Shown here: in pieces, positions 1-64,000 of the stretch
How the letters are laid out: every line of letters starts with the position of its first letter
Numbering within the stretch: position 1 is the stretch's first letter
NCBI GenBank assembly: GCA_902527605.1
Contig: CABZPQ010000007.1
Coordinates: forward strand, 3,757 to 67,756
Direction: 5' to 3'
DNA from: an uncultured Pelagibacteraceae bacterium
GTDB taxonomy: Bacteria; Pseudomonadota; Alphaproteobacteria; Pelagibacterales; Pelagibacteraceae
Length of the DNA: 64,000 bases
Position numbers and translations under genes: made by a program
Notes under the pieces: generated by a model
What the model was told of the DNA's origin: nothing
The model's database searches: none
What the model saw: only the letters and a program-made list of their open reading frames with translations

Positions 1-601
1 GGTAGATTTTTTATCACAAAATAAAGGCAACATAACTTTTGAAATTACTCCACAACATCTAACAATATATGCACCAGATTGTTACGACAAACTTGGGACA
101 TTTGCGCAGATGAACCCTCCTTTAAGAGACAAGTCTCATTATGATAGATTGTGGTACGCTATTCGAAATAACTATAATGATACAATTGGCTCTGACCACG
201 CACCTCATTTAAAAGAAAATAAATTAAAAGAATATCCGCAGTCACCATCTGGCATGCCTGGTGTGCAAACATTATTACCCGTTATGCTAAATCATTTGAA
301 TGACAAAAAACTTACATTAGATCAGCTAATTAAACTTCTTTGTGAAAATCCAGTTTCTGTATTTGGTATTAAAAATAAGGGATTTATCAAAAAAGATTAT
401 GATGCTGACTTTACAATAATAGATATGAATCGAACAATTGAAATCAAAAATGAAAATATTCATAGCAAGTGTGGATGGAGCCCATTTGATGGTTACAAAT
501 TTAAAGGATCACCAGTTTATACAATTATTAATGGTGATATTAAAATGAAAGAAGATAAAATTTTAGGAGATCCTTCTGGTAAACCAATATTATTTGATTA
601 A
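1..601 (+). CDS. pyrC: Dihydroorotase, C-terminal part (truncated by window start)
   Basis: Frame open from the window edge; motifs EITPQHL, MNPPLR, IGSDHAPH, PSGMPG, KCGWSPF. Confidence 0.85.
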   Translation, partial: VDFLSQNKGNITFEITPQHLTIYAPDCYDKLGTFAQMNPPLRDKSHYDRLWYAIRNNYNDTIGSDHAPHLKENKLKEYPQSPSGMPGVQTLLPVMLNHLNDKKLTLDQLIKLLCENPVSVFGIKNKGFIKKDYDADFTIIDMNRTIEIKNENIHSKCGWSPFDGYKFKGSPVYTIINGDIKMKEDKILGDPSGKPILFD

Positions 602-602
602 G

Positions 603-935
603 TTATATAGTTTTACTTGAATACATATTTACAAGTGTCACTCCAACTACAATAAGAAACATCCCCAATATAGCTTGCCAACTTAAAGATTGTTTAAAAA
701 AAACATATCCCAATATTGCAATAGTAAAAATACCAAGTCCACTCCATGTCCCATAAACAATCGCAATAGGTAGTTTATCAACAACAAAAGTAAGTAAATA
801 AAAAGCAGATAAATAAAATCCAGCCAAAAATACTGTTGGTGTTACTTTTGTAAAGTTTTGAGTAACAGGAAGAAGCATTGTTCCGCATACTTCACAAATA
901 ATTGCCCCTACTAAAAAAAGATATGTCTTAAGCAT
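603..935 (-). CDS. SMR family small multidrug/cation transporter
   Basis: 110 aa, 4 TM helices, membrane Glu in TM1 (IICEV), YGTWSGLG motif. Confidence 0.85.
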   Translation of the reverse strand: MLKTYLFLVGAIICEVCGTMLLPVTQNFTKVTPTVFLAGFYLSAFYLLTFVVDKLPIAIVYGTWSGLGIFTIAILGYVFFKQSLSWQAILGMFLIVVGVTLVNMYSSKTI

Positions 936-2830
936 TATTTTAAAATATTACTATTTATTAAGTCTTCTTTTATCTCATCAAGGATAGCAGGGTCATCAAT
1001 AGTTGCAGGCATTTTATATTCTTCTTTATCAGCAATCTTTCTAATTGTTCCTCTTAGAACTTTTCCAGATCTAGTTTTTGGTAATCTTTTAACAACAATT
1101 GCTATTTTAAAAGCTGCAACAGGTCCAACTTTATCTCTAACCATTTGTACACACTCTTTTGAAATAGTCTCATTATCCTTGGTAACTCCTGCTTTTAGAG
1201 CAATTAAACCAATTGGTAATTGTCCTTTCAGCTGATCTTTTATTCCTATCACTGCACATTCAGCAACAGATTGATGTTCTGATAAAACCTCTTCTATTGC
1301 ACCAGTTGAAAGTCTATGACCTGCAACATTTATTATGTCATCTGTTCTAGACATAATCCAAATATATCCATCATCATCAATATGCCCTGCATCGTAAGTT
1401 TGATAATATCCATTATAATTTGACATATAATTTTCTTTATATCTTTCGTCTGCATTCCACAAAGTTGGGAACGTACCTGGCGGTAATGGAAGTTTAACAA
1501 CAATATCTCCCATTTCATTTGGTTTTGCTATTGTTTGATCGGGTTTAATTATTTTTACATCATAACCTGGGACTGCTTTGCAAGCGGATCCATATTTTGT
1601 TTCTTGCATTTCTATTCCAGTGCAATTTGAACTTATCGCCCAACTCGTTTCAGTTTGCCACCAATGGTCAATTACGGGAACTTTAAGTAAATTCTCAGCC
1701 CATTTAATAGTATCAGGGTCTGCTCTTTCACCTGCTAAAAATAATGACTCAAATGAACTTAAATCATATTTAGAAAAAAACTTACCTTCTGGATCTTCTT
1801 TTTTTATTGCTCTAAATGCAGTTGGCGCTGTGAACAAAGATTTAATTTTATATTCTGAGATTATTCTCCAAAATACTCCAGCGTCAGGAGTACCAACAGG
1901 TTTGCCCTCAAATAAAAGAGTTGCACAACCTTTGAATAATGGAGCATAGACAATATAGGAATGTCCTACTATCCAACCAATATCACTTGCTGACCACCAT
2001 ACATCATCTTGATCAATGTTATAAATATTTTTCATTGTCCATTTAAGAGCAACTATGTGACCACCAATATCTCGAACAATACCCTTTGGAATACCAGTGG
2101 TTCCTGAAGTATAAAGGATGTAAGCATAATCATTGGCACCCATCTCAACACAATCTTTATCATCTGCTCCAGATAGTGCTTCATCCCAACTTATTTCTAA
2201 TGGTTTATTTAATTTTACCTCGTGATCTTTCCTCTGAAATAGTATTACCTTTTCAACTTGGTGTTTTGCTAATTTTAAAGCCCCATCTACAAGTGGTCTA
2301 TATTCAACTGTTCTTCCAGGCTCAAATCCACATGATGCTGTAATTAAAATTTTAGCTTTACTATCATCAATTCTACTAGCTAATTCATTTGAGGCAAAAC
2401 CACCGAATACAACAGAGTGAATTGCTCCAATTCTCCCACATGCGAGCATCGCAACTACTGCTTCTGGTATCATTGGCATATAAATTATTACACGATCTCC
2501 TTTTTTAACTCCTTGCTTATCTAAAGCGCCTGCAAATTTTGAAACTTTTTCTTTTAATTCTTTGAAAGTGAACTTTGCTTTATTTTCTGTTATAGGACTG
2601 TCATAGATTAAAGCTGTTTTATCACCTCTTCCTTGATCAATGTGAAGGTCTAGGGCGTTGTAGCATGTATTTGTTACACCATCTTCAAACCATTTATAAA
2701 AAGGAGCGTTGTCTTTTTTTAAAATCTTAGTTGGTTTTTTGAACCAAAACACATCTTCAGAAACTTTTTGCCAAAATTCCTCAGGATTTTTTAGAGATTT
2801 GTCGTAAATTTCTTTGTAATTTCTATTCAT
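935..2830 (-). CDS. prpE: Propionyl-CoA synthetase (acyl-CoA synthetase)
   Basis: YILYTSGTTGIPKG AMP-binding loop, SDIGWIVGHSY, DHWWQTE, PKTRSGK, MPATIDDP. Confidence 0.88.
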   Translation of the reverse strand: MNRNYKEIYDKSLKNPEEFWQKVSEDVFWFKKPTKILKKDNAPFYKWFEDGVTNTCYNALDLHIDQGRGDKTALIYDSPITENKAKFTFKELKEKVSKFAGALDKQGVKKGDRVIIYMPMIPEAVVAMLACGRIGAIHSVVFGGFASNELASRIDDSKAKILITASCGFEPGRTVEYRPLVDGALKLAKHQVEKVILFQRKDHEVKLNKPLEISWDEALSGADDKDCVEMGANDYAYILYTSGTTGIPKGIVRDIGGHIVALKWTMKNIYNIDQDDVWWSASDIGWIVGHSYIVYAPLFKGCATLLFEGKPVGTPDAGVFWRIISEYKIKSLFTAPTAFRAIKKEDPEGKFFSKYDLSSFESLFLAGERADPDTIKWAENLLKVPVIDHWWQTETSWAISSNCTGIEMQETKYGSACKAVPGYDVKIIKPDQTIAKPNEMGDIVVKLPLPPGTFPTLWNADERYKENYMSNYNGYYQTYDAGHIDDDGYIWIMSRTDDIINVAGHRLSTGAIEEVLSEHQSVAECAVIGIKDQLKGQLPIGLIALKAGVTKDNETISKECVQMVRDKVGPVAAFKIAIVVKRLPKTRSGKVLRGTIRKIADKEEYKMPATIDDPAILDEIKEDLINSNILK

Positions 2831-2921
2831 TTTGATTTGCTATTTGGTGTCATTTTTCTATTGAATTTATGCAACAGGTTGTATTTAATTTTAAAAAGTC
2901 AGTAAAATCAACACTTATAAC

Positions 2922-2936
2922 GCGGCAAAAAGTCTT
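2922..2936 (+). promoter_or_regulatory. Putative RegA/RegR-type box upstream of proteorhodopsin
   Basis: GCGGC-AAAAA-GTCTT versus RegR consensus GCGGC-N5-GTCGC; isolated GC-rich word in an AT-rich spacer. Confidence 0.35.
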
Positions 2937-3044
2937 CAACAAACTAATTTAATTTGATATTAAGCCCCTAACTTTGGAGAAACCTTTGTGGTTTGTCCGT
3001 AGTTTAAATTTAAACTAAAAAAAACTAACGAGAGGGAGTTTTTT

Positions 3045-3815
3045 ATGAAAAAACTTAAAATGTTTGCATTAGCAGCAGTGGCTCTATTTGGTCTTACTGG
3101 TGCAGCAAACGCAGCAACTGCTATGTTAGCTTCTGACGACTTCGTTGGGATTTCCTTTTGGGTAATCGCAATGGGTATGGCAGCAGCTACAGTATTCTTC
3201 TTCATGGAAAGAAATACTGTTGCAGCAGGCTGGAAAACTTCAGTAACAGTAGCTGGTCTTGTAACTGGTGTTGCATTCATTCACTACATGTACATGAGAG
3301 ATGTATGGGTAATGACTGGAGATTCTCCAACAGTATATAGATATATTGATTGGTTAATCACTGTACCATTACAGATGATCGAGTTTTACTTAATTCTAGC
3401 AGCAGTTAAGAAAATCCCAGGAGCAATCTTCTGGAGATTATTAATTGGTTCGCTTGTGATGTTAATTGGTGGATACTTAGGAGAAGCAGGTTACATCAAT
3501 GCTATGCTTGGTTTCATAGTCGGTATGGCTGGATGGATCTACATCTTATATGAAGTATTCTCTGGTGAAGCTGGAAAAATTGCAGCTAAAACTGGAAACA
3601 AGCCATTAGCAACTGCATGGGGCGCTATGAGAATGATCGTAACAATTGGTTGGGCTATTTACCCATTAGGTTACATTTTTGGTTACCTAGTAGGTGGAGT
3701 AGACGCTAACTCATTGAACGTGATTTATAACTTAGCAGACTTCATCAACAAAATTGCTTTTGGTCTAGTAATCTGGTCAGCAGCAGTTTCGCAAGGTGGA
3801 GCACGAGCTAGATAA
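3045..3815 (+). CDS. Proteorhodopsin, DTE proton pump, blue-tuned (Q105)
   Basis: Signal peptide, FIHY (H75), RYIDWLITVPLQMIEF (D97, T101, Q105, E108), DFINK retinal lysine; strong RBS GAGAGGGAG. Confidence 0.97.
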   Translation: MKKLKMFALAAVALFGLTGAANAATAMLASDDFVGISFWVIAMGMAAATVFFFMERNTVAAGWKTSVTVAGLVTGVAFIHYMYMRDVWVMTGDSPTVYRYIDWLITVPLQMIEFYLILAAVKKIPGAIFWRLLIGSLVMLIGGYLGEAGYINAMLGFIVGMAGWIYILYEVFSGEAGKIAAKTGNKPLATAWGAMRMIVTIGWAIYPLGYIFGYLVGGVDANSLNVIYNLADFINKIAFGLVIWSAAVSQGGARAR

Positions 3816-3830
3816 TTAGCTTTTAATATT

Positions 3831-3874
3831 AAAAAAAGAGGCGGGTATGCTAAAACATACCTGCCTTTTTTTTT
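3831..3874 (+). terminator. Intrinsic terminator after proteorhodopsin
   Basis: AGGCGGGTATG-ctaaaa-CATACCTGCCT stem followed by a T-tract. Confidence 0.85.
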
Positions 3875-3951
3875 GGACTAAAAATAGAAAATGTTAAATT
3901 TCAAAAATTTGCCGCAGTCGCAAATTAGTTTATAAGAATTATTTATTAAAT

Positions 3952-4275
3952 ATGGCAAAAATCAAATATATAGAATTTAATGGTACAGAACACGAAGCAG
4001 ATGTTGCAAACGGTCTTAGTGTAATGGAAGGTGCTATACAAAATGATATTCCAGGCATAGAAGCAGATTGTGGAGGTGGAATGTCATGTGCAACTTGTCA
4101 TGTATATATTAATGATGACGAATGGTTCAGAAAACTCCCAGAAAAAGAAATGGGTGAAGATGATATGTTAGATCAAGCCTTTGAACCCAAATCTAACAGC
4201 AGATTAAGTTGCCAATTAATCGTCTCTGATGATTTAGATGGATTGGCAGTCCATATGCCGGAGAAACAAGTTTAA
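3952..4275 (+). CDS. 2Fe-2S ferredoxin (adrenodoxin/putidaredoxin type)
   Basis: CGGGMSCATCH and SRLSCQ. Confidence 0.93.
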   Translation: MAKIKYIEFNGTEHEADVANGLSVMEGAIQNDIPGIEADCGGGMSCATCHVYINDDEWFRKLPEKEMGEDDMLDQAFEPKSNSRLSCQLIVSDDLDGLAVHMPEKQV

Positions 4276-5291
4276 TGATTAAAACAGATGTAGTCATTAT
4301 TGGAGCAGGACCCACAGGTTTATTCTGTGCACACCAATTAGGGATAATCGGATTAAAATGTGAAATTGTAGACAATTTAGATAAAATTGGAGGACAATGT
4401 ATTGAGCTTTATCCAGACAAACCAATTTATGATATTCCTGCAGTTCCTAAATGTACAGGAGAAGAGCTTACAAATAATTTAATTAAACAAATAAAACCTT
4501 TTAATTTTAACTTTCATTTAAGTGACAGAGTTCAAGAATTAAAAAATGAAAACGATAAATGGTTAGTTAAAACATTAAATGGAAAAGAATTTGAAACACC
4601 TAATATTGTCATAGCAGGTGGCGTAGGTTCTTTTGAACCAAGAAAATTCCCAACTAAAAGTGCTGAAAAGTATGATGGAAAATCAGTTTTATATTCAATA
4701 AAAGACAAAACTATTTTTAAAGATAAATCAGTAGTTATTTTTGGAGGTGGAGATAGTGCTCTTGATTGGGCTATAGAATTATCTAATTCATCAAAAGTAA
4801 CACTTGTTCACAGAAGAGATGAGTTTAGAGGAGCTCCCGCAAGTGTTCAAAAAATAAAAGAATTAAGTGATAATAAAACTATTGATTTAATTACTAAATA
4901 TTCAATCAAAGATGTTAAAGGAAATGGCTCATTAGAAAGCGTCGAAATCAAAAGTGAAACAGGTGACAGTAAAGTTATAAAAGCTGATTATGTATTGGGT
5001 TTTTTTGGATTAATAATGCAATTAGGACCAATAGCGGAGTGGGGTTTAAATTTAGATAAAAAAACAATTCCCGTAAATACTGAGAATTTTGAAACAAATA
5101 AAAAAGGAATATTTGCAATTGGTGATATCTGTACCTATCCAGGCAAATTAAAGTTAATACTTTCAGGTTTTCATGAAGGAGCTTTAGCTGCAAGAGGCTG
5201 CTTTAAATATGCAAGACCTGACGAAAAATATAGATTTGAATTTACAACTGCATCCAGCACTATCAAAGATAGATTGGGTGTAAAAGAATGA
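4275..5291 (+). CDS. Ferredoxin--NADP(+) reductase, thioredoxin-reductase-like
   Basis: GAGPTG, GGQCIELYPDKPIYD, GGGDSALDW, HRR; no CxxC. Confidence 0.88.
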   Translation: MIKTDVVIIGAGPTGLFCAHQLGIIGLKCEIVDNLDKIGGQCIELYPDKPIYDIPAVPKCTGEELTNNLIKQIKPFNFNFHLSDRVQELKNENDKWLVKTLNGKEFETPNIVIAGGVGSFEPRKFPTKSAEKYDGKSVLYSIKDKTIFKDKSVVIFGGGDSALDWAIELSNSSKVTLVHRRDEFRGAPASVQKIKELSDNKTIDLITKYSIKDVKGNGSLESVEIKSETGDSKVIKADYVLGFFGLIMQLGPIAEWGLNLDKKTIPVNTENFETNKKGIFAIGDICTYPGKLKLILSGFHEGALAARGCFKYARPDEKYRFEFTTASSTIKDRLGVKE

Positions 5292-5911
5292 TCGAACTTT
5301 TTACTGCTGATACTCCTAATGGTTGGAAAATTAGCATAATGCTCGAGGAAATTGGTTTTAAGTACAAACTTACAAAAGTTAATTTGAGTGGTGATCAATT
5401 TAAACCAGAATTTAAAAAAATAAGTCCGTTTAATAAAATTCCTGTAATTATAGATCACGAGAACAATAAGACCGTATTCGAGTCTGGAGTTATACTTATG
5501 TATTTAGGTGAGAAAAGCAAGAAACTCTATCCTGAAGCACATAGGCTAGAGATAAATCAGTGGTTGATGGCTCAAATGGCTATTGTTGGTCCAATGATAG
5601 GCCAACATCACCAATTTCATTATTATCACCAAGGAAAAAGCGAGTGGGGTGAAGAAAGATACTTTAAAATAACTAGAAAGATTTATGAAGATCTTGAGGC
5701 TAGATTGGCTCAAAGCAAGTTTTTAGCAAATGATAAATACTCTATTGCTGATATTGCTACATGGTCATGGATTGCAAGACATAAAAGACACGACATTGGA
5801 TTAAATAATTTTGAAAACCTATCTAGGTGGTTCGTTCAAATTGCTCAGCGTCAAGCTGTAGTAAAAGGATTTAAAGCACTAAATAAAGATGCTGAAATAG
5901 ATTTTCCTTAA
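5288..5911 (+). CDS. Glutathione S-transferase (YfcG/Nu-like)
   Basis: TPNGWK, KIPVI, FESGVI, SIADIA. Confidence 0.88.
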   Translation: MIELFTADTPNGWKISIMLEEIGFKYKLTKVNLSGDQFKPEFKKISPFNKIPVIIDHENNKTVFESGVILMYLGEKSKKLYPEAHRLEINQWLMAQMAIVGPMIGQHHQFHYYHQGKSEWGEERYFKITRKIYEDLEARLAQSKFLANDKYSIADIATWSWIARHKRHDIGLNNFENLSRWFVQIAQRQAVVKGFKALNKDAEIDFP

Positions 5912-6324
5912 TCGTCAGCGTAAACTTTTTCGTCTTTTTCGTGTTTTTCTTGAGCTGCAATGCAAAGAGTTGCAACTGGTCTTGCCATTAATCTTTTTAA
6001 ACCAATAGGCTCACCAGTTTCTTCACAAAAACCATATGTTCCATCCTGAATTTTCTTTAATGCACCATCTATTTTAGAAATTAATTTGATTTGTCTATTA
6101 ATAGCTCTCATCTCTACATTCTTTTCAGTGTATGAACTCGCTTGATCAACTATGTCAGCTGATGCACTATTATCATCCATGGACGCTTGAAAAATCGCTT
6201 CATTATTAGATCTCTTTAAATCTTTTTTCCACTCCATTAATTTCATCTTAAAATACGCTAAATGTTTAGCACACATGTATTTCTCTTTTTCTTTTGGAGT
6301 ATAAGTTTTTGAAATTCTTACCAT
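5908..6324 (-). CDS. dksA: RNA polymerase-binding factor DksA
   Basis: YM, DIVDQAS coiled-coil tip, YGFCEETGEPIGLKRLMARP. Confidence 0.93.
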   Translation of the reverse strand: MVRISKTYTPKEKEKYMCAKHLAYFKMKLMEWKKDLKRSNNEAIFQASMDDNSASADIVDQASSYTEKNVEMRAINRQIKLISKIDGALKKIQDGTYGFCEETGEPIGLKRLMARPVATLCIAAQEKHEKDEKVYADD

Positions 6325-6403
6325 ACCTTGCTATTTTGAGTTGGTGAATATATTCATGAATAAATGAGTGTCAAGAACGGTTTATTCATATAGATTGATG
6401 AAA

Positions 6404-7723
6404 ATGGCCTTAAACAAAAGAAATATAAATAATATTTTTTATATTTTTGTAACGACTCACTTAATTCTATGGACAGTTGTTCCTACGATCACAAACTCAA
6501 ATTTACCTTTAGATACAATTGAAGCTTTGGCTTGGGGTAGTAATTTAGATTGGGGATTTAATAAACATCCACCATTAAGTGCGTTTTTTCCAGAAGTTTT
6601 TTTTCAAATATTTGGGCCACAAGATTGGGCTTATTATTTTTTAAGTCAAATTTTTGTAGTGATATCTTTTTTCATTATTTTTAAATTATCGCAGGAAATT
6701 CTTAATGATGGCACTTTGAGCTTGTTATCAGTTTTTCTTATTGAAGGGATATACTTCTATAATTTCACAACTCCAGAATTTAATGTAAATGTTTGCCAAT
6801 TACCTTTTTGGTGTTTAACCGTTTATTATACTTGGAAAATATACAACAGTAAAAAAATCGAGCTCTATGATTGTATTTTATTAGGAGCTGCAGCAGCTTT
6901 TGGAATTCTATCTAAGTATCTTTTTATATATTTATTAGTCGCAATAGATTTATTGTTTGCATATTTAATATTTTTTAAAAAATCAAAAAAGTTTGATTTT
7001 AAATATTTAGTTTCTTTAGAAGTATTTTTTGTAATTTTAATCCCACATATAATTTGGTTATTCAATAATGATTTTATCACTATCAAGTATGGTTTTGCTA
7101 GAGCAGGTTTGGATGAAGGACAAATAATAAATCATCTTAAATATCCATTGATATTCACATTAAAACAAATTGGTATTTTAATACCATTTTTAATTTTAGT
7201 ATGGCTACTAATAAAAAAAATTCCCAAAAAATTAAATTTAAAAGATGAAAAACTTTTATTTTTAATATTTATTAATTTAGTCCCAATAGTTCTGGTTTTT
7301 ATGACAGCGCTAATAACCGGGTCAAAAATTAGAACTATGTGGATGACCCCTTTTTACTTGTTCTTTGGAACTTTGTTTATTTACCTTTTGAAAAATCAAA
7401 TAAACATTAAGAAACTAAATTCCTTTTTAATAGGATTTATATTTTTATTTCTATTATCTCCAATTTTGTATGGTTATGTCTCAATATCTAAGACTGATAA
7501 AAGGACTGATTATCCTGGAAAAGATATAGCTATAAAAGTTCAAATGGCATGGCATGAACAACATGATGAACCTATTAAATATGTGCTTGGCGATGAATGG
7601 AAAGCTGGAAATTTATCATATCACATTAATTCAAGGCCTATTTGGAAAGGCTTTGTTACAAAGCAAAAATTGAATTCATTTGAAAAATATATGTGTATTG
7701 ATAAGATTTGTGTTGGATCGTAG
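6404..7723 (+). CDS. Polyprenyl-phosphate-sugar-dependent membrane glycosyltransferase (GT-C; ArnT/RgtA-D-like); start uncertain (6368/6398/6404)
   Basis: DTIEALAW...KHPPL motif, LSKY, many TM helices. Confidence 0.75.
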   Translation: MALNKRNINNIFYIFVTTHLILWTVVPTITNSNLPLDTIEALAWGSNLDWGFNKHPPLSAFFPEVFFQIFGPQDWAYYFLSQIFVVISFFIIFKLSQEILNDGTLSLLSVFLIEGIYFYNFTTPEFNVNVCQLPFWCLTVYYTWKIYNSKKIELYDCILLGAAAAFGILSKYLFIYLLVAIDLLFAYLIFFKKSKKFDFKYLVSLEVFFVILIPHIIWLFNNDFITIKYGFARAGLDEGQIINHLKYPLIFTLKQIGILIPFLILVWLLIKKIPKKLNLKDEKLLFLIFINLVPIVLVFMTALITGSKIRTMWMTPFYLFFGTLFIYLLKNQINIKKLNSFLIGFIFLFLLSPILYGYVSISKTDKRTDYPGKDIAIKVQMAWHEQHDEPIKYVLGDEWKAGNLSYHINSRPIWKGFVTKQKLNSFEKYMCIDKICVGS

Positions 7724-7725
7724 AT

Positions 7726-7830
7726 ATGAAATTCAATAAAAACATACTATTCATCGTCTTTATTGTTGTAATAATAGAGTTGTCTGGACATGGAATTGTA
7801 GCCTCTTTGCTGAGGTTGCTTGCAAATTAA
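7726..7830 (+). CDS. Small 34-aa hydrophobic peptide, absent from the ORF track
   Basis: MKFNKNILFIVFIVVIIELSGHGIVASLLRLLAN; fills the gap between two co-oriented genes (2 and 4 nt spacers). Confidence 0.55.
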   Translation: MKFNKNILFIVFIVVIIELSGHGIVASLLRLLAN

Positions 7831-7834
7831 ATAA

Positions 7835-8704
7835 ATGAAAATCACTATTTTAACACCAGTTTATAATGACTGGAAATCAGCTTCAAAATTAATTGAAGAA
7901 ATAAATACAATTATAAAAGACTTAGACGCAGAGTTTTCTCTTGTGATTGTAAATGATGCTTCAACTGAGGAAAAACCAACCTCTATTTCCAATACAGAAA
8001 ACCTATTATCTGTTGAAATCTTAAATATTAGAAATAACCAAGGACATGGAAGATGTATTGCAACAGGACTTAAACATACATTTCAAAATAAAGAATTTGA
8101 TTATGTAATACCAATGGACTCTGATGGCGAGGATAGACCAGAAGAAATTAAGAGTTTTCTTGAATACATAAAATATGACGAAGGAAAACCAATTGTTGGA
8201 GAAAGAGTAAAAAGATCTGAAAATTTCATTTTTAAAACTTGTTACAATTTACATAAAATAATCACTTATGTATTTACAGGTCATTCGATAAAATTTGGCA
8301 ATTATACATGTCTTCCAAAGTCAACTGTTGAAAAATTAATAAACGATAAATCTATTTGGTGCAGCTTTTCAGGAGCGTTAGCAAAATTAGAAAAAGATAG
8401 ATCTTCATCTCCATCTATAAGAGGAAAAAGATATTTTGGTCCTTCTAAAATGAGTTTTAAAAATTTAATTAAGCATTCTTTAGCAATTATAGCTGTTTTT
8501 AAATCTACAGTTATTATTCGATCAATTTTATTTTATGCTATTTATTTAATTTTAATGGCTGATTACATAAGTGTAGTTACAGCTATCCCCTTGGCTCTAA
8601 TTATCGTATTTGGATTATCAGTTGTAATGATTGGAAGAAGGGAAAATTTAGAAGAATTAAACAATGCATTAACAAATATTCAAAATATTGATAAAATTAA
8701 ATAG
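7835..8704 (+). CDS. GT2 glycosyltransferase (polyprenyl-phosphate sugar synthase-like)
   Basis: PVYND, VNDAS, NQGH, MDSDGED, C-terminal TM pair. Confidence 0.85.
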   Translation: MKITILTPVYNDWKSASKLIEEINTIIKDLDAEFSLVIVNDASTEEKPTSISNTENLLSVEILNIRNNQGHGRCIATGLKHTFQNKEFDYVIPMDSDGEDRPEEIKSFLEYIKYDEGKPIVGERVKRSENFIFKTCYNLHKIITYVFTGHSIKFGNYTCLPKSTVEKLINDKSIWCSFSGALAKLEKDRSSSPSIRGKRYFGPSKMSFKNLIKHSLAIIAVFKSTVIIRSILFYAIYLILMADYISVVTAIPLALIIVFGLSVVMIGRRENLEELNNALTNIQNIDKIK

Positions 8705-9726
8705 TGAAAAAAATTTTAGCATACATTTTTGTAATATCATTTTCATGTTTATTTTTAACTAATTTTGCAAATTCTCAATCTAGATTTGGTGAATTAACAG
8801 AAATGAGAGATAAAAAAATGCGTGGAAAAAATGGACAATGGGTTAGACCTCATCCAGGGCCTTTTATTTGGAATCATATAGAGAGTGAAAAAGGCAAATT
8901 TTTTTGGGAAGATGTTGATAAATACGTAATATATGCGCAGGAACAAAATCAAACAATTTTAGCAACTATATGGCCTCATACAAATTGGGACCAAAAATCC
9001 TGTAAAAGAAAAAAAGCCAGAAGTCCGTTTGGAAAACATTTTACAAAATATTTGAGCAAACCATGTTCAATGGAAGATTATAAAACTTTTCTTACAAAAT
9101 TGGTGGATAGGTATGATGGAGATGGTTCAAATGACATGCCTGGATTAACAAAACCAATTAAATATTGGGATGTGATGAATGAACCTGAGTTTGATATGTT
9201 TTTTAAAGGAAGCGAGGAAGATTTTGTTGAAATTTTTAATTTTTCTTCAAAAGTAATTAAAGAACAGCAACCAGATGCAGTTATTGTTATGGCTGGAGCC
9301 GCAGGAATGTTTCCAGAAAATAAAAAATATTGGAAGTCGGCTTTGCCAAAAATTAAGGATCACTTTGATATTGCAAACATTCACCATATAAGCGGTCCGG
9401 ATGGACAGTGTGATAAAGAGCTATGGGTAGATGAATTTGCTGATTTATTAAAAAGTGTTGGTGTTAATAAACCAATTTGGTTGACAGAGGCCATGACCTG
9501 TGGTCCTCCAATAAAAGCTTATGTAAATGCCTTCTTAAATGGAGCTGAATTAATTATTGATGTAGGTGTAAATGCTCCAGGAAAAAAAATGAGCAAAAAA
9601 AGTAGAAAAAAGTTAAATCAATTTATTACTGAATATGATGGCTTTACATCAATTAAATCTCTTTCAAATGAAGAAGTAGAATTTACTTATAAAGATGGTT
9701 CAACAAAAAATTTAAAATTAAAATAA
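8704..9726 (+). CDS. Exported clan GH-A glycoside hydrolase-like protein
   Basis: GTG start, signal peptide, WDVMNEP acid/base motif, PIWLTE nucleophile motif. Confidence 0.6.
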   Translation: MKKILAYIFVISFSCLFLTNFANSQSRFGELTEMRDKKMRGKNGQWVRPHPGPFIWNHIESEKGKFFWEDVDKYVIYAQEQNQTILATIWPHTNWDQKSCKRKKARSPFGKHFTKYLSKPCSMEDYKTFLTKLVDRYDGDGSNDMPGLTKPIKYWDVMNEPEFDMFFKGSEEDFVEIFNFSSKVIKEQQPDAVIVMAGAAGMFPENKKYWKSALPKIKDHFDIANIHHISGPDGQCDKELWVDEFADLLKSVGVNKPIWLTEAMTCGPPIKAYVNAFLNGAELIIDVGVNAPGKKMSKKSRKKLNQFITEYDGFTSIKSLSNEEVEFTYKDGSTKNLKLK

Positions 9727-9793
9727 AATATAAAGTAGATTGGCCTTGGTAGTTAAAAATTTAGGTTATCCTAAAAATCCTAAACCTCTTTAG

Positions 9794-11071
9794 TCAAGCT
9801 CTAATTGTTGGTAAACAATAGAAATCAGCTGTATCTATTTTTGAGTTATAATCCCTTTTCATACTCCAAGATTTTCTAACACCAGCACTTGCAAGACTTA
9901 ATGTCGACCTTCCATATCTATAATTCGTATTATCAATTGATCTCATTAATCTATTAATTCTCTCATCTTTTGCTGATGAAAATAAGTTTTCATTGTTTTC
10001 AGCGTCTGTTAATCCAGTTAACATCACTCCTGCTTTTTGATAACGATGCCCCTTCCTAAAGATTACTTTTAAGACAGATAAAGCATTTTTTACTATCTCT
10101 ATACTATTGTTAGTTGCTATAGGAAAATCAACAGTTCTGGAGTTTGAATAAAAACCAAATTGTTTTTGAAATGGACTTGTTCTAACAAATACCATAACTG
10201 CTTTTGCAACAAGGTTTTCAGATCTTATTTTCTCTGATGCATTTAAACAATAACTAGCAACGGCTTCTTCAAGTTCTTGGAATTTTTCTATTCTTTTTCC
10301 AAATGATCTTGATACTACACAGCTTTTTCTTTTCGATGCAGTTTTTTCTAAATCAATACAAGGTACACCTCTAAGCTCCATTGCTGTTCTTGAACTTAGA
10401 ACATTTGAGGATTTTTTAATCCAGGTGTTTGATTTATTTTTTAATTGTTTAGCATTATAAATTCCATTTTTTTGATAAAACTTTGTCATCTGTCTTCCAA
10501 CACCCCAAACGTCGTTAATATCAATTTTTTCAAGAATAGGATCGAGATTTTCTATTCCAATTAAACTTGTAACACCTGATTGTTTTTTCTTAGCTATATG
10601 ATTTGCAACTTTGCTTAAAGTTTTAGTTTTAGCTATTCCTATACTGGTTGGAATACCAGTCCATTTTAAAACTGTTTCTCTAATTTCTCTTCCAACTTGC
10701 TCTACTTCATTGTCAGAAAAATTTGATAAATCCATAAATGCTTCATCAATTGAATAAACTTCAATATCAGAGTTAAATCTTTTTAAAGTTCTCATTACTC
10801 TTCTAGATAAATCTCCATACAAAGAATAATTTGATGAGAATACTTGTACATCATTTTTTATAATAATATCTTTTGCTTTAAAGTAGGGCTCACCCATTTT
10901 AATTCCCAAAGCTTTTGCTTCAGTAGATCTTGAAACTATACAACCATCATTATTAGATAAAACTACAACAGGTTTTTTTCTTATTTTTGGATTAAATAAT
11001 CTTTCGCAAGAGACATAGAAAGAATTACAGTCAACTAGTGCTAATTTTTTAGTGTACTGAATGTATGACAT
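9794..11071 (-). CDS. umuC: Y-family DNA polymerase V catalytic subunit
   Basis: DCNSFYVSCE, LSNNDGC, YSIDEAF, DVWGVG, WSMKR tail. Confidence 0.93.
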   Translation of the reverse strand: MSYIQYTKKLALVDCNSFYVSCERLFNPKIRKKPVVVLSNNDGCIVSRSTEAKALGIKMGEPYFKAKDIIIKNDVQVFSSNYSLYGDLSRRVMRTLKRFNSDIEVYSIDEAFMDLSNFSDNEVEQVGREIRETVLKWTGIPTSIGIAKTKTLSKVANHIAKKKQSGVTSLIGIENLDPILEKIDINDVWGVGRQMTKFYQKNGIYNAKQLKNKSNTWIKKSSNVLSSRTAMELRGVPCIDLEKTASKRKSCVVSRSFGKRIEKFQELEEAVASYCLNASEKIRSENLVAKAVMVFVRTSPFQKQFGFYSNSRTVDFPIATNNSIEIVKNALSVLKVIFRKGHRYQKAGVMLTGLTDAENNENLFSSAKDERINRLMRSIDNTNYRYGRSTLSLASAGVRKSWSMKRDYNSKIDTADFYCLPTIRA

Positions 11072-11444
11072 AGGTGACTACTCCCCAAATAAAAATATCT
11101 TGTTCTTCATTAATTAAAATTCGATCAGAAAATTCTTTAGATCCTGACGTTAAAAATTGTTTGTCTTTTTCTTTAACTAAAGTTTTAACAACGAGTTCAT
11201 CGTGAACATTTGCTATGACAGTTGAAAAATTTTTTGGAGTTAAGCTTTTGTCTACAACTAATAAATCACCATCATTTATTCCAACATCCACCATTGATTT
11301 CCCTTGAACTCTTATTATGAAAGTTGCTGGAACATTTTTGATTAGATGTACGTTTAAATCTATATCTTCTTCTATGTAGTCAGTTGCAGGGGAAGGAAAA
11401 CCAGCTCCTGCTTTGTGTAAATAATAAGGTATTGTTAGCTTCAT
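11049..11444 (-). CDS. umuD: UmuD, S24 autopeptidase (start reassigned to ATG 11444)
   Basis: AGFPSPA cleavage site, GKSM serine, VVK lysine; the longer 11495 start would run through the promoter and LexA box. Confidence 0.9.
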   Translation of the reverse strand: MKLTIPYYLHKAGAGFPSPATDYIEEDIDLNVHLIKNVPATFIIRVQGKSMVDVGINDGDLLVVDKSLTPKNFSTVIANVHDELVVKTLVKEKDKQFLTSGSKEFSDRILINEEQDIFIWGVVTYVIHSVH

Positions 11445-11448
11445 AAGT

Positions 11449-11463
11449 GTTCTTGTTTTGTTC
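11449..11463 (-). promoter_or_regulatory. Alphaproteobacterial LexA (SOS) box of umuDC
   Basis: GTTC-TTGTTTT-GTTC, exact GTTC-N7-GTTC, 4 nt before the ATG; TTGACA -35 on the minus strand at 11490-11495. Confidence 0.85.
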
Positions 11464-11633
11464 TTATTAGTACATGAGTTATACAATAGTGTCAATTAGG
11501 TTGTATTTTGAGTCTGTAAGTGAATCAAAAGTGAATCAAAACGTGAACATCCAAAACTATATTTTGTGCTATTGTGGATAACTTAAACCATTAGTAGTCT
11601 AAGATCTAAATTTAATTATAAAAGGAGAAGGGT

Positions 11634-11984
11634 ATGAGTTCAATTGAAGTTAAAAGTTTTGATAATCCAGATGAAAGCAATACCAGTTTCAACAATGCCA
11701 AAATGGATATCGTAAAAGTGGGAGATCAAAGAGTAATGAGATTAGTTTTGCAGCCAGGATGGAAATGGTCACAAGATATTAAACCAACTGTAGGCACTGA
11801 TAGCTGTAAAGCAAAACATCTTGGAGTAATAGTTTCAGGAGCAGTTTGCGCCAAACATGATGATGGAACAGAATTAACATATAAAGCAGGCGACGCATAT
11901 TCAATTGACCCAGGTCATGACGGCTGGGTAGTTGGTGATAAGCCAGCAGTTGTTTATGAGTTTCATGGAAAATGGGGAGAATAA
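11634..11984 (+). CDS. Cupin domain protein
   Basis: PGWKWS, CKAKHLG, IDPGHDGWVVG; RBS AGGAG. Confidence 0.8.
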   Translation: MSSIEVKSFDNPDESNTSFNNAKMDIVKVGDQRVMRLVLQPGWKWSQDIKPTVGTDSCKAKHLGVIVSGAVCAKHDDGTELTYKAGDAYSIDPGHDGWVVGDKPAVVYEFHGKWGE

Positions 11985-11987
11985 TTA

Positions 11988-12353
11988 ATGCCTAAACTAA
12001 CATGTCATTGTGGATGTGTAGAAGCAGAAATTAATGTTCCAATCAATGAATTACCAAAAATTGTGAGATGTAACTGTTCTATATGTAAAAGAAAAAATGC
12101 AACAATGGGAATGGTAAAAAATGAAGATTTTAAAGTCACTAAGGGAGAAGATAAATTAAAGCTTTATCAGTACCATACAAAAGTTGCTAATCATTACTTT
12201 TGTGTTGAATGTGGAATTTACACACATCATAACCCAAGAAGTGCACCCACCATGACTGGTTTTAATTTAGGTTGTGTAGATGAAGTTAAAATCGACGATT
12301 TAAAAAATGTTGTTTTCTTTGATGGTTTAAACCATCCACTTGACCAAAAATAA
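11988..12353 (+). CDS. GFA/CENP-V family zinc protein
   Basis: CHCG, CNCSIC, FCVECG. Confidence 0.88.
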   Translation: MPKLTCHCGCVEAEINVPINELPKIVRCNCSICKRKNATMGMVKNEDFKVTKGEDKLKLYQYHTKVANHYFCVECGIYTHHNPRSAPTMTGFNLGCVDEVKIDDLKNVVFFDGLNHPLDQK

Positions 12354-12359
12354 AATTAA

Positions 12360-13286
12360 ATGAATTTAGTTGAGGATTGTTTAAATAAAGTAAAAAAAGA
12401 TTGTTATAAGTTTATAAAAACACAAGAAACATCTTCAGATAAATTTAAAAATAAAGACAAGATGTTAAAAGATTATCTTGTTCCAATGAGTTTTTGGATT
12501 GCAAAAAAAACAAATTTTAAGAAACCTTATATTGTTGGTTTAACAGGAGGACAAGGAACTGGAAAAACCACTATAAGTTCTATCTTAATGATAATTTTAA
12601 AAAAATATTTTAAGTTAAAAGTTTTCAAAATATCAATTGACGATATTTACAAAACAAAGAATGATAGAATAAAGTTATCTAAGAAAATTCATCCATTATT
12701 ATTAACAAGAGGTGTACCTGGAACTCATGATATAACTTATATGTCTAGTTTTATTAACAAAGCAAATTCTAGAAAATTTAGATCAATTATATTACCCAAG
12801 TTTGATAAGGCAATTGATGACAGATTTACAAAAAAAAATTGGTATAAAGTAAATAGCAGACCAGATGTAATCATTTTTGAAGGTTGGTGTGTAGGAGCAA
12901 GACCTGAAAGCTTAAAAACATTAAAAAAAAGTGTTAATACGATGGAAAAAAATGATGATAATAAATTAATCTGGAGAAAGCACGTTAATGACCAGCTAAA
13001 AAAAGGATACAAGAAACTTTATAGTAAACTCGATTGTTTGTTATTTTTGAGGGCAGAAAATTTTAGTTTATTACAAAAGTGGAGAGTTATTCAGGAAAAA
13101 AAACTTAAATTAAAAAATAAGAATAAAAAAACAAAACAAAAAATTATGACAAAAAAGGAAGTTTTAAACTTTATGCAAACTTACCAGAGAATTACACAAA
13201 ATATGTTTAAATATGCGCCAAAATACGCATCTATAGTCATTAAATTAAATTCTAATCATCAAATTAATTCTGTAAAGTACAACTAA
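12360..13286 (+). CDS. P-loop kinase, D-glycerate 3-kinase (GLYK)/uridine kinase-like
   Basis: GGQGTGKTT, SIDD, TRGVPGTHD, IFEGWCVG. Confidence 0.7.
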   Translation: MNLVEDCLNKVKKDCYKFIKTQETSSDKFKNKDKMLKDYLVPMSFWIAKKTNFKKPYIVGLTGGQGTGKTTISSILMIILKKYFKLKVFKISIDDIYKTKNDRIKLSKKIHPLLLTRGVPGTHDITYMSSFINKANSRKFRSIILPKFDKAIDDRFTKKNWYKVNSRPDVIIFEGWCVGARPESLKTLKKSVNTMEKNDDNKLIWRKHVNDQLKKGYKKLYSKLDCLLFLRAENFSLLQKWRVIQEKKLKLKNKNKKTKQKIMTKKEVLNFMQTYQRITQNMFKYAPKYASIVIKLNSNHQINSVKYN

Positions 13287-14578
13287 TGAAAAAAATATTA
13301 ATAATAATTGTTAGTTTCTTTTGCTTAACAGCTCAATCACTTGCTGTCACATTATATGAAGCATTAAATGAAACTTATAAAAGTAATAAACAATTAAATG
13401 CTGAGAGAGAAAATATAAAAGCATCAGAAGAAGATCTAAATATATCTAAAGCCGACTATATGCCTTCTTTGAGTTTAAGCGGCTCTAAAAGCCTAGAGGA
13501 AACGAATAAGTTAACAAATCAAAGCGGAGGCGATGCAGCTATTAGCGACTCTGATCCATTCACAACATCCATAAAATTAGAACAAACCTTATTGGATTTT
13601 GGAAGAGACCTTAATTATGAAAAGAATTTGATAGGTTTAGAACTTTCAAAAGCAAGATTATTTAAAAAAGAACAAGATGTTCTTTACAGTGCCATAGAAG
13701 CCTTTACATCTGTAATTTTATCAAGAGAAAAAGTTGCGATTAATAGACAAAATTTAAACTTACTTATTAAACAACTTGAAAATGATAAAGTTAGATTAGA
13801 TAGAGGACAAATAAAAACTGCGGATTTATCACAAACTGAATCTTCTCTTGCGGGAGCAAGCGCCCAACTAACTCAAGCAAGAAGCGAATTAATGATTAAT
13901 AAATTAAATTACGAAAATATTATTGGTAAACTTTTAAATACCAATGAATTAAAAAAGACAAACAGAGCAATTGTTGGAGTTCCAAGTGAACTTAGTACAG
14001 CAATCAATTTAGCAAGAGAGAACAACCCAGATATAATGATTGCTAAAATAGAATTAAATCAGTCAGAAATGGATATTGCTATTGCTGAAAGTGACCTAAA
14101 ACCTAGCGCATCTTTATCTTTAGAAAGATCATATGCTGAAGATTTTAGTTCAACTTATGACCAAAGAGAAAAGGATACACTTAAAGCAACAATTAGCTGG
14201 CCATTTTATTCAGGTGGAAGTAAACGTGCAAAAATAAACAAGAATACAAATCTAAAAACTAGAAAAATTTTATTATTTGAGGATGCAGTAAAAACAACTG
14301 AAAAAAATGTTGGAAGTGCTTGGTCAAATCTTGAAGCATCTAAAAGTTTTTTAAATTCTGTAAGATCTCAAGTTAGAGCAGCAAAAATTGCCAACGAAGG
14401 AATAGCGGCAGAATATGAAAGAGGTTCAAGAACAACGCTAGATGTTATTCAATCAAACTCTTTGTTGTTGGCTGCAAAAATTTCTCTAGCAGAATCTGAG
14501 CGAAATAATCTTATCGCCCAATATAATGTTCTAAAAGCTATTGGTTTATTGAATAGCGAATACCTAAAACTCAAGTAA
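13286..14578 (+). CDS. tolC: TolC family outer-membrane efflux protein
   Basis: Signal peptide, two OEP repeats, GSRTTLDV. Confidence 0.85.
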   Translation: MKKILIIIVSFFCLTAQSLAVTLYEALNETYKSNKQLNAERENIKASEEDLNISKADYMPSLSLSGSKSLEETNKLTNQSGGDAAISDSDPFTTSIKLEQTLLDFGRDLNYEKNLIGLELSKARLFKKEQDVLYSAIEAFTSVILSREKVAINRQNLNLLIKQLENDKVRLDRGQIKTADLSQTESSLAGASAQLTQARSELMINKLNYENIIGKLLNTNELKKTNRAIVGVPSELSTAINLARENNPDIMIAKIELNQSEMDIAIAESDLKPSASLSLERSYAEDFSSTYDQREKDTLKATISWPFYSGGSKRAKINKNTNLKTRKILLFEDAVKTTEKNVGSAWSNLEASKSFLNSVRSQVRAAKIANEGIAAEYERGSRTTLDVIQSNSLLLAAKISLAESERNNLIAQYNVLKAIGLLNSEYLKLK

Positions 14579-14620
14579 TTTAACGATTTTAAGCTATTTT
14601 GAGAAATATATTGCCAATGA

Positions 14621-14635
14621 GAACAAAATGTGTAC
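14621..14635 (+). promoter_or_regulatory. LexA box of recA
   Basis: GAAC-AAAATGT-GTAC (GAAC-N7-GTAC variant) just downstream of a TTGCCA -35 at 14611. Confidence 0.75.
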
Positions 14636-14685
14636 ATTTAAATTCATGATTCGAGTGTTAAAAAAAGCAAAAAAAGAGGCAAAAA

Positions 14686-15810
14686 ATGACTAAAAATAAC
14701 CTAAAAGTGGTGAAAACCGCAAAAGATAAAGAATTGGAAAACAAAGAGAAAAATAAAGCATTAGACGCAGCAATCAGCCAAATTACAGATAGCTTCGGAA
14801 AAGGCTCAGTAATGAAGCTTGGTGAGCAAAAAGCTATGGATGTTGAGTCTATCTCAACTGGATCTTTAAGCTTAGATCTTGCTTTAGGAATTGGTGGATT
14901 ACCAAAAGGAAGAATTATTGAAATTTACGGACCAGAGTCTTCAGGAAAAACTACTTTAGCATTACAAGTAGTTGCAGAAGCACAGAAGGCAGGTGGAATT
15001 TGTGGTTTTGTTGATGCAGAACATGCTTTAGACCCAGTGTATGCAAAGAAATTAGGTGTAAATACTGAAGAGTTACTAATTTCTCAACCAGACACAGGTG
15101 AACAAGCTTTAGAAATTACTGATACATTAATTAAATCTGGCTCAATGTCAGTTCTTGTTGTGGACTCAGTAGCTGCATTAACGCCAAGAGCTGAAATTGA
15201 AGGCGACATGGGTGATACCCATGTTGGTTTGCAAGCTAGATTGATGTCTCAAGCATTGAGAAAATTAACGGGCTCAATTTCACGAACTAATACAATGGTT
15301 ATTTTCATTAACCAAATTAGAATGAAAATTGGTGTTATGTTTGGAAGCCCAGAAACAACATCGGGTGGAAATTCTTTAAAATTCTACTCATCAGTTAGAA
15401 TGGACATTAGAAGAATTGGAGCAATCAAAGATAAAGATAATATCGTTGGTAACACAACAAGAGTTAAAGTTGTTAAAAACAAAGTTGCTCCACCGTTTAA
15501 AGTTGTTGAGTTTGACTTAATGTATGGAAAAGGAATTAGTAAAGTAGGGGAACTAATAGACCTAGGTGCCAAAGCAGATATCGTAGAGAAATCTGGAGCT
15601 TGGTACGCTTATAAAGGTGAAAAAATTGGTCAAGGTAGAGAAAATGCAAAACTTTACCTTGAACAAAATCCTAAAGCCGCTGCTGAAATTGAAATGGCAA
15701 TCAGAGAAAAAGCTGGTGTGATCTCAAAGAAAATTGAGGGAAATCCACTAAGCGAGGAAAAAGTAGAGGCTCAAAAAAAAGAAGAAGAAATTCCTACTAA
15801 AAAAAATTAG
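14686..15810 (+). CDS. recA: Recombinase RecA
   Basis: [35 protein letters not shown]. Confidence 0.99.
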
Positions 15811-15829
15811 CAGATAACTTTTAGTTATT

Positions 15830-15858
15830 AAAAAGGCGCTCGAAAGGGCGCCTTTTTT
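15830..15858 (+). terminator. Intrinsic terminator after recA
   Basis: AAAAGGCGCTC-GAAA-GGGCGCCTTTTTT. Confidence 0.9.
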
Positions 15859-15907
15859 CCCTTCAGAGGTGTAGACATCAATAGAAAAAGCTGTATTTTA
15901 ACAAAAT

Positions 15908-18571
15908 ATGGCAAAAACATTAAACGAGATCAGATCAACTTTTCTAGATTATTTTGAAAAAAATGATCACAAGATAGTTGAGTCTAGCAATTTGGTTCCA
16001 AATAATGATCCAACATTAATGTTTGCAAATTCGGGAATGGTCCAATTTAAAAATGTTTTTACCGGATTAGAAAAAAGAGATTATCAAAGAGCTACTACTT
16101 CTCAAAAATGCGTAAGAGCAGGAGGTAAACATAACGATCTTGAAAACGTTGGCTACACTCCAAGGCACCATACATTTTTTGAAATGCTTGGAAATTTTTC
16201 TTTCGGAGATTACTTCAAGGAAAGGGGAATTGAACTTGCTTGGAATTTAATTACTAAGGATTTTGGATTAAATAAAGATAGATTATATGTAACAGTATTT
16301 CATGAAGACGATGAAGCCTTCAATTTTTGGAAGAAAATAGCGGGTTTTAGCGACGATAGAATTATTAGGATAGCAACTTCTGATAATTTTTGGTCAATGG
16401 GCGAAACGGGCCCTTGTGGACCTTGTTCAGAGATTTTTTATGATCATGGAGATCATTTAAAAGGTGGTTTACCTGGAACCAAAGATGAGGATGGCGATAG
16501 ATATATTGAGATATGGAATTTAGTCTTCATGCAATTTGAGCAAGTTTCAAAAGATAAAAGAATTAATCTTCCAAAACCTTCTGTAGATACTGGAATGGGT
16601 TTAGAAAGAATTGCAGCATTACTTCAGGGCACACATGATAATTACGAAACAGATCATTTTAAAAAATTAATTAGCTCGATTTCTGAATTTACAAAAGTTA
16701 AACAAGATGAAAATAATTTATCAAGCTTTAGAGTAATTGCAGATCACCTAAGAGCTAGCTCATTTCTTCTTGCAGAAGGAGTATTACCCTCAAATGAAGG
16801 TAGAGGTTATGTTCTTAGAAGAATAATGAGAAGAGGAATGAGACATTCTCATTTGCTAGGTTCTAAAGAACCAGTCTTTAATAAAATCTTTGATACATTG
16901 AAAGATGAAATGAAAGGAAATTATCCTGAATTAGAAAGATCAGAAACTTTAATTAAAGAAACATTAAAAATGGAAGAAGAAAAATTTTTAGTATTACTTG
17001 ATAGAGGAATAAAAATTTTGAATGATGAAATTTCAAAAATTAAAAAAGTTTTACCAGGTGAAGTAGCGTTTAAATTATATGATACTTATGGTTTCCCACT
17101 AGACTTAACTGAAGATATTTTAAAAAATAAATCTTTGACTGTTGATCAAAATAAATTTGATGAATTAATGAAAAAGAGCAAAGAACTTGCAAAACAAAAC
17201 TGGAAAGGTTCTGGAGATGCCTCTGAAGAAGAAATCTGGTTTGGTATAAAAGATAAAATAGGACCTACAGAGTTTCTTGGATATGAGTTTAACCAATCAG
17301 AAGGAGTGGTGTTATCAATAATTAAAAATAATAAAGAAGCACAAAAAATTTCAAATGGTGAGGAAGGGATAATTATTACTAATCAAACCCCTTTTTATGG
17401 AGAGTCTGGTGGACAAGTTGGAGATCAAGGAAAGTTAGTATCTGGTAATTCAGTCTTTGAGGTAGCAGATACTCAAAAAAAACTTGGAGATCTGTTTATA
17501 CATCATGGAATTCTAAAATCTGGTGAGATTAAGATTAAAGACGTTGTAGAAATGGAAATAGATATTGAAAGACGTAACAATCTTAAGGCGTATCATTCTG
17601 CAACTCATTTATTACATGAGTCTTTGAGAAGAACATTGGGAAAACACGTTATGCAAAAAGGATCTTTAGTTGCGCCTGATAGACTAAGATTTGATTTTAG
17701 TCATATGAAACCAATTACAGAGGACGAATTAACAATTATCGATAAATTAGTTAATGAATACATACAAAACAAAACTGATGTAACTACAAGAATTATGACA
17801 CCAAAAGCTGCCATTGAAAAAGGTGCTTTAGCTTTTTTTGGTGAAAAATATGGGGAAGAAGTGAGAGTAGTTTCTATGGGAGCAGAGAATAACTCATATT
17901 TTTCAACAGAATTATGTGGTGGAACTCATGTAAAAAATACTGGAGATATTGGAAAATTTAAAACTGTTAGCCAATCCTCAATAGCTGCCGGAGTTAGAAG
18001 GGTTGAAGCTTTAAGGGACAAACAACTCGAAATATATTTAAAAAATAAGGAAAAAATGTCAAACCTTTCTGCACAAAAGGATGAAGATAGTATTAAAGAG
18101 GTGTCTGCTCAAATTATTAAATTAGGTGGAAAACCAAATCTAGAAAATAAAGATACGAAAGGATTAATTAAAGACCTTAATAAACAATTAGAACAATTAA
18201 ATGTTCAATCAGTTTTAGGTGATAAAACAAAAAACATAATTAAAGATGAAAATATAAATGGCACTCAAGTTAGATTACAAAAAGTTCAAGATTTATCTCC
18301 AAAAGACCTAAGAAAACTTGTTGATGCAGGTAAAAAAGAATTGGGTGAAGGAATAGTGGTAGTATTTGCAAATAAGGATGAGAAAGTTGGTCTTGCTGTA
18401 GGTGTAACAGAAAATTTAACAAATAAATACGATGCAGTTAAATTTGCAAAACTAGGATCTGAAATTATTGGTGGAAAGGGCGGTGGAGGTCGTAAAGATT
18501 TTGCACAAGCTGGGGGTCAAGACTCAAATAAAATCGATGAAGCTTTAGAAAAACTAAAAAGCTTAATTTAA
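15908..18571 (+). CDS. alaS: Alanine--tRNA ligase
   Basis: [32 protein letters not shown] editing motif, GGKGGG. Confidence 0.99.
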
Positions 18572-19777
18572 CTTTTGTTTTAAACTTCCATCAATTACAT
18601 CTAAAAACTGGTTAGTTGTTAAATATTTTGTAGAAGGACCAATAAGTATTGCCAAATCTTTGGTCATTGATCCTGATTCAACTGATTCAACACATACTTC
18701 TTCAAGTGTTTTGGCAAATTTAATTAATTCATCATTACTATCTAACTTTCCTCTGTGCGCCAAACCTCTTGTCCAAGCAAATATAGATGCAATTGGATTG
18801 GTTGATGTTTCTTTACCTTGCTGGTGCATTCTAAAATGTCTAGTTACAGTTCCATGAGCCGCTTCTGCTTCCATTGTTCTGCCATCAGGTGCTAATAAAA
18901 CACTTGTCATTAAACCTAAAGAACCATAACCTTGAGCAACTGTATCTGACTGAACATCACCATCGTAGTTTTTACAAGCCCATATATATTTACCGTGCCA
19001 CTTCATAGCACAAGCAACCATATCATCGATTAACCTATGTTCATAAGTTATGTTATTTTTTTCAAATTCTGATTTAAAATCTTTTTCAAAAACATTTTGA
19101 AATATATCTTTAAATCTACCGTCATATTTTTTTAGTATGGTATTCTTAGTTGATAAATATACAGGCCATTTTTTAATTAGACCGTAATTGAAACATGACC
19201 TTGCAAAGTCCTCAATTGATTTATCTAAATTATACATTGAAAGAGCAATACCAGGTCCTGGGAAATCAAATACTTCATATTTTTTTTCATCACTTCCATC
19301 TTCCGATGTCCACTTAACTTCTAATTTACCTTTTCCTGGAACTAAAAAATCTGTTGCTCTGTATTGATCACCAAAAGCATGCCTTCCAATAATTAATGGA
19401 TCTGTCCAAGATGGGACAAGTTTAGGAATATTTTTACAAATTATTGGCTCTCTAAATACAGTTCCTCCAATAATATTTCTTATTGTTCCATTTGGTGATC
19501 TCCACATTTTCTTTAATTTAAATTCTTCAACTCTCGCCTCGTCAGGAGTAATAGTTGCGCATTTGATACCTACTCCATTTTTTTTAATTGCATTAGCACA
19601 GTCGATTGTGATTTTGTCATCTGTATCATCCCTGCTTTTCATTCCTAGATCGTAATACTCGATGCCTAAATCTAAATAAGGTAGAATTAATTTGTTTTTG
19701 ATGAATTCCCAAATTACTCTTGTCATTTCATCGCCGTCTAGCTCGACAATGGGATTTTTTACCTTAATTTTGCTCAT
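18563..19777 (-). CDS. icd: NADP-dependent isocitrate dehydrogenase (start probably 19777)
   Basis: [40 protein letters not shown]. Confidence 0.97.
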
Positions 19778-19851
19778 TTTTTGATGTATCTTAATAATTG
19801 AATTTATACTTTTTATATACATATTAATCCAGAATTATCAATTGAACGATT

Positions 19852-20499
19852 ATGATAGACAAAATTTTTCCAAAGATTCATAACGAAGGCTATAAATTTA
19901 TAGTAATTTTCGTAGTAGCAACGATCATTCTATATTTCATTCATGGTTTTTTAGGTTTCATAGGTTTGGTCTTAAGTATTTGGTGTTATTATTTTTTTAG
20001 AGATCCAGAGAGAATTCCAATAAATGATGAGAACTTTTTAACAAGTCCTGCTGACGGATTGGTTTTACAAGTTTTAGATACAAATGGTCCTAAAGAGTTG
20101 GGTCTTGAAAATAAAAAATTTAAGAAAGTAAGTATATTTATGAATGTATTTGACTGTCATGTGAATAGATCTCCATGTTCAGGAAAAATTGAAGAGATTT
20201 TATACAAACCTGGAAAATTTATTAATGCATCTCTTGATAAAGCTAGCGAAGATAATGAAAGAAATTATTATAAAATTAAAAATTCCCATGGAGAAGACAT
20301 TATCGTAGTTCAAATTGCAGGACTAGTTGCACGTAGAATAGTAACAGATACTTCAGTTGAAGAAAATGTTGATCAAGGATCTAGAATAGGAATGATTAGA
20401 TTTGGAAGTAGAGCAGATTTATATTTTGAAAACTATGAACCATTAGTAAAAGTTAATCAAAGAGCAGTTGCTGGAGAAACATTGATAGCCAAAAGATAA
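19852..20499 (+). CDS. psd: Phosphatidylserine decarboxylase proenzyme
   Basis: FFRDPER, SPADG, HVNR, FGS self-cleavage site. Confidence 0.95.
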   Translation: MIDKIFPKIHNEGYKFIVIFVVATIILYFIHGFLGFIGLVLSIWCYYFFRDPERIPINDENFLTSPADGLVLQVLDTNGPKELGLENKKFKKVSIFMNVFDCHVNRSPCSGKIEEILYKPGKFINASLDKASEDNERNYYKIKNSHGEDIIVVQIAGLVARRIVTDTSVEENVDQGSRIGMIRFGSRADLYFENYEPLVKVNQRAVAGETLIAKR

Positions 20500-21297
20500 A
20501 TGGAAAATCCAAAAAAGAATATAAGATTAGTATCAAATAAAAATTCAAGAGTTATTTTGCCAAATATAATGACATTGGTTGGTGTGTGTATTGGCTTAAC
20601 TTCAATTAAATTTGCATTTGATGGAAGATTTGAATTATCAGTTATTGCAGTCTTAATTGCTGCAATCATTGATGGTTTAGACGGAAGAATTGCAAGATTA
20701 ATTAAAGCCACATCAAAAGTTGGAAAAGAATTAGATTCATTAACGGATGTAATTAGTTTTGGAGTTGCGCCAGCATTCATAATGTATTTCTGGGCGCTAG
20801 ATAATATCGGCAGATTTGGTTGGTTAATATCTTTAATATATGTGGTTTGTGTTGCTTTGAGACTTGCAAGATTTAATGTTTCAACAGGAGGTGAACCTTC
20901 ATGGAGAGATAATTTTTTTGAAGGTATTCCATCACCAGCAGGTGGAGTATTGGTATTAATGCCATTAATTTATAGTTTTAGTGAAGTTCAGTTTATAACT
21001 ATTAATAAAAATATTATAGTTCCATCTTTATTCATTGTTATTTCTGTACTTTTGATAAGTAAAATTCCTACATATTCTTTTAAAAGAATTGTTGTTCCAA
21101 GAAGTACTTCAATATTTCTTTTATTTGGAATAATTTTATATTTTGGTTTGTTGCTAATATATACCTTTAATACAATTATAATTTCAGGAATTATTTATCT
21201 ATTAATGATTCCAGCAAGTTCAATTCATTACTTATTTTTAAAAAAACAAAATAAAGAAAAAGATGATGGCGTTGATCATCACGAAGATGTTTTGTAA
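20500..21297 (+). CDS. pssA: CDP-diacylglycerol--serine O-phosphatidyltransferase
   Basis: DGLDGRIAR...GKELDSLTD CDP-alcohol motif, LRLARFN. Confidence 0.93.
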   Translation: MENPKKNIRLVSNKNSRVILPNIMTLVGVCIGLTSIKFAFDGRFELSVIAVLIAAIIDGLDGRIARLIKATSKVGKELDSLTDVISFGVAPAFIMYFWALDNIGRFGWLISLIYVVCVALRLARFNVSTGGEPSWRDNFFEGIPSPAGGVLVLMPLIYSFSEVQFITINKNIIVPSLFIVISVLLISKIPTYSFKRIVVPRSTSIFLLFGIILYFGLLLIYTFNTIIISGIIYLLMIPASSIHYLFLKKQNKEKDDGVDHHEDVL

Positions 21298-22211
21298 TGA
21301 AAGAGAATGTAATTATTTCTCTAGCAGATTCTAATTACTTTGAATTGCTAAATGAATTAATAGACTCTATTAAACAATTCAATCACAGTGAAAAGGTTGC
21401 TATTTGTATACTTGATGCGGGTTTAACAGAGGAGCAAACTGCTCTTCTAAAAAATAAAGTAGACGAGATCAAAAAAGCTGAATGGGATATTGAGGTTCCA
21501 CAATCTAAAGTTAAAGGTAAAGAATGGCTAAAAAGTCAGGTATCAAGAGCGTTTCTTCCAAAATATTTTCCAAACTATAAAAAATACCTGTGGATTGATT
21601 GTGATGCTTGGGTTCAAGATTGGAGTTCAATAGACTTATATTTTAAAGCTTGTGATAATGGCAAACTAGGCATTACCCAGACAATGACACCTGGATATAG
21701 AATATTAAGTAACGTTAATTGGTTGTTTGGAAAATTAGCCATTATAAAATCTCAAAATTTTAAACATGCCATTAAATCTAAAATTGATATTAATAAAGCA
21801 AGAAAGTTAGCATTTGCTCCACATATTAATATTGGTGTTTTCTCATTAGAAAAAGACTCTAGTTGTTGGAATGTTTGGCAAAAAAATTTAAAAACTACTC
21901 TTAGTCATGGACAAATATTTGGTTCAGAGCAACTAGCAATAAATATATGCGTATATATTGATAATGTAGATGTTGAATTTCTTCCTCATAATTGCAACTG
22001 GTTAGCTAGCAACTTACTTCCAAAGTTTGATGAAAAGAATAAAATTTTCGTGGAACCTTTTTTACCAAATCATAAAATTGGAATTATACATTTAGCTAGT
22101 GGTATTAAAGTAAATGATAAAGATATGAGAAACGAGAAAAATCTAGAGATAGAATTAAATACTTTGGATAATAATAAAATCTCAAAATCTTTAAGGTTCA
22201 AAACTAATTGA
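21297..22211 (+). CDS. GT-A fold glycosyltransferase (GT8-like)
   Basis: ADSNY, WIDCD DxD motif, INIGV, EQLAIN, IIH. Confidence 0.65.
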   Translation: MKENVIISLADSNYFELLNELIDSIKQFNHSEKVAICILDAGLTEEQTALLKNKVDEIKKAEWDIEVPQSKVKGKEWLKSQVSRAFLPKYFPNYKKYLWIDCDAWVQDWSSIDLYFKACDNGKLGITQTMTPGYRILSNVNWLFGKLAIIKSQNFKHAIKSKIDINKARKLAFAPHINIGVFSLEKDSSCWNVWQKNLKTTLSHGQIFGSEQLAINICVYIDNVDVEFLPHNCNWLASNLLPKFDEKNKIFVEPFLPNHKIGIIHLASGIKVNDKDMRNEKNLEIELNTLDNNKISKSLRFKTN

Positions 22212-22819
22212 AAAAAAATAAAATCTCAAAAAATTGGATTAATAAGCAGAGAAGAGATATTTATGTTAGACAAGCAAAAGTTGAAGGATATAGATCAAGA
22301 GCCGTTTATAAATTAAAGGAAATTAACGAAAAATTTAAATTTTTAAAAAATAATATATCAGTAATAGATCTTGGAGCTGCTCCTGGAAGTTGGTCTCAAT
22401 ATATATCAAGTAATTTAAAATGTAATAAGCATTTAGCAATAGATTTAAAAGAAATAGAAGAAATAAAGAATGTAAAAATTTTAAAAGGAGATTTTACGGA
22501 TACTGAGCAACAAAATAAAATTAATAATTATTTTGGTGGAAAAATTGACCTAATTATTTCAGATATGGCAGTCAATACTACGGGAAACAAAAATCTAGAC
22601 TCTATGGTAACTGGAGAATTAGTTTTAGAAGCTTTGGATTTCGCTACAAAAATGATGAAGCCAAATGGCTATTTTGTCTCAAAATTATTTATGGGAACTT
22701 CATTTAATGAGATAATTGCATTTTCAAAAAAAAATTTTGTAAAATTTAATGTCTATAAGCCTCTAGCAAGTAGAAAAGATTCTAAAGAAAGTTTCTTAAT
22801 CTGCAAAAATTTAAGATAG
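22208..22819 (+). CDS. rlmE: 23S rRNA Um2552 methyltransferase
   Basis: YRSRAVYKL, DLGAAPGSWSQ, SDMA. Confidence 0.93.
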   Translation: MKKNKISKNWINKQRRDIYVRQAKVEGYRSRAVYKLKEINEKFKFLKNNISVIDLGAAPGSWSQYISSNLKCNKHLAIDLKEIEEIKNVKILKGDFTDTEQQNKINNYFGGKIDLIISDMAVNTTGNKNLDSMVTGELVLEALDFATKMMKPNGYFVSKLFMGTSFNEIIAFSKKNFVKFNVYKPLASRKDSKESFLICKNLR

Positions 22820-22856
22820 ATACTTTTATTTTTTTAAGAATCGTTTATATAAGGAC

Positions 22857-23921
22857 ATGGATCCTATCAAAGAAGCGCTCACTTTCGATGATGTAACTTT
22901 AGCACCAAATTATTCTGAAATTTTACCTTCAGAAGTAAAGACAGAAATTAAATTATCAAAACACTTAAATATTTCTATACCCCTTCTAACTTCAGCAATG
23001 GATACTGTAACAGAGTCTAACATGGCTATTTCAATCGGTAAAAAGGGTGGAATAGGTGTTATACATAGAAATTTATCAATAAATGATCAGATAAAAGAAA
23101 TAAGAAAAGTAAAAGCAAAAAAAATATTAGTTGGTGCAGCTGTTGGTGCAAGTTTAAACGAACACATAAGAGCTCAAAAGATTTTAAAAGAAAATATTGA
23201 TTTAATTGTTGTTGATACAGCTCATGGCCACACAAAAAAAGTAGCTGAAATAATAAAAAAAATTAAAAAAATTAAACCAACTAAAACAGCTTTATGTGCA
23301 GGTAATATTGCTACAGCAGAAGCAGCTAAATTTCTGATTAAGCAAGGAGTAGATATTATAAAAGTTGGAATTGGACCAGGATCTATATGCACTACAAGAC
23401 TAGTTGCGGGGATAGGAGTTCCACAGTTAAGTGCAATTTTAGATGTAAAAAAAGGTATGGGCAAAAGTAAAACAACATTAATAGCTGATGGAGGTATCAA
23501 ATTTTCTGGGGATATTGCAAAAGCACTTGCAGCAGGAGCAGATGCGGTAATGATTGGATCATTATTTGCAGGAACAGATCAGGCTCCAGGTAGAATTATT
23601 AAAAGAGGTGGAAAATTATTTAAAAGTTTTAGAGGCATGGGATCTATTGGAGCAATGAATAAAGGATCAGCAGATAGATATTTTCAATCAAAACAAAAAG
23701 ATACTTCAAAATATGTAGCAGAAGGTGTTGAAGGTTTTGTTAAATACAAAGGCACAGTTGAAAAAATAATCTACCAACTAGTAGGGGGTTTAAAATCATC
23801 AATGGGATACTTAGGTGCAAAAAGAATTAAAGATCTCAGAAAAAAACCAAAATTTGTCAAAATTACTAAAGCAGGTTTTTATGAAAGTATGGTACATAAC
23901 ATAGACGAAATAAAAAGATGA
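22857..23921 (+). CDS. guaB: IMP dehydrogenase, lacking the CBS subdomain
   Basis: LTFDDV, MDTVT, GIGPGSICTT, ADGGI, RGMGS; only 354 aa. Confidence 0.95.
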   Translation: MDPIKEALTFDDVTLAPNYSEILPSEVKTEIKLSKHLNISIPLLTSAMDTVTESNMAISIGKKGGIGVIHRNLSINDQIKEIRKVKAKKILVGAAVGASLNEHIRAQKILKENIDLIVVDTAHGHTKKVAEIIKKIKKIKPTKTALCAGNIATAEAAKFLIKQGVDIIKVGIGPGSICTTRLVAGIGVPQLSAILDVKKGMGKSKTTLIADGGIKFSGDIAKALAAGADAVMIGSLFAGTDQAPGRIIKRGGKLFKSFRGMGSIGAMNKGSADRYFQSKQKDTSKYVAEGVEGFVKYKGTVEKIIYQLVGGLKSSMGYLGAKRIKDLRKKPKFVKITKAGFYESMVHNIDEIKR

Positions 23922-24352
23922 TAAAAAAAATTACCTTAGCAATAATTTTACTTTTTACTTTAATTTTTAATGTTAACGCGGAGAAAGTTAATTTTTTTGA
24001 TGAAGCAAAAAGTCTTTATGAAAATGAAAAATATGAAGATTCAAAATTTTTATTTCAAAGAAATATTGTATACAATCCCAAAGACTCAAAGTCATATCTA
24101 TATTTAGCAAAAATATTTAAAAATGAAGAAAACAAAACAGAACTGGAAAAAAATATAAATACAGTCTTACTACTCGAGCCAAACAACGAAGAGGCAATGT
24201 ATCTATTAATAGATATTGAGTTAGAAAGATCTAATTTTTCTAAAGCAGAGGAACTTAGAGAAGATTTTAAGAAAATATGCTCGAACCTTTGTGATAAAAT
24301 CGCATCTATTAACAAACGCCTAAAAGAGTTTGAAAAAAAAGATGCGTCTTGA
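23918..24352 (+). CDS. Exported TPR protein
   Basis: Signal peptide plus TPR-like helices. Confidence 0.65.
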
Positions 24353-25901
24353 AAATAATCTAGATAAAATTTTAATAATCGATTTTGGGTCTCAGTTTAC
24401 ACAATTAATTGCAAGAAAAGTAAGAGAATTAAATGTTTTTTGTGAAATTATAAGTCACAACAAACTTAAAAACTACAAAAATGAAAAAAATGTGAAAGGC
24501 ATCATTTTATCTGGTGGTCCCTTAAATGTTTATCAAAATAAAAAAGTTAAATTCAGTAGAAGTATATTAAGTTTAAATATTCCAATTTTAGGTATTTGTT
24601 TTGGCCATCAGATAATCTCTAAAGAATTAGGAGGTAAAGTAAAACGAGCAAAATCAAGAGAATTTGGGTTAGCAAAAGTTACAAAATTAAAAAAAAGCGC
24701 TTTAACTGAAAATTTCTTTTCAAAAAAATCCACCAATGTATGGATGAGCCATGGAGATGAGGTAATTAAATTACCTAAAGGTTTTAAAGTTATAGCAAAA
24801 TCCTCAAATTCGAAATTATGTATGATAGAAAATGTAAAAAAAAAAATATATGGCATACAGTTTCATCCAGAAGTTTCCCATACAGTTAAAGGTAAAGTAA
24901 TTTTAAAAAACTTTGTAATTAAAATTTGTAAAATTAAAAAAAATTGGACATCAAAAAATCAAAAATCCAAACTTGTGCAACAAATTAAAGAACAAGTTGG
25001 AAATTCTAAAGTAATTTGTGCATTATCTGGTGGTGTAGATAGTAGTGTAGTAGCAAAATTAATTAGTAATGCGATTGGAAAAAACCTAACTTGTATATTC
25101 GTTAATACTGGCCTGCTCAGAAAAAACGAAGAAAAACAAGTAGTAAATACTTTTAGAAAAAAATTTAAATTGAATTTAATTTATGTAAATGCTGAACAAT
25201 TATTTATAAGCAAATTAAAAAACGTAACAGATCCAGAAAAAAAAAGAAAAATTATTGGAAATCTATTTATCAAACTTTTTGAAAAATACGCAAAAAAAAT
25301 AAAAAATGTAAAATTTTTAGCTCAAGGAACTTTATACCCTGATTTAATTGAAAGTAAATCTGTAACAGGAAGTCAAACGTCAAAAATTAAGTCTCATCAT
25401 AATGTAGGCGGTCTGCCGAAAAGGATGAAATTAAAATTGGTTGAGCCATTAAAGTATTTATTTAAAGATGAAGTTAGAATGTTAGGTCTAGAATTAAATT
25501 TAAGTAAAGAAATTATTTCTAGACATCCTTTTCCTGGTCCTGGTCTAGCAATTAGAATGCCAGGCATAATTACAAAAGAAAAAATAAAAATTTTAAAAGA
25601 AGCAGATAATTATTTTGTAAATGCATTAAGAGAACACAATCTATATCATAAGATATGGCAGGCTTATGCTGCATTACTACCTGTTAAAACTGTTGGTGTC
25701 ATGGGAGACAATAGAACCTATGAATATTTATGTTTGCTTAGAGCAATAACATCTGAAGATGGGATGACAGCGGATTATTTTCAATTTAATAAATCATTTA
25801 TGCAAATGGTATCAAATAAAATAGTTAATAATATTCGAGGTATAAATAGAGTTGTTTATGATGTGACTTCTAAACCACCAAGTACTATTGAACTAGAATA
25901 G
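24342..25901 (+). CDS. guaA: GMP synthase (glutamine-hydrolysing)
   Basis: DFGSQ, GICFG, HPEV, SGGVDS, IKSHHN, KPPSTIE. Confidence 0.97.
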
Positions 25902-25921
25902 AAATAAATTATAATTTTACT

Positions 25922-26341
25922 ATGAAATATTTACACACAATGATCAGAATTTCTAATATTCAGGAGTCGTTAAAATTTTTTTGTGATGGACTGGGTTTAA
26001 AAGAGACAAAAAGAATGGAAAATGAAAAAGGCAGATATACATTAATTTTTTTAGCTGCACCAAACGACAATAATGCAGAAATTGAACTAACTTATAATTG
26101 GGACGGTGACAATTTAGGAGAGGGATCTAGAAATTTTGGTCACTTAGCTTATAGAGTTAAAAATATATACGAAATATGTCAAAGACTAATGGATATGGGT
26201 TATACAATTAATAGACCACCTAGAGATGGTCATATGGCATTTGTGAAATCACCAGATAAAATATCAATAGAAATACTTCAGGAAGGAAATCTTCCTCCTA
26301 AAGAGCCCTGGTCATCAATGGAAAATACTGGAACTTGGTAA
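25922..26341 (+). CDS. gloA: Lactoylglutathione lyase (VOC family)
   Basis: YLHTMIR, ELTYNWD, FGHLAY, PRDG. Confidence 0.85.
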   Translation: MKYLHTMIRISNIQESLKFFCDGLGLKETKRMENEKGRYTLIFLAAPNDNNAEIELTYNWDGDNLGEGSRNFGHLAYRVKNIYEICQRLMDMGYTINRPPRDGHMAFVKSPDKISIEILQEGNLPPKEPWSSMENTGTW

Positions 26342-26343
26342 TA

Positions 26344-26955
26344 TTAGAAATACTTTATATATTTTTCATTAATATTTAAAATTTCTAAATCGACTAGCCC
26401 ACCTATTACTAATTGAATAGCAACCAATAATATAAAGCCTAAACCTATATAAGCTATCCATAAATGTTTTTGTATATAATTTGCTAAATAAGTAGCTAAG
26501 GCTCCAGTAAGAACTACTGATAATACCAAGCCAAAAATCATAAAACCAAAATTACCTTTGGCTGCTCCCACAACTCCAATAACGTTATCAAAACTAATTG
26601 TAATATCTGCAAATAAAACCTTGTAAATACTTTTGATAAATGAAGGCTCCATAGATTTCTTTTTAGGAGACTTTATTTTTTGAATTTCAAATAAATCCTT
26701 TCTTAAGTCGTTAACAATCCAAATTAAAAGTAGTCCACCAAGAATTTTAATGAAGTAAAACTTAAACAAATATGTTGCAAATATTGCAAATATAACTTTG
26801 AAAACTAACGCACCAACTACGCCCCAAAATATTATCTTTTTTCTATTTTTTGGAACAAAATTAGCAGCAATCAATCCTATTATTATTGCATTATCCGCAG
26901 CTAGAATTATGTCTATAAATATAATTTGCAGTAAAATGAGTGATTGTTCTATCAA
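26344..26955 (-). CDS. TerC/YjbE family membrane protein
   Basis: DIILAADNA and ADITISFDNV repeats. Confidence 0.85.
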   Translation of the reverse strand: MIEQSLILLQIIFIDIILAADNAIIIGLIAANFVPKNRKKIIFWGVVGALVFKVIFAIFATYLFKFYFIKILGGLLLIWIVNDLRKDLFEIQKIKSPKKKSMEPSFIKSIYKVLFADITISFDNVIGVVGAAKGNFGFMIFGLVLSVVLTGALATYLANYIQKHLWIAYIGLGFILLVAIQLVIGGLVDLEILNINEKYIKYF

Positions 26956-27066
26956 GATGCTATTATAATAGTAATTATTTATTATATTTCAATAAAACAT
27001 CAAAATTTTTATTGATTTAAGTTTTAATACATAATGAGATATGTTTTTTAGAAATATGGAGGATTT

Positions 27067-28038
27067 ATGAAACTTTTCAAAATTTTGTTCTCTGTTTTAT
27101 TTTCTGTTCTTTTAACTGCTAATGCTTTTGCTGCAGAAAAATGGGATATGGCACTAGCTTATGGTGCAAGCAACTTCCATTCTGCTAATGCAGCTGAATT
27201 TGCTAAAAATGTTTCAGAAAAAAGTGGGGGAAAATTAACAATAGTAACTCACCCAGGTGGATCTCTTTTTAAAGGTGGAGAGATATTTAGGGCTGTTAGA
27301 ACTGGACAAGCTCAAATTGGTGAAAGATTTATGTCGGCTCTAGGTAAAGAAGATCCGTTATTAGAGATTGACTCGCAACCATTTCTTGCGACATCTTATG
27401 ATGATGCTATGAAACTGTATAAAGCATCAAAGCCTGCAATAATCAAAGGTTTAGATCAAAAAGGTCTTGTATTTTTATACGCTGTACCATGGCCTGCGCA
27501 AGGTCTTTATAGTAAAAAAGAGATTAACAGTGTTGCTGATTTAAAAGGTTTAAAATTTAGAGCGTATAATTCTGCAACTATTAGAATGGCTGAATTGACA
27601 GGTATGGCACCTACAAAAATAGAAGCAGCTGAAATAAGCCAAGCATTCTCAACTGGTGCGGTTGAAAGTATGATTACTTCACCAACTACTGGTAAGAACA
27701 GTAAAATTTGGGAAAATGGAGTAAAGTATTTTTATGATATTGCAGCTTGGTTTCCAAAAAATATGATTGTAGCTCACAGAGGTTCTTGGAATAAATTAGA
27801 TAAAGCTACACAAAAAATGATTATGGAAGAGGCGGCAGTTGCTGAAAAAAAAGGTTGGGCACTTTCAAAAAAAGGAAATGTTGCTGATAAAAAAGCTTTA
27901 GCTGATGCTGGAATGAAAGTAGGCAAAGTAAATGCAGCCCTTGAAAGTCATTTCAAAAAAGTTGGTGCTACAATGGCAGAAGAATGGAAGAAAAAAGCTG
28001 GCGATAGAGGTGCTAGTGTTCTTGCTGCTTATAATTAA
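27067..28038 (+). CDS. dctP: TRAP solute-binding protein DctP, probably pyroglutamate-binding
   Basis: Signal peptide, KWD...Y..SN.H, DLKGLKFRAY, strong RBS GGAGG. Confidence 0.9.
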   Translation: MKLFKILFSVLFSVLLTANAFAAEKWDMALAYGASNFHSANAAEFAKNVSEKSGGKLTIVTHPGGSLFKGGEIFRAVRTGQAQIGERFMSALGKEDPLLEIDSQPFLATSYDDAMKLYKASKPAIIKGLDQKGLVFLYAVPWPAQGLYSKKEINSVADLKGLKFRAYNSATIRMAELTGMAPTKIEAAEISQAFSTGAVESMITSPTTGKNSKIWENGVKYFYDIAAWFPKNMIVAHRGSWNKLDKATQKMIMEEAAVAEKKGWALSKKGNVADKKALADAGMKVGKVNAALESHFKKVGATMAEEWKKKAGDRGASVLAAYN

Positions 28039-28050
28039 ATCATTATAATT

Positions 28051-28077
28051 AAAAAGGCCGTATTAAACGGCCTTTTT
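28051..28077 (+). terminator. Stem-loop after dctP (terminator or mRNA stabiliser)
   Basis: AAAAAGGCCGT-attaa-ACGGCCTTTTT directly before dctQ. Confidence 0.75.
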
Positions 28078-28079
28078 AT

Positions 28080-28571
28080 ATGTTTGCTAAAGTCAATAAA
28101 TTTTTAAATAATCTTTATAGTTACTCAGGCTATATCGCTGCATTCTTTCTTATTTTGGTTGCAGTTTTTATTTTAATTGGAATTTCATCAAGAATATTTG
28201 GTTTTTATATAAGAGGCCTAGCTGAATATTCTGGATATTGTATGGCTGCTTCATCTTTTTTTGCTTTATCTTATACTTTTGTAGAAGGTGGTCACATTAG
28301 AATTACTTTATTTTTAGAAAAAGCTACTGGGATTAAAAAGAGATTTTTGGAATTATGGAGTTTGATAGTTGCAACTATTTTTTCTGGTTATCTAGCTTTT
28401 TATTTTTTAAAAATGCTAAAAATATCTTATGAATTTCAAGAGAGAAGTGAAGGAGCTGACGAAATTTTAATTTGGATACCACAAACTAGTGTTGCTTTAG
28501 GATCACTAATATTTTTCATATGTGTATCTCATCAATTAGTTTTGAAAATACAAACAAAAAAAAATGACTGA
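28080..28571 (+). CDS. dctQ: TRAP small permease DctQ
   Basis: 4 TM, GGHIRI motif. Confidence 0.9.
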   Translation: MFAKVNKFLNNLYSYSGYIAAFFLILVAVFILIGISSRIFGFYIRGLAEYSGYCMAASSFFALSYTFVEGGHIRITLFLEKATGIKKRFLELWSLIVATIFSGYLAFYFLKMLKISYEFQERSEGADEILIWIPQTSVALGSLIFFICVSHQLVLKIQTKKND

Positions 28572-29874
28572 AATTTTACTTACTATATTTTTCATAAGTG
28601 TTCTCTTGATATTTTTAGGCTCAGGAATTTGGGTTGCTATAAGCATGGTTGGAGTTTCATCAATAGGAATGATGCTGTTCACCACAAGGCCAGTTGGTGA
28701 TGCGATGGCAACAACAATTTGGGGAGCTTCATCTTCATGGACTTTAACTGCACTTCCTTTATTTGTTTGGATGGGTGAAATTTTATTTCGGACAAAGTTA
28801 TCTGAAAATTTATTTGAAGGATTATCCCCATGGATGCAGAAACTACCCGGTGGCTTAGTGCATGTTAATGTAGTTGGATGTGCTTTATTTGCAGCTATTT
28901 CAGGATCTTCTGCAGCAACTGTAGCCACAGTAGGAAAAATGTCTATTCCAGAACTAAGAAAAAGAAAATATCCAGAAAGTATTCTGCTTGGAAGTTTAGC
29001 TGGATCAGGAACGCTGGGTCTTCTAATTCCACCTTCAATTATTTTAATTATTTATGGTGTGACTGTCCAAGAGTCGATAGCAAAACTATTTATTGCTGGA
29101 ATTGTACCAGGAATAATGATTGCGTTGATCTTTATGACATATGTAATGATTTGGTCGTTAATAAATAAAAAATCCATGCCTACTTTTAAACAAGACTTCT
29201 CACTTATGGAAAAGGTAAGGAAATCAGGAAAACTGATACCTGTAATATTATTAATAGTTTCAGTTATTGGCTCAATTTATACTGGTATAGCAACCGCAAC
29301 CGAAGCAGCTTCTTTGGGTGTAGTAGGTGCATTAATTTTATCATACTTTCAAAAGAGTTTGTCTTTAAGAACATTTAAAGAGTCTCTCTTGGGTGCTACT
29401 AAAACTTCTTGCATGATAGCTTTTATATTAGCTGGAGCCACTTTTTTATCTTTGGCAATGGGTTTTACAGGATTGCCAAGAAATCTTGCTCTATGGATTG
29501 AAGGAATGGAACTTTCTCCATATGTTTTAATTTTTGTTTTAATGATCTTTTATATAATTCTTGGAATGTTTCTTGATGGTATCTCTGCTGTAGTTTTAAC
29601 AATGGCTATAATTGAACCAATGATTAGACAAGCAGGTTTTGATATGATTTGGTTTGGTGTTTTTCTAGTTATTGTTGTCGAAATGGCTCAGATCACGCCG
29701 CCGGTTGGTTTTAATCTTTTTGTTCTTCAGGGTATGGCTAATAAAGATATGGGTTATATAGCAAGAAGCGCGTTTCCGCTCTTCTTGCTAATGATTTTTG
29801 CTGTTATCTTAGTTGTGATATTTCCAGAAATTGCTCTTTGGATGCCTGAGCAAATGATAAAAAATATAAACTAG
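28564..29874 (+). CDS. dctM: TRAP large permease DctM
   Basis: ALPLF, SGSSAAT, LIPPS, ITPPVG. Confidence 0.95.
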   Translation: MTEILLTIFFISVLLIFLGSGIWVAISMVGVSSIGMMLFTTRPVGDAMATTIWGASSSWTLTALPLFVWMGEILFRTKLSENLFEGLSPWMQKLPGGLVHVNVVGCALFAAISGSSAATVATVGKMSIPELRKRKYPESILLGSLAGSGTLGLLIPPSIILIIYGVTVQESIAKLFIAGIVPGIMIALIFMTYVMIWSLINKKSMPTFKQDFSLMEKVRKSGKLIPVILLIVSVIGSIYTGIATATEAASLGVVGALILSYFQKSLSLRTFKESLLGATKTSCMIAFILAGATFLSLAMGFTGLPRNLALWIEGMELSPYVLIFVLMIFYIILGMFLDGISAVVLTMAIIEPMIRQAGFDMIWFGVFLVIVVEMAQITPPVGFNLFVLQGMANKDMGYIARSAFPLFLLMIFAVILVVIFPEIALWMPEQMIKNIN

Positions 29875-30359
29875 TATTTTGATTTTTTAGATCCGTCTAT
29901 AACACCCTTTAGCTGATTGTATTCTTCACAATTACATCCCTCTAAAACACTCAATCTTTCTTTTGCTAAATTCATCCTATTGGTTGCAACATATAATTCA
30001 CCAAGATATTCGTTAATTCCTATGTGATTTGGCTCAATAGCTAAACCTTGAAGATAATATTTCTCACCATTTTCAAAATCACCAGTTTTTCTAGTTGCAA
30101 ATCCAAGATAATTTAATGTGTCTGCTTTATTTGGCTTCATCTTATTTGACTTTACTAAAAATTTAATTGCTCTTTCGTATCTTTTAATTGCTTTCTCTGT
30201 TTTACCTTTTTTTTCTAATTTTTTTGCAGCTTTAATCAATTTCACTGCCTTATCATAATGGCTTTCTGTTGATCCAGAATCACTACTAGATCCAGCAGCA
30301 AAAGATGTTCCTGCTAAAAAAATTAAAAAGAACATTGAAAAAAATATTTTCTTTATCAT
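29871..30359 (-). CDS. Exported TPR protein
   Basis: Signal peptide, ADTLNYLGF, YLGELY TPR motifs. Confidence 0.75.
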   Translation of the reverse strand: MIKKIFFSMFFLIFLAGTSFAAGSSSDSGSTESHYDKAVKLIKAAKKLEKKGKTEKAIKRYERAIKFLVKSNKMKPNKADTLNYLGFATRKTGDFENGEKYYLQGLAIEPNHIGINEYLGELYVATNRMNLAKERLSVLEGCNCEEYNQLKGVIDGSKKSKY

Positions 30360-31132
30360 TATTTAAATTTCCTTAAGTTAGTTAGTGTTTTTAGTTCTAA
30401 GCCATTATCTATTAAATTATTTTTTATAGATATAGCTGTAGCTAGAGAACTTTCGTTATCGCCATGTATGCACACAGAGTCTATTTCACAAGGTATTTGC
30501 TTTCCGCTGTGACAATTAATGGCTTGGTTCTGAACCATGCTTAAAACGTGATTTTTTGCTTTATCTGGATCTGTAATAAGTGCATGAGGCTCTTTTCTAG
30601 ATACTAAGTTTCCATTATCTTCATAATTTCTGTCTGCAAATATCTCACATGCTACTCTCATATCAAATTTCTTTGCTGCTTCTTCCATCTTTGAACCTGT
30701 AGGCACTAAATAAATTAAATCTTTATTAAAATTGCAGATTGATTTTGCAATGATTGTTGCAAGCTCAATATCTTCGCAAGCCATATTATTTAATGCACCA
30801 TGTGGTTTAATATGTGTAACGATCTCACCATGTTTTTCAGCTATATTTTGTAAAATTTCATACTGATCAATTAATAATTTATTTATTTCATCTGACGATA
30901 AATTTATTCTTTTACGTCCAAAGTTTTCTGGATCATTAAATGAGGGATGTGCACCTATACTAACACTGTTTTTCTTACAAATTTTAACAACTTGGTTCAT
31001 GCTATCTTCATCACCAGCATGATAACCACAAGCAACGTTAGCTGAATTGACAATTTCTAGTAATTTTGGATCATTTTCATCTGAATGATGCTTTGATTTT
31101 TCACCTAAATCACAATTGATATTAATTTCCAT
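30359..31132 (-). CDS. pxpA: 5-oxoprolinase subunit A (LamB/YcsF)
   Basis: NCDLGE, ACGYHAGD, GAHPS, KPHGAL, FADR, CIHGD. Confidence 0.93.
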   Translation of the reverse strand: MEININCDLGEKSKHHSDENDPKLLEIVNSANVACGYHAGDEDSMNQVVKICKKNSVSIGAHPSFNDPENFGRKRINLSSDEINKLLIDQYEILQNIAEKHGEIVTHIKPHGALNNMACEDIELATIIAKSICNFNKDLIYLVPTGSKMEEAAKKFDMRVACEIFADRNYEDNGNLVSRKEPHALITDPDKAKNHVLSMVQNQAINCHSGKQIPCEIDSVCIHGDNESSLATAISIKNNLIDNGLELKTLTNLRKFK

Positions 31133-31159
31133 ACTAATAAATCATAAGTATAACATGGT

Positions 31160-31834
31160 ATGATAAAAAATATATTAAATCTTGGTGACGCAGCTTTGTA
31201 TTGTGACTTTGGAAGTGATGTAAATCAAGAAATTAATTCAAATGTTATCAAATATTTTTACCATATAAAAAAATTAAATTTAAAAGGTATTACAAACTTA
31301 ACTCCATCTTATAATAAATTAATAATTTCATATGATTTAAATATACATTCTTTTTTATCTTTAAAAAAAAAAATTGAAAATATAGAGATTAAAGAAAACA
31401 ATAAATTAGAAAAAAACTTAATCGAAATTCCTGTGTGTTGTGATAATATTTTTGCATTAGATATTAAAAGAGTTGAAAATAAACTAAAATTAAAATCAGA
31501 AATAATCCTAGAAAAATTTTTTAGCAAAAATTACTTTTGTTATATGACAGGATTTGTGGCAGGCATGCCTTTTCTCGGTGATCTTGAAAAGGATATGAGA
31601 TTAAAAAGATTAGAAACACCAAGAGTTAAAGTTCCAAAAGGTTCAGTTGGAATAACAGAACAATTTTGTAATATATATACTTTTGAAACACCTGGAGGAT
31701 GGAATATTTTGGGAAATACACCACAAAATATTTTCGACACATCTAATCAATCAAACCCTAATCTTGTTAATCCAGGTGATACAATAAAATTTTATAGAAT
31801 AACTTTAGATCAATATAATGAAATCAAAAGATAG
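31160..31834 (+). CDS. pxpB: 5-oxoprolinase subunit B
   Basis: GFVAGMPFL, PRVKVPKGSVGI, TPGGWNILG. Confidence 0.9.
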   Translation: MIKNILNLGDAALYCDFGSDVNQEINSNVIKYFYHIKKLNLKGITNLTPSYNKLIISYDLNIHSFLSLKKKIENIEIKENNKLEKNLIEIPVCCDNIFALDIKRVENKLKLKSEIILEKFFSKNYFCYMTGFVAGMPFLGDLEKDMRLKRLETPRVKVPKGSVGITEQFCNIYTFETPGGWNILGNTPQNIFDTSNQSNPNLVNPGDTIKFYRITLDQYNEIKR

Positions 31835-32774
31835 AAACTACTTTAAAATTTTAAGAGCTGGTATCAACACCACATATCAAGACTTAGGAAGAAATAATTT
31901 ATACCATATTGGTATTCCTTTTAGTGGAGCGATGGATAAAAGAAATTTTCAATTATTAAACTCACTTCTACAAAATGATTACAATTCACCTGTAATAGAA
32001 TTTGCTTATCAAGGCCCGCATTTGAAGTATTTTGGAAAAGATATTTTTTTTTGTATTACTGGAAATGTATCATTTAAAATTATAACAAAAGAAGATGTTA
32101 TTGATGGTAATTCCTACCAATGTTATTTGTTAAAAAATGGTGATGAAGTCGATATACATTCAACCAACAAGTCTGTTTATGGATATTTTTCGATTAATGG
32201 AACTTTTGGTGTTGATTATTATTGGGGAAGCTGTTCAATAAATACACAAGCTCAAATTGGACCAAATAACGGGAATAAATTTTCTAAAGATTTAGAAATT
32301 GAAATAATTGACATTAATAATTCTTTTAACAAAAGAAAACTTGATTACTTAGGTAGCACTATTGAAAATATAAGGGTCATTAAAGGCACAAACTATGATT
32401 ATTTTTCTGCGTCTTCACAAAATAAATTCTTTAAAGAAAGTTTTAAAATTACAAAACTTTCAGACAGGATGGGTATGAGATTAGAAGGTCAAAAAATTAA
32501 AAATATCGTTGATCCTAATATAAAATCAGAAGGTTTGGTAAAAGGTGTAATTCAAATCACATCTGCTGGAGATCCAATAATTATGTTATCAGATCATGGG
32601 ACTATTGGTGGATATCCGAAGATTGCAACTGTCATATCTGCTGACTATGATCGACTGGTACAATTAACGCCAGGATCTAACATTAAATTTAAAGATGTAA
32701 GCTTAGAGGATGCTGAAACATTATATAAACTTTATCAGATGGAGACTAATAATCTTGTTTCTCAAATTAAATGA
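31818..32774 (+). CDS. pxpC: 5-oxoprolinase subunit C
   Basis: QDLGR, SGAMD, DRMGMRL, TIGGYPKI. Confidence 0.9.
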   Translation: MKSKDRNYFKILRAGINTTYQDLGRNNLYHIGIPFSGAMDKRNFQLLNSLLQNDYNSPVIEFAYQGPHLKYFGKDIFFCITGNVSFKIITKEDVIDGNSYQCYLLKNGDEVDIHSTNKSVYGYFSINGTFGVDYYWGSCSINTQAQIGPNNGNKFSKDLEIEIIDINNSFNKRKLDYLGSTIENIRVIKGTNYDYFSASSQNKFFKESFKITKLSDRMGMRLEGQKIKNIVDPNIKSEGLVKGVIQITSAGDPIIMLSDHGTIGGYPKIATVISADYDRLVQLTPGSNIKFKDVSLEDAETLYKLYQMETNNLVSQIK

Positions 32775-33643
32775 ATTTAATTACAAAATTACCAGGGCCG
32801 CTTTTGATTTTTTTTGGTGCTTTCAGTTTAAGTTTTGGAGGGTTGATAGTCAAATCTTTCGAAGGTTCTACTCTATGGCAGATTCTATTTTGGAGATCAG
32901 TTTTTTTTATAATTGTAGTTCTGATCTTTCTAATTATTAGTTATAAGCAAAATTTTATTTCAGCATTTTATAAATCTGGAATCCCTGGTCTTATTGGAGG
33001 CATTATACTTGCCTGTGGTTTTAGTGGTTATGTTTTTGCAATGTATAATACTACTGTAGCAAATACTAATTTTATAATTCAAACCCAAACATTATTTTTA
33101 GCAATCTTTGGATATATCTTTTTAAAAGAAAAAATAAACTTAATAACATTAACTTCCATAGTTTTAGCAATTTCAGGAATAATTTTGATGGTTGGAAGCT
33201 CATTAACAATTGGACAAATGAGTGGAAATATTGCTGCTTTTATTATGCCAATATCATTCGCAACATTAATTTTAATAGTTAGAAAATTTCCAAGTGTAGA
33301 TATGGTTCCATTACAATTTATTGCAGGTATTATTGCTTTGATCATTGGATATTTTATGTCTAAAACGATCTTTATATCTTTAAATGACATTTTTTTGGGA
33401 TTTTTAGCTGGTTTTTTCCAACTTGGTTTTGGTTTTATTTTTATTACAATCGGTGCAAGATCTACACCTTCAGCCTTAGTTGGAATCATAATGTTATCAG
33501 AGGCAGTTTTAGGACCTTTTTGGGCCTGGATGTTTATAAATGAAAATCCTCCAACCAGCGTTTTAATTGGTGGTTTAATAGTGATATTTGCAGTTTTAAT
33601 ACAATTTCTTTCACTTATGAAAAAAAAAAGTGCAACAAATTAG
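32771..33643 (+). CDS. DMT/EamA family transporter
   Basis: About 10 TM, two EamA repeats. Confidence 0.85.
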   Translation: MNLITKLPGPLLIFFGAFSLSFGGLIVKSFEGSTLWQILFWRSVFFIIVVLIFLIISYKQNFISAFYKSGIPGLIGGIILACGFSGYVFAMYNTTVANTNFIIQTQTLFLAIFGYIFLKEKINLITLTSIVLAISGIILMVGSSLTIGQMSGNIAAFIMPISFATLILIVRKFPSVDMVPLQFIAGIIALIIGYFMSKTIFISLNDIFLGFLAGFFQLGFGFIFITIGARSTPSALVGIIMLSEAVLGPFWAWMFINENPPTSVLIGGLIVIFAVLIQFLSLMKKKSATN

Positions 33644-33680
33644 AGCTATAAATTTATATTAGTTATGTTATAAGAATTTA

Positions 33681-33820
33681 TACGGGAGAGACTACTTTTG
33701 TAGCGCCGAAGGAGCAACCACCCCGGAAACTCTCAGGCAAATGGACCGTACATATTAACTCTGGAAAGAGAATAATTCTCGCCGAAGGAGCAAATCTCTC
33801 AGGCAAAAAGACAGAGGGGG
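33681..33820 (+). ncRNA. Tandem glycine riboswitch
   Basis: Two aptamers, each GGA(G/A)AG...CGCCGAAGGAGCAA...CTCTCAGG, closed by TACGG/CCGTA and CTCTG/CAGAG, directly upstream of gcvT. Confidence 0.96.
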
Positions 33821-33834
33821 CATATAGAGTTAAT

Positions 33835-34941
33835 ATGAATATAAAAAAAACATCGTTAAATAATCTCCACATCAAGTACGGCGCAAAGCTTGTAGAGTTT
33901 GCTGGATATCAAATGCCCATCCAATATAAAGATGGAATTATACAAGAGCATAAATACACACGTTCACACTCTGGTATTTTTGATGTTTCTCATATGGGTC
34001 AATTATTTATATCGGGTGGTGATGATCTTACAAATGATCTTGAAAAGATTTTTCCTGCGGATTTGAAAAAATTGAAAACTAATCAAAGTAAGTATTCATT
34101 TTTAATGAATAACAAAGGAGGAATTCAGGACGATCTGATAATTACCAAAACATCTGATGGATTTTTAATTATCTTGAATGCTGCATGCAAGTATAATGAT
34201 TATGAAGTAATAAAATCTAAACTTGATAATCAATATAAATTAAATCTTGACGAGTCATTGTCATTAATTGCATTGCAGGGCCCCGAAGCAAAAAATGTTT
34301 TAAATAAAGTTATACCTGGTTGTGACAGTCTAAAATTTATGAACGGAAACAACCATGTCTATAAAAATGAAAAAGTATACATAACTAGATCAGGATATAC
34401 TGGTGAGGATGGATTTGAAATTTCTATAAAAAATAGTGATGCTGAAACTTTTGTAGAAAGTTTGATAGAAAATGGATCTAAATTGATTGGTTTAGGAGCA
34501 AGAGATACATTAAGAATGGAAGCTGGGCTCTGCTTGTATGGAAATGATCTAGACAACGATACAAGTCCTATCGAAGCTAATCTAAAATGGGCAATACCTA
34601 AGAGCAGAATTGAGACTGAATTTGTTGGATCAGAAGTTTTAAAAAACCAATTTCAAAGCGGAGTAAAAAAATTGAGAGTTGGCATAAAACCAGACAGCAA
34701 AGTAATTGCTAGAGGAAATACTAAAATTTACAATGATAAAAATCAAGAAATTGGGAAAGTAACAAGTGGCACATTTGGACCAAGCGTTGAACATCCAATA
34801 GCAATGGGATATGTCGATAATAGTTATTCAACTGTAAATACAAAAATATTTCTTGAAGTTAGAGGAAAAAAAATTCCCGCAAATATTTGTAACTTACCGT
34901 TTTATAAAAAAAATTACGTAAAAGGGGAAATTAATGTCTGA
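33835..34941 (+). CDS. gcvT: Glycine cleavage T protein
   Basis: [36 protein letters not shown]. Confidence 0.96.
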
Positions 34942-35314
34942 AGTTAAATATTCAAAAGAACATGAGTGGATTAAACTAGACGGAGAAGAAGCTACAATTG
35001 GAATAACCAAGCATGCAACAGAAATGCTTGGGGATATAGTATTTGCTGAACTCCCAGAGAAAGGTTCAAATGTCGATAAAGATGGAACTGCTGGAGTGGT
35101 TGAGTCAACGAAAGCTGCTAGTGATGTTTACACTCCTGTTAGTGGAGAAGTTATAGATACAAATCAAATGATAGTTGATGATCCATCAAAAATAAATGAA
35201 GACCCAGAAGAGTCTGCATGGTTTTTTAAACTTAAAATAAAAGACAAATCTGAAATGGATAGTCTTATGAGTAAAGAAGAATATGAAAAATTTGCAAAGG
35301 AGACACCAGCATAA
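34934..35314 (+). CDS. gcvH: Glycine cleavage H protein
   Basis: [12 protein letters not shown] lipoyl lysine. Confidence 0.96.
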
Positions 35315-38184
35315 TGTTACCAAATTCAGAAAAAGATTTTATAAAAAGACACATTGGACCTTCTAAAGAAGACCAATCAAAAATGTTAAAAGAATTAAAT
35401 TATCAATCAATAGATGATTTAATGAATAACACCGTTCCAGAAAAAATAATGTTTAAAGGTGAGCTTAATATCGGAGAGTCTAATTCGGAATATGAGGCGT
35501 TAAGAAAATTAAGAGCAATTTCAAAAAAAAATCATGTTTACTCAAATTTTATTGGAATGGGTTATTATGGAACTTATACGCCATATGTAATTTTAAGAAA
35601 TATTTTAGAAAATCCAGGTTGGTATACATCATATACACCTTATCAGCCTGAAGTAGCTCAAGGAAGACTTGAGATGTTATTAAACTTTCAACAAATGATT
35701 GTTGATTTTACTGGAATGGATATCGCTAATGCTTCTTTATTGGATGAAGGTACAGCAGCAGCAGAAGCCATGGGTCTTAGTCATAGATTAAATAAAAAAG
35801 ATAGTAATTTAGTTTTTGTGTCTGAGGATTGCCATCCTCAAACAATAAATGTAATTCAAACTAGAGCCGAACCAATGGGTTTAAAAGTTTTAGTTGGGAA
35901 AGAAGATGAAGTTTTAGATCAATTAAAAGAGGATTTAGTTTGTGGAATTTTACAATATCCTGGAACTTTAGGAGATATTAAAGATCCTAGTGAAGCAATT
36001 AGCAAAATTCATAAAAAAAACGGTAAGGCTGTATTAGCTTGTGATTTATTAGCATTAGCAAAATTAAAAACACCAAGAGAACTTGGTGCTGATATAGCTG
36101 TTGGGAGTTCTCAGCGATTTGGAATACCAATGGGGTATGGAGGTCCACATGCAGCATTTTTTGCAACTAAAGACGAGTATAAGAGATCGATGCCTGGTAG
36201 AATTGTTGGTGTGTCAGTTGATAGACATGGTAACAAGGCATACAGATTATCTTTACAAACTAGAGAGCAACACATCAGAAGAGATAAGGCGACAAGCAAT
36301 ATTTGTACTGCACAAGCTTTATTAGCAATAGTTTCAGCAGCATATGCTATTTATCATGGTCCAGATGGAATTAAAAATATTTCTGAAAGAGTTTCTCAAT
36401 TAGCAAAAAGTTTTGCTGATAAAATAAAACAGTCAGGTTATGAAATTTATTCTGATTATTTTTTTGATACTGTTACAATTATTACCAAAGAAAAGACTGA
36501 TCAAATTTATAAAAATGCTCTAAATCAGAAAGTTAATATACGAAAAGTAAATTCTGAAATGCTTGCGGTCTCTTTTGATGAAAGAAAAAACGTTTATAGA
36601 GTAAATCAATTATTAAAAATTTTTAATGCTGCAGAATCAATAAAAAAAGAGGATCCTTCAGTTAAATTACCTAATTTACCAAAAAATTTATTAAGAACTT
36701 CAAAATATTTAGAGCATCCAATTTTTAACTTATATCATTCAGAAACTGAAATGCTTAGATATCTTAAAAAGCTAGAGGATAAGGATATAGCATTGAATAG
36801 AACTATGATAGCACTTGGTTCATGCACAATGAAGTTAAATGCTGCTGCTGAAATGATCCCGATTTCTTGGAAAGAATTTGCAGAACCTCATCCTTTTGTT
36901 CCAGTTGAACAAATGGAAGGTTTTAGAGATTTGTTTACTGATTTAAAAAATTGGTTGAGATCTATAACAGGTTTTTCCGGTGTTTCTCTACAACCTAATG
37001 CAGGCGCCCAAGGAGAATATGCAGGTCTAATGGTTATAAGAAAGTACCACTTAGATAGAGATGAAGCTCATCGTAATATATGTTTAATCCCAAGTTCGGC
37101 ACATGGTACAAATCCAGCAAGCGCACAAATGGTTGGAATGAAAGTGGTTGTTGTTAATTGTGATAAAGAGGGAAATGTAGATTTCGATGATTTAAAGAAA
37201 AAAGTAGAGCAACATTCAGAAAATCTTGCAGCTTTAATGGTAACTTACCCATCTACCCATGGAGTATTTGAGGAAAAAATAACTGATATTTGTGAGTTAG
37301 TTCATAAACATGGTGGACAGGTCTATATGGATGGAGCAAATTTAAATGCCCTTGTTGGAGTTGCAAAGCCTGGAAATTTTGGTCCAGATGTTTGTCATAT
37401 TAATCTGCATAAAACATTTTGTATTCCTCACGGTGGTGGTGGACCTGGAATGGGACCTATAGCTTGTAAAAAACATTTACAAGTTTATCTGCCTAATCAT
37501 CCAGTGATAAAAGATTGCGGACCAACAAGTGGAATTGGAGCAGTATCAGCAGCTCCTTGGGGCAGCTCAAGTATTCTATCAATCTCTTGGATGTATATTA
37601 AAATGATGGGGTCAGCAGGATTAAAGCTTGCTACTCAAGTTGCAATTTTAAACGCAAATTATATTGCCCACAGACTAAAAGATCACTTTCCGATTTTGTA
37701 CAAAGGTGCAAATGGCAATGTTGCACATGAGTGCATAATTGATATTAGAAATATTAAATCTGAAACAGGGGTAACAGAAGAAGATATTGCTAAAAGAATG
37801 ATAGATTTTGGATTTCACGCACCAACTATGTCATGGCCTGTTGCTGGCACTATGATGATAGAGCCAACTGAAAGTGAAGGCTTGTCAGAAATAGACAGAT
37901 TTTGTGACACTTTAATTAAGATTAAACAAGAAATTGAAAAAATTAAATCAGGTGAATTTGATAAAATTGATAATCCAATTAAAAATGCTCCTCACACTGA
38001 TACAGAATTATCATCAGATGTATGGGAACATAAATATTCAAGACAAGAAGCAGCATATCCTGCAAGTTTTCTAAAACAAAATAAATTTTGGCCTCCAGTT
38101 GCTCGAGTAGACAATGTTTATGGAGATAAAAATATATTCTGCACATGTCCAAGTATGGATGAGTTTAAAGAAGACGCAGCATAG
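35314..38184 (+). CDS. gcvP: Glycine dehydrogenase (decarboxylating)
   Basis: YTPYQPE, LQTREQHIRR, GSCTMK, NLHKTF PLP lysine. Confidence 0.98.
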   Translation: MLPNSEKDFIKRHIGPSKEDQSKMLKELNYQSIDDLMNNTVPEKIMFKGELNIGESNSEYEALRKLRAISKKNHVYSNFIGMGYYGTYTPYVILRNILENPGWYTSYTPYQPEVAQGRLEMLLNFQQMIVDFTGMDIANASLLDEGTAAAEAMGLSHRLNKKDSNLVFVSEDCHPQTINVIQTRAEPMGLKVLVGKEDEVLDQLKEDLVCGILQYPGTLGDIKDPSEAISKIHKKNGKAVLACDLLALAKLKTPRELGADIAVGSSQRFGIPMGYGGPHAAFFATKDEYKRSMPGRIVGVSVDRHGNKAYRLSLQTREQHIRRDKATSNICTAQALLAIVSAAYAIYHGPDGIKNISERVSQLAKSFADKIKQSGYEIYSDYFFDTVTIITKEKTDQIYKNALNQKVNIRKVNSEMLAVSFDERKNVYRVNQLLKIFNAAESIKKEDPSVKLPNLPKNLLRTSKYLEHPIFNLYHSETEMLRYLKKLEDKDIALNRTMIALGSCTMKLNAAAEMIPISWKEFAEPHPFVPVEQMEGFRDLFTDLKNWLRSITGFSGVSLQPNAGAQGEYAGLMVIRKYHLDRDEAHRNICLIPSSAHGTNPASAQMVGMKVVVVNCDKEGNVDFDDLKKKVEQHSENLAALMVTYPSTHGVFEEKITDICELVHKHGGQVYMDGANLNALVGVAKPGNFGPDVCHINLHKTFCIPHGGGGPGMGPIACKKHLQVYLPNHPVIKDCGPTSGIGAVSAAPWGSSSILSISWMYIKMMGSAGLKLATQVAILNANYIAHRLKDHFPILYKGANGNVAHECIIDIRNIKSETGVTEEDIAKRMIDFGFHAPTMSWPVAGTMMIEPTESEGLSEIDRFCDTLIKIKQEIEKIKSGEFDKIDNPIKNAPHTDTELSSDVWEHKYSRQEAAYPASFLKQNKFWPPVARVDNVYGDKNIFCTCPSMDEFKEDAA

Positions 38185-38189
38185 CCTTA

Positions 38190-39428
38190 ATGCGAATTGC
38201 AGTAATCGGATCAGGAATCTCTGGTTTATCAGCAGCACAAAAGCTTTCCAAAAAACATCATGTTGATTTATTCGAAAGCGAAGATCATTTTGGTGGTCAT
38301 TCATATACTTTAGATACTTTAATTAATGGTAAAAAAGTTCCTGTAGATATTGGCTTTATTGTTTTTAATCATGAAACTTATCCAAATCTCATAAATTTTT
38401 TTAACGAATTAAAAATTGAAATTGAAAAAAGCGATATGTCATTTTCTGTTTCTGTAAAAGATACAAATTATGAATATTGTGGTAGAGGTTTAAACGGAAT
38501 TTTTGCAAATAAAGCTAATCTTTTTAATTTAAAATTTTTAAAAATGTTTTTTGATATTATAAATTTCTACAAAAAGTGTGATCAAATTAAAAGTTTAAAT
38601 GAAGAGATTACTCTTGGTGAATTTCTTGAAAAAAATAAATGGTCAAAAAATTTTATTAATTTTCATCTAATCCCAATGGTTTCTGCTATCTGGTCAATGC
38701 CCCCAGTAGAAGCAAATCAAATGCCAATTAAATTTTTTTTAAAATTTTTTCAAAATCATGGACTTTTTAAATTAAAAAATAGACCACAATGGTACACAGT
38801 CACCAACAGAAGTAGAACTTATGTAGAGAAAGTATTAACTCAAATAAGTGGAGAATATTTTAAAAATTATAAGATTAGTTCGATAAAAAGAAATAAAATT
38901 GGTGTTCAAGTATATTACGGTGCTAGTAACGAATTTTTTGACTATGATAAAGTTGTCATCGCTACTCATGCAGACGATGCATTGAAAATTTTGAGTGAGC
39001 CGACTGAGGATGAAAAAAAAATACTTTCAAATTTTAAATATAAATCCAATCTAGCAGTAATACATACTGACGATGTATGTATGCCAAACAATAAAAAAGT
39101 TTGGTCTTCATGGAATTCCTCAATTGATAAATCAGATATTAGTAAGACATCATTAACTTATTGGCTGAACTTATTACAAAATCTGAAGACAGAAAAAAAT
39201 ATTTTCTTAACCTTAAATCCTTTTTTTGAAATAGATCAAAAAAAAATCCTACAAAAAGTTACTTTTACCCACCCTTATTTTGATCAAGATGCTTTGAATA
39301 ATCAAAAATTATTAAAAGAAATACAAAATAAAAGAAATGTATTGTTTTGTGGAAGTTATTTTGGTTACGGTTTTCATGAAGATGGAATAAAATCATCCAT
39401 TAATATGATTGAAAACCTAAATGATTAA
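38190..39428 (+). CDS. COG2907 FAD/NAD-binding protein (UfaD-like fatty acid desaturase)
   Basis: GSGISG, GGHS, VDIGFIVFN..TYPN, SDMSFS, GFHEDG. Confidence 0.75.
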   Translation: MRIAVIGSGISGLSAAQKLSKKHHVDLFESEDHFGGHSYTLDTLINGKKVPVDIGFIVFNHETYPNLINFFNELKIEIEKSDMSFSVSVKDTNYEYCGRGLNGIFANKANLFNLKFLKMFFDIINFYKKCDQIKSLNEEITLGEFLEKNKWSKNFINFHLIPMVSAIWSMPPVEANQMPIKFFLKFFQNHGLFKLKNRPQWYTVTNRSRTYVEKVLTQISGEYFKNYKISSIKRNKIGVQVYYGASNEFFDYDKVVIATHADDALKILSEPTEDEKKILSNFKYKSNLAVIHTDDVCMPNNKKVWSSWNSSIDKSDISKTSLTYWLNLLQNLKTEKNIFLTLNPFFEIDQKKILQKVTFTHPYFDQDALNNQKLLKEIQNKRNVLFCGSYFGYGFHEDGIKSSINMIENLND

Positions 39429-40188
39429 AAATTCCAATATTTACGAAGGTAAAGTAATTCATAAAAGATTTAAGCCAAAATATCACTTTTTTAAATACAA
39501 CGTTTTCTCACTCTTTTTAGATCTTGATGAAATTAATTTGATACAAAAAAAAATTAAAATTTTTTCTAAAAATAGTTTTAATATTTTAAGTTTTTATGAC
39601 AAAGATCACGGACCTAGAGATGGTAGTGATTTAAAAGCCTGGGTAATAGAAAATTTAAAATCAAACAACATTCAATTTAAAAACATAAAGGTAAAATTGC
39701 TTTGTTATCCAAGAATATTTGGTTACGTATTTAATCCATTAAGTATTTTTTTCGTTTATGATAATCATTCAAAAATTATAGCTATATTGTATGAAGTTAA
39801 AAATACATTTGGTGAGCAACATACTTATATATTTAAAGTCAACGACGAAAAAATAATTACAAATAGCTGTGAGAAGAAGTTTTTCGTTTCACCATTTATT
39901 GAAATGAAAAGTAAATACAATTTTAGAATCCTCAAACCTGAAAAAATGTTATCCGTAATAATTGATCAAAGTGATAAGGAGGGAAAATTGTTATATGCTT
40001 CACAAGATGGGTTTGCAAAAGAAATTAACAATAAAAATATGCTTATATCTTATATTTCTCACCCTTTAATGACCTTTAAAGTTATTGCCGCAATTCATTT
40101 TGAAGCATTAAAATTATGGTTAAAGGGAGTTAAGTTAGTTAAAAAAAACATAAAAATAAAAAATAATATTACGTTTGAAAAAAAATGA
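39421..40188 (+). CDS. DUF1365 protein (UfaO-like)
   Basis: HKR, PRIFGYVFNPLS, EVKNTFGE, VSPF, IHFEAL. Confidence 0.85.
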   Translation: MIKNSNIYEGKVIHKRFKPKYHFFKYNVFSLFLDLDEINLIQKKIKIFSKNSFNILSFYDKDHGPRDGSDLKAWVIENLKSNNIQFKNIKVKLLCYPRIFGYVFNPLSIFFVYDNHSKIIAILYEVKNTFGEQHTYIFKVNDEKIITNSCEKKFFVSPFIEMKSKYNFRILKPEKMLSVIIDQSDKEGKLLYASQDGFAKEINNKNMLISYISHPLMTFKVIAAIHFEALKLWLKGVKLVKKNIKIKNNITFEKK

Positions 40189-41366
40189 ATTTTAATCTTT
40201 TGTCAGATAAAATCGTATTTAATTCTCTAAAACTAATAAAGCATGGATTTCTTGAAATTCAAAATCATGACAGCAAAATATATAAGTTTGGTAATGAGAG
40301 TGAACAATTAAGAGCAAAGATTAAAATTAACAAACCTGGTTTAACACTTCAAATAATAAAATCTGGAAGTGTAGGACTTGCAGAAGCATACATGCGAAAT
40401 GAATTTGAAACAGATAATCTAACTAATCTAATAGAAATAACAGCTAAAAATATAAAAATTGTCTATAAATTTTCAGGTATTTTTGATTTATCAATGATTA
40501 ATAAATTAAAGAGTATTTTCATAAAAAATAATAAGAGTAGAAGTAAGAAAAATATTTCAAAACATTATGATTTAGGAAATGATTTCTTTTCATTATGGTT
40601 GGATCCTTCACTTACTTATTCAAGTGCAATTTTTGAAAAACAAAAAGACGATTTATTTTCTGCTCAACTAAATAAATATAAAAAGCTTACAGAATTAATA
40701 AAGCCAAACGTAGGAAATAAAATTTTAGAAATTGGCTGTGGTTGGGGTGGCTTCGCTGAATATGTGGGTAAAAATTACGATGTAAAATTAGATTGTATAA
40801 CAATTTCTAAAGAGCAATTTGAATTTTCAAAAAAAAGAATATTTGAAAAAGGATTGAATGAAAAAGTGAATATATTTTTGAAAGATTATAGAGATGTAAA
40901 AGACAAATATGACTCTATCGCATCTATAGAAATGATAGAAGCGGTTGGGCAAAATTATTTAGTCAATTATTTTAAAAGTATTAAAAAAAATCTATCTGAG
41001 AATGGAAGGGCCGCGATACAAGCGATAACAATCGATGATAGTTTATTTGACAGATATAAAACCAAAGAAGACTTTATACAAAAATACATATTTCCTGGAG
41101 GTTTTTTGCCATCAAAAAGAAAATTATATGATTTATCTAGTAGCAACGGTTTAGAAATTAAAAAATATGAGTCATATGGCTCTCACTATTCCAATACTTT
41201 AAAAATATGGAGAGATGAATTCCTAAAAAAATGGGAAGAGATTTCAAAACATGGATTTGATAATAAATTTAAACGTATGTGGCATTTTTATTTGTCATAT
41301 TGTGAAGCTGGGTTTAAATCAAAGAATATAGATTTAATTCAATTTTCTATGCAAAATAAAATTTAA
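40185..41366 (+). CDS. Cfa-family SAM-dependent fatty acyl methyltransferase (UfaM-like)
   Basis: HYDLGNDFF, LEIGCGWG, IEMIEAVG, YIFPGG, YCEAGF. Confidence 0.88.
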   Translation: MNFNLLSDKIVFNSLKLIKHGFLEIQNHDSKIYKFGNESEQLRAKIKINKPGLTLQIIKSGSVGLAEAYMRNEFETDNLTNLIEITAKNIKIVYKFSGIFDLSMINKLKSIFIKNNKSRSKKNISKHYDLGNDFFSLWLDPSLTYSSAIFEKQKDDLFSAQLNKYKKLTELIKPNVGNKILEIGCGWGGFAEYVGKNYDVKLDCITISKEQFEFSKKRIFEKGLNEKVNIFLKDYRDVKDKYDSIASIEMIEAVGQNYLVNYFKSIKKNLSENGRAAIQAITIDDSLFDRYKTKEDFIQKYIFPGGFLPSKRKLYDLSSSNGLEIKKYESYGSHYSNTLKIWRDEFLKKWEEISKHGFDNKFKRMWHFYLSYCEAGFKSKNIDLIQFSMQNKI

Positions 41367-41367
41367 T

Positions 41368-41916
41368 ATGATTAACAAAAAATTTTTTAAAGTATTTTTA
41401 TTGATAATTTTCACAGGATTAATTACAAGCTGTATAAATAATCAATCTATGAAACCAGAAGATTTTAAAGATCAAAAACCAAGACTAATAATTGAAGAAT
41501 ATTTAAGCGGAAACGTCAAAGCTTGGGGTATACTACAAAACAGATCAGGTAAAGTTACAAGACAATTTTCAGCAGACCTAGACGGTAAGTGGGATGGCAA
41601 ACAACTTATATTAGACGAAAAATTTATTTGGAATGATGGTGAAATACAAAATAGGCAATGGGTAATAGATAAAATTGATGAACATAATTACGAGGGAACT
41701 GCAGGCGATGTAGTTGGTAAGGCTAGGGGGTATTCATATGGCCCAGCATTTAAATTTGAGTATGTTTTGTTAGTTCCTGTGAAAGGAAAAAATATCAAAA
41801 TTACTTTTGATGATTGGATATTTATGCAAGACGAAAGAGTAGCTATCAACAGAGCTAAGATGACAAAATTTGGAATTAAAGTTGCAGAGTTGACTGTGAT
41901 GTTTGTTAAAGATTAA
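41368..41916 (+). CDS. DUF3833 family lipoprotein
   Basis: Lipobox-like ITSC, GTAGDVVG, FDDW, KFG. Confidence 0.75.
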   Translation: MINKKFFKVFLLIIFTGLITSCINNQSMKPEDFKDQKPRLIIEEYLSGNVKAWGILQNRSGKVTRQFSADLDGKWDGKQLILDEKFIWNDGEIQNRQWVIDKIDEHNYEGTAGDVVGKARGYSYGPAFKFEYVLLVPVKGKNIKITFDDWIFMQDERVAINRAKMTKFGIKVAELTVMFVKD

Positions 41917-41918
41917 TT

Positions 41919-42677
41919 TTATTTTTTTTGTAATTTAGTTAATTTCCGTATTAAATAAAAATATAATCGATCAGGTATTATTTTTAAAAATTTAAGGATC
42001 AAAGTTAATTCTTTTGGGTAGTGTATTTCAAAATTAGAACCATTAATAAGGCCATCATAAATTTTGTCTGCCGAGTATTCTGGAGTTTTTAGAAAAGGCA
42101 TCTTAAAATCATTCTTATCAGTCATTGGTGTTTTGATAAAACCTGGAGAAACTAAACAAACCCTCACGCCATATCTTCCAAAATCAAAATGTAAACTTTC
42201 AGCAAGATTACTTAAAGCAGCTTTGGATGGTCCATAGCCACTTGAGTTAGGTAAGCCTTTGTATCCTGCAATCGAAGATACTATGGTAATAATACCTTTT
42301 CCTCTTTCTCGAAAATGAGTTTCAACTGCTTTTATACAATTTAATGTTCCAAAAAAATTTACTTTAAATACATTTTCAATTTGCTCTACATCAATTTCTT
42401 TTTCTTTTTTTGGATCCCAAGTTCCCGTAGAAAAAAAACAAATTTCGATGTCACCAAGTTCCTTTTTTATATTTTCAAAAACAGACTTACACTTTTCCTT
42501 ATCATTTACATCAAGTGGAAAAGATTTAATATTTTGATGCTTATCTTCGATTTCTTTTAATAAATTTTCTCTTCTTGCAGAAATAGCAACTGTCCATCCA
42601 TTATTAGCAAATTTTAACGCAAGTGCTTTGCCAATTCCTGTACTTCCGCCGGTGATCCAAATTACTTTTTTATTCAT
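41919..42677 (-). CDS. Short-chain dehydrogenase/reductase
   Basis: TGGSTGIG, YGPSK, PGFIKTPMTDKN. Confidence 0.9.
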   Translation of the reverse strand: MNKKVIWITGGSTGIGKALALKFANNGWTVAISARRENLLKEIEDKHQNIKSFPLDVNDKEKCKSVFENIKKELGDIEICFFSTGTWDPKKEKEIDVEQIENVFKVNFFGTLNCIKAVETHFRERGKGIITIVSSIAGYKGLPNSSGYGPSKAALSNLAESLHFDFGRYGVRVCLVSPGFIKTPMTDKNDFKMPFLKTPEYSADKIYDGLINGSNFEIHYPKELTLILKFLKIIPDRLYFYLIRKLTKLQKK

Positions 42678-42701
42678 ATTTAACTGCTGTATAGTACTTA
42701 A

Positions 42702-43169
42702 ATGCTAAAAAATAAAATTTTATCTTTTATTCTCTTTGCAATTACTACGTTTTCAGCTTCATTTATTGGAGGTTTGGTTACTATAAATTTTAAAGAACCT
42801 TGGTATTCAAATTTATCTAAACCTCAATACAATCCACCTGATTGGATATTTGGGCCAGTATGGACATTACTTTATTTATTTATGACAATAGCCATATGGA
42901 ATGCGTGGCATAAAAACACAAAAAATTTAAATATTGTATTTTTATATTTCATTCATCTTTTTTTTAATACAACTTGGAGTGTTGTTTTCTTTGGTTTCCA
43001 TAATATTTCTTTAGCAATTTTAAATCTTGTTGTGTTAATTATATTTATTGTTTTATTGGTATTTAAATATAAGAATATAAGTCAATTAAGCATGTACTTG
43101 ATGATTCCATATTTGTTATGGTGTTGTTTTGCATTGCTTTTAAATATAAACATTTTTTTGATAAACTAA
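42702..43169 (+). CDS. tspO: TspO/MBR tryptophan-rich sensory protein
   Basis: WY..L.KP..NPP.W.FGPVW, PYLLW. Confidence 0.92.
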   Translation: MLKNKILSFILFAITTFSASFIGGLVTINFKEPWYSNLSKPQYNPPDWIFGPVWTLLYLFMTIAIWNAWHKNTKNLNIVFLYFIHLFFNTTWSVVFFGFHNISLAILNLVVLIIFIVLLVFKYKNISQLSMYLMIPYLLWCCFALLLNINIFLIN

Positions 43170-43170
43170 T

Positions 43171-44274
43171 ATGGATGATGTTGTAATAGTAGGTGGTGGT
43201 ATAATTGGAGCTGCAACTGCATACTTTATGTCCAAAGAAGGCAGAAAAGTAAAAGTCATTGAAAGGGATCCAACTTATAAAACTGCATCATTCCCATTAT
43301 CACTTGGTGGATTTAGACGACAGTTTTTTCAAAAAGAAAATATTCTTTTAGGAAAATTTGCAAGGGAATTTATATTTCAAATACCAGAATTATTGAAAAC
43401 TGAAAAAAATCCAAATCCAACAGCTAGCATGGTGCCCAATGGATATCTTCTAATGTTTGGACCAGATCATGCAGAAGAGCAATACAGAGCTTTAGAAAAT
43501 CATAAAGAATGTGAAGCGGGTACAAAAAATATTAAAGGTTCTGAATTGAAAAACTATTTTCCTTACATTAATGAGGAAGGAATTGAAACTGCAACATTTA
43601 CTGATAACAAAAGTGAGGGATGGATTGATCCATTTTTATTTCATAGCGCTTTAAAGCATAAAGCAATTGATCTTGGGGCAGAATTTATTAAGGGAGAGGT
43701 TAAGAGCCTATCTGAAATTAATGCAAAGACAATTATTTCCGCAGCTGGGTGCTGGACTAAGGAACTACTTGAAGATATTCCTGTAGTACCTCAAAAACAT
43801 ACAGTCTTTAGAGTTAAATGTCCTAAACATATTCCAGAGATGCCATTATCCGGAGATCTAACAACAGGAGTATATTGGCGACCAGAAGGAAAAGAATATT
43901 TAGCAGGTTCTCCAATTTCAGTTTTTGATGCAGAAGATCTCGAACCTGCATGGAATGATTTTGAAGAATTAGTTTGGCCTGCTCTTGCAAAAAGAATACC
44001 AGCATTTGAAGAACTCAAATTAACAGGTGGATGGGCTGGATATTATGATTGTAACAAATTAGATAATAATGCTGTAGTTGGAAAACATCCAAAATATGAA
44101 AATGTTTACATGGCCTCAGGATTTACTGGCAGAGGTTTAATGCAAGCACCAGGAATTGGTAGAGCTCTAACTGAATTAATTACTACAGGCAGTTATCAAA
44201 CTATAGATATTAGTGTTTTCGCAGTCGAAAGAGTATTAAATAGTTCTGCAAGACCCGAGCCCTACGTCTTATAA
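43171..44274 (+). CDS. FAD-dependent oxidoreductase, DAO/FOXRED1-like
   Basis: GGGIIG, GGFRRQF, EGWIDP, WAGYY, GF.G.GLMQAP. Confidence 0.8.
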   Translation: MDDVVIVGGGIIGAATAYFMSKEGRKVKVIERDPTYKTASFPLSLGGFRRQFFQKENILLGKFAREFIFQIPELLKTEKNPNPTASMVPNGYLLMFGPDHAEEQYRALENHKECEAGTKNIKGSELKNYFPYINEEGIETATFTDNKSEGWIDPFLFHSALKHKAIDLGAEFIKGEVKSLSEINAKTIISAAGCWTKELLEDIPVVPQKHTVFRVKCPKHIPEMPLSGDLTTGVYWRPEGKEYLAGSPISVFDAEDLEPAWNDFEELVWPALAKRIPAFEELKLTGGWAGYYDCNKLDNNAVVGKHPKYENVYMASGFTGRGLMQAPGIGRALTELITTGSYQTIDISVFAVERVLNSSARPEPYVL

Positions 44275-44439
44275 TTTTTTTACGTAAACTCCCATCATCC
44301 CATTAAAAAAAGATACGGCAATTATAAGAATTTGACCTTTTAGTGAGTAAAAATCAAATGATGGATAAAAACTGATAGCTATACTCAAAAAAATATAGGT
44401 TAATAAAAAGGGTCTATAAAATTTCTTTAAAAATTTCAT
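44269..44439 (-). CDS. Small 56-aa two-TM protein, absent from the ORF track
   Basis: MKFLKKFYRPFLLTYIFLSIAISFYPSFDFYSLKGQILIIAVSFFNGMMGVYVKKL; starts 11 nt after the upstream stop and overlaps the convergent gene's stop. Confidence 0.55.
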   Translation of the reverse strand: MKFLKKFYRPFLLTYIFLSIAISFYPSFDFYSLKGQILIIAVSFFNGMMGVYVKKL

Positions 44440-44450
44440 AAAAATTCTAA

Positions 44451-45458
44451 TTAAATTTTTACAAGCATTTTTCCTATGTTTTTACCTTCTAATAAATCAA
44501 TGAATGATTTTGGCGTATTTTCTATACCCTCGTAAACAGTTTCTTTAAATTTAATTTTATCTTCTAATAGCCATTTAGCCATATCGGTTTCAAACTGTTC
44601 TCGATCATCTTCATGATCAAAAATTATAAAACCTTTAATAGTTAGTCTTTTTACAAGAACATGAGCCATATTTTTTAAACCAGAGCCAGGATTAGTTGCA
44701 TTCATTTGGGATATCCTTCCACAAATTACAATTCTTCCAAAGTTCTTCATTTGAAAAATAGCTGACTCTAAGAAATCGCCACCTACATTATCAAAATATA
44801 AATCAAATCCTTCAGGACAAACTTCTTTAAGATGTAAAACAAGATTTTCAATTTTTTTATAGTTAAACGCATGATCAATTTTTAAATCATTTTTCAGCCA
44901 TTTAACTTTTTCATCAGATCCTGTACTTGCAATTACTTTACAACCCATATTTTTTGCAATTTGACAAACAGTAGATCCAACACTACCTCCAGCTGAAGAA
45001 ACAAGGATTGTTTGACCTGGTTTTAATTCACCATGTTTAAAAAGTCCTATATAAGCTGTATGACCTGTCATTCCAAGTGGACCCAGATATGTTTGTATAG
45101 GAATATTCATTGGCTCAATTTTTTTTAGATCATTGGAGTTACAAACAAAGTAATCTCTCATTCCGAAATTACTAAAAACAATATCTCCTTCTTTAAAATT
45201 TTTGTCTTTAGACTCTTTAACTATACCTAAAGCATAACCTTCCATCTCTTCACCAATATTAAAAGGCGGTTTATAGTTTTTTCTTTCAGTCATCCTTGCC
45301 CTCATATAAGGATCAACTGAAATCCATAAATTTAAAACCAATATATTGTTCTTAGTATCTAAAGATATCTCCTTAGTTTTTATTTCAAAGTCAGTTTCTT
45401 TTGGTAAACCTGTAGGGATATAGTTTTTTAAAGCTACAAATTTGCTTGTTACAGGCAT
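44451..45458 (-). CDS. NADP-dependent alkenal/prostaglandin reductase-like oxidoreductase (CurA/YncB family)
   Basis: SVDPYMR, GMTGHTAY, YFDNVGG, GKMLV. Confidence 0.88.
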   Translation of the reverse strand: MPVTSKFVALKNYIPTGLPKETDFEIKTKEISLDTKNNILVLNLWISVDPYMRARMTERKNYKPPFNIGEEMEGYALGIVKESKDKNFKEGDIVFSNFGMRDYFVCNSNDLKKIEPMNIPIQTYLGPLGMTGHTAYIGLFKHGELKPGQTILVSSAGGSVGSTVCQIAKNMGCKVIASTGSDEKVKWLKNDLKIDHAFNYKKIENLVLHLKEVCPEGFDLYFDNVGGDFLESAIFQMKNFGRIVICGRISQMNATNPGSGLKNMAHVLVKRLTIKGFIIFDHEDDREQFETDMAKWLLEDKIKFKETVYEGIENTPKSFIDLLEGKNIGKMLVKI

Positions 45459-45461
45459 TAA

Positions 45462-46040
45462 TTATGATCCCCAAATAATATCAAGTATTCTCTCTCTTTT
45501 GCATGCTTTCTTATATTTTAAATAATTTTCTAAATATACTTGATAGTAATCTTGATGTTTATCCTCTGCTTTGTAAAAAATCTCAAATTCTTTAACATAT
45601 GTGACTACCTTCTTTTTAAATTTCTTTTCTAATCTTTTTATATCTTTATCAATTAAATCTTTCTGATAATCGTTTTCATAAAATGCTACAGATCTGTAGC
45701 TGTATCCTTTATCGCAAAACTGGCCATAAGCATCAAATGGATCAATATTAAGCCAGAAATTTTTTAAGAGTTCTTTATAGGATATTTTCTCTTTGTCATA
45801 AATTATTTCAACAACCTCAAAATGACCAGTATCTCCATAAGTGACTTCCCTATATGTTGGATTTGCAGTGATCCCTCCTGAGTAACCAGATATAACTTCT
45901 TCTACACCTTCCAACATTTCAAAAGACTCTTCCATGCACCAGAAGCAACCTCCTGCAAAATACGCTTTATCTTTTGAATGAGAGAATGATGTCGAGATAA
46001 GAAATAATAAAAAAAAGTAATAAAATAACCTCATATACAA
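45462..46040 (-). CDS. msrA: Methionine-S-sulfoxide reductase with signal peptide
   Basis: AGGCFWCME, GQFCDKG, AEDKHQDYY. Confidence 0.93.
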   Translation of the reverse strand: MYMRLFYYFFLLFLISTSFSHSKDKAYFAGGCFWCMEESFEMLEGVEEVISGYSGGITANPTYREVTYGDTGHFEVVEIIYDKEKISYKELLKNFWLNIDPFDAYGQFCDKGYSYRSVAFYENDYQKDLIDKDIKRLEKKFKKKVVTYVKEFEIFYKAEDKHQDYYQVYLENYLKYKKACKRERILDIIWGS

Positions 46041-46071
46041 AATATATAATAATGAGGGTTTAAATCTATGG

Positions 46072-46112
46072 TATTAAAGGTAGCTACTTATTTAAGTAGC
46101 ATACCTTTAATA
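46072..46112 (-). terminator. Stem-loop after fdh
   Basis: TATTAAAGGTAGCTACTTA / TAAGTAGCATACCTTTAATA inverted repeat with one bulge. Confidence 0.65.
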
Positions 46113-46120
46113 AATCTATT

Positions 46121-47320
46121 TTATTTTTTTTGATATTTAGCAGCTTCTTCTGATCCACTAGTTGCAGACCCTTTACTGTAAGAATGCGCACCCATTCCTG
46201 CTAATTGGCCATCTTTTACGATCAAATATTGATTTCTAATTTCTTTTCCTTCAAAGAAACATTCCAATATTTCTCTAACACCATCTGCATATCTTGCTTG
46301 AGCAGATAAAGATGTACCAGAAGTGTGAGGTGTCATTCCATGATTTGGCATTGTTCTCCATACATGGTCGTTTGGAGCAGGCTGTGGAAACCATACATCA
46401 CCTGCGTAACCACTTAGCTGTCCACTTTTTAGGGCTTTAGCTATTGCATCTCGATTACAAATTTTACCTCTTGCTGTGTTAACTATGTATGCTCCTTTTT
46501 TCATTTTACTTATCATTTCATCATCAAACAAATTTTCAGTTTCAGGATGAAGTGGGCAATTAATAGTAACAACGTCGCAAACTTTTACCATAGACTCCAC
46601 TGATTCATGAAAAGTTAAGTTTAGTTCTTTTTCAACACTGTCAGGTAATTTATGTCTGTCAAAATAGTGCAAATGAACATCAAATGGTTTCATTTTTCTA
46701 AGTGCATCTAATCCGATCCTTCCAGCAGCAACGGTTCCTATATGCATTCCTTCAACGTCATAACTTCTTTGAACAGCATCTGCAATATTCCATCCACCTT
46801 CATTAACTATTCTATGTTGATTGTGATAATCTCTAACCATTGAAACAATCATCATTACTATGTGTTCAGCAACTGATCTAGAATTACAGAAAGTTACTTC
46901 AACAACATCAATTTTATTATCCATTGCTGCTTGTAAATCAACGTGATCAGAACCTATTCCTGCTGTTATTGCCATCTTAAGGTTTTTAGCTTTAGCGATT
47001 CTTTCTTTAGTTAAATAATAAGGGAAAAATGGTTGAGAGATAACAATGTCAGCATCAACAATATGTTTATCCGCTTCGCAACCATCTCCATCTTTACTGT
47101 TAGTAACAACCAATTCGTGTCCATTACTCTCTAAAAACTTTCTCAAACCAAGTTCACCTGAAACACAACCAAGTAATTGGCCTGGTGTAAAATCTCTTCC
47201 TTTAGGCGATGGCAATGTCATTCCATCTGGATATTTCTCTAATTTTGGTAAATCCGACAGAGGATAAGATTTAGGCATTCCTCCTTTTGGATCATCATAC
47301 AATACACAAAGTACTTTCAT
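46121..47320 (-). CDS. fdh: NAD-dependent formate dehydrogenase (metal-free)
   Basis: LLGCVSGELGLR, GIGSDH, AAGRIG, DRH, NTARG, GDVWFPQP, TPHTSG; RBS AGGAG. Confidence 0.96.
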   Translation of the reverse strand: MKVLCVLYDDPKGGMPKSYPLSDLPKLEKYPDGMTLPSPKGRDFTPGQLLGCVSGELGLRKFLESNGHELVVTNSKDGDGCEADKHIVDADIVISQPFFPYYLTKERIAKAKNLKMAITAGIGSDHVDLQAAMDNKIDVVEVTFCNSRSVAEHIVMMIVSMVRDYHNQHRIVNEGGWNIADAVQRSYDVEGMHIGTVAAGRIGLDALRKMKPFDVHLHYFDRHKLPDSVEKELNLTFHESVESMVKVCDVVTINCPLHPETENLFDDEMISKMKKGAYIVNTARGKICNRDAIAKALKSGQLSGYAGDVWFPQPAPNDHVWRTMPNHGMTPHTSGTSLSAQARYADGVREILECFFEGKEIRNQYLIVKDGQLAGMGAHSYSKGSATSGSEEAAKYQKK

Positions 47321-47414
47321 TTTTACTCCTATTACTAGCTTCTCTAAGCTGAATTATTAATTATTATTTGAAAAGACTAGCACAAGTTAAATAGGACTAG
47401 CAAACAAATTGTGT

Positions 47415-47879
47415 TTATTTTGGGTAATTCCTTTTAGCAATAAATTTGTTCAAGATTATGCCAAAAACTATCACAATAATTGATCCGCTTATAACTGGGG
47501 AAATTAAATATTCAAATGAAACTGACCCCATGATCACAATTATAGGATTTCCTCCTGCAGGAGGGTGGGTTACATTAAGAATAATCATTAATCCGACACC
47601 TATTCCAACAGCAACAGGTATAATAATATATATCGGAAGTGGAACGAAATTCACAAATATCACACCAACAAGTGAAGTTAAAAAATGACCAAAAAATATA
47701 TTTTTAGGTTTTGCAAAAGGACTTTCTGGATACCCATAAAGCAAAACCATTGTAGAACCAAAGGAAGCAATCAAAAATAATCCATAAGGTGTTTTATAAG
47801 TAAGCAATGACAAAACCCCAATTGTCATAGTAGAAAATATTGCAGCGATAGCAGGTTTTTTAATATCTAAATTATTCAT
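47415..47879 (-). CDS. HPP family membrane protein (start probably 47879)
   Basis: ASFGS, PESPFAKP, GH, THPPAG. Confidence 0.88.
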   Translation of the reverse strand: MNNLDIKKPAIAAIFSTMTIGVLSLLTYKTPYGLFLIASFGSTMVLLYGYPESPFAKPKNIFFGHFLTSLVGVIFVNFVPLPIYIIIPVAVGIGVGLMIILNVTHPPAGGNPIIVIMGSVSFEYLISPVISGSIIVIVFGIILNKFIAKRNYPK

Positions 47880-48273
47880 CAATGCTGAGTTTCTTAATTG
47901 CAATTAATGGCATTAATACACAGTTTTTTCTAGATATATTTTTTTTATTAAACAATTTATTAAATTTATTTAGATTTTTTGGCAAAGGTTTAATTTCATT
48001 TTCAAAATAATCGATAAGATTTTTTAATAAATAATTAATTTTATTTTTACTTTTTTTGATAAGTTTATGAGATATTAAGCTTGCAGAAGCTTGACAGTAA
48101 ACACAGGATTTTGTCTGATACCCAATATCTTGTATTATATTTTTCTTAATATTAACTCTCATTTCAATTATATCGCCACAAGTTTTATTTTTATATTTCG
48201 ATCTATGAGTGTAATCTTTCAATATTTTATTATTAGTCGTGTCGGATGCAATTTTTATTATATCTAAATCCAT
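47872..48273 (-). CDS. Stand-alone IscU/SufU (NifU_N)-like protein
   Basis: N.TCGD, SCVYCQASAS, RKNCV. Confidence 0.7.
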   Translation of the reverse strand: MDLDIIKIASDTTNNKILKDYTHRSKYKNKTCGDIIEMRVNIKKNIIQDIGYQTKSCVYCQASASLISHKLIKKSKNKINYLLKNLIDYFENEIKPLPKNLNKFNKLFNKKNISRKNCVLMPLIAIKKLSIDE

Positions 48274-48320
48274 ATTTATTTAATAATATCACTAAAAATT
48301 TATAAAAAATAAATTAATTT

Positions 48321-49226
48321 ATGCCTGATTTAAAAAATCCTAAAGTAGCTATTCCAATTGTTTTATTTGCAGGCATACTTTGGTCATTTGGACCATATGT
48401 TGTAAGACATATAGACCAACCCGAAACTGTCCCTTGGCAATACTTGTTTGCAAGAGGCATTGTTATTTTTTTATTGCTGAATGTTTACTTATTTCTGGAA
48501 GAAGGAATTTCATTTTATAAAAATTATTTTAAAATTGGGATATCTGGAATTATAGGTGGTGTCGGTTTAGGAACAGCAATGATAACTTTTATTTGGTCAA
48601 TTACTAACACGACAGCAGCAGTAACTTTATTATGTTTAGCTGCAATGCCTTTTATAACCGCGCTACTTGGTTTTCTATTTTTGAAAGAAAAAATTTCAAT
48701 CACAGTTTGGATATCAATTTTAGTCGCTGCATTTGGTATAATAGTAATGGCCTACGGTAATACCGAAGAAAATTCTTTAATTGGTCTAATTTTTGGATTA
48801 GTATCTGCACTAGGTTTTTCAATTTTTTCAGTAAGTCTGAGATGGAGAAAACAAACTCCTAAGTTTACAACTGTTGCTATAGCAGGATTATTTTGTTTTT
48901 TATTTTCAACAGTTATGCTTTTAAATAACGATGCAAATTTCTTATCTTCAAATAAAAATGAAGCATTATTTGCCACTCATGGAACACTTGTGTGCATGGG
49001 CTTAATTCTTTATTCAATTGGGTCTAAACATATTCCTGCAGCTGATTTAACGCTATTGTCTTTGACTGAAGTAATAGGAGGAATATTTTGGGTTTGGCTG
49101 CCATGGCTTGGAATAAATGAAATTCCTTCAACTAATACAATTATTGGTGGCTTCTTTATTTTTTTAGCTATTTTTTATTATAGTATGATAATGCAATCTA
49201 ATAGAAGATTTATTGGATTAAATTAA
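48321..49226 (+). CDS. DMT/EamA family transporter
   Basis: About 10 TM; paralog of 32771..33643. Confidence 0.85.
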   Translation: MPDLKNPKVAIPIVLFAGILWSFGPYVVRHIDQPETVPWQYLFARGIVIFLLLNVYLFLEEGISFYKNYFKIGISGIIGGVGLGTAMITFIWSITNTTAAVTLLCLAAMPFITALLGFLFLKEKISITVWISILVAAFGIIVMAYGNTEENSLIGLIFGLVSALGFSIFSVSLRWRKQTPKFTTVAIAGLFCFLFSTVMLLNNDANFLSSNKNEALFATHGTLVCMGLILYSIGSKHIPAADLTLLSLTEVIGGIFWVWLPWLGINEIPSTNTIIGGFFIFLAIFYYSMIMQSNRRFIGLN

Positions 49227-49232
49227 TTTTAC

Positions 49233-50348
49233 ATGGTTCAAAATAATAAGATTGTTAATAGTTGGAATGAATGGGATCCATTAAAACATGTAATTGTTGG
49301 AAGAGCAGATGGTACTTGTATTCCAGCACCTGAACCTGCTTTAGATGCTAAAGTTCCAGAAGACTCTGATATGCGAGGAACTTATGGTCCAAGAACTAAG
49401 GACACTGTCGATAAAGCTAATGAACTATTAGATAACTTTTCAAATTTGCTTGAAAAAAGGGGAATAAAAGTTGATAGACCAACACCTTTAGATTTTAATC
49501 AACCAACATCAACTCCTGACTGGAAAGCCGAAACTATGTTTGGATGTATGCCACCTCGAGATGTTTTGTTAACTGTGGGAAATGAAATATTAGAAGCTAC
49601 AATGAGCTACAGGTGCAGATGGTTTGAGTACCTATGTTACAGACCATTATTAAAAGACTATTATAATAAAGATCCAAATATGAGACATGAGTCAGCGCCA
49701 AAACCCAGATTAACAGATGCCGATTATAGAAAAGATTATTTATCAGATAAAATTGGTGTAACTAAAAGACTTGAATGGACAGAAAATAAATACTTTGTCA
49801 CAACCGAGGAAGAGCCATTATTTGATGCCGCAGATATTTTAAGATTTGGAAAGGATTTGGTTGTACAACACGGATTTACAACTAACTTAAAAGGAATTGA
49901 TTGGATAAAAAGACATTTTAAGGATCATAGAGTTCATGCTGTAAATTTCCCAGGCGATCCTTATCCAATTCATATTGATGCAACCTTTACCCCAATTAAA
50001 GAAGGGTTAATTATTAATAATCCACAACGAAGACTTCCAAAAGAACAAAGAAAATTATTTGAAGATAATGGATGGGAAATTATTGATGCTGCACAACCCG
50101 CTCATAATACCCCACCACCACTTTGTTACTCTTCAGTATGGCTATCAATGAATGTTTTAGTTCTTGACCCTAAAACTGTATGCGTTGAAAAAAGTGAAAA
50201 ATATCAAGCTGAACAGTTAGATAAATTAGGTATGGAAGTTATTCCTGTAGAGTTGAGAGATGCATATGCTTTTGGTGGGGGCCTTCATTGTTGTACAGCC
50301 GATGTTTATAGAGAAGGTACTTTAAAAGATTATTTTCCAAAACAATAA
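49233..50348 (+). CDS. Amidinotransferase (AGAT/StrB1 family)
   Basis: VNSWNEWDPL..VIVG, PRD, FDAAD, HIDAT, GGGLHC. Confidence 0.88.
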   Translation: MVQNNKIVNSWNEWDPLKHVIVGRADGTCIPAPEPALDAKVPEDSDMRGTYGPRTKDTVDKANELLDNFSNLLEKRGIKVDRPTPLDFNQPTSTPDWKAETMFGCMPPRDVLLTVGNEILEATMSYRCRWFEYLCYRPLLKDYYNKDPNMRHESAPKPRLTDADYRKDYLSDKIGVTKRLEWTENKYFVTTEEEPLFDAADILRFGKDLVVQHGFTTNLKGIDWIKRHFKDHRVHAVNFPGDPYPIHIDATFTPIKEGLIINNPQRRLPKEQRKLFEDNGWEIIDAAQPAHNTPPPLCYSSVWLSMNVLVLDPKTVCVEKSEKYQAEQLDKLGMEVIPVELRDAYAFGGGLHCCTADVYREGTLKDYFPKQ

Positions 50349-50349
50349 A

Positions 50350-51399
50350 ATGAACGCAAAAATTAATACAAAACGCAAAAGAGTAAAATTTGCTTCAGAC
50401 AATGTGACAGGAGCTTGTCCAGAAGTTTTGGATGCAATTATCAAAGCAAATGATGGTATTGCTCCTCCGTATGGTAACGATGAAATTTCAGGTGTGTTAC
50501 AAGAAAAATTTTCTAAAATTTTCGAAAAGGATGTAATTGTTTACCCTACAGCATCAGGAACTGCATCAAATGCTTTAGCACTTTCTGCTATATCTCCATC
50601 ATTTGGAAATATTTATTGCCACAAATTTTCTCATATCAATGTTGATGAGTGTGGAGCTCCTGAATTTTATACAGGTGGAGCAAAACTTGTTCCATTAAAC
50701 GGTAAAGACGGCAAAATAACAGTTGATGAGCTAAATGATAATATTGGAGGGTTTGGAATTGTGCATCATACTCAACCATCTATTGTTAGCATAACTCAAG
50801 CAACAGAAACTGGTGAAGTTTATACTTTAGATCAAATTAGAAATATCTCTGAAATTGCATATAAAAAAAAATTAAAAGTACATATGGATGGTGCTAGATT
50901 TGCTAATGCGCTTGTTTCACTAGATGTTACTCCCGCAGAAATGACATGGAAATCAGGAATTGACATATTATCTTTTGGAGCAACGAAGAACGGATGTATA
51001 GCAGCTGAAGCAATTATTATATTTAATAAGGAATTAGTTGGCAATTTACCTTTTTTGTTAAAAAGATCCGGTCATCTATTGTCTAAAATGCGTTTTGTTT
51101 CTGCACAATTAGATGGATATATCTCAAATGATGTTTGGTTAAAAAACGCAAGACACGCAAATCTAATGGCAAAAAAATTAAGCGATGGTTTAGTTTCTAG
51201 TAATCAAGTTAAACTTGAATATCCAACTGAGGCAAATGAAGTTTTTGTTAAACTGCCAAAAAAGATGGTTGAGCATTTAAATACGGAAGAATATATGATG
51301 AGCAATGAGGAATTAGGCGGCAAGACAGTTAGACTTGTTACAGCTTGGAATACTAAAAGTAGTGAAGTAGACGAGTTTCTAAAAACTATATCTAATTAA
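50350..51399 (+). CDS. ltaE: Low-specificity L-threonine aldolase
   Basis: FASDN, YG.D, GTASN, HMDGAR, SFGATKNG PLP lysine. Confidence 0.88.
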   Translation: MNAKINTKRKRVKFASDNVTGACPEVLDAIIKANDGIAPPYGNDEISGVLQEKFSKIFEKDVIVYPTASGTASNALALSAISPSFGNIYCHKFSHINVDECGAPEFYTGGAKLVPLNGKDGKITVDELNDNIGGFGIVHHTQPSIVSITQATETGEVYTLDQIRNISEIAYKKKLKVHMDGARFANALVSLDVTPAEMTWKSGIDILSFGATKNGCIAAEAIIIFNKELVGNLPFLLKRSGHLLSKMRFVSAQLDGYISNDVWLKNARHANLMAKKLSDGLVSSNQVKLEYPTEANEVFVKLPKKMVEHLNTEEYMMSNEELGGKTVRLVTAWNTKSSEVDEFLKTISN

Positions 51400-51623
51400 C
51401 TAGGATTTTCTTTTAAAAATTTAATATAGTTGATTACTTCATCAAATTTGTCATCAGGAATATCTTTATAAGTAGAATTAAATTTGTTTTTTACACATAT
51501 TGCTACATGAGCATATGGATTTCTTCCTTTTGGATGATTTGGATGATCAGGAAGTTGACCATGTAAATAATCGCCAGCTTCCTGTATCATTTTCCACAGT
51601 TTGCTTGCGTTTTCTTTGTTCAC
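51396..51623 (-). CDS. Small hypothetical protein
   Basis: 75 aa, GTG start, LPDHPNHPKGRNPYAH. Confidence 0.65.
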   Translation of the reverse strand: MNKENASKLWKMIQEAGDYLHGQLPDHPNHPKGRNPYAHVAICVKNKFNSTYKDIPDDKFDEVINYIKFLKENPS

Positions 51624-51684
51624 AAAAATCTAATCCTTGATTTATCTCTTTATTATCGAGTTGTAGATCGAGTTTTTAATTAAA

Positions 51685-52791
51685 TTAATTTAATAAATTT
51701 TCTTTCCAAAAAGCTAAATACTCTGGCATAAAAGTTTTTCCATGGTTACCCCCTTCAGTAACACCTTTTCCAATACAATTTTCTTTTTTAAGACCCTTAA
51801 ACATTGTTTTAAAAGCTTTTCTTGGATTTTTACGTGATAACTCATTAAATTCATCCAAACTTTTTATTTTTGTATTTTTTATAATTAAATCAATGAACTC
51901 TTTATTAGGATTCCCATCATCCTCTGTGTAAAAATTAGGACACTTCCAAAAATATTGAGTTCTTTTTTCAATTTCTGGCTCATAATTTCCAGTAAATAAA
52001 TGATACCATCCCTCTCTTAAATCGATTCTAATATCAGCACCTTTAGCTTGCATTTTTTCCATTATATCTACGCATGGACCTGGCAAGGTATAATCTTCAG
52101 CTAAACCATGTACATACCAAATTTTAGTTTCTTTAACTGGAGTTGGATTTCTAAACATTCCAGTAATTCCACATTCAGCAGATCTTGGTTGAGAGGCAGC
52201 AAAATAAAGATCTTTGCTAACTAATATATCTCTCAATCTTTTTTCTGCAGCCATTATAGAAAGATTTCCTCCTCTTGAATAACCAGAGACACCTACTTTT
52301 TTAATATTTATTTTTGGATCCTTGCTGAGATACTCTAATGCCATAAACACATCTATATAAGTAGACCATATAGAAGCCTTTGATTGATCTGTATAAGTAT
52401 GTTTCGCACCTCTCGCAGAAAAATTATCTAAATACATTGTCGCTATCCCCATGTCTAACAAAGGTTTTTGTTGATCTCTCATAAACTCTAACCAATTTGC
52501 AGTAAATTCATCAGCACCACCACTACTATGAACGATTAATAATAAAGGAAAAGGACCTTCTCCCTTTGGATAAGTAATAAGAGCATCAACTATTATTGGG
52601 CTCTCTTTATACCAGCCCTCCATAATACCTTTATAATCAGAAGTTTGATATGAATTAATCTTAATTAATTCTCCATTGCCTAGTTGTTTAGATAATTTTT
52701 TTAGTGGTGTTTTTTTTGGTTTAATTGTTTCTGCGTTAAGAACTGTATTTGAGATAAAAATTAATAATGCAATAATAAAAATTTTTTTCAT
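51685..52791 (-). CDS. Exported alpha/beta hydrolase (dienelactone hydrolase-like)
   Basis: Signal peptide, HSSGG, GYSRGG serine elbow, HG..ED, YH. Confidence 0.75.
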   Translation of the reverse strand: MKKIFIIALLIFISNTVLNAETIKPKKTPLKKLSKQLGNGELIKINSYQTSDYKGIMEGWYKESPIIVDALITYPKGEGPFPLLLIVHSSGGADEFTANWLEFMRDQQKPLLDMGIATMYLDNFSARGAKHTYTDQSKASIWSTYIDVFMALEYLSKDPKINIKKVGVSGYSRGGNLSIMAAEKRLRDILVSKDLYFAASQPRSAECGITGMFRNPTPVKETKIWYVHGLAEDYTLPGPCVDIMEKMQAKGADIRIDLREGWYHLFTGNYEPEIEKRTQYFWKCPNFYTEDDGNPNKEFIDLIIKNTKIKSLDEFNELSRKNPRKAFKTMFKGLKKENCIGKGVTEGGNHGKTFMPEYLAFWKENLLN

Positions 52792-52881
52792 AATTTAAAA
52801 TAACAGATTCTGAAATATAAGTCTATTTGCTTCAAAATTAAAAATGGCTATTTGATTTATCTCAAAAAGTTCTAGGATTAA

Positions 52882-53475
52882 TTAGATTAATAGAGATTCA
52901 ACAAATTCCCAATCTATAAGATTATCAACAAATTTATCTAAATATTCAGGTCTTCTATTTCTATAATCAATGTAATATGAATGTTCCCAGACATCACAAC
53001 CAAGTATTGGTTTTAAGTTATCAATTAAAGGATTAGCAGCATTAGCTGTTTTTGTAACGACCAATTTATCATTATTTAAAGATAACCAACACCAACCTGA
53101 TCCAAATTGAGTTATACCTGCTTGTTTAAAATGATCTTTAAATTTTTCAACGCTTCCAAAATCTTCTACAATTTTTTTCTCAAGTTTTGACGGAATATTC
53201 CCACCACCTTTTGGCTTCATGCACTTCCAAAAAAGATTATGGTTCCAATGCTGGCTTGCATTATTAAATATTCCAGCTTTTGAGTTATCTTTTGAGCTTT
53301 TAACAATTATATCTTCCAATGACATTTCAGCCATGTCCGTATCTTTTATAAAATTGTTAAGATTTGTTATGTAGGTTTGATGATGTTTTCCATGATGTAA
53401 TTCTAATGTTTCTTGTGACATTATTGGAGACAAAGCCTCATTAGAATAATCTAGTTTTGGTAATTCAAATGTCAT
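52882..53475 (-). CDS. sodB: Fe superoxide dismutase
   Basis: HHGKHH, FNNASQHWNH, DVWEHSYY. Confidence 0.9.
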   Translation of the reverse strand: MTFELPKLDYSNEALSPIMSQETLELHHGKHHQTYITNLNNFIKDTDMAEMSLEDIIVKSSKDNSKAGIFNNASQHWNHNLFWKCMKPKGGGNIPSKLEKKIVEDFGSVEKFKDHFKQAGITQFGSGWCWLSLNNDKLVVTKTANAANPLIDNLKPILGCDVWEHSYYIDYRNRRPEYLDKFVDNLIDWEFVESLLI

Positions 53476-53539
53476 AGTTATTTTTTATAATATTTTCTTG
53501 TAAATAAACTTAATTAAGTTGACGCAATTAAATACAAAA

Positions 53540-53725
53540 TTAGTTTTCTAAAGCGTTTTCTTCTCTCATAAGAATAGGTCGACCATCTTGAGCAGTGTTT
53601 AAAGGTATAATCTTACCATTGTATCTTGCGCATAACGTAGGTGCACTTCTCACTTGTTCTCCCAAATTTACTTCTAAATCTGCTATAACTAATTCAACCC
53701 CTTTCAATATACTCAATATCTTCAT
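53540..53725 (-). CDS. Small hypothetical protein (61 aa)
   Basis: Strong RBS GGAGGA, sits between msrB and sodB. Confidence 0.7.
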   Translation of the reverse strand: MKILSILKGVELVIADLEVNLGEQVRSAPTLCARYNGKIIPLNTAQDGRPILMREENALEN

Positions 53726-53737
53726 TATTCCTCCGTT

Positions 53738-54196
53738 TTATGATGATGGCTTAAATATTAAACACAAGCCGTTATTACAATATCTCTTTCCTGTCGATCC
53801 AGGACCGTCTTCAAAGACATGTCCGTGATGAGCACCACATTTTGCACAATGGTATTCAATTCTTTTCATGCCAAAGCTGTAATCAACCTTAGTTTTAAAA
53901 GCTCCAGGAAGCGCCTCTGTAAATGATGGCCAACCAGTTCCACTATCAAATTTCGAGCTAGACTTAAATAGTTTAGCTCCACAATTTGCACAGTGATAAA
54001 AACCTTCTCTTTTCTCATAATTAAGAGGGCTTGAGAATGGTCGTTCGGTTGCTTCCTCAAACATTATTTTTTTTTGGGCTTCTGTTAAATTTTGATTAAT
54101 TATTTTTTTGGTTTCAGCTAATGAAATTTTGTATGGAAAAATACTGTATAATAATGATCCAAATATAGATAATTCTATAAATTTTCTTTTGTTCAT
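53738..54196 (-). CDS. msrB: Methionine-R-sulfoxide reductase with Tat-like leader
   Basis: TERPF, GTGWPSF, HHGHVF, RYCNN; N-terminal NKRKFI. Confidence 0.93.
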   Translation of the reverse strand: MNKRKFIELSIFGSLLYSIFPYKISLAETKKIINQNLTEAQKKIMFEEATERPFSSPLNYEKREGFYHCANCGAKLFKSSSKFDSGTGWPSFTEALPGAFKTKVDYSFGMKRIEYHCAKCGAHHGHVFEDGPGSTGKRYCNNGLCLIFKPSS

Positions 54197-54258
54197 AACT
54201 TTCTTAATAGATCAATATTACTTTATTTGAATGAGATATTTTGACAGTTTCGATTTTA

Positions 54259-54293
54259 AATTGGTAGCTCCATAATTAATGAAGCTACCAGTT
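54259..54293 (-). terminator. Stem-loop after the GYD gene
   Basis: TGGTAGCT...AGCTACCA inverted repeat. Confidence 0.6.
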
Positions 54294-54296
54294 ATA

Positions 54297-54620
54297 TTAT
54301 TGTCCAGGAGCTTTATAGCCACTTGATACTTTTGTTGCATGATTTGCAATTTCATTCATTGGTGTTTCCTCACAAATGGCGATATTTTTAAGTGCACCAC
54401 TTCCCTCAGTAGCCATTTTTATAGCAGCCATTTGCTCAAATGTGCCATGAGTTTCAACTATAAAGTCATAGGGTCCTCTTAAATATGTGTAAGATTTCAT
54501 TTCAGCACCAACACTTTCAGAACACTTTCTAGCAACCTCAGATCTATCTGATCCTGGATCTTTTAAAAAGCCTGCGAATGCTTTCTCTGTAAAATTTCCC
54601 ATTAAAAAAAATTTAGCCAT
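54297..54620 (-). CDS. GYD domain protein
   Basis: GPYD motif, C-terminal YKAPG; RBS AGGAGG. Confidence 0.78.
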   Translation of the reverse strand: MAKFFLMGNFTEKAFAGFLKDPGSDRSEVARKCSESVGAEMKSYTYLRGPYDFIVETHGTFEQMAAIKMATEGSGALKNIAICEETPMNEIANHATKVSSGYKAPGQ

Positions 54621-54690
54621 AGATACCTCCTTGAAATGTATTATAGCACTTAAATAATTTTTTTTAATATTTTATTACTTTATAAAAAAT

Positions 54691-55347
54691 TTATTCTCGT
54701 CCAATTTGTAATAATTGAGGTGGTTCAAATACTCCACTTTGTATTTCGCTGTTTGATATATTTATCATGGATTTGGCAACTATTTCTGCATTTATCGATT
54801 TATATTTTTTTAAATCTCCAACTAAAATTGGCGATATACATTTCATGGCGAAAATACCTATTTTTTCTCCCAATCTTTCCTCTATTCTTTTTCCAATTAA
54901 AAATGAAGGTCTAATTACAATAAATTTTTTAAAGTTTAGTTTTCTTAATTCTTCTTCAGCCATACCTTTATTTTTTAAATACAAATTTGTTTTTTTTGAA
55001 CTGGCACCCAATGAAGAAATATAAGTAAAATTTTGTACACTATTATCGCTACAAATTTTTCCAATTGTTACAGGTAAATTGTATTCGGTGTTTATATAAT
55101 CTTGTTTGTTAGGTGTTTTTTTTCTTGTAGTTCCAATGCAAAAAAAACAATCATCGCCTTTTATTTCTGATTTAATATTTTCTAATTTTGTAAAATCTGT
55201 TTGAATAACTTCTATTTTAGAATCTATTTTTGAAGTAGAAGATCTTACAAAAACCTTAATTTTTTTATATTTTTGATCATTAGTTAACAGTTTAAGTAAT
55301 ATTCCACCAATTAATCCAGTTGATCCGAATATTAATGCTGTTTTCAT
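54691..55347 (-). CDS. NAD(P)-binding protein (TIP30/CC3-like atypical SDR)
   Basis: GSTGLIG, CIGTT, SSLGA, Y...KG, RPS. Confidence 0.8.
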   Translation of the reverse strand: MKTALIFGSTGLIGGILLKLLTNDQKYKKIKVFVRSSTSKIDSKIEVIQTDFTKLENIKSEIKGDDCFFCIGTTRKKTPNKQDYINTEYNLPVTIGKICSDNSVQNFTYISSLGASSKKTNLYLKNKGMAEEELRKLNFKKFIVIRPSFLIGKRIEERLGEKIGIFAMKCISPILVGDLKKYKSINAEIVAKSMINISNSEIQSGVFEPPQLLQIGRE

Positions 55348-55362
55348 AATGTTGAACTTACA

Positions 55363-56655
55363 CTAAATTTTCTTAAATTCGTTCAAATTATTTGGTTCAT
55401 CTATTGGTTCAGTTGAAGGATTAAGTTCTATACCGGCTGGAGTAATTGTTTGAGGCATAGGTGCAAATTGTGAATCTGGGTTATCTCCAGATTCTCTAAT
55501 TTGCATTCTATATATTCCAAATAAACCAATAAATGAATGAAATATAATTAAAAAAATAAAAAATCCATTTTCTCCTAAAAATTCCATAAATAATGAGCAC
55601 ATAAAAGGACCGCAAATTGCACCAAGACCAAAAACAAATTGTAATCCTGCTCCTGCTGCTACAAATTTTTCTTTTGGTATAAAATCATTTGTGTGTGCAA
55701 AAATTAATGCAAACATTGGTAGACTACAAAAAGAAAAACACATTATACAGATATAAAAAAATAATTTTGATGTAGCTAAACCTGCAGGCATATACATTTG
55801 ACCCGAAGAAATAATCGCCAAAAAACAAAATAAAGCTGCTCCAAATGTTGTATAAATAATTACAATTCTTCTATCCAAAACATCTGATAATTTTCCAATT
55901 GGCCATTGAGATATAGCTCCAGATATCGCAAATAAAAATGTTACTATTGAAACTTCTAAAATACTAAAATTCATCGATGTAGCATAAACTGCAATCAATG
56001 AAAAAACAGCAGAATGTGATATTCCAATTAAAAACGAACTTACAACACCAAATGGTGATGATTTATAAACTTCCTTGAGTTTCATACCTGATATTTTTTT
56101 AAAGTTTGGAGCCTTTCTTTTTGTTAATAATATTGGAACAAGAGACAATGACATAAATAAAGATATCAATATAAAAGGTTGAAAGTTTTCTGGTTTACTA
56201 AAGTTTATGAAAAACATTCCAATCGCCATAGAGGCATACATAACAATCATGTAGATTGATAAAACACTACCTCTATTCTTATTTGTAGATCTATCATTTA
56301 ACCAGCTTTCAGCAATTGTATAAAGGCAAACCATGCTAAATCCAGAAATCATTCTAAGCACGAACCATGAAATAGGATTTACAAAAATAGAGTGTAACAA
56401 GACTACAATTGAAGTGACAGAAGCAAAAGCCGCGAATACTCTAATATGTCCAACTCTATAAATTAATGATTGTATAATTTTTGCTCCAATAAAATATCCA
56501 ACAAAATATCCAGAAAACAAAAAACCTGTCGATGATAGACCAAAATTTTCTTTAACTGCTCTAACACCTAAAAGAGTTCCTTGAAAACCATGAGCGAGCA
56601 TTATAAATGCCATACCCATAAAGAGAGCCCAAGAGTTTTTTATAATTTTGTTCAT
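55363..56655 (-). CDS. MFS transporter (YcaD-like)
   Basis: 12 TM, VGHIR, ESWLN, GKLSD..DRR. Confidence 0.88.
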   Translation of the reverse strand: MNKIIKNSWALFMGMAFIMLAHGFQGTLLGVRAVKENFGLSSTGFLFSGYFVGYFIGAKIIQSLIYRVGHIRVFAAFASVTSIVVLLHSIFVNPISWFVLRMISGFSMVCLYTIAESWLNDRSTNKNRGSVLSIYMIVMYASMAIGMFFINFSKPENFQPFILISLFMSLSLVPILLTKRKAPNFKKISGMKLKEVYKSSPFGVVSSFLIGISHSAVFSLIAVYATSMNFSILEVSIVTFLFAISGAISQWPIGKLSDVLDRRIVIIYTTFGAALFCFLAIISSGQMYMPAGLATSKLFFYICIMCFSFCSLPMFALIFAHTNDFIPKEKFVAAGAGLQFVFGLGAICGPFMCSLFMEFLGENGFFIFLIIFHSFIGLFGIYRMQIRESGDNPDSQFAPMPQTITPAGIELNPSTEPIDEPNNLNEFKKI

Positions 56656-56725
56656 AAAATTAGCGGTGTTTATGGGCGATCTAATTTTAAATCAAGACAA
56701 ATTTGTGACAAAAAGAAAAATAATT

Positions 56726-57592
56726 TTATTTAGAAGAAGATTTTAATTTTAGATAAGAGTGAATAGCTATTGTGAATATAATTACAAGTCCACCAACTAT
56801 TGTCTCTATACTCGGCTGTTCTTTGATAACTAACCAAACCCAAATGGGTCCTAAAATGGTCTCTAGAAGAAAAAACAGATTAACTTCCTCGGCAGGTATA
56901 AATCTTGGAGCAATCGTTACCAAAACGAATGGTATTGCTACACACAAAATACACATTAAAGGTATATAAATCAGATCTTTTTCAACTAACTCATAACTTT
57001 CAACGAAAAAGAGAGCAAATAGAGCTACTGTAAGCTTACCGACAACTGCTGAAGGTAGCAAATCTCTATCTTTTGCCGACCTGATTATTACCGCGTTGGT
57101 GGCGAGTCCAAAAGCTGTTGTTATACCCATAAGATCACCAAATAAGTTACCCATCTCTAGAGAGTCATAAAATATATATATTACAGCTACTAAAGTAATA
57201 GCTATAGCTATCCAGGTCTTCTTATCGGGAACCTCTTTTAAAAATATTGCACCAAGGATTGCTGAAAGCATAGGTGCCATCGCAATCATTATTAATGTAT
57301 TTGCTACATTTGTATTTTGTATTGAAATTATAAATGTGATGTTACAAATCGAAAAACTTATAATATAAAAAATACCAGCATAACCAACATTCAAAAATGC
57401 TTTAATAAAGTTTTTTTTATAAAATATGAGAAGTCCAATTAATACAGCTACAAATGGTATCGCACCTCTATAAAACAATAATCCCCAAGTATCTATAGAA
57501 GATAATCTTATAAAAAGTGAATCTGGTGTGATAAACATCACAGCTATAAATGCAAGGGATGATCCTTTTTGCTGATTTGACAAATTTTTCAA
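56726..57592 (-). CDS. DMT/EamA family transporter
   Basis: About 10 TM, TPDSLFIRL. Confidence 0.85.
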   Translation of the reverse strand: MKNLSNQQKGSSLAFIAVMFITPDSLFIRLSSIDTWGLLFYRGAIPFVAVLIGLLIFYKKNFIKAFLNVGYAGIFYIISFSICNITFIISIQNTNVANTLIMIAMAPMLSAILGAIFLKEVPDKKTWIAIAITLVAVIYIFYDSLEMGNLFGDLMGITTAFGLATNAVIIRSAKDRDLLPSAVVGKLTVALFALFFVESYELVEKDLIYIPLMCILCVAIPFVLVTIAPRFIPAEEVNLFFLLETILGPIWVWLVIKEQPSIETIVGGLVIIFTIAIHSYLKLKSSSK

Positions 57593-58516
57593 CTATAAAC
57601 CTTTCCAAAAAGTCTTAGCCAAGTTTATCTGAGATAAATCAAAATATGTTTTTATACCCGTTGGTGATGTTACATTTATATCTCCATTTAACTTTCCATC
57701 AATGAAGTCTATTCCTGCAAAGTATATTCCGTCTTTCTTAATTTTTTTTGCAATTATATTTGAAATTTTTAGCTCTTTATTACTTAAAAATGCGATTTTA
57801 GGTTTTGCACCTTTGCTCATATTGCTCAATATTGATCCTGATTTTGGAACTCTAGATATAGCTCCGCAAACCTTACCATTTATAATAAAAACTCTTTTAT
57901 CTCCAAACTTAATTTTATTTAAAAATTTTTGACACATAATGTGACCGTGTTTTTTCAATATTTGCTTTAATTTAAGTAAATTAAGCTTCCCTGAAATAAG
58001 ATTTATATCATTACCACCATAGCTATGAATAGGTTTAATTATTATCTTTTTATGTTTTTTGAAAAATTTTTTAATTTCAATCAAATCTTTAGTAAATATT
58101 GTATCCGCCATATAGTTTTTAAAATTTAAAGAATAAAATTTTTCTGAAATATTTCTTACTGAAGTAGGATCATTAATAATTTTTGTTTTATCTTTGATTC
58201 TATCTAACATTAATGTTGTAGAAATATATTCCAAGTTAAAAGGTGGATCCTGTCTGATTAAAATATATTTTGCAAAGGATAAGTCTAATTTTGATTTTTT
58301 TAGAATTTTATAAAATTTCTTTTTTGAATAATCAATTTTAATAAAATATCCTTCACTTACAGTTTTTCCTCTTATATTCGATAAATTTTCTGGATAATAA
58401 TAAAATAATTTATAACCCTTGTTTTGAGCTTCATGAGCTAAAAAAATAGTAGTATCTGTTTTGATATTTAATTTTTTTAAATTATCACCTTGTATAGCAA
58501 CAATTTTATTGGTCAT
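57593..58516 (-). CDS. gshB: Glutathione synthetase
   Basis: RQDPPF, GDKR, SNMSKG, INVTSPTG. Confidence 0.93.
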   Translation of the reverse strand: MTNKIVAIQGDNLKKLNIKTDTTIFLAHEAQNKGYKLFYYYPENLSNIRGKTVSEGYFIKIDYSKKKFYKILKKSKLDLSFAKYILIRQDPPFNLEYISTTLMLDRIKDKTKIINDPTSVRNISEKFYSLNFKNYMADTIFTKDLIEIKKFFKKHKKIIIKPIHSYGGNDINLISGKLNLLKLKQILKKHGHIMCQKFLNKIKFGDKRVFIINGKVCGAISRVPKSGSILSNMSKGAKPKIAFLSNKELKISNIIAKKIKKDGIYFAGIDFIDGKLNGDINVTSPTGIKTYFDLSQINLAKTFWKGL

Positions 58517-59801
58517 ATAAATCATTCAAATTTTCGGAATTTGAATACTTACTTATTATGTTATCAGCATTTGTTTTTTTATTTTTTACAATTTTTTCTA
58601 AGTGATCTAAAAACTTTGCTTCACTTAATTTTTTTCTATTTAAAAAGTCTCTCTTTTTTAATCCTGATTTTGATATGTCTAATAGTCTCTCTGCCCAATA
58701 CGAAATATCCTTGCCCATCAAATTAGTTTTTAAGCCATTTTTAGGGGCATTTTTATAAGCTGAAAGCACTTCATTAGCTTCCCAATTTTTAATTAAATCT
58801 AAAGCTTCTTCCAGATTTCCATAAAGTAATCCAGTGAATAGGGCAGGACCAGCACATAAACACTCCCATCCGCACGCATCCATTGATCTCAATTCTATAT
58901 ATTGTTTTAATCTGTTCTCTGTAAATATTGTTCCTAAATGTGTATCAAGATCATTAGTACTAGGAATTTTATTTCCAATTTCTTTAATTTCTCCATTCAT
59001 AAAGTTTTTAAATAAATATTTTTTTCCAGATATATAATTACCTTCACTTTGTAAAAATAAGATTGGATAATTCATAATATAATCTGTATATTTTTCAAAA
59101 TTTACATCTTTTAAAAAAAACTCAGGCAATCCACCTCTAGATGTTTCTTGCCAAACTTTAGATCTGTAAGATAAATATCCACTATTACTTTTTTCAACTA
59201 TAGAGGAATTTGCAAAAAGTCCGATAGATATTGGAACTAAATTATTTGCCAACTTAAATTTTTTTATAAAATCGTCTTCTGAGGTGTAATCTAAATTTAA
59301 TTGAGTACCTGCAGTTTTATACATCATATCCAAACTTAGTTTTCCTCCAACAGGCATATCTTTCGTCATAACCTCATACCTTTTTTTTGGATTATTAGGT
59401 ATATCCTCAAGTTTAGATATAGGATCATATCCAGAGCTTACTATTTTAAAATCTAATTTTTCAATTACCTGATTTAACTCAAATAAATATTCATGAGATT
59501 CAGCACAAGCTTCATGAATATTATTTAATTTTGCTCCAGAAAGCTCTATTTGATTGCCAGGTTCTAAAGTAATACTTTTACCATTCTTAGTTAACGCTAT
59601 TGGATTTTTTTCCTCAAAAATAGGTTTCCAGCCAAACTCATATAAATTTTCAAACATTTTCTTTATTTTGGGATAATCTATTCTCGTATTTGTTTTTTTA
59701 TCAAAAATAAATTTTTCATGCTCAACTCCAATCTTTAAATTAGATTTATCCTTTGAGCCTGACTTAAAATGTTCTATTATTTGCTCTTTTGTTTCTATCA
59801 T
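58506..59801 (-). CDS. gshA: Glutamate--cysteine ligase (alphaproteobacterial/plant type)
   Basis: IGVEHEK, LEPGNQIELSG, QLNLD, IELRSMD. Confidence 0.92.
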   Translation of the reverse strand: MIETKEQIIEHFKSGSKDKSNLKIGVEHEKFIFDKKTNTRIDYPKIKKMFENLYEFGWKPIFEEKNPIALTKNGKSITLEPGNQIELSGAKLNNIHEACAESHEYLFELNQVIEKLDFKIVSSGYDPISKLEDIPNNPKKRYEVMTKDMPVGGKLSLDMMYKTAGTQLNLDYTSEDDFIKKFKLANNLVPISIGLFANSSIVEKSNSGYLSYRSKVWQETSRGGLPEFFLKDVNFEKYTDYIMNYPILFLQSEGNYISGKKYLFKNFMNGEIKEIGNKIPSTNDLDTHLGTIFTENRLKQYIELRSMDACGWECLCAGPALFTGLLYGNLEEALDLIKNWEANEVLSAYKNAPKNGLKTNLMGKDISYWAERLLDISKSGLKKRDFLNRKKLSEAKFLDHLEKIVKNKKTNADNIISKYSNSENLNDLYDQ

Positions 59802-61750
59802 TAACTTATATTGTTTCTTTTTAGATAATCTTCAATTTCCTTTATATTACTTAATTTGTTAGAGCAAGTTTGATTTTTACATATAACAATTTTTGCCTCT
59901 TTTACTTCATTATCTAGATATTTAAATGTAGCTCTAGTAAAAAATTTTTTTTGTAAATACTTTTTTATATTTAGATCTAAATTTTGCTTTCCATGAATTG
60001 TAAAAGATATACTTTCATTGCAAATATCCAATGATTTTACAAAACTAAACATTTGTGCAAAGTTTGAGTTTAAAACTTGGTGGAAACTTTTCTTTAAAAT
60101 ATCAATTTTTTCAAACCATATTTTATCACTAGTTATTATATATAGCTTGTTGCATAAGTTTAAATACACACTATTTCCATTCGGTATATTATTATCATTT
60201 AGATCTACTGGTTGCACAAATAGGTCATTGTTTAATATTTTATTTTTCTGCATTAAGCCTGATTTTTTATCAAAGAAGTATTCCCAGGTTTTTATTAAAA
60301 TATCTTTTGCTTTTTCGATGTATTTAACGTCACCATCTAATTCATAAATAGTTATCAAAAGACTAGCATAGTATACGTAATCTTCCAAAAAAGCGTCAAT
60401 CTCTGTGTCTTGATAGCAATGGAAAATTTTGTCTGACAAATATTTTTCCAATATCTTTATACTATCAAGAGTATTTTGTTTTAGTTCTTCACTATCAGTT
60501 ACTAGCGATGAAAGAAGAAGAGTTTCTAATAAAAAACAATTTTGATCAGTTTGAGATTTATCATCAAATAATGGTTTAGTACGTTTGTTTCTTTGATCTA
60601 ATAATGTTTTTTCTGTGTTTGAGATTTCTTTAATCTCATCATCGGAAAGTTTTTTATGAGTTTCTGTTAAAATATTATTACCTTCAAAATTTCCCTCTTC
60701 GGTTAAATTATATTTTTTTGCAAATAAATTAAATTTAGGACCCAGAGTATTTTTTAGTTCTGCATAATTCCATACATAATATTTTCCTTCAACACCATCG
60801 CTATCGGCATCATATGCAGACCCATAAAGATCAAAATCATTTTTAAATTCTGAATTAATAAAATCTATAGTTTGCTCTAACTTTTTCTTATAATAAAGAT
60901 TATTAGTTTTTTGAAAGAACTTATTTAGCAACCCAATATATTGAATATTATCATAAAGCATTTTTTCAAAGTGGGGGACAATCCAATTTTCATCAACTGT
61001 GTATCTTGCTATACCACCAGCTAAATGATCATACATTCCTTTTGAAGAAATATTATAGAGTAAAGTCTCAACTGGTTTAAAGTATTCCTCTTTTCCCGTT
61101 TTTAAATAAAAATAAAACATTGCATCAAACAAATAAAATTGAGGAAACTTAGGCGCTCCTTTAAAACTTCCGTTGTCTTTATCAAGGTGTTGTATAATTT
61201 TTTCTAAAAATGGCTCTAATGGTTGATTTAATACTGCTGATCTTTGATTAATTTTACCAAATATTTCTTGCATTTGGGGTGCTTGATCGAGAATTTTTTC
61301 TCTATTCTTATTATATACGTCAGAAACATTATTTAGAACTTTTTGAAAATCTGGTCTTCCATGCATTTCTTTTGGTGGGAAATAAGTTCCACCAGTAAAA
61401 GGAACTCCATTTTCATCAAGAAACATCGATAAAGGCCAACCTCCTTGTGTTCCTGTTAAAATAGATAAACTTCTTTGAAAAACATAATCTAAATCAGGTC
61501 TTTCTTCTCTATCAACTTTAATGTTTATAAATTTTTCATTCATTATTTTAGCTGTTTCATCATCTTCAAAACTTTCATGAGCCATAACATGACACCAATG
61601 ACAACTCGCATATCCAACACTAAGAAATATTGGTTTTTTTTCTTTTTTTGCTTGTTCTAAACTTTCTTTATTCCAAGCAAACCAGTTAACTGGATTATCT
61701 TTATGTTGTTTTAAATACGGACTCTTCTCTTCCTTGAGTTTATTAGTCAT
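59801..61750 (-). CDS. Thioredoxin-domain YyaL/SPATA20 family protein
   Basis: SPYL.QH..NPV, CHWCHVM, DREERPD, PHFEKMLYD. Confidence 0.9.
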   Translation of the reverse strand: MTNKLKEEKSPYLKQHKDNPVNWFAWNKESLEQAKKEKKPIFLSVGYASCHWCHVMAHESFEDDETAKIMNEKFINIKVDREERPDLDYVFQRSLSILTGTQGGWPLSMFLDENGVPFTGGTYFPPKEMHGRPDFQKVLNNVSDVYNKNREKILDQAPQMQEIFGKINQRSAVLNQPLEPFLEKIIQHLDKDNGSFKGAPKFPQFYLFDAMFYFYLKTGKEEYFKPVETLLYNISSKGMYDHLAGGIARYTVDENWIVPHFEKMLYDNIQYIGLLNKFFQKTNNLYYKKKLEQTIDFINSEFKNDFDLYGSAYDADSDGVEGKYYVWNYAELKNTLGPKFNLFAKKYNLTEEGNFEGNNILTETHKKLSDDEIKEISNTEKTLLDQRNKRTKPLFDDKSQTDQNCFLLETLLLSSLVTDSEELKQNTLDSIKILEKYLSDKIFHCYQDTEIDAFLEDYVYYASLLITIYELDGDVKYIEKAKDILIKTWEYFFDKKSGLMQKNKILNNDLFVQPVDLNDNNIPNGNSVYLNLCNKLYIITSDKIWFEKIDILKKSFHQVLNSNFAQMFSFVKSLDICNESISFTIHGKQNLDLNIKKYLQKKFFTRATFKYLDNEVKEAKIVICKNQTCSNKLSNIKEIEDYLKRNNIS

Positions 61751-61765
61751 GTTTTCTTTTAAAAA

Positions 61766-62326
61766 TTAGTGATGATAAAAAGGTTTTCTATCAAATATCT
61801 TTTTTACCATTGGTTCAAACTCTTCTAAAGACATAGATTTGTAGTTAGGATCAAAAGAAGACTGGTCATATTTTTCACAAAAATCAACTGTATCTTGATA
61901 ATATTTGTGGTCCTTGAATTTATCCCTAGCGTTTCTATCACCCCCTAAATGATGAGCACTGTAATAAGTTTGAAAAAGTCCATGATGAAGTATTATCCAA
62001 TATGTTTTTTCTGAAACATAAGGTCTGATTATTGAAGCAGCATATTGAGAATGATTCATAGGCGCCAAGTCATCCCCTATGTCATGAAGCAAAGTTGCTA
62101 CTACCATCTCTTCACTTTCTCCATTTTTGTACGCTCTTGTTGCTGCTTGCAAAGAATGTTCTAATCTAGTGATTTGATAGCCTTCAAGGGTTGTACTTTG
62201 ACTTGCAAGATACTTAAGTAATCTATCTGCTGTTTTACGTTCAAAATTTTTTTCATACTTTTCTAATAATTCATAATCTTCTTTTGAACCATTTTTCATT
62301 TCAGTAAAATTTACTTTTTTCATCAA
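61766..62326 (-). CDS. HD-domain metalloprotein, PhnZ/TmpB-like diiron ligand set
   Basis: LEH, LLHDIG, NH, HH, YDQ. Confidence 0.75.
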   Translation of the reverse strand: MMKKVNFTEMKNGSKEDYELLEKYEKNFERKTADRLLKYLASQSTTLEGYQITRLEHSLQAATRAYKNGESEEMVVATLLHDIGDDLAPMNHSQYAASIIRPYVSEKTYWIILHHGLFQTYYSAHHLGGDRNARDKFKDHKYYQDTVDFCEKYDQSSFDPNYKSMSLEEFEPMVKKIFDRKPFYHH

Positions 62327-63765
62327 TTGCTTGATCCTGTACTTAATAATGATAATTGTGTAACTTTATCCTCTCCAAGTTCATCAATTATTTTTATTGG
62401 ATAATCACCAGTAAAATGATGATCAGTTAATTGTGGATAAGCATCATTTCTCTTATCAAAACCCATTGCTCTATACAAACCATCTAAAGTTAAAAATTTA
62501 AGTGATTTTGCTTTTATAAACTCTTTTATTTCATCTACTGATTTGTTTGCTGCTAGTAATTCTTTTTTTGTAGGTGTATCAACTCCATAAAAATCTGGGT
62601 ATTTTATTTCTGGACTTGCTATCCTCACATGTATTTCTTTAGCGCCATTATCATATAACATTTTTACAATCTTTGATGAAGTGGTCCCTCTAACTAAAGA
62701 GTCATCAACTAAAATTATTTTTTTATTTTTTATAACTGAAACATTTGCATTTAATTTTAATTTAACTCCTAAACTTCTAATCTGTTGTGACGGCTCTATA
62801 AAAGTTCGACCAACATAATGATTTCTTATCAGACCTAAATCAAAATTTATTTTTTTTTCTTCTGCGTAACCCAATGCAGCTGCATTACCAGAGTCAGGTA
62901 CTGGCACAACTAAGTCAGCATCTAAATTATCCTCTTTTGCTAATTCAGCTCCAAATCTTTTGCGATATTCATATGCTGTTTTACCACCTAAAATACTATC
63001 TGGTCTTGAAAAATAAATATATTCAAAAACACATGGTCTCACTTTTTTTTGAGGAAATGGCTTAATACTTTTTAATTCATCATTTTCTACATAAACAATT
63101 TCACCATTTTCAACTTCTCTAACAAATTTTGCACCAATAATATCAAAAGCACATGTCTCAGATGCAAAAACATAAGAGTTTTTTAATTTTCCTATTACTA
63201 AAGGTCTAATTCCATAAGGATCTCTTACACCAATAAGTGTGTTTTGTGTCATCATTACCAATGCATATCCTCCTTGAATTTGAAACAGAGCATCAATAAC
63301 TTTATCAATTGTCTTTGGTCTTTTTGATTTAGCTATAAGTTTTACAATGGTTTCAGTATCTGATGTTGTGTAAAAAATTGAACCTTCTTCAACCATTTTA
63401 TTTCTAAGTGTTATTGCATTCGTTAAATTTCCATTATGCGCAACTCCAATTCCGCCTGAATTAGTATCAGCAAAGAACGGTTGTACATTTCTTAAAGCAG
63501 TTCCGCCAGTAGTAGAATATCTATTGTGACCTATCGCATAATTTCCTGGCAAGTTTTTTAAAACTTTTTCATCATTAAAGTTGTCACCAACTAAACCAAA
63601 TCTTTTTTCAGAGTGATATTTTTCGCCATCAAATGATACAATTCCACAACCTTCTTGCCCTCTATGTTGTAATGCATGAAGTCCTAAAGCGGTTAAGGTC
63701 GATGCTTCTGGAGTATTACTAATTCCAAAGACAGCACATTCCTCTTTTAATTTAGAGTTATACAT
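62323..63765 (-). CDS. purF: Amidophosphoribosyltransferase (start 63765 or 63792)
   Basis: EECAVFG, QHRGQE, HNGN, VDDSLVRGTT. Confidence 0.97.
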   Translation of the reverse strand: MYNSKLKEECAVFGISNTPEASTLTALGLHALQHRGQEGCGIVSFDGEKYHSEKRFGLVGDNFNDEKVLKNLPGNYAIGHNRYSTTGGTALRNVQPFFADTNSGGIGVAHNGNLTNAITLRNKMVEEGSIFYTTSDTETIVKLIAKSKRPKTIDKVIDALFQIQGGYALVMMTQNTLIGVRDPYGIRPLVIGKLKNSYVFASETCAFDIIGAKFVREVENGEIVYVENDELKSIKPFPQKKVRPCVFEYIYFSRPDSILGGKTAYEYRKRFGAELAKEDNLDADLVVPVPDSGNAAALGYAEEKKINFDLGLIRNHYVGRTFIEPSQQIRSLGVKLKLNANVSVIKNKKIILVDDSLVRGTTSSKIVKMLYDNGAKEIHVRIASPEIKYPDFYGVDTPTKKELLAANKSVDEIKEFIKAKSLKFLTLDGLYRAMGFDKRNDAYPQLTDHHFTGDYPIKIIDELGEDKVTQLSLLSTGSSN

Positions 63766-64000
63766 CTTGAACTTTTTCTTTAGCGTCTTCATATTGTTTT
63801 TGATTTGGAAATACCTTTATAAGATAGATACTACCTTTTTCAACCCAAGGAAATGTTAATGAATCTTTTAAATTTAATGGCCATTTTTTACTATCATAGA
63901 CAACATCAATAGCTGTGAATAGACAAACAATTAAAATATAGCTCTTAGCGATTCCAAAAAAAAAACCAAAAACCTTATCGATCGAGCCTAATCCGGTGTA
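63758..64000 (-). CDS. cvpA: CvpA family protein, C-terminal part (truncated by window end)
   Basis: Hand translation gives ...GLGSIDKVFGFFFGIAKSY...KVQDV*; canonical position upstream of purF. Confidence 0.8.
   Translation of the reverse strand, partial: YTGLGSIDKVFGFFFGIAKSYILIVCLFTAIDVVYDSKKWPLNLKDSLTFPWVEKGSIYLIKVFPNQKQYEDAKEKVQDV

Follow-up and report, generated by a model that had tools for sequence, protein, structure and literature searches.

Which reaction does an amidinotransferase perform when its gene lies, in streamlined Pelagibacter genomes, between the genes of a transporter and of a threonine aldolase? The question is raised by a locus in a 64,000-nucleotide stretch of Pelagibacteraceae DNA (hereafter the window), and it bears on a gene that is near-core and highly conserved in the main genus of SAR11, the ocean's most abundant bacterium.

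The Operon and Its Variants in Pelagibacter

In the window, an EamA/DMT-family transporter gene (DMT; 48321..49226, plus strand, 301 aa), the fixed first gene of the operon, is followed by a 6-nt gap (49227..49232), where most relatives carry the gene of a 405-aa creatinase that is absent here. Next come the gene of an AGAT-like amidinotransferase (AT; 49233..50348, plus strand, 371 aa), our candidate creatine:ornithine or arginine:sarcosine enzyme, and, after a gap of 1 nt, the optional last gene, ltaE, for a low-specificity L-threonine aldolase (50350..51399, plus strand, 349-aa ORF). These coordinates, with minus-strand neighbors on either side (47872-48273 and 51396-51623), confirm the tight, co-oriented packing described in an earlier reading of this DNA made from its letters only (the sequence-only reading). 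That reading had also preferred a salvage or catabolic role to secondary metabolism, which the surroundings support: the neighbors of AT in the window and in the loci inspected are catabolic or housekeeping genes with no biosynthetic cluster among them, and within the window's 40–60 kb there is no secondary-metabolite cluster, nor is there a PKS/NRPS or toxin cluster nearby. No guanidinoacetate methyltransferase (GAMT) gene adjoins the operon in the window. Riboswitch control of the operon was considered and rejected, as no Rfam match reached the gathering score in 20 AT loci (92.8 kb) or near the window operon; the only Rfam matches of the window, to the glycine riboswitch and SAR11_0636, lie away from it. 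A promoter/terminator scan gave no excess over shuffled sequences (16 vs. 22.1 and 1 vs. 1.6). Metatranscriptome contigs from four studies cover all three genes and span the DMT–AT junction in three runs and the AT–ltaE junction in one, but we do not count these junctions as evidence because such contigs cannot prove a single transcript or exclude DNA.

AT is found in 79 of the 80 near-complete same-genus genomes that form our main count set (84/85 in a wider same-genus count), and the DMT gene lies upstream of it in all 66 Pelagibacteraceae loci with sufficient flank. A creatinase gene occurs in 55 of the 80, always directly upstream of AT, and a same-genus count of every creatinase-bearing genome gives the same arrangement in 57 of 57; a creatinase in this gap (L085:6778-7995) matches creatinase 1CHM with an E-value of 5e-159. 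In the window and in 24 of the 79 AT-bearing genomes, there is AT but no creatinase. Genome G000 (87% complete) likewise yielded no creatinase, its best matches being M24 proteins only 21–24% identical. The window operon is thus the creatinase-deleted form of the usual Pelagibacter DMT–creatinase–AT–ltaE operon. As for ltaE, it is present in 55 of the 80 genomes, in 54 of them directly downstream of AT, and was not found in the other 25, of which 24 retain AT; one genome retains DMT–ltaE with AT gone from the locus. The linkage of DMT, AT, and ltaE recurs across the genus and is not due to chance. The expectation that it would be conserved elsewhere holds within Pelagibacter, whereas none of the AT loci inspected in other genera adjoins ltaE; and the idea of one sequential three-gene pathway has to be abandoned, because the genes are lost independently of each other.

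The Transporter and the Aldolase

The window's DMT protein scores 58.8 bits on PF00892 (gathering cut-off 28.2) and is likely to move creatine or sarcosine. Many EamA proteins are exporters. Searches of the phylum (241 genomes) and of plasmids returned DMT homologs of only 26–39% identity, and the seven contexts inspected lacked an adjoining creatinase. A scan of roughly 6 kb around 20 roseobacter-like creatinase genes revealed no homolog of this DMT.

By sequence match, LtaE is an ordinary threonine aldolase: its best match is aldolase 1V72 (E 2e-106, residues 11–346, full length), it matches PF01212, and the PLP-lysine motif GATKNG is conserved at position 210. It scores 48 bits on NCBIfam PRK10534, below the cut-off of 312, and 70.4 bits on the GntG model NF041359, whose cut-off is 230, for which reason we rejected a GntG-like (guanitoxin) aldolase; the beta-hydroxy guanidino substrates that had been envisaged accordingly find no support. 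It likely constitutes a separate source of glycine (threonine to glycine and acetaldehyde) rather than a step of the AT chain. According to a preprint, 120 of 135 Pelagibacter genomes carry K01620.

Fold, Active Site, and Family of the Amidinotransferase

The best PDB match of AT is human AGAT (E 6e-86), ahead of SxtG (E 2e-66), HsvA (E 2e-62), and StrB1 (E 1e-50). Its AlphaFold model (pLDDT 95.4) superposes on 4JDW with a TM score of 0.91 (rmsd 1.9 Å, 42% identity) and on SxtG, HsvA, and StrB1 with TM scores of 0.86–0.88, against 0.56–0.63 for the ADI, DDAH, and ArgZ hydrolases; it reaches merely 25.8 bits on the Pfam ADI family (residues 306–360) and 19–24 bits on DDAH models with cut-offs of 300–340. 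The motifs PPRD (107–110), FDAAD (197–201), DPYPIHID (242–249), and GGGLHCC (348–354), together with the alignment of D198/H247/C353 on human D254/H303/C407, bear out the Cys-His-Asp triad and PRD recognized in the sequence-only reading. Both the triad and the guanidinium-binding D110 and D249 (human D170 and D305) are invariant or nearly so across our alignment A1. R266, S300, and S301 are also kept, and we take their human equivalents, R322, S354, and S355, to be binders of arginine and ornithine; similarly, D110, like AGAT D170, presumably binds the guanidine N-H whose hydrogen is replaced by a methyl group in creatine.

The acceptor flap differs from that of AGAT. The contrast drawn earlier between DPYPIH and the DPNPMH of AGAT was correct, D242-P-Y-P-I-H247 aligning with human D298-P-N-P-M-H303, and Y244/I246 match neither N300/M302 of AGAT nor F245/S247 of CyrA, a glycine-only enzyme with an aromatic residue (Phe245) at the Asn300 position. 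The link of these positions to acceptor specificity, which the same reading had noted, is backed by published work tying them to the acceptor range of amidinotransferases (PMC4887976). Of 346 core sequences (a redundant set), 334 share exactly the same motif around Y244/I246, and the active-site motifs are nearly invariant across gene contexts. On the model, then, AT has the fold and triad of the AGAT type with a family-specific acceptor flap, DPYPIH. It is under strong purifying selection (median pN 0.056 vs. pS 0.61, 59 loci). Our family tree, a quick version without named AGAT, CyrA, SxtG, or StrB1 rows, therefore shows only the compactness of the AT clade, and plasmid and viral searches returned no clade member above 56% identity; two loci at that level gave no further clue. 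Homologs are often labeled "serine/threonine protein kinase" by NCBI, and JGI calls them "glycine amidinotransferase."

Creatinase Pairing and Slot Swaps beyond the Genus

In related genera, the slot before the eutA-like/eutD-like/potADBC genes holds AT alone at seven loci (G003, G011, G021, G056, G112, G139, G144), creatinase alone at six (G078, G091, G106, G129, G154, G165), and AT–creatinase at two (G013, G149), in genomes that are 55–86% complete. On the EutD tree, itself unresolved, no more than two changes are required for this swap, and a transporter in common, not a substrate in common, could be behind it. The DMT gene, for its part, has creatinase as its only partner in G009 and G051, both creatinase and AT in G016, G024, and G059, and AT alone in the window and in 24 of the 80 same-genus genomes, all lacking creatinase, including G276, where AT lies elsewhere.

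Roseobacter-like bacteria have an AT clade of their own (support 99 in the quick tree), and 53 of 251 genomes of a large roseobacter-like family, about a fifth, carry the gene. There, AT mostly stands alone; in 4 of the 40 genomes with both genes, it and creatinase are no more than about 1.2 kb apart, in two further arrangements, and co-occurrence above chance was not found (creatinase in 40/53 genomes with AT vs. 130/198, Fisher p 0.19). In G717, creatinase–AT lies between arginase/ornithine cyclodeaminase genes and a pot/eut module; creatinase adjoins such a module without AT at 6 of 20 roseobacter-like loci, so that the module is not specific to AT. At the loci seen, creatinase is the only neighbor of AT common to the SAR11 and roseobacter-like clades.

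Other contexts involve AT paralogs. The one in G276 (76% identity) follows BHMT-like and dimethylglycine-dehydrogenase-like genes with gaps of 1 and 4 nt, which is the operon position of a sarcosine-using step, and a paralog is also found behind TauD-like, PhnZ/TmpB-like, and choline-dehydrogenase genes. In another operon (G246), the paralog's slot is occupied by a ureohydrolase closest to 3-guanidinopropionase, which points to a nonmethylated guanidino acid for the paralog branch. Lastly, AT directly precedes eutA-like/eutD-like genes in one lineage, and a relative of 62% identity precedes eutABC.

Nitrogen Metabolism and Isotope Tracing

Urease exceeds its cut-off in only 7 of the 80 same-genus genomes, in line with the report that neither SAR11 strain studied encodes it (PMC8437039), and ureohydrolases occur in 77. 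A single copy inspected beside the pot operon most resembles guanidinopropionase/guanidinobutyrase, and the two types examined in G173 score as agmatinase, not arginase. In G000, two soxB (sarcosine oxidase) genes exceed their cut-off, alongside argininosuccinate synthase; SAR11 is known to have two soxB-type paralogs, and which is the true sarcosine oxidase is ambiguous (PMC3160333). Searches of G000 for creatininase, phosphagen kinase, urease, and ureohydrolase families came back empty, but we set these absences aside because the completeness of that genome is 87% and ureohydrolases occur in 77 of its 80 relatives. A SAR11 creatinase has been noted before (PMC3686209), and an affinity of 32 pM is given for a SAR11 arginine-binding protein; six supplement files of PMC11485210 contain no creatine or guanidino terms.

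In North Pacific incubations, labeled glycine betaine gave rise to 13C3,15N1-creatine, and the conversion of sarcosine into creatine was ascribed to "an unidentified enzyme" (PMC9321204). The share of this isotopologue in the creatine pool rose from 0.0004 to 0.10 within 50 h (North experiment) and from 0.0008 to 0.078 within 51 h (South experiment), while unlabeled creatine did not grow and stayed at about 5–11 pM, as turnover or exchange would give. Table S2 of that study lists the targeted creatine 13C3,15N1 trend for the North experiment only; for one untargeted creatine feature, 13C2,15N1 is given as well. The data describe whole communities, in which bhmt transcripts were dominated by SAR11 (PMC9321204).

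A Candidate Creatine–Sarcosine Amidinotransferase and Its Alternatives

We propose, with a probability of roughly one half, that AT is a reversible amidinotransferase interconverting creatine + ornithine and sarcosine + arginine. The amidino group of creatine (or arginine) would first be held on Cys353 in a covalent amidino-enzyme and then, as in AGAT, be passed to ornithine (or sarcosine). Imported creatine would thus yield sarcosine, which sarcosine oxidase would turn into glycine and a C1 unit, and two creatine nitrogens would end up in arginine rather than escape as urea, so that creatinase would be dispensable. Sarcosine building up during glycine betaine demethylation could drive the reverse run or label exchange and form creatine, which makes AT a direct candidate for the sarcosine-to-creatine enzyme of PMC9321204. 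LtaE would share the transcript as a separate glycine source, and AT may also accept guanidinoacetate. The observations behind this proposal are which genes are present and how they are arranged, their conservation, the fold and catalytic residues of AT, and its recurrent pairing and swapping with creatinase: the invariable adjacency of the two genes wherever a same-genus genome has both supports it, the slot swap and shared DMT suggest creatine as the substrate, and the rarity of urease argues for keeping amidino nitrogen through AT. The roseobacter-like creatinase–AT neighbors, the position of the G276 paralog, the soxB and argininosuccinate synthase genes of G000, and the labeled creatine of the North Pacific also speak for it. 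The arginine nitrogen and glycine precursor named as products by the sequence-only reading remain plausible, but its substrates, such as guanidinoacetate and taurocyamine, miss creatine, to which the partner genomes point, because the window lineage has lost the creatinase gene. Against creatine, the characterized amidinotransferases in the literature consulted use primary-amine acceptors (glycine, lysine, inosamine, polyamines, and amino ketones). Other points against the proposal are the limits of the slot swap, the chance-level co-occurrence in roseobacter-like genomes, the ureohydrolase in the paralog's slot in G246, and the community origin of the isotope data. D110 is also conserved, and Tyr244 resembles Phe245 of CyrA.

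That last resemblance would also suit the main idea of the sequence-only reading, an AGAT running in reverse, in which the operon imports guanidino acids, guanidinoacetate and ornithine give glycine and arginine, and creatinase handles creatine. This would require no new chemistry, human AGAT is the closest characterized enzyme, JGI's name for the homologs agrees, ltaE, a glycine source, adjoins AT in 54 of 55 cases, and a guanidino-acid-hydrolase-like gene can take the place of the paralog. We nevertheless regard it as rather unlikely, if a serious contender: it explains less simply why AT and creatinase take each other's place both in a single slot and next to a single DMT, ureohydrolases are already present in nearly all genomes, the copy near the pot operon being guanidinopropionase/guanidinobutyrase-like, and it leaves sarcosine-derived creatine unexplained. 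That creatine does form from sarcosine in situ would instead favor an enzyme running forward, from arginine and sarcosine (or glycine) to ornithine and creatine (or guanidinoacetate), the product serving as an osmolyte or to store nitrogen, leaving the cell through the DMT, or undergoing hydrolysis by creatinase, the pair then acting as a two-step arginase. The tight arginine-binding protein, the agmatinase-type ureohydrolases of G173, and the frequent exporter role of EamA proteins are consistent with this, but AT persists without creatinase, so that an AT–creatinase cycle is not required; with urease so rare, such a cycle would discard nitrogen; unlabeled creatine stayed in the picomolar range, G000 (87% complete) yielded no phosphagen kinase family, and a true arginase sits beside creatinase–AT in G717. 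We thus consider this direction improbable as the main role.

A still lower probability attaches to another marine guanidine as donor, be it taurocyamine, 3-guanidinopropionate, 4-guanidinobutyrate, or a compound that the EutD-like hydrolase forms by ring opening, with creatinase merely a frequent neighbor in osmolyte islands. The eut-associated AT genes, the varied operons of the paralog, and the assignment of K00613 to taurocyamine in KEGG-based studies speak for it, but creatinase is the only partner of AT seen in both clades, it also adjoins pot/eut modules lacking AT, and the active site hardly varies between contexts. Finally, a guanidino hydrolase, with water replacing the acceptor amine, could be imagined from the swaps of AT with two different amidinohydrolases and from an AmtA mutant that lacked transfer and still released ornithine; yet the structural scores place AT with the transferases, the DDAH models score far below cut-off, and the residues that we take to bind arginine and ornithine are kept, which makes hydrolysis very improbable.

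Significance and Comparison with Known Systems

No study of a SAR11 or Pelagibacter amidinotransferase was found in the literature searched. If AT acts on creatine and sarcosine, it represents a new enzyme activity and a gene for an orphan North Pacific flux, with a urea-free SAR11 route from creatine to glycine, C1 energy, and arginine nitrogen; if it only reverses AGAT on guanidinoacetate, this would still be an undescribed catabolic use of the family, albeit a less surprising one. The full picture, which we hold tentatively and at slightly under even odds, is that of an undescribed arginine:sarcosine (creatine:ornithine) amidinotransferase in Pelagibacter and many roseobacter-like bacteria, the first secondary-amine user of its family in the searched literature, which would link creatine and arginine in one methyltransferase-free step, keep creatine nitrogen in urease-less SAR11, and underlie sarcosine-derived creatine in the surface ocean.

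AT resembles AGAT/GATM (EC 2.1.4.1; 1JDW/4JDW) in fold, in 42% of its residues, in the triad, and in the equivalents of D170, D305, R322, S354, and S355, but differs by its DPYPIH and QHGFTTN motifs (DPNPMH and QRSQVTN in AGAT), by insertions of a single residue close to PRD and ahead of the flap, and by a catabolic context with creatinase and sarcosine-pathway genes, when AGAT serves creatine synthesis. With CyrA/AoaA, SxtG, AmtA, HsvA, and StrB1, it shares the family and triad at 33–38% identity (CyrA and AmtA being compared through published motifs); unlike these cluster-borne secondary-metabolism enzymes, it is near-core in a streamlined genus. LtaE shares the 1V72-type match with solved threonine aldolases (1V72, 7YVR) and is far from the guanitoxin aldolase GntG by model score. 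The closest parallel to the relatives' operon, with its creatinase and transporter, is the creatine unit of Pseudomonas putida, in which the creatinase CreA and a transporter lead to sarcosine oxidase; the window operon lacks creatinase, and its constant enzyme, AT, would keep the amidino nitrogen as arginine, not urea.

Operon Composition across Pelagibacter

An EamA/DMT transporter gene (DMT; 48321-49226, plus strand; profile match), an AGAT-like amidinotransferase gene (AT; 49233-50348, plus strand; 371 aa; best solved relative human AGAT, E 6e-86), and a threonine aldolase gene of the 1V72 type (ltaE; 50350-51399, plus strand; 1V72, E 2e-106) are co-oriented, with gaps of 6 and 1 nt, between minus-strand neighbors, which confirms the packed arrangement described in the sequence-only reading. 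The records that hold close relatives bear the title Pelagibacteraceae or Pelagibacter. In most relatives, the position of the 6-nt gap is occupied by a 405-aa creatinase gene (1CHM, E 5e-159), which was not found in the window's source genome (87% complete); the shortness of the gap shows that it is gone from this locus.

Among the 80 genomes of the genus with a completeness of 95% or more (from 84 besides the source genome, with G222 and four more excluded), 79 carry AT, 55 creatinase, and 55 ltaE; all three co-occur in 44, AT and creatinase in 11, AT and ltaE in 11, AT stands alone in 13, and one genome has none. Creatinase lies immediately 5' of AT in 57/57 same-genus genomes with coordinates, ltaE immediately 3' in 54/55, and DMT upstream in all 66 loci with enough flank (14 of the 80 had too little); in G276, DMT-ltaE is retained, and creatinase and the usual AT are missing from that locus. 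These counts, together with the G276 locus, show that DMT and AT are the fixed core, to which creatinase and ltaE are gained and lost independently. The AT-ltaE linkage is a common feature of the genus; in the loci read outside it, no ltaE adjoins AT. The three-step framing of the sequence-only reading is wrong, the genes being lost independently of one another. Relative to 59 related loci, median pN is 0.056 for AT (median pS 0.61), versus 0.155 for ltaE and 0.181 for DMT. A GntG-like identity was rejected for the ltaE product (70 bits vs. a cutoff of 230).

In the region past the operon (window 51396-52791, minus strand), most relatives keep a 75-aa ORF that is conserved but matches neither Pfam nor NCBIfam families, and the DNA behind this ORF differs greatly between relatives. 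Only 3/80 related loci showed the DLH-family hydrolase found at 51685-52791 (minus strand), and a DNA-methyltransferase-like gene lies among other unrelated genes in L085; this region looks like an insertion hotspot. Elsewhere in the window, a glycine riboswitch aptamer just 5' of a gcvT-like gene (33673-33758, plus strand) and a SAR11_0636 sRNA (11499-11589, plus strand) exceed their Rfam gathering scores.

Family and Distribution of the Amidinotransferase

Fold and triad place AT in the amidinotransferase family: its predicted model matches human AGAT (TM 0.91, 42% identity), D198/H247/C353 align with human D254/H303/C407, and D110/D249 with D170/D305. The alignment also bears out the catalytic triad and the flap difference (DPYPIH vs. 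DPNPMH in human AGAT) noticed beforehand. The clade has its own active-site signature (NFPGDPYPIHIDATF in 334/346 core sequences, with further motifs FG[CT]MP[PAS]RD and QHGFTTN; redundant set), yet sequence alone cannot name the substrate, and EC 2.1.4.1 is a possible assignment.

AT was matched in 84/85 sampled genomes of the window's genus (including the unpublished G222, counted in only one further tally) and in 8/24 of genus g4, and had no match in five further genera belonging to the family (0/87, 0/35, 0/21, 0/15, and 0/12 genomes). Across 401 alphaproteobacterial genomes, 29 have a match at any level and eight, two of them Pelagibacter, a match of at least 61% identity. In family f83, labeled roseobacter-like from gene content and database names, 53/251 genomes encode AT, mostly at 76-81% identity, as a separate clade (support 99, quick tree). 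Homologs are named "glycine amidinotransferase" by JGI and often "serine/threonine protein kinase" by NCBI, an apparent misannotation on several NCBI records that would conceal the gene in pathway surveys.

Amidinotransferase-like genes of 29-35% identity in three Pelagibacteraceae genomes (L283:6188-7369, L284:5933-7033, L285:5858-7042) have no relation to the DMT-AT operon; the one in G288 is surrounded by sugar-nucleotide/surface-polysaccharide genes. A 45% identical amidinotransferase gene (L250:4657-5802) lies on an IMG/VR contig that bears the name of a giant-virus MAG. In two single genomes, the AT 3' end is present a second time as a partial copy, some 6-7 kb away from the complete gene (L082:491-931 region, a G264-type locus; L147:4338-4664, G024); these copies are either assembly artefacts or remnants.

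Gene Neighborhoods outside the Core Operon

In genera g4, g11, g2, and g13, an operon runs on as eutA-like, eutD-like, and potADBC genes (families below cutoff), whose first slot holds AT alone at seven loci, creatinase alone at six, and AT-creatinase at two, four further loci ending too early for scoring. Most of these genomes have a completeness of 55-86%, and the EutD tree requires only two changes, with no starred branch, so the 15 scored loci reflect a slot swap that happened once or twice. For one such operon, PotD closely matches PDB 8JV1 (E 8e-204); we infer that it corresponds to SAR11_1336, a broad betaine/DMSP binder (PMC11485210). Genomes of g9 and g16 carry the same DMT ahead of creatinase-AT (G016, G024, G059) or of creatinase alone (G009, G051). 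Roseobacter-like AT mostly stands alone, but creatinase is no more than about 1.2 kb away in 4/40 genomes having both (G717, G794, G795, G904) and in 5/80 metagenome loci, and genome-wide co-occurrence of the two in roseobacter-like genomes is not significant (p 0.19). In G717, creatinase-AT is flanked by arginase/ornithine cyclodeaminase on one side and a pot/eut module on the other.

In G276 (L144:8452-13013), an AT paralog (76-78% identical) comes immediately after a BHMT-like and a DMG-dehydrogenase-like gene. In G216 and G220, it lies behind TauD-like, PhnZ/TmpB-like, and choline-dehydrogenase genes, a slot filled in G246 by a ureohydrolase nearest to 3-guanidinopropionase. AT thus twice swaps place with an amidino-stripping enzyme (creatinase; ureohydrolase), which argues for a catabolic role. 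The salvage function suggested by the sequence-only reading is likely right. The G216, G220, and G246 operons (L141:8642-14218, L143:5572-9686, L282:5584-11870), ordered as TauD-like dioxygenase, PhnZ/TmpB-like HD oxygenase, choline-dehydrogenase-like GMC enzyme, paralog or ureohydrolase, and DMTs, adjoin carnitine-catabolism genes and may, speculatively, degrade a guanidino phosphonate or sulfonate. At L135:8283-16857, a 62% AT relative leads a eutA-eutB-eutC-like operon that also holds a PLP enzyme, M20 and M24 hydrolases, and a proline-racemase-family gene.

Candidate Reaction and Alternatives

The DMT-AT operon is a real, conserved, apparently unstudied catabolic unit. The most constant partner of AT being an enzyme that makes sarcosine from creatine, we favor creatine/sarcosine as its candidate substrates, at a probability of about one half. 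AT would move the amidino group of creatine to ornithine, keeping both amidino nitrogens as arginine and still delivering sarcosine. AGAT-type reactions run near equilibrium, and hydrolysis by creatinase is effectively irreversible. The product side of creatinase includes urea, and urease exceeds the cutoff in only 7/80 same-genus genomes; the source genome encodes two soxB genes and argininosuccinate synthase. Neither of the SAR11 strains studied in PMC8437039 encodes urease, and urea build-up was speculated there to inhibit growth.

Against creatine, D110 is conserved and presumably contacts the guanidine N-H that carries the methyl group in creatine. Moreover, the acceptors named for amidinotransferases in the accessible literature are primary amines (PMC3684758, PMC12371840, PMC12833800), and Tyr244 resembles Phe245 of the glycine-specific CyrA (PMC4887976). 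Guanidinoacetate/glycine, as in AGAT itself, is a possible though less likely substrate pair. The family is stated to be reversible (PMC3684758). A mainly synthetic or cyclic role is unlikely, and another guanidine slightly more so. That AT is a hydrolase seems highly improbable.

Relation to Known Systems

In North Pacific communities fed 13C5,15N1-glycine betaine, creatine appeared as 13C3,15N1 and not the expected 13C2,15N1 form, from which the authors concluded that sarcosine is turned into creatine by an unidentified enzyme or that creatinase works reversibly (PMC9321204). The labeled fraction reached up to 0.10 (North) and 0.078 (South), unlabeled creatine stayed near 5-11 pM during incubations, and bhmt transcripts were dominated by SAR11. 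A ping-pong amidinotransferase taking sarcosine would yield 13C3,15N1-creatine through net synthesis or exchange. These isotope data concern whole communities, the targeted trend table gives 13C3,15N1 for the North only, and for one untargeted creatine feature 13C2,15N1 is given as well; "amidino" is absent from the main text (PMC9321204).

In the searchable literature, which takes in few subscription papers or supplements on bioRxiv, we found no published work on the gene or its operon; a description may exist elsewhere. The accessible texts of preprint 10.64898/2026.04.03.716430 and of PMC3160333 return no match to "amidino", nor the latter to creatine. As for the known systems, SAR11 creatinase (PMC3686209) and threonine aldolase (10.64898/2026.04.03.716430) were already noted, and a bloom study took K00613, from KEGG, as converting taurine to taurocyamine (10.1101/2024.12.10.627767).
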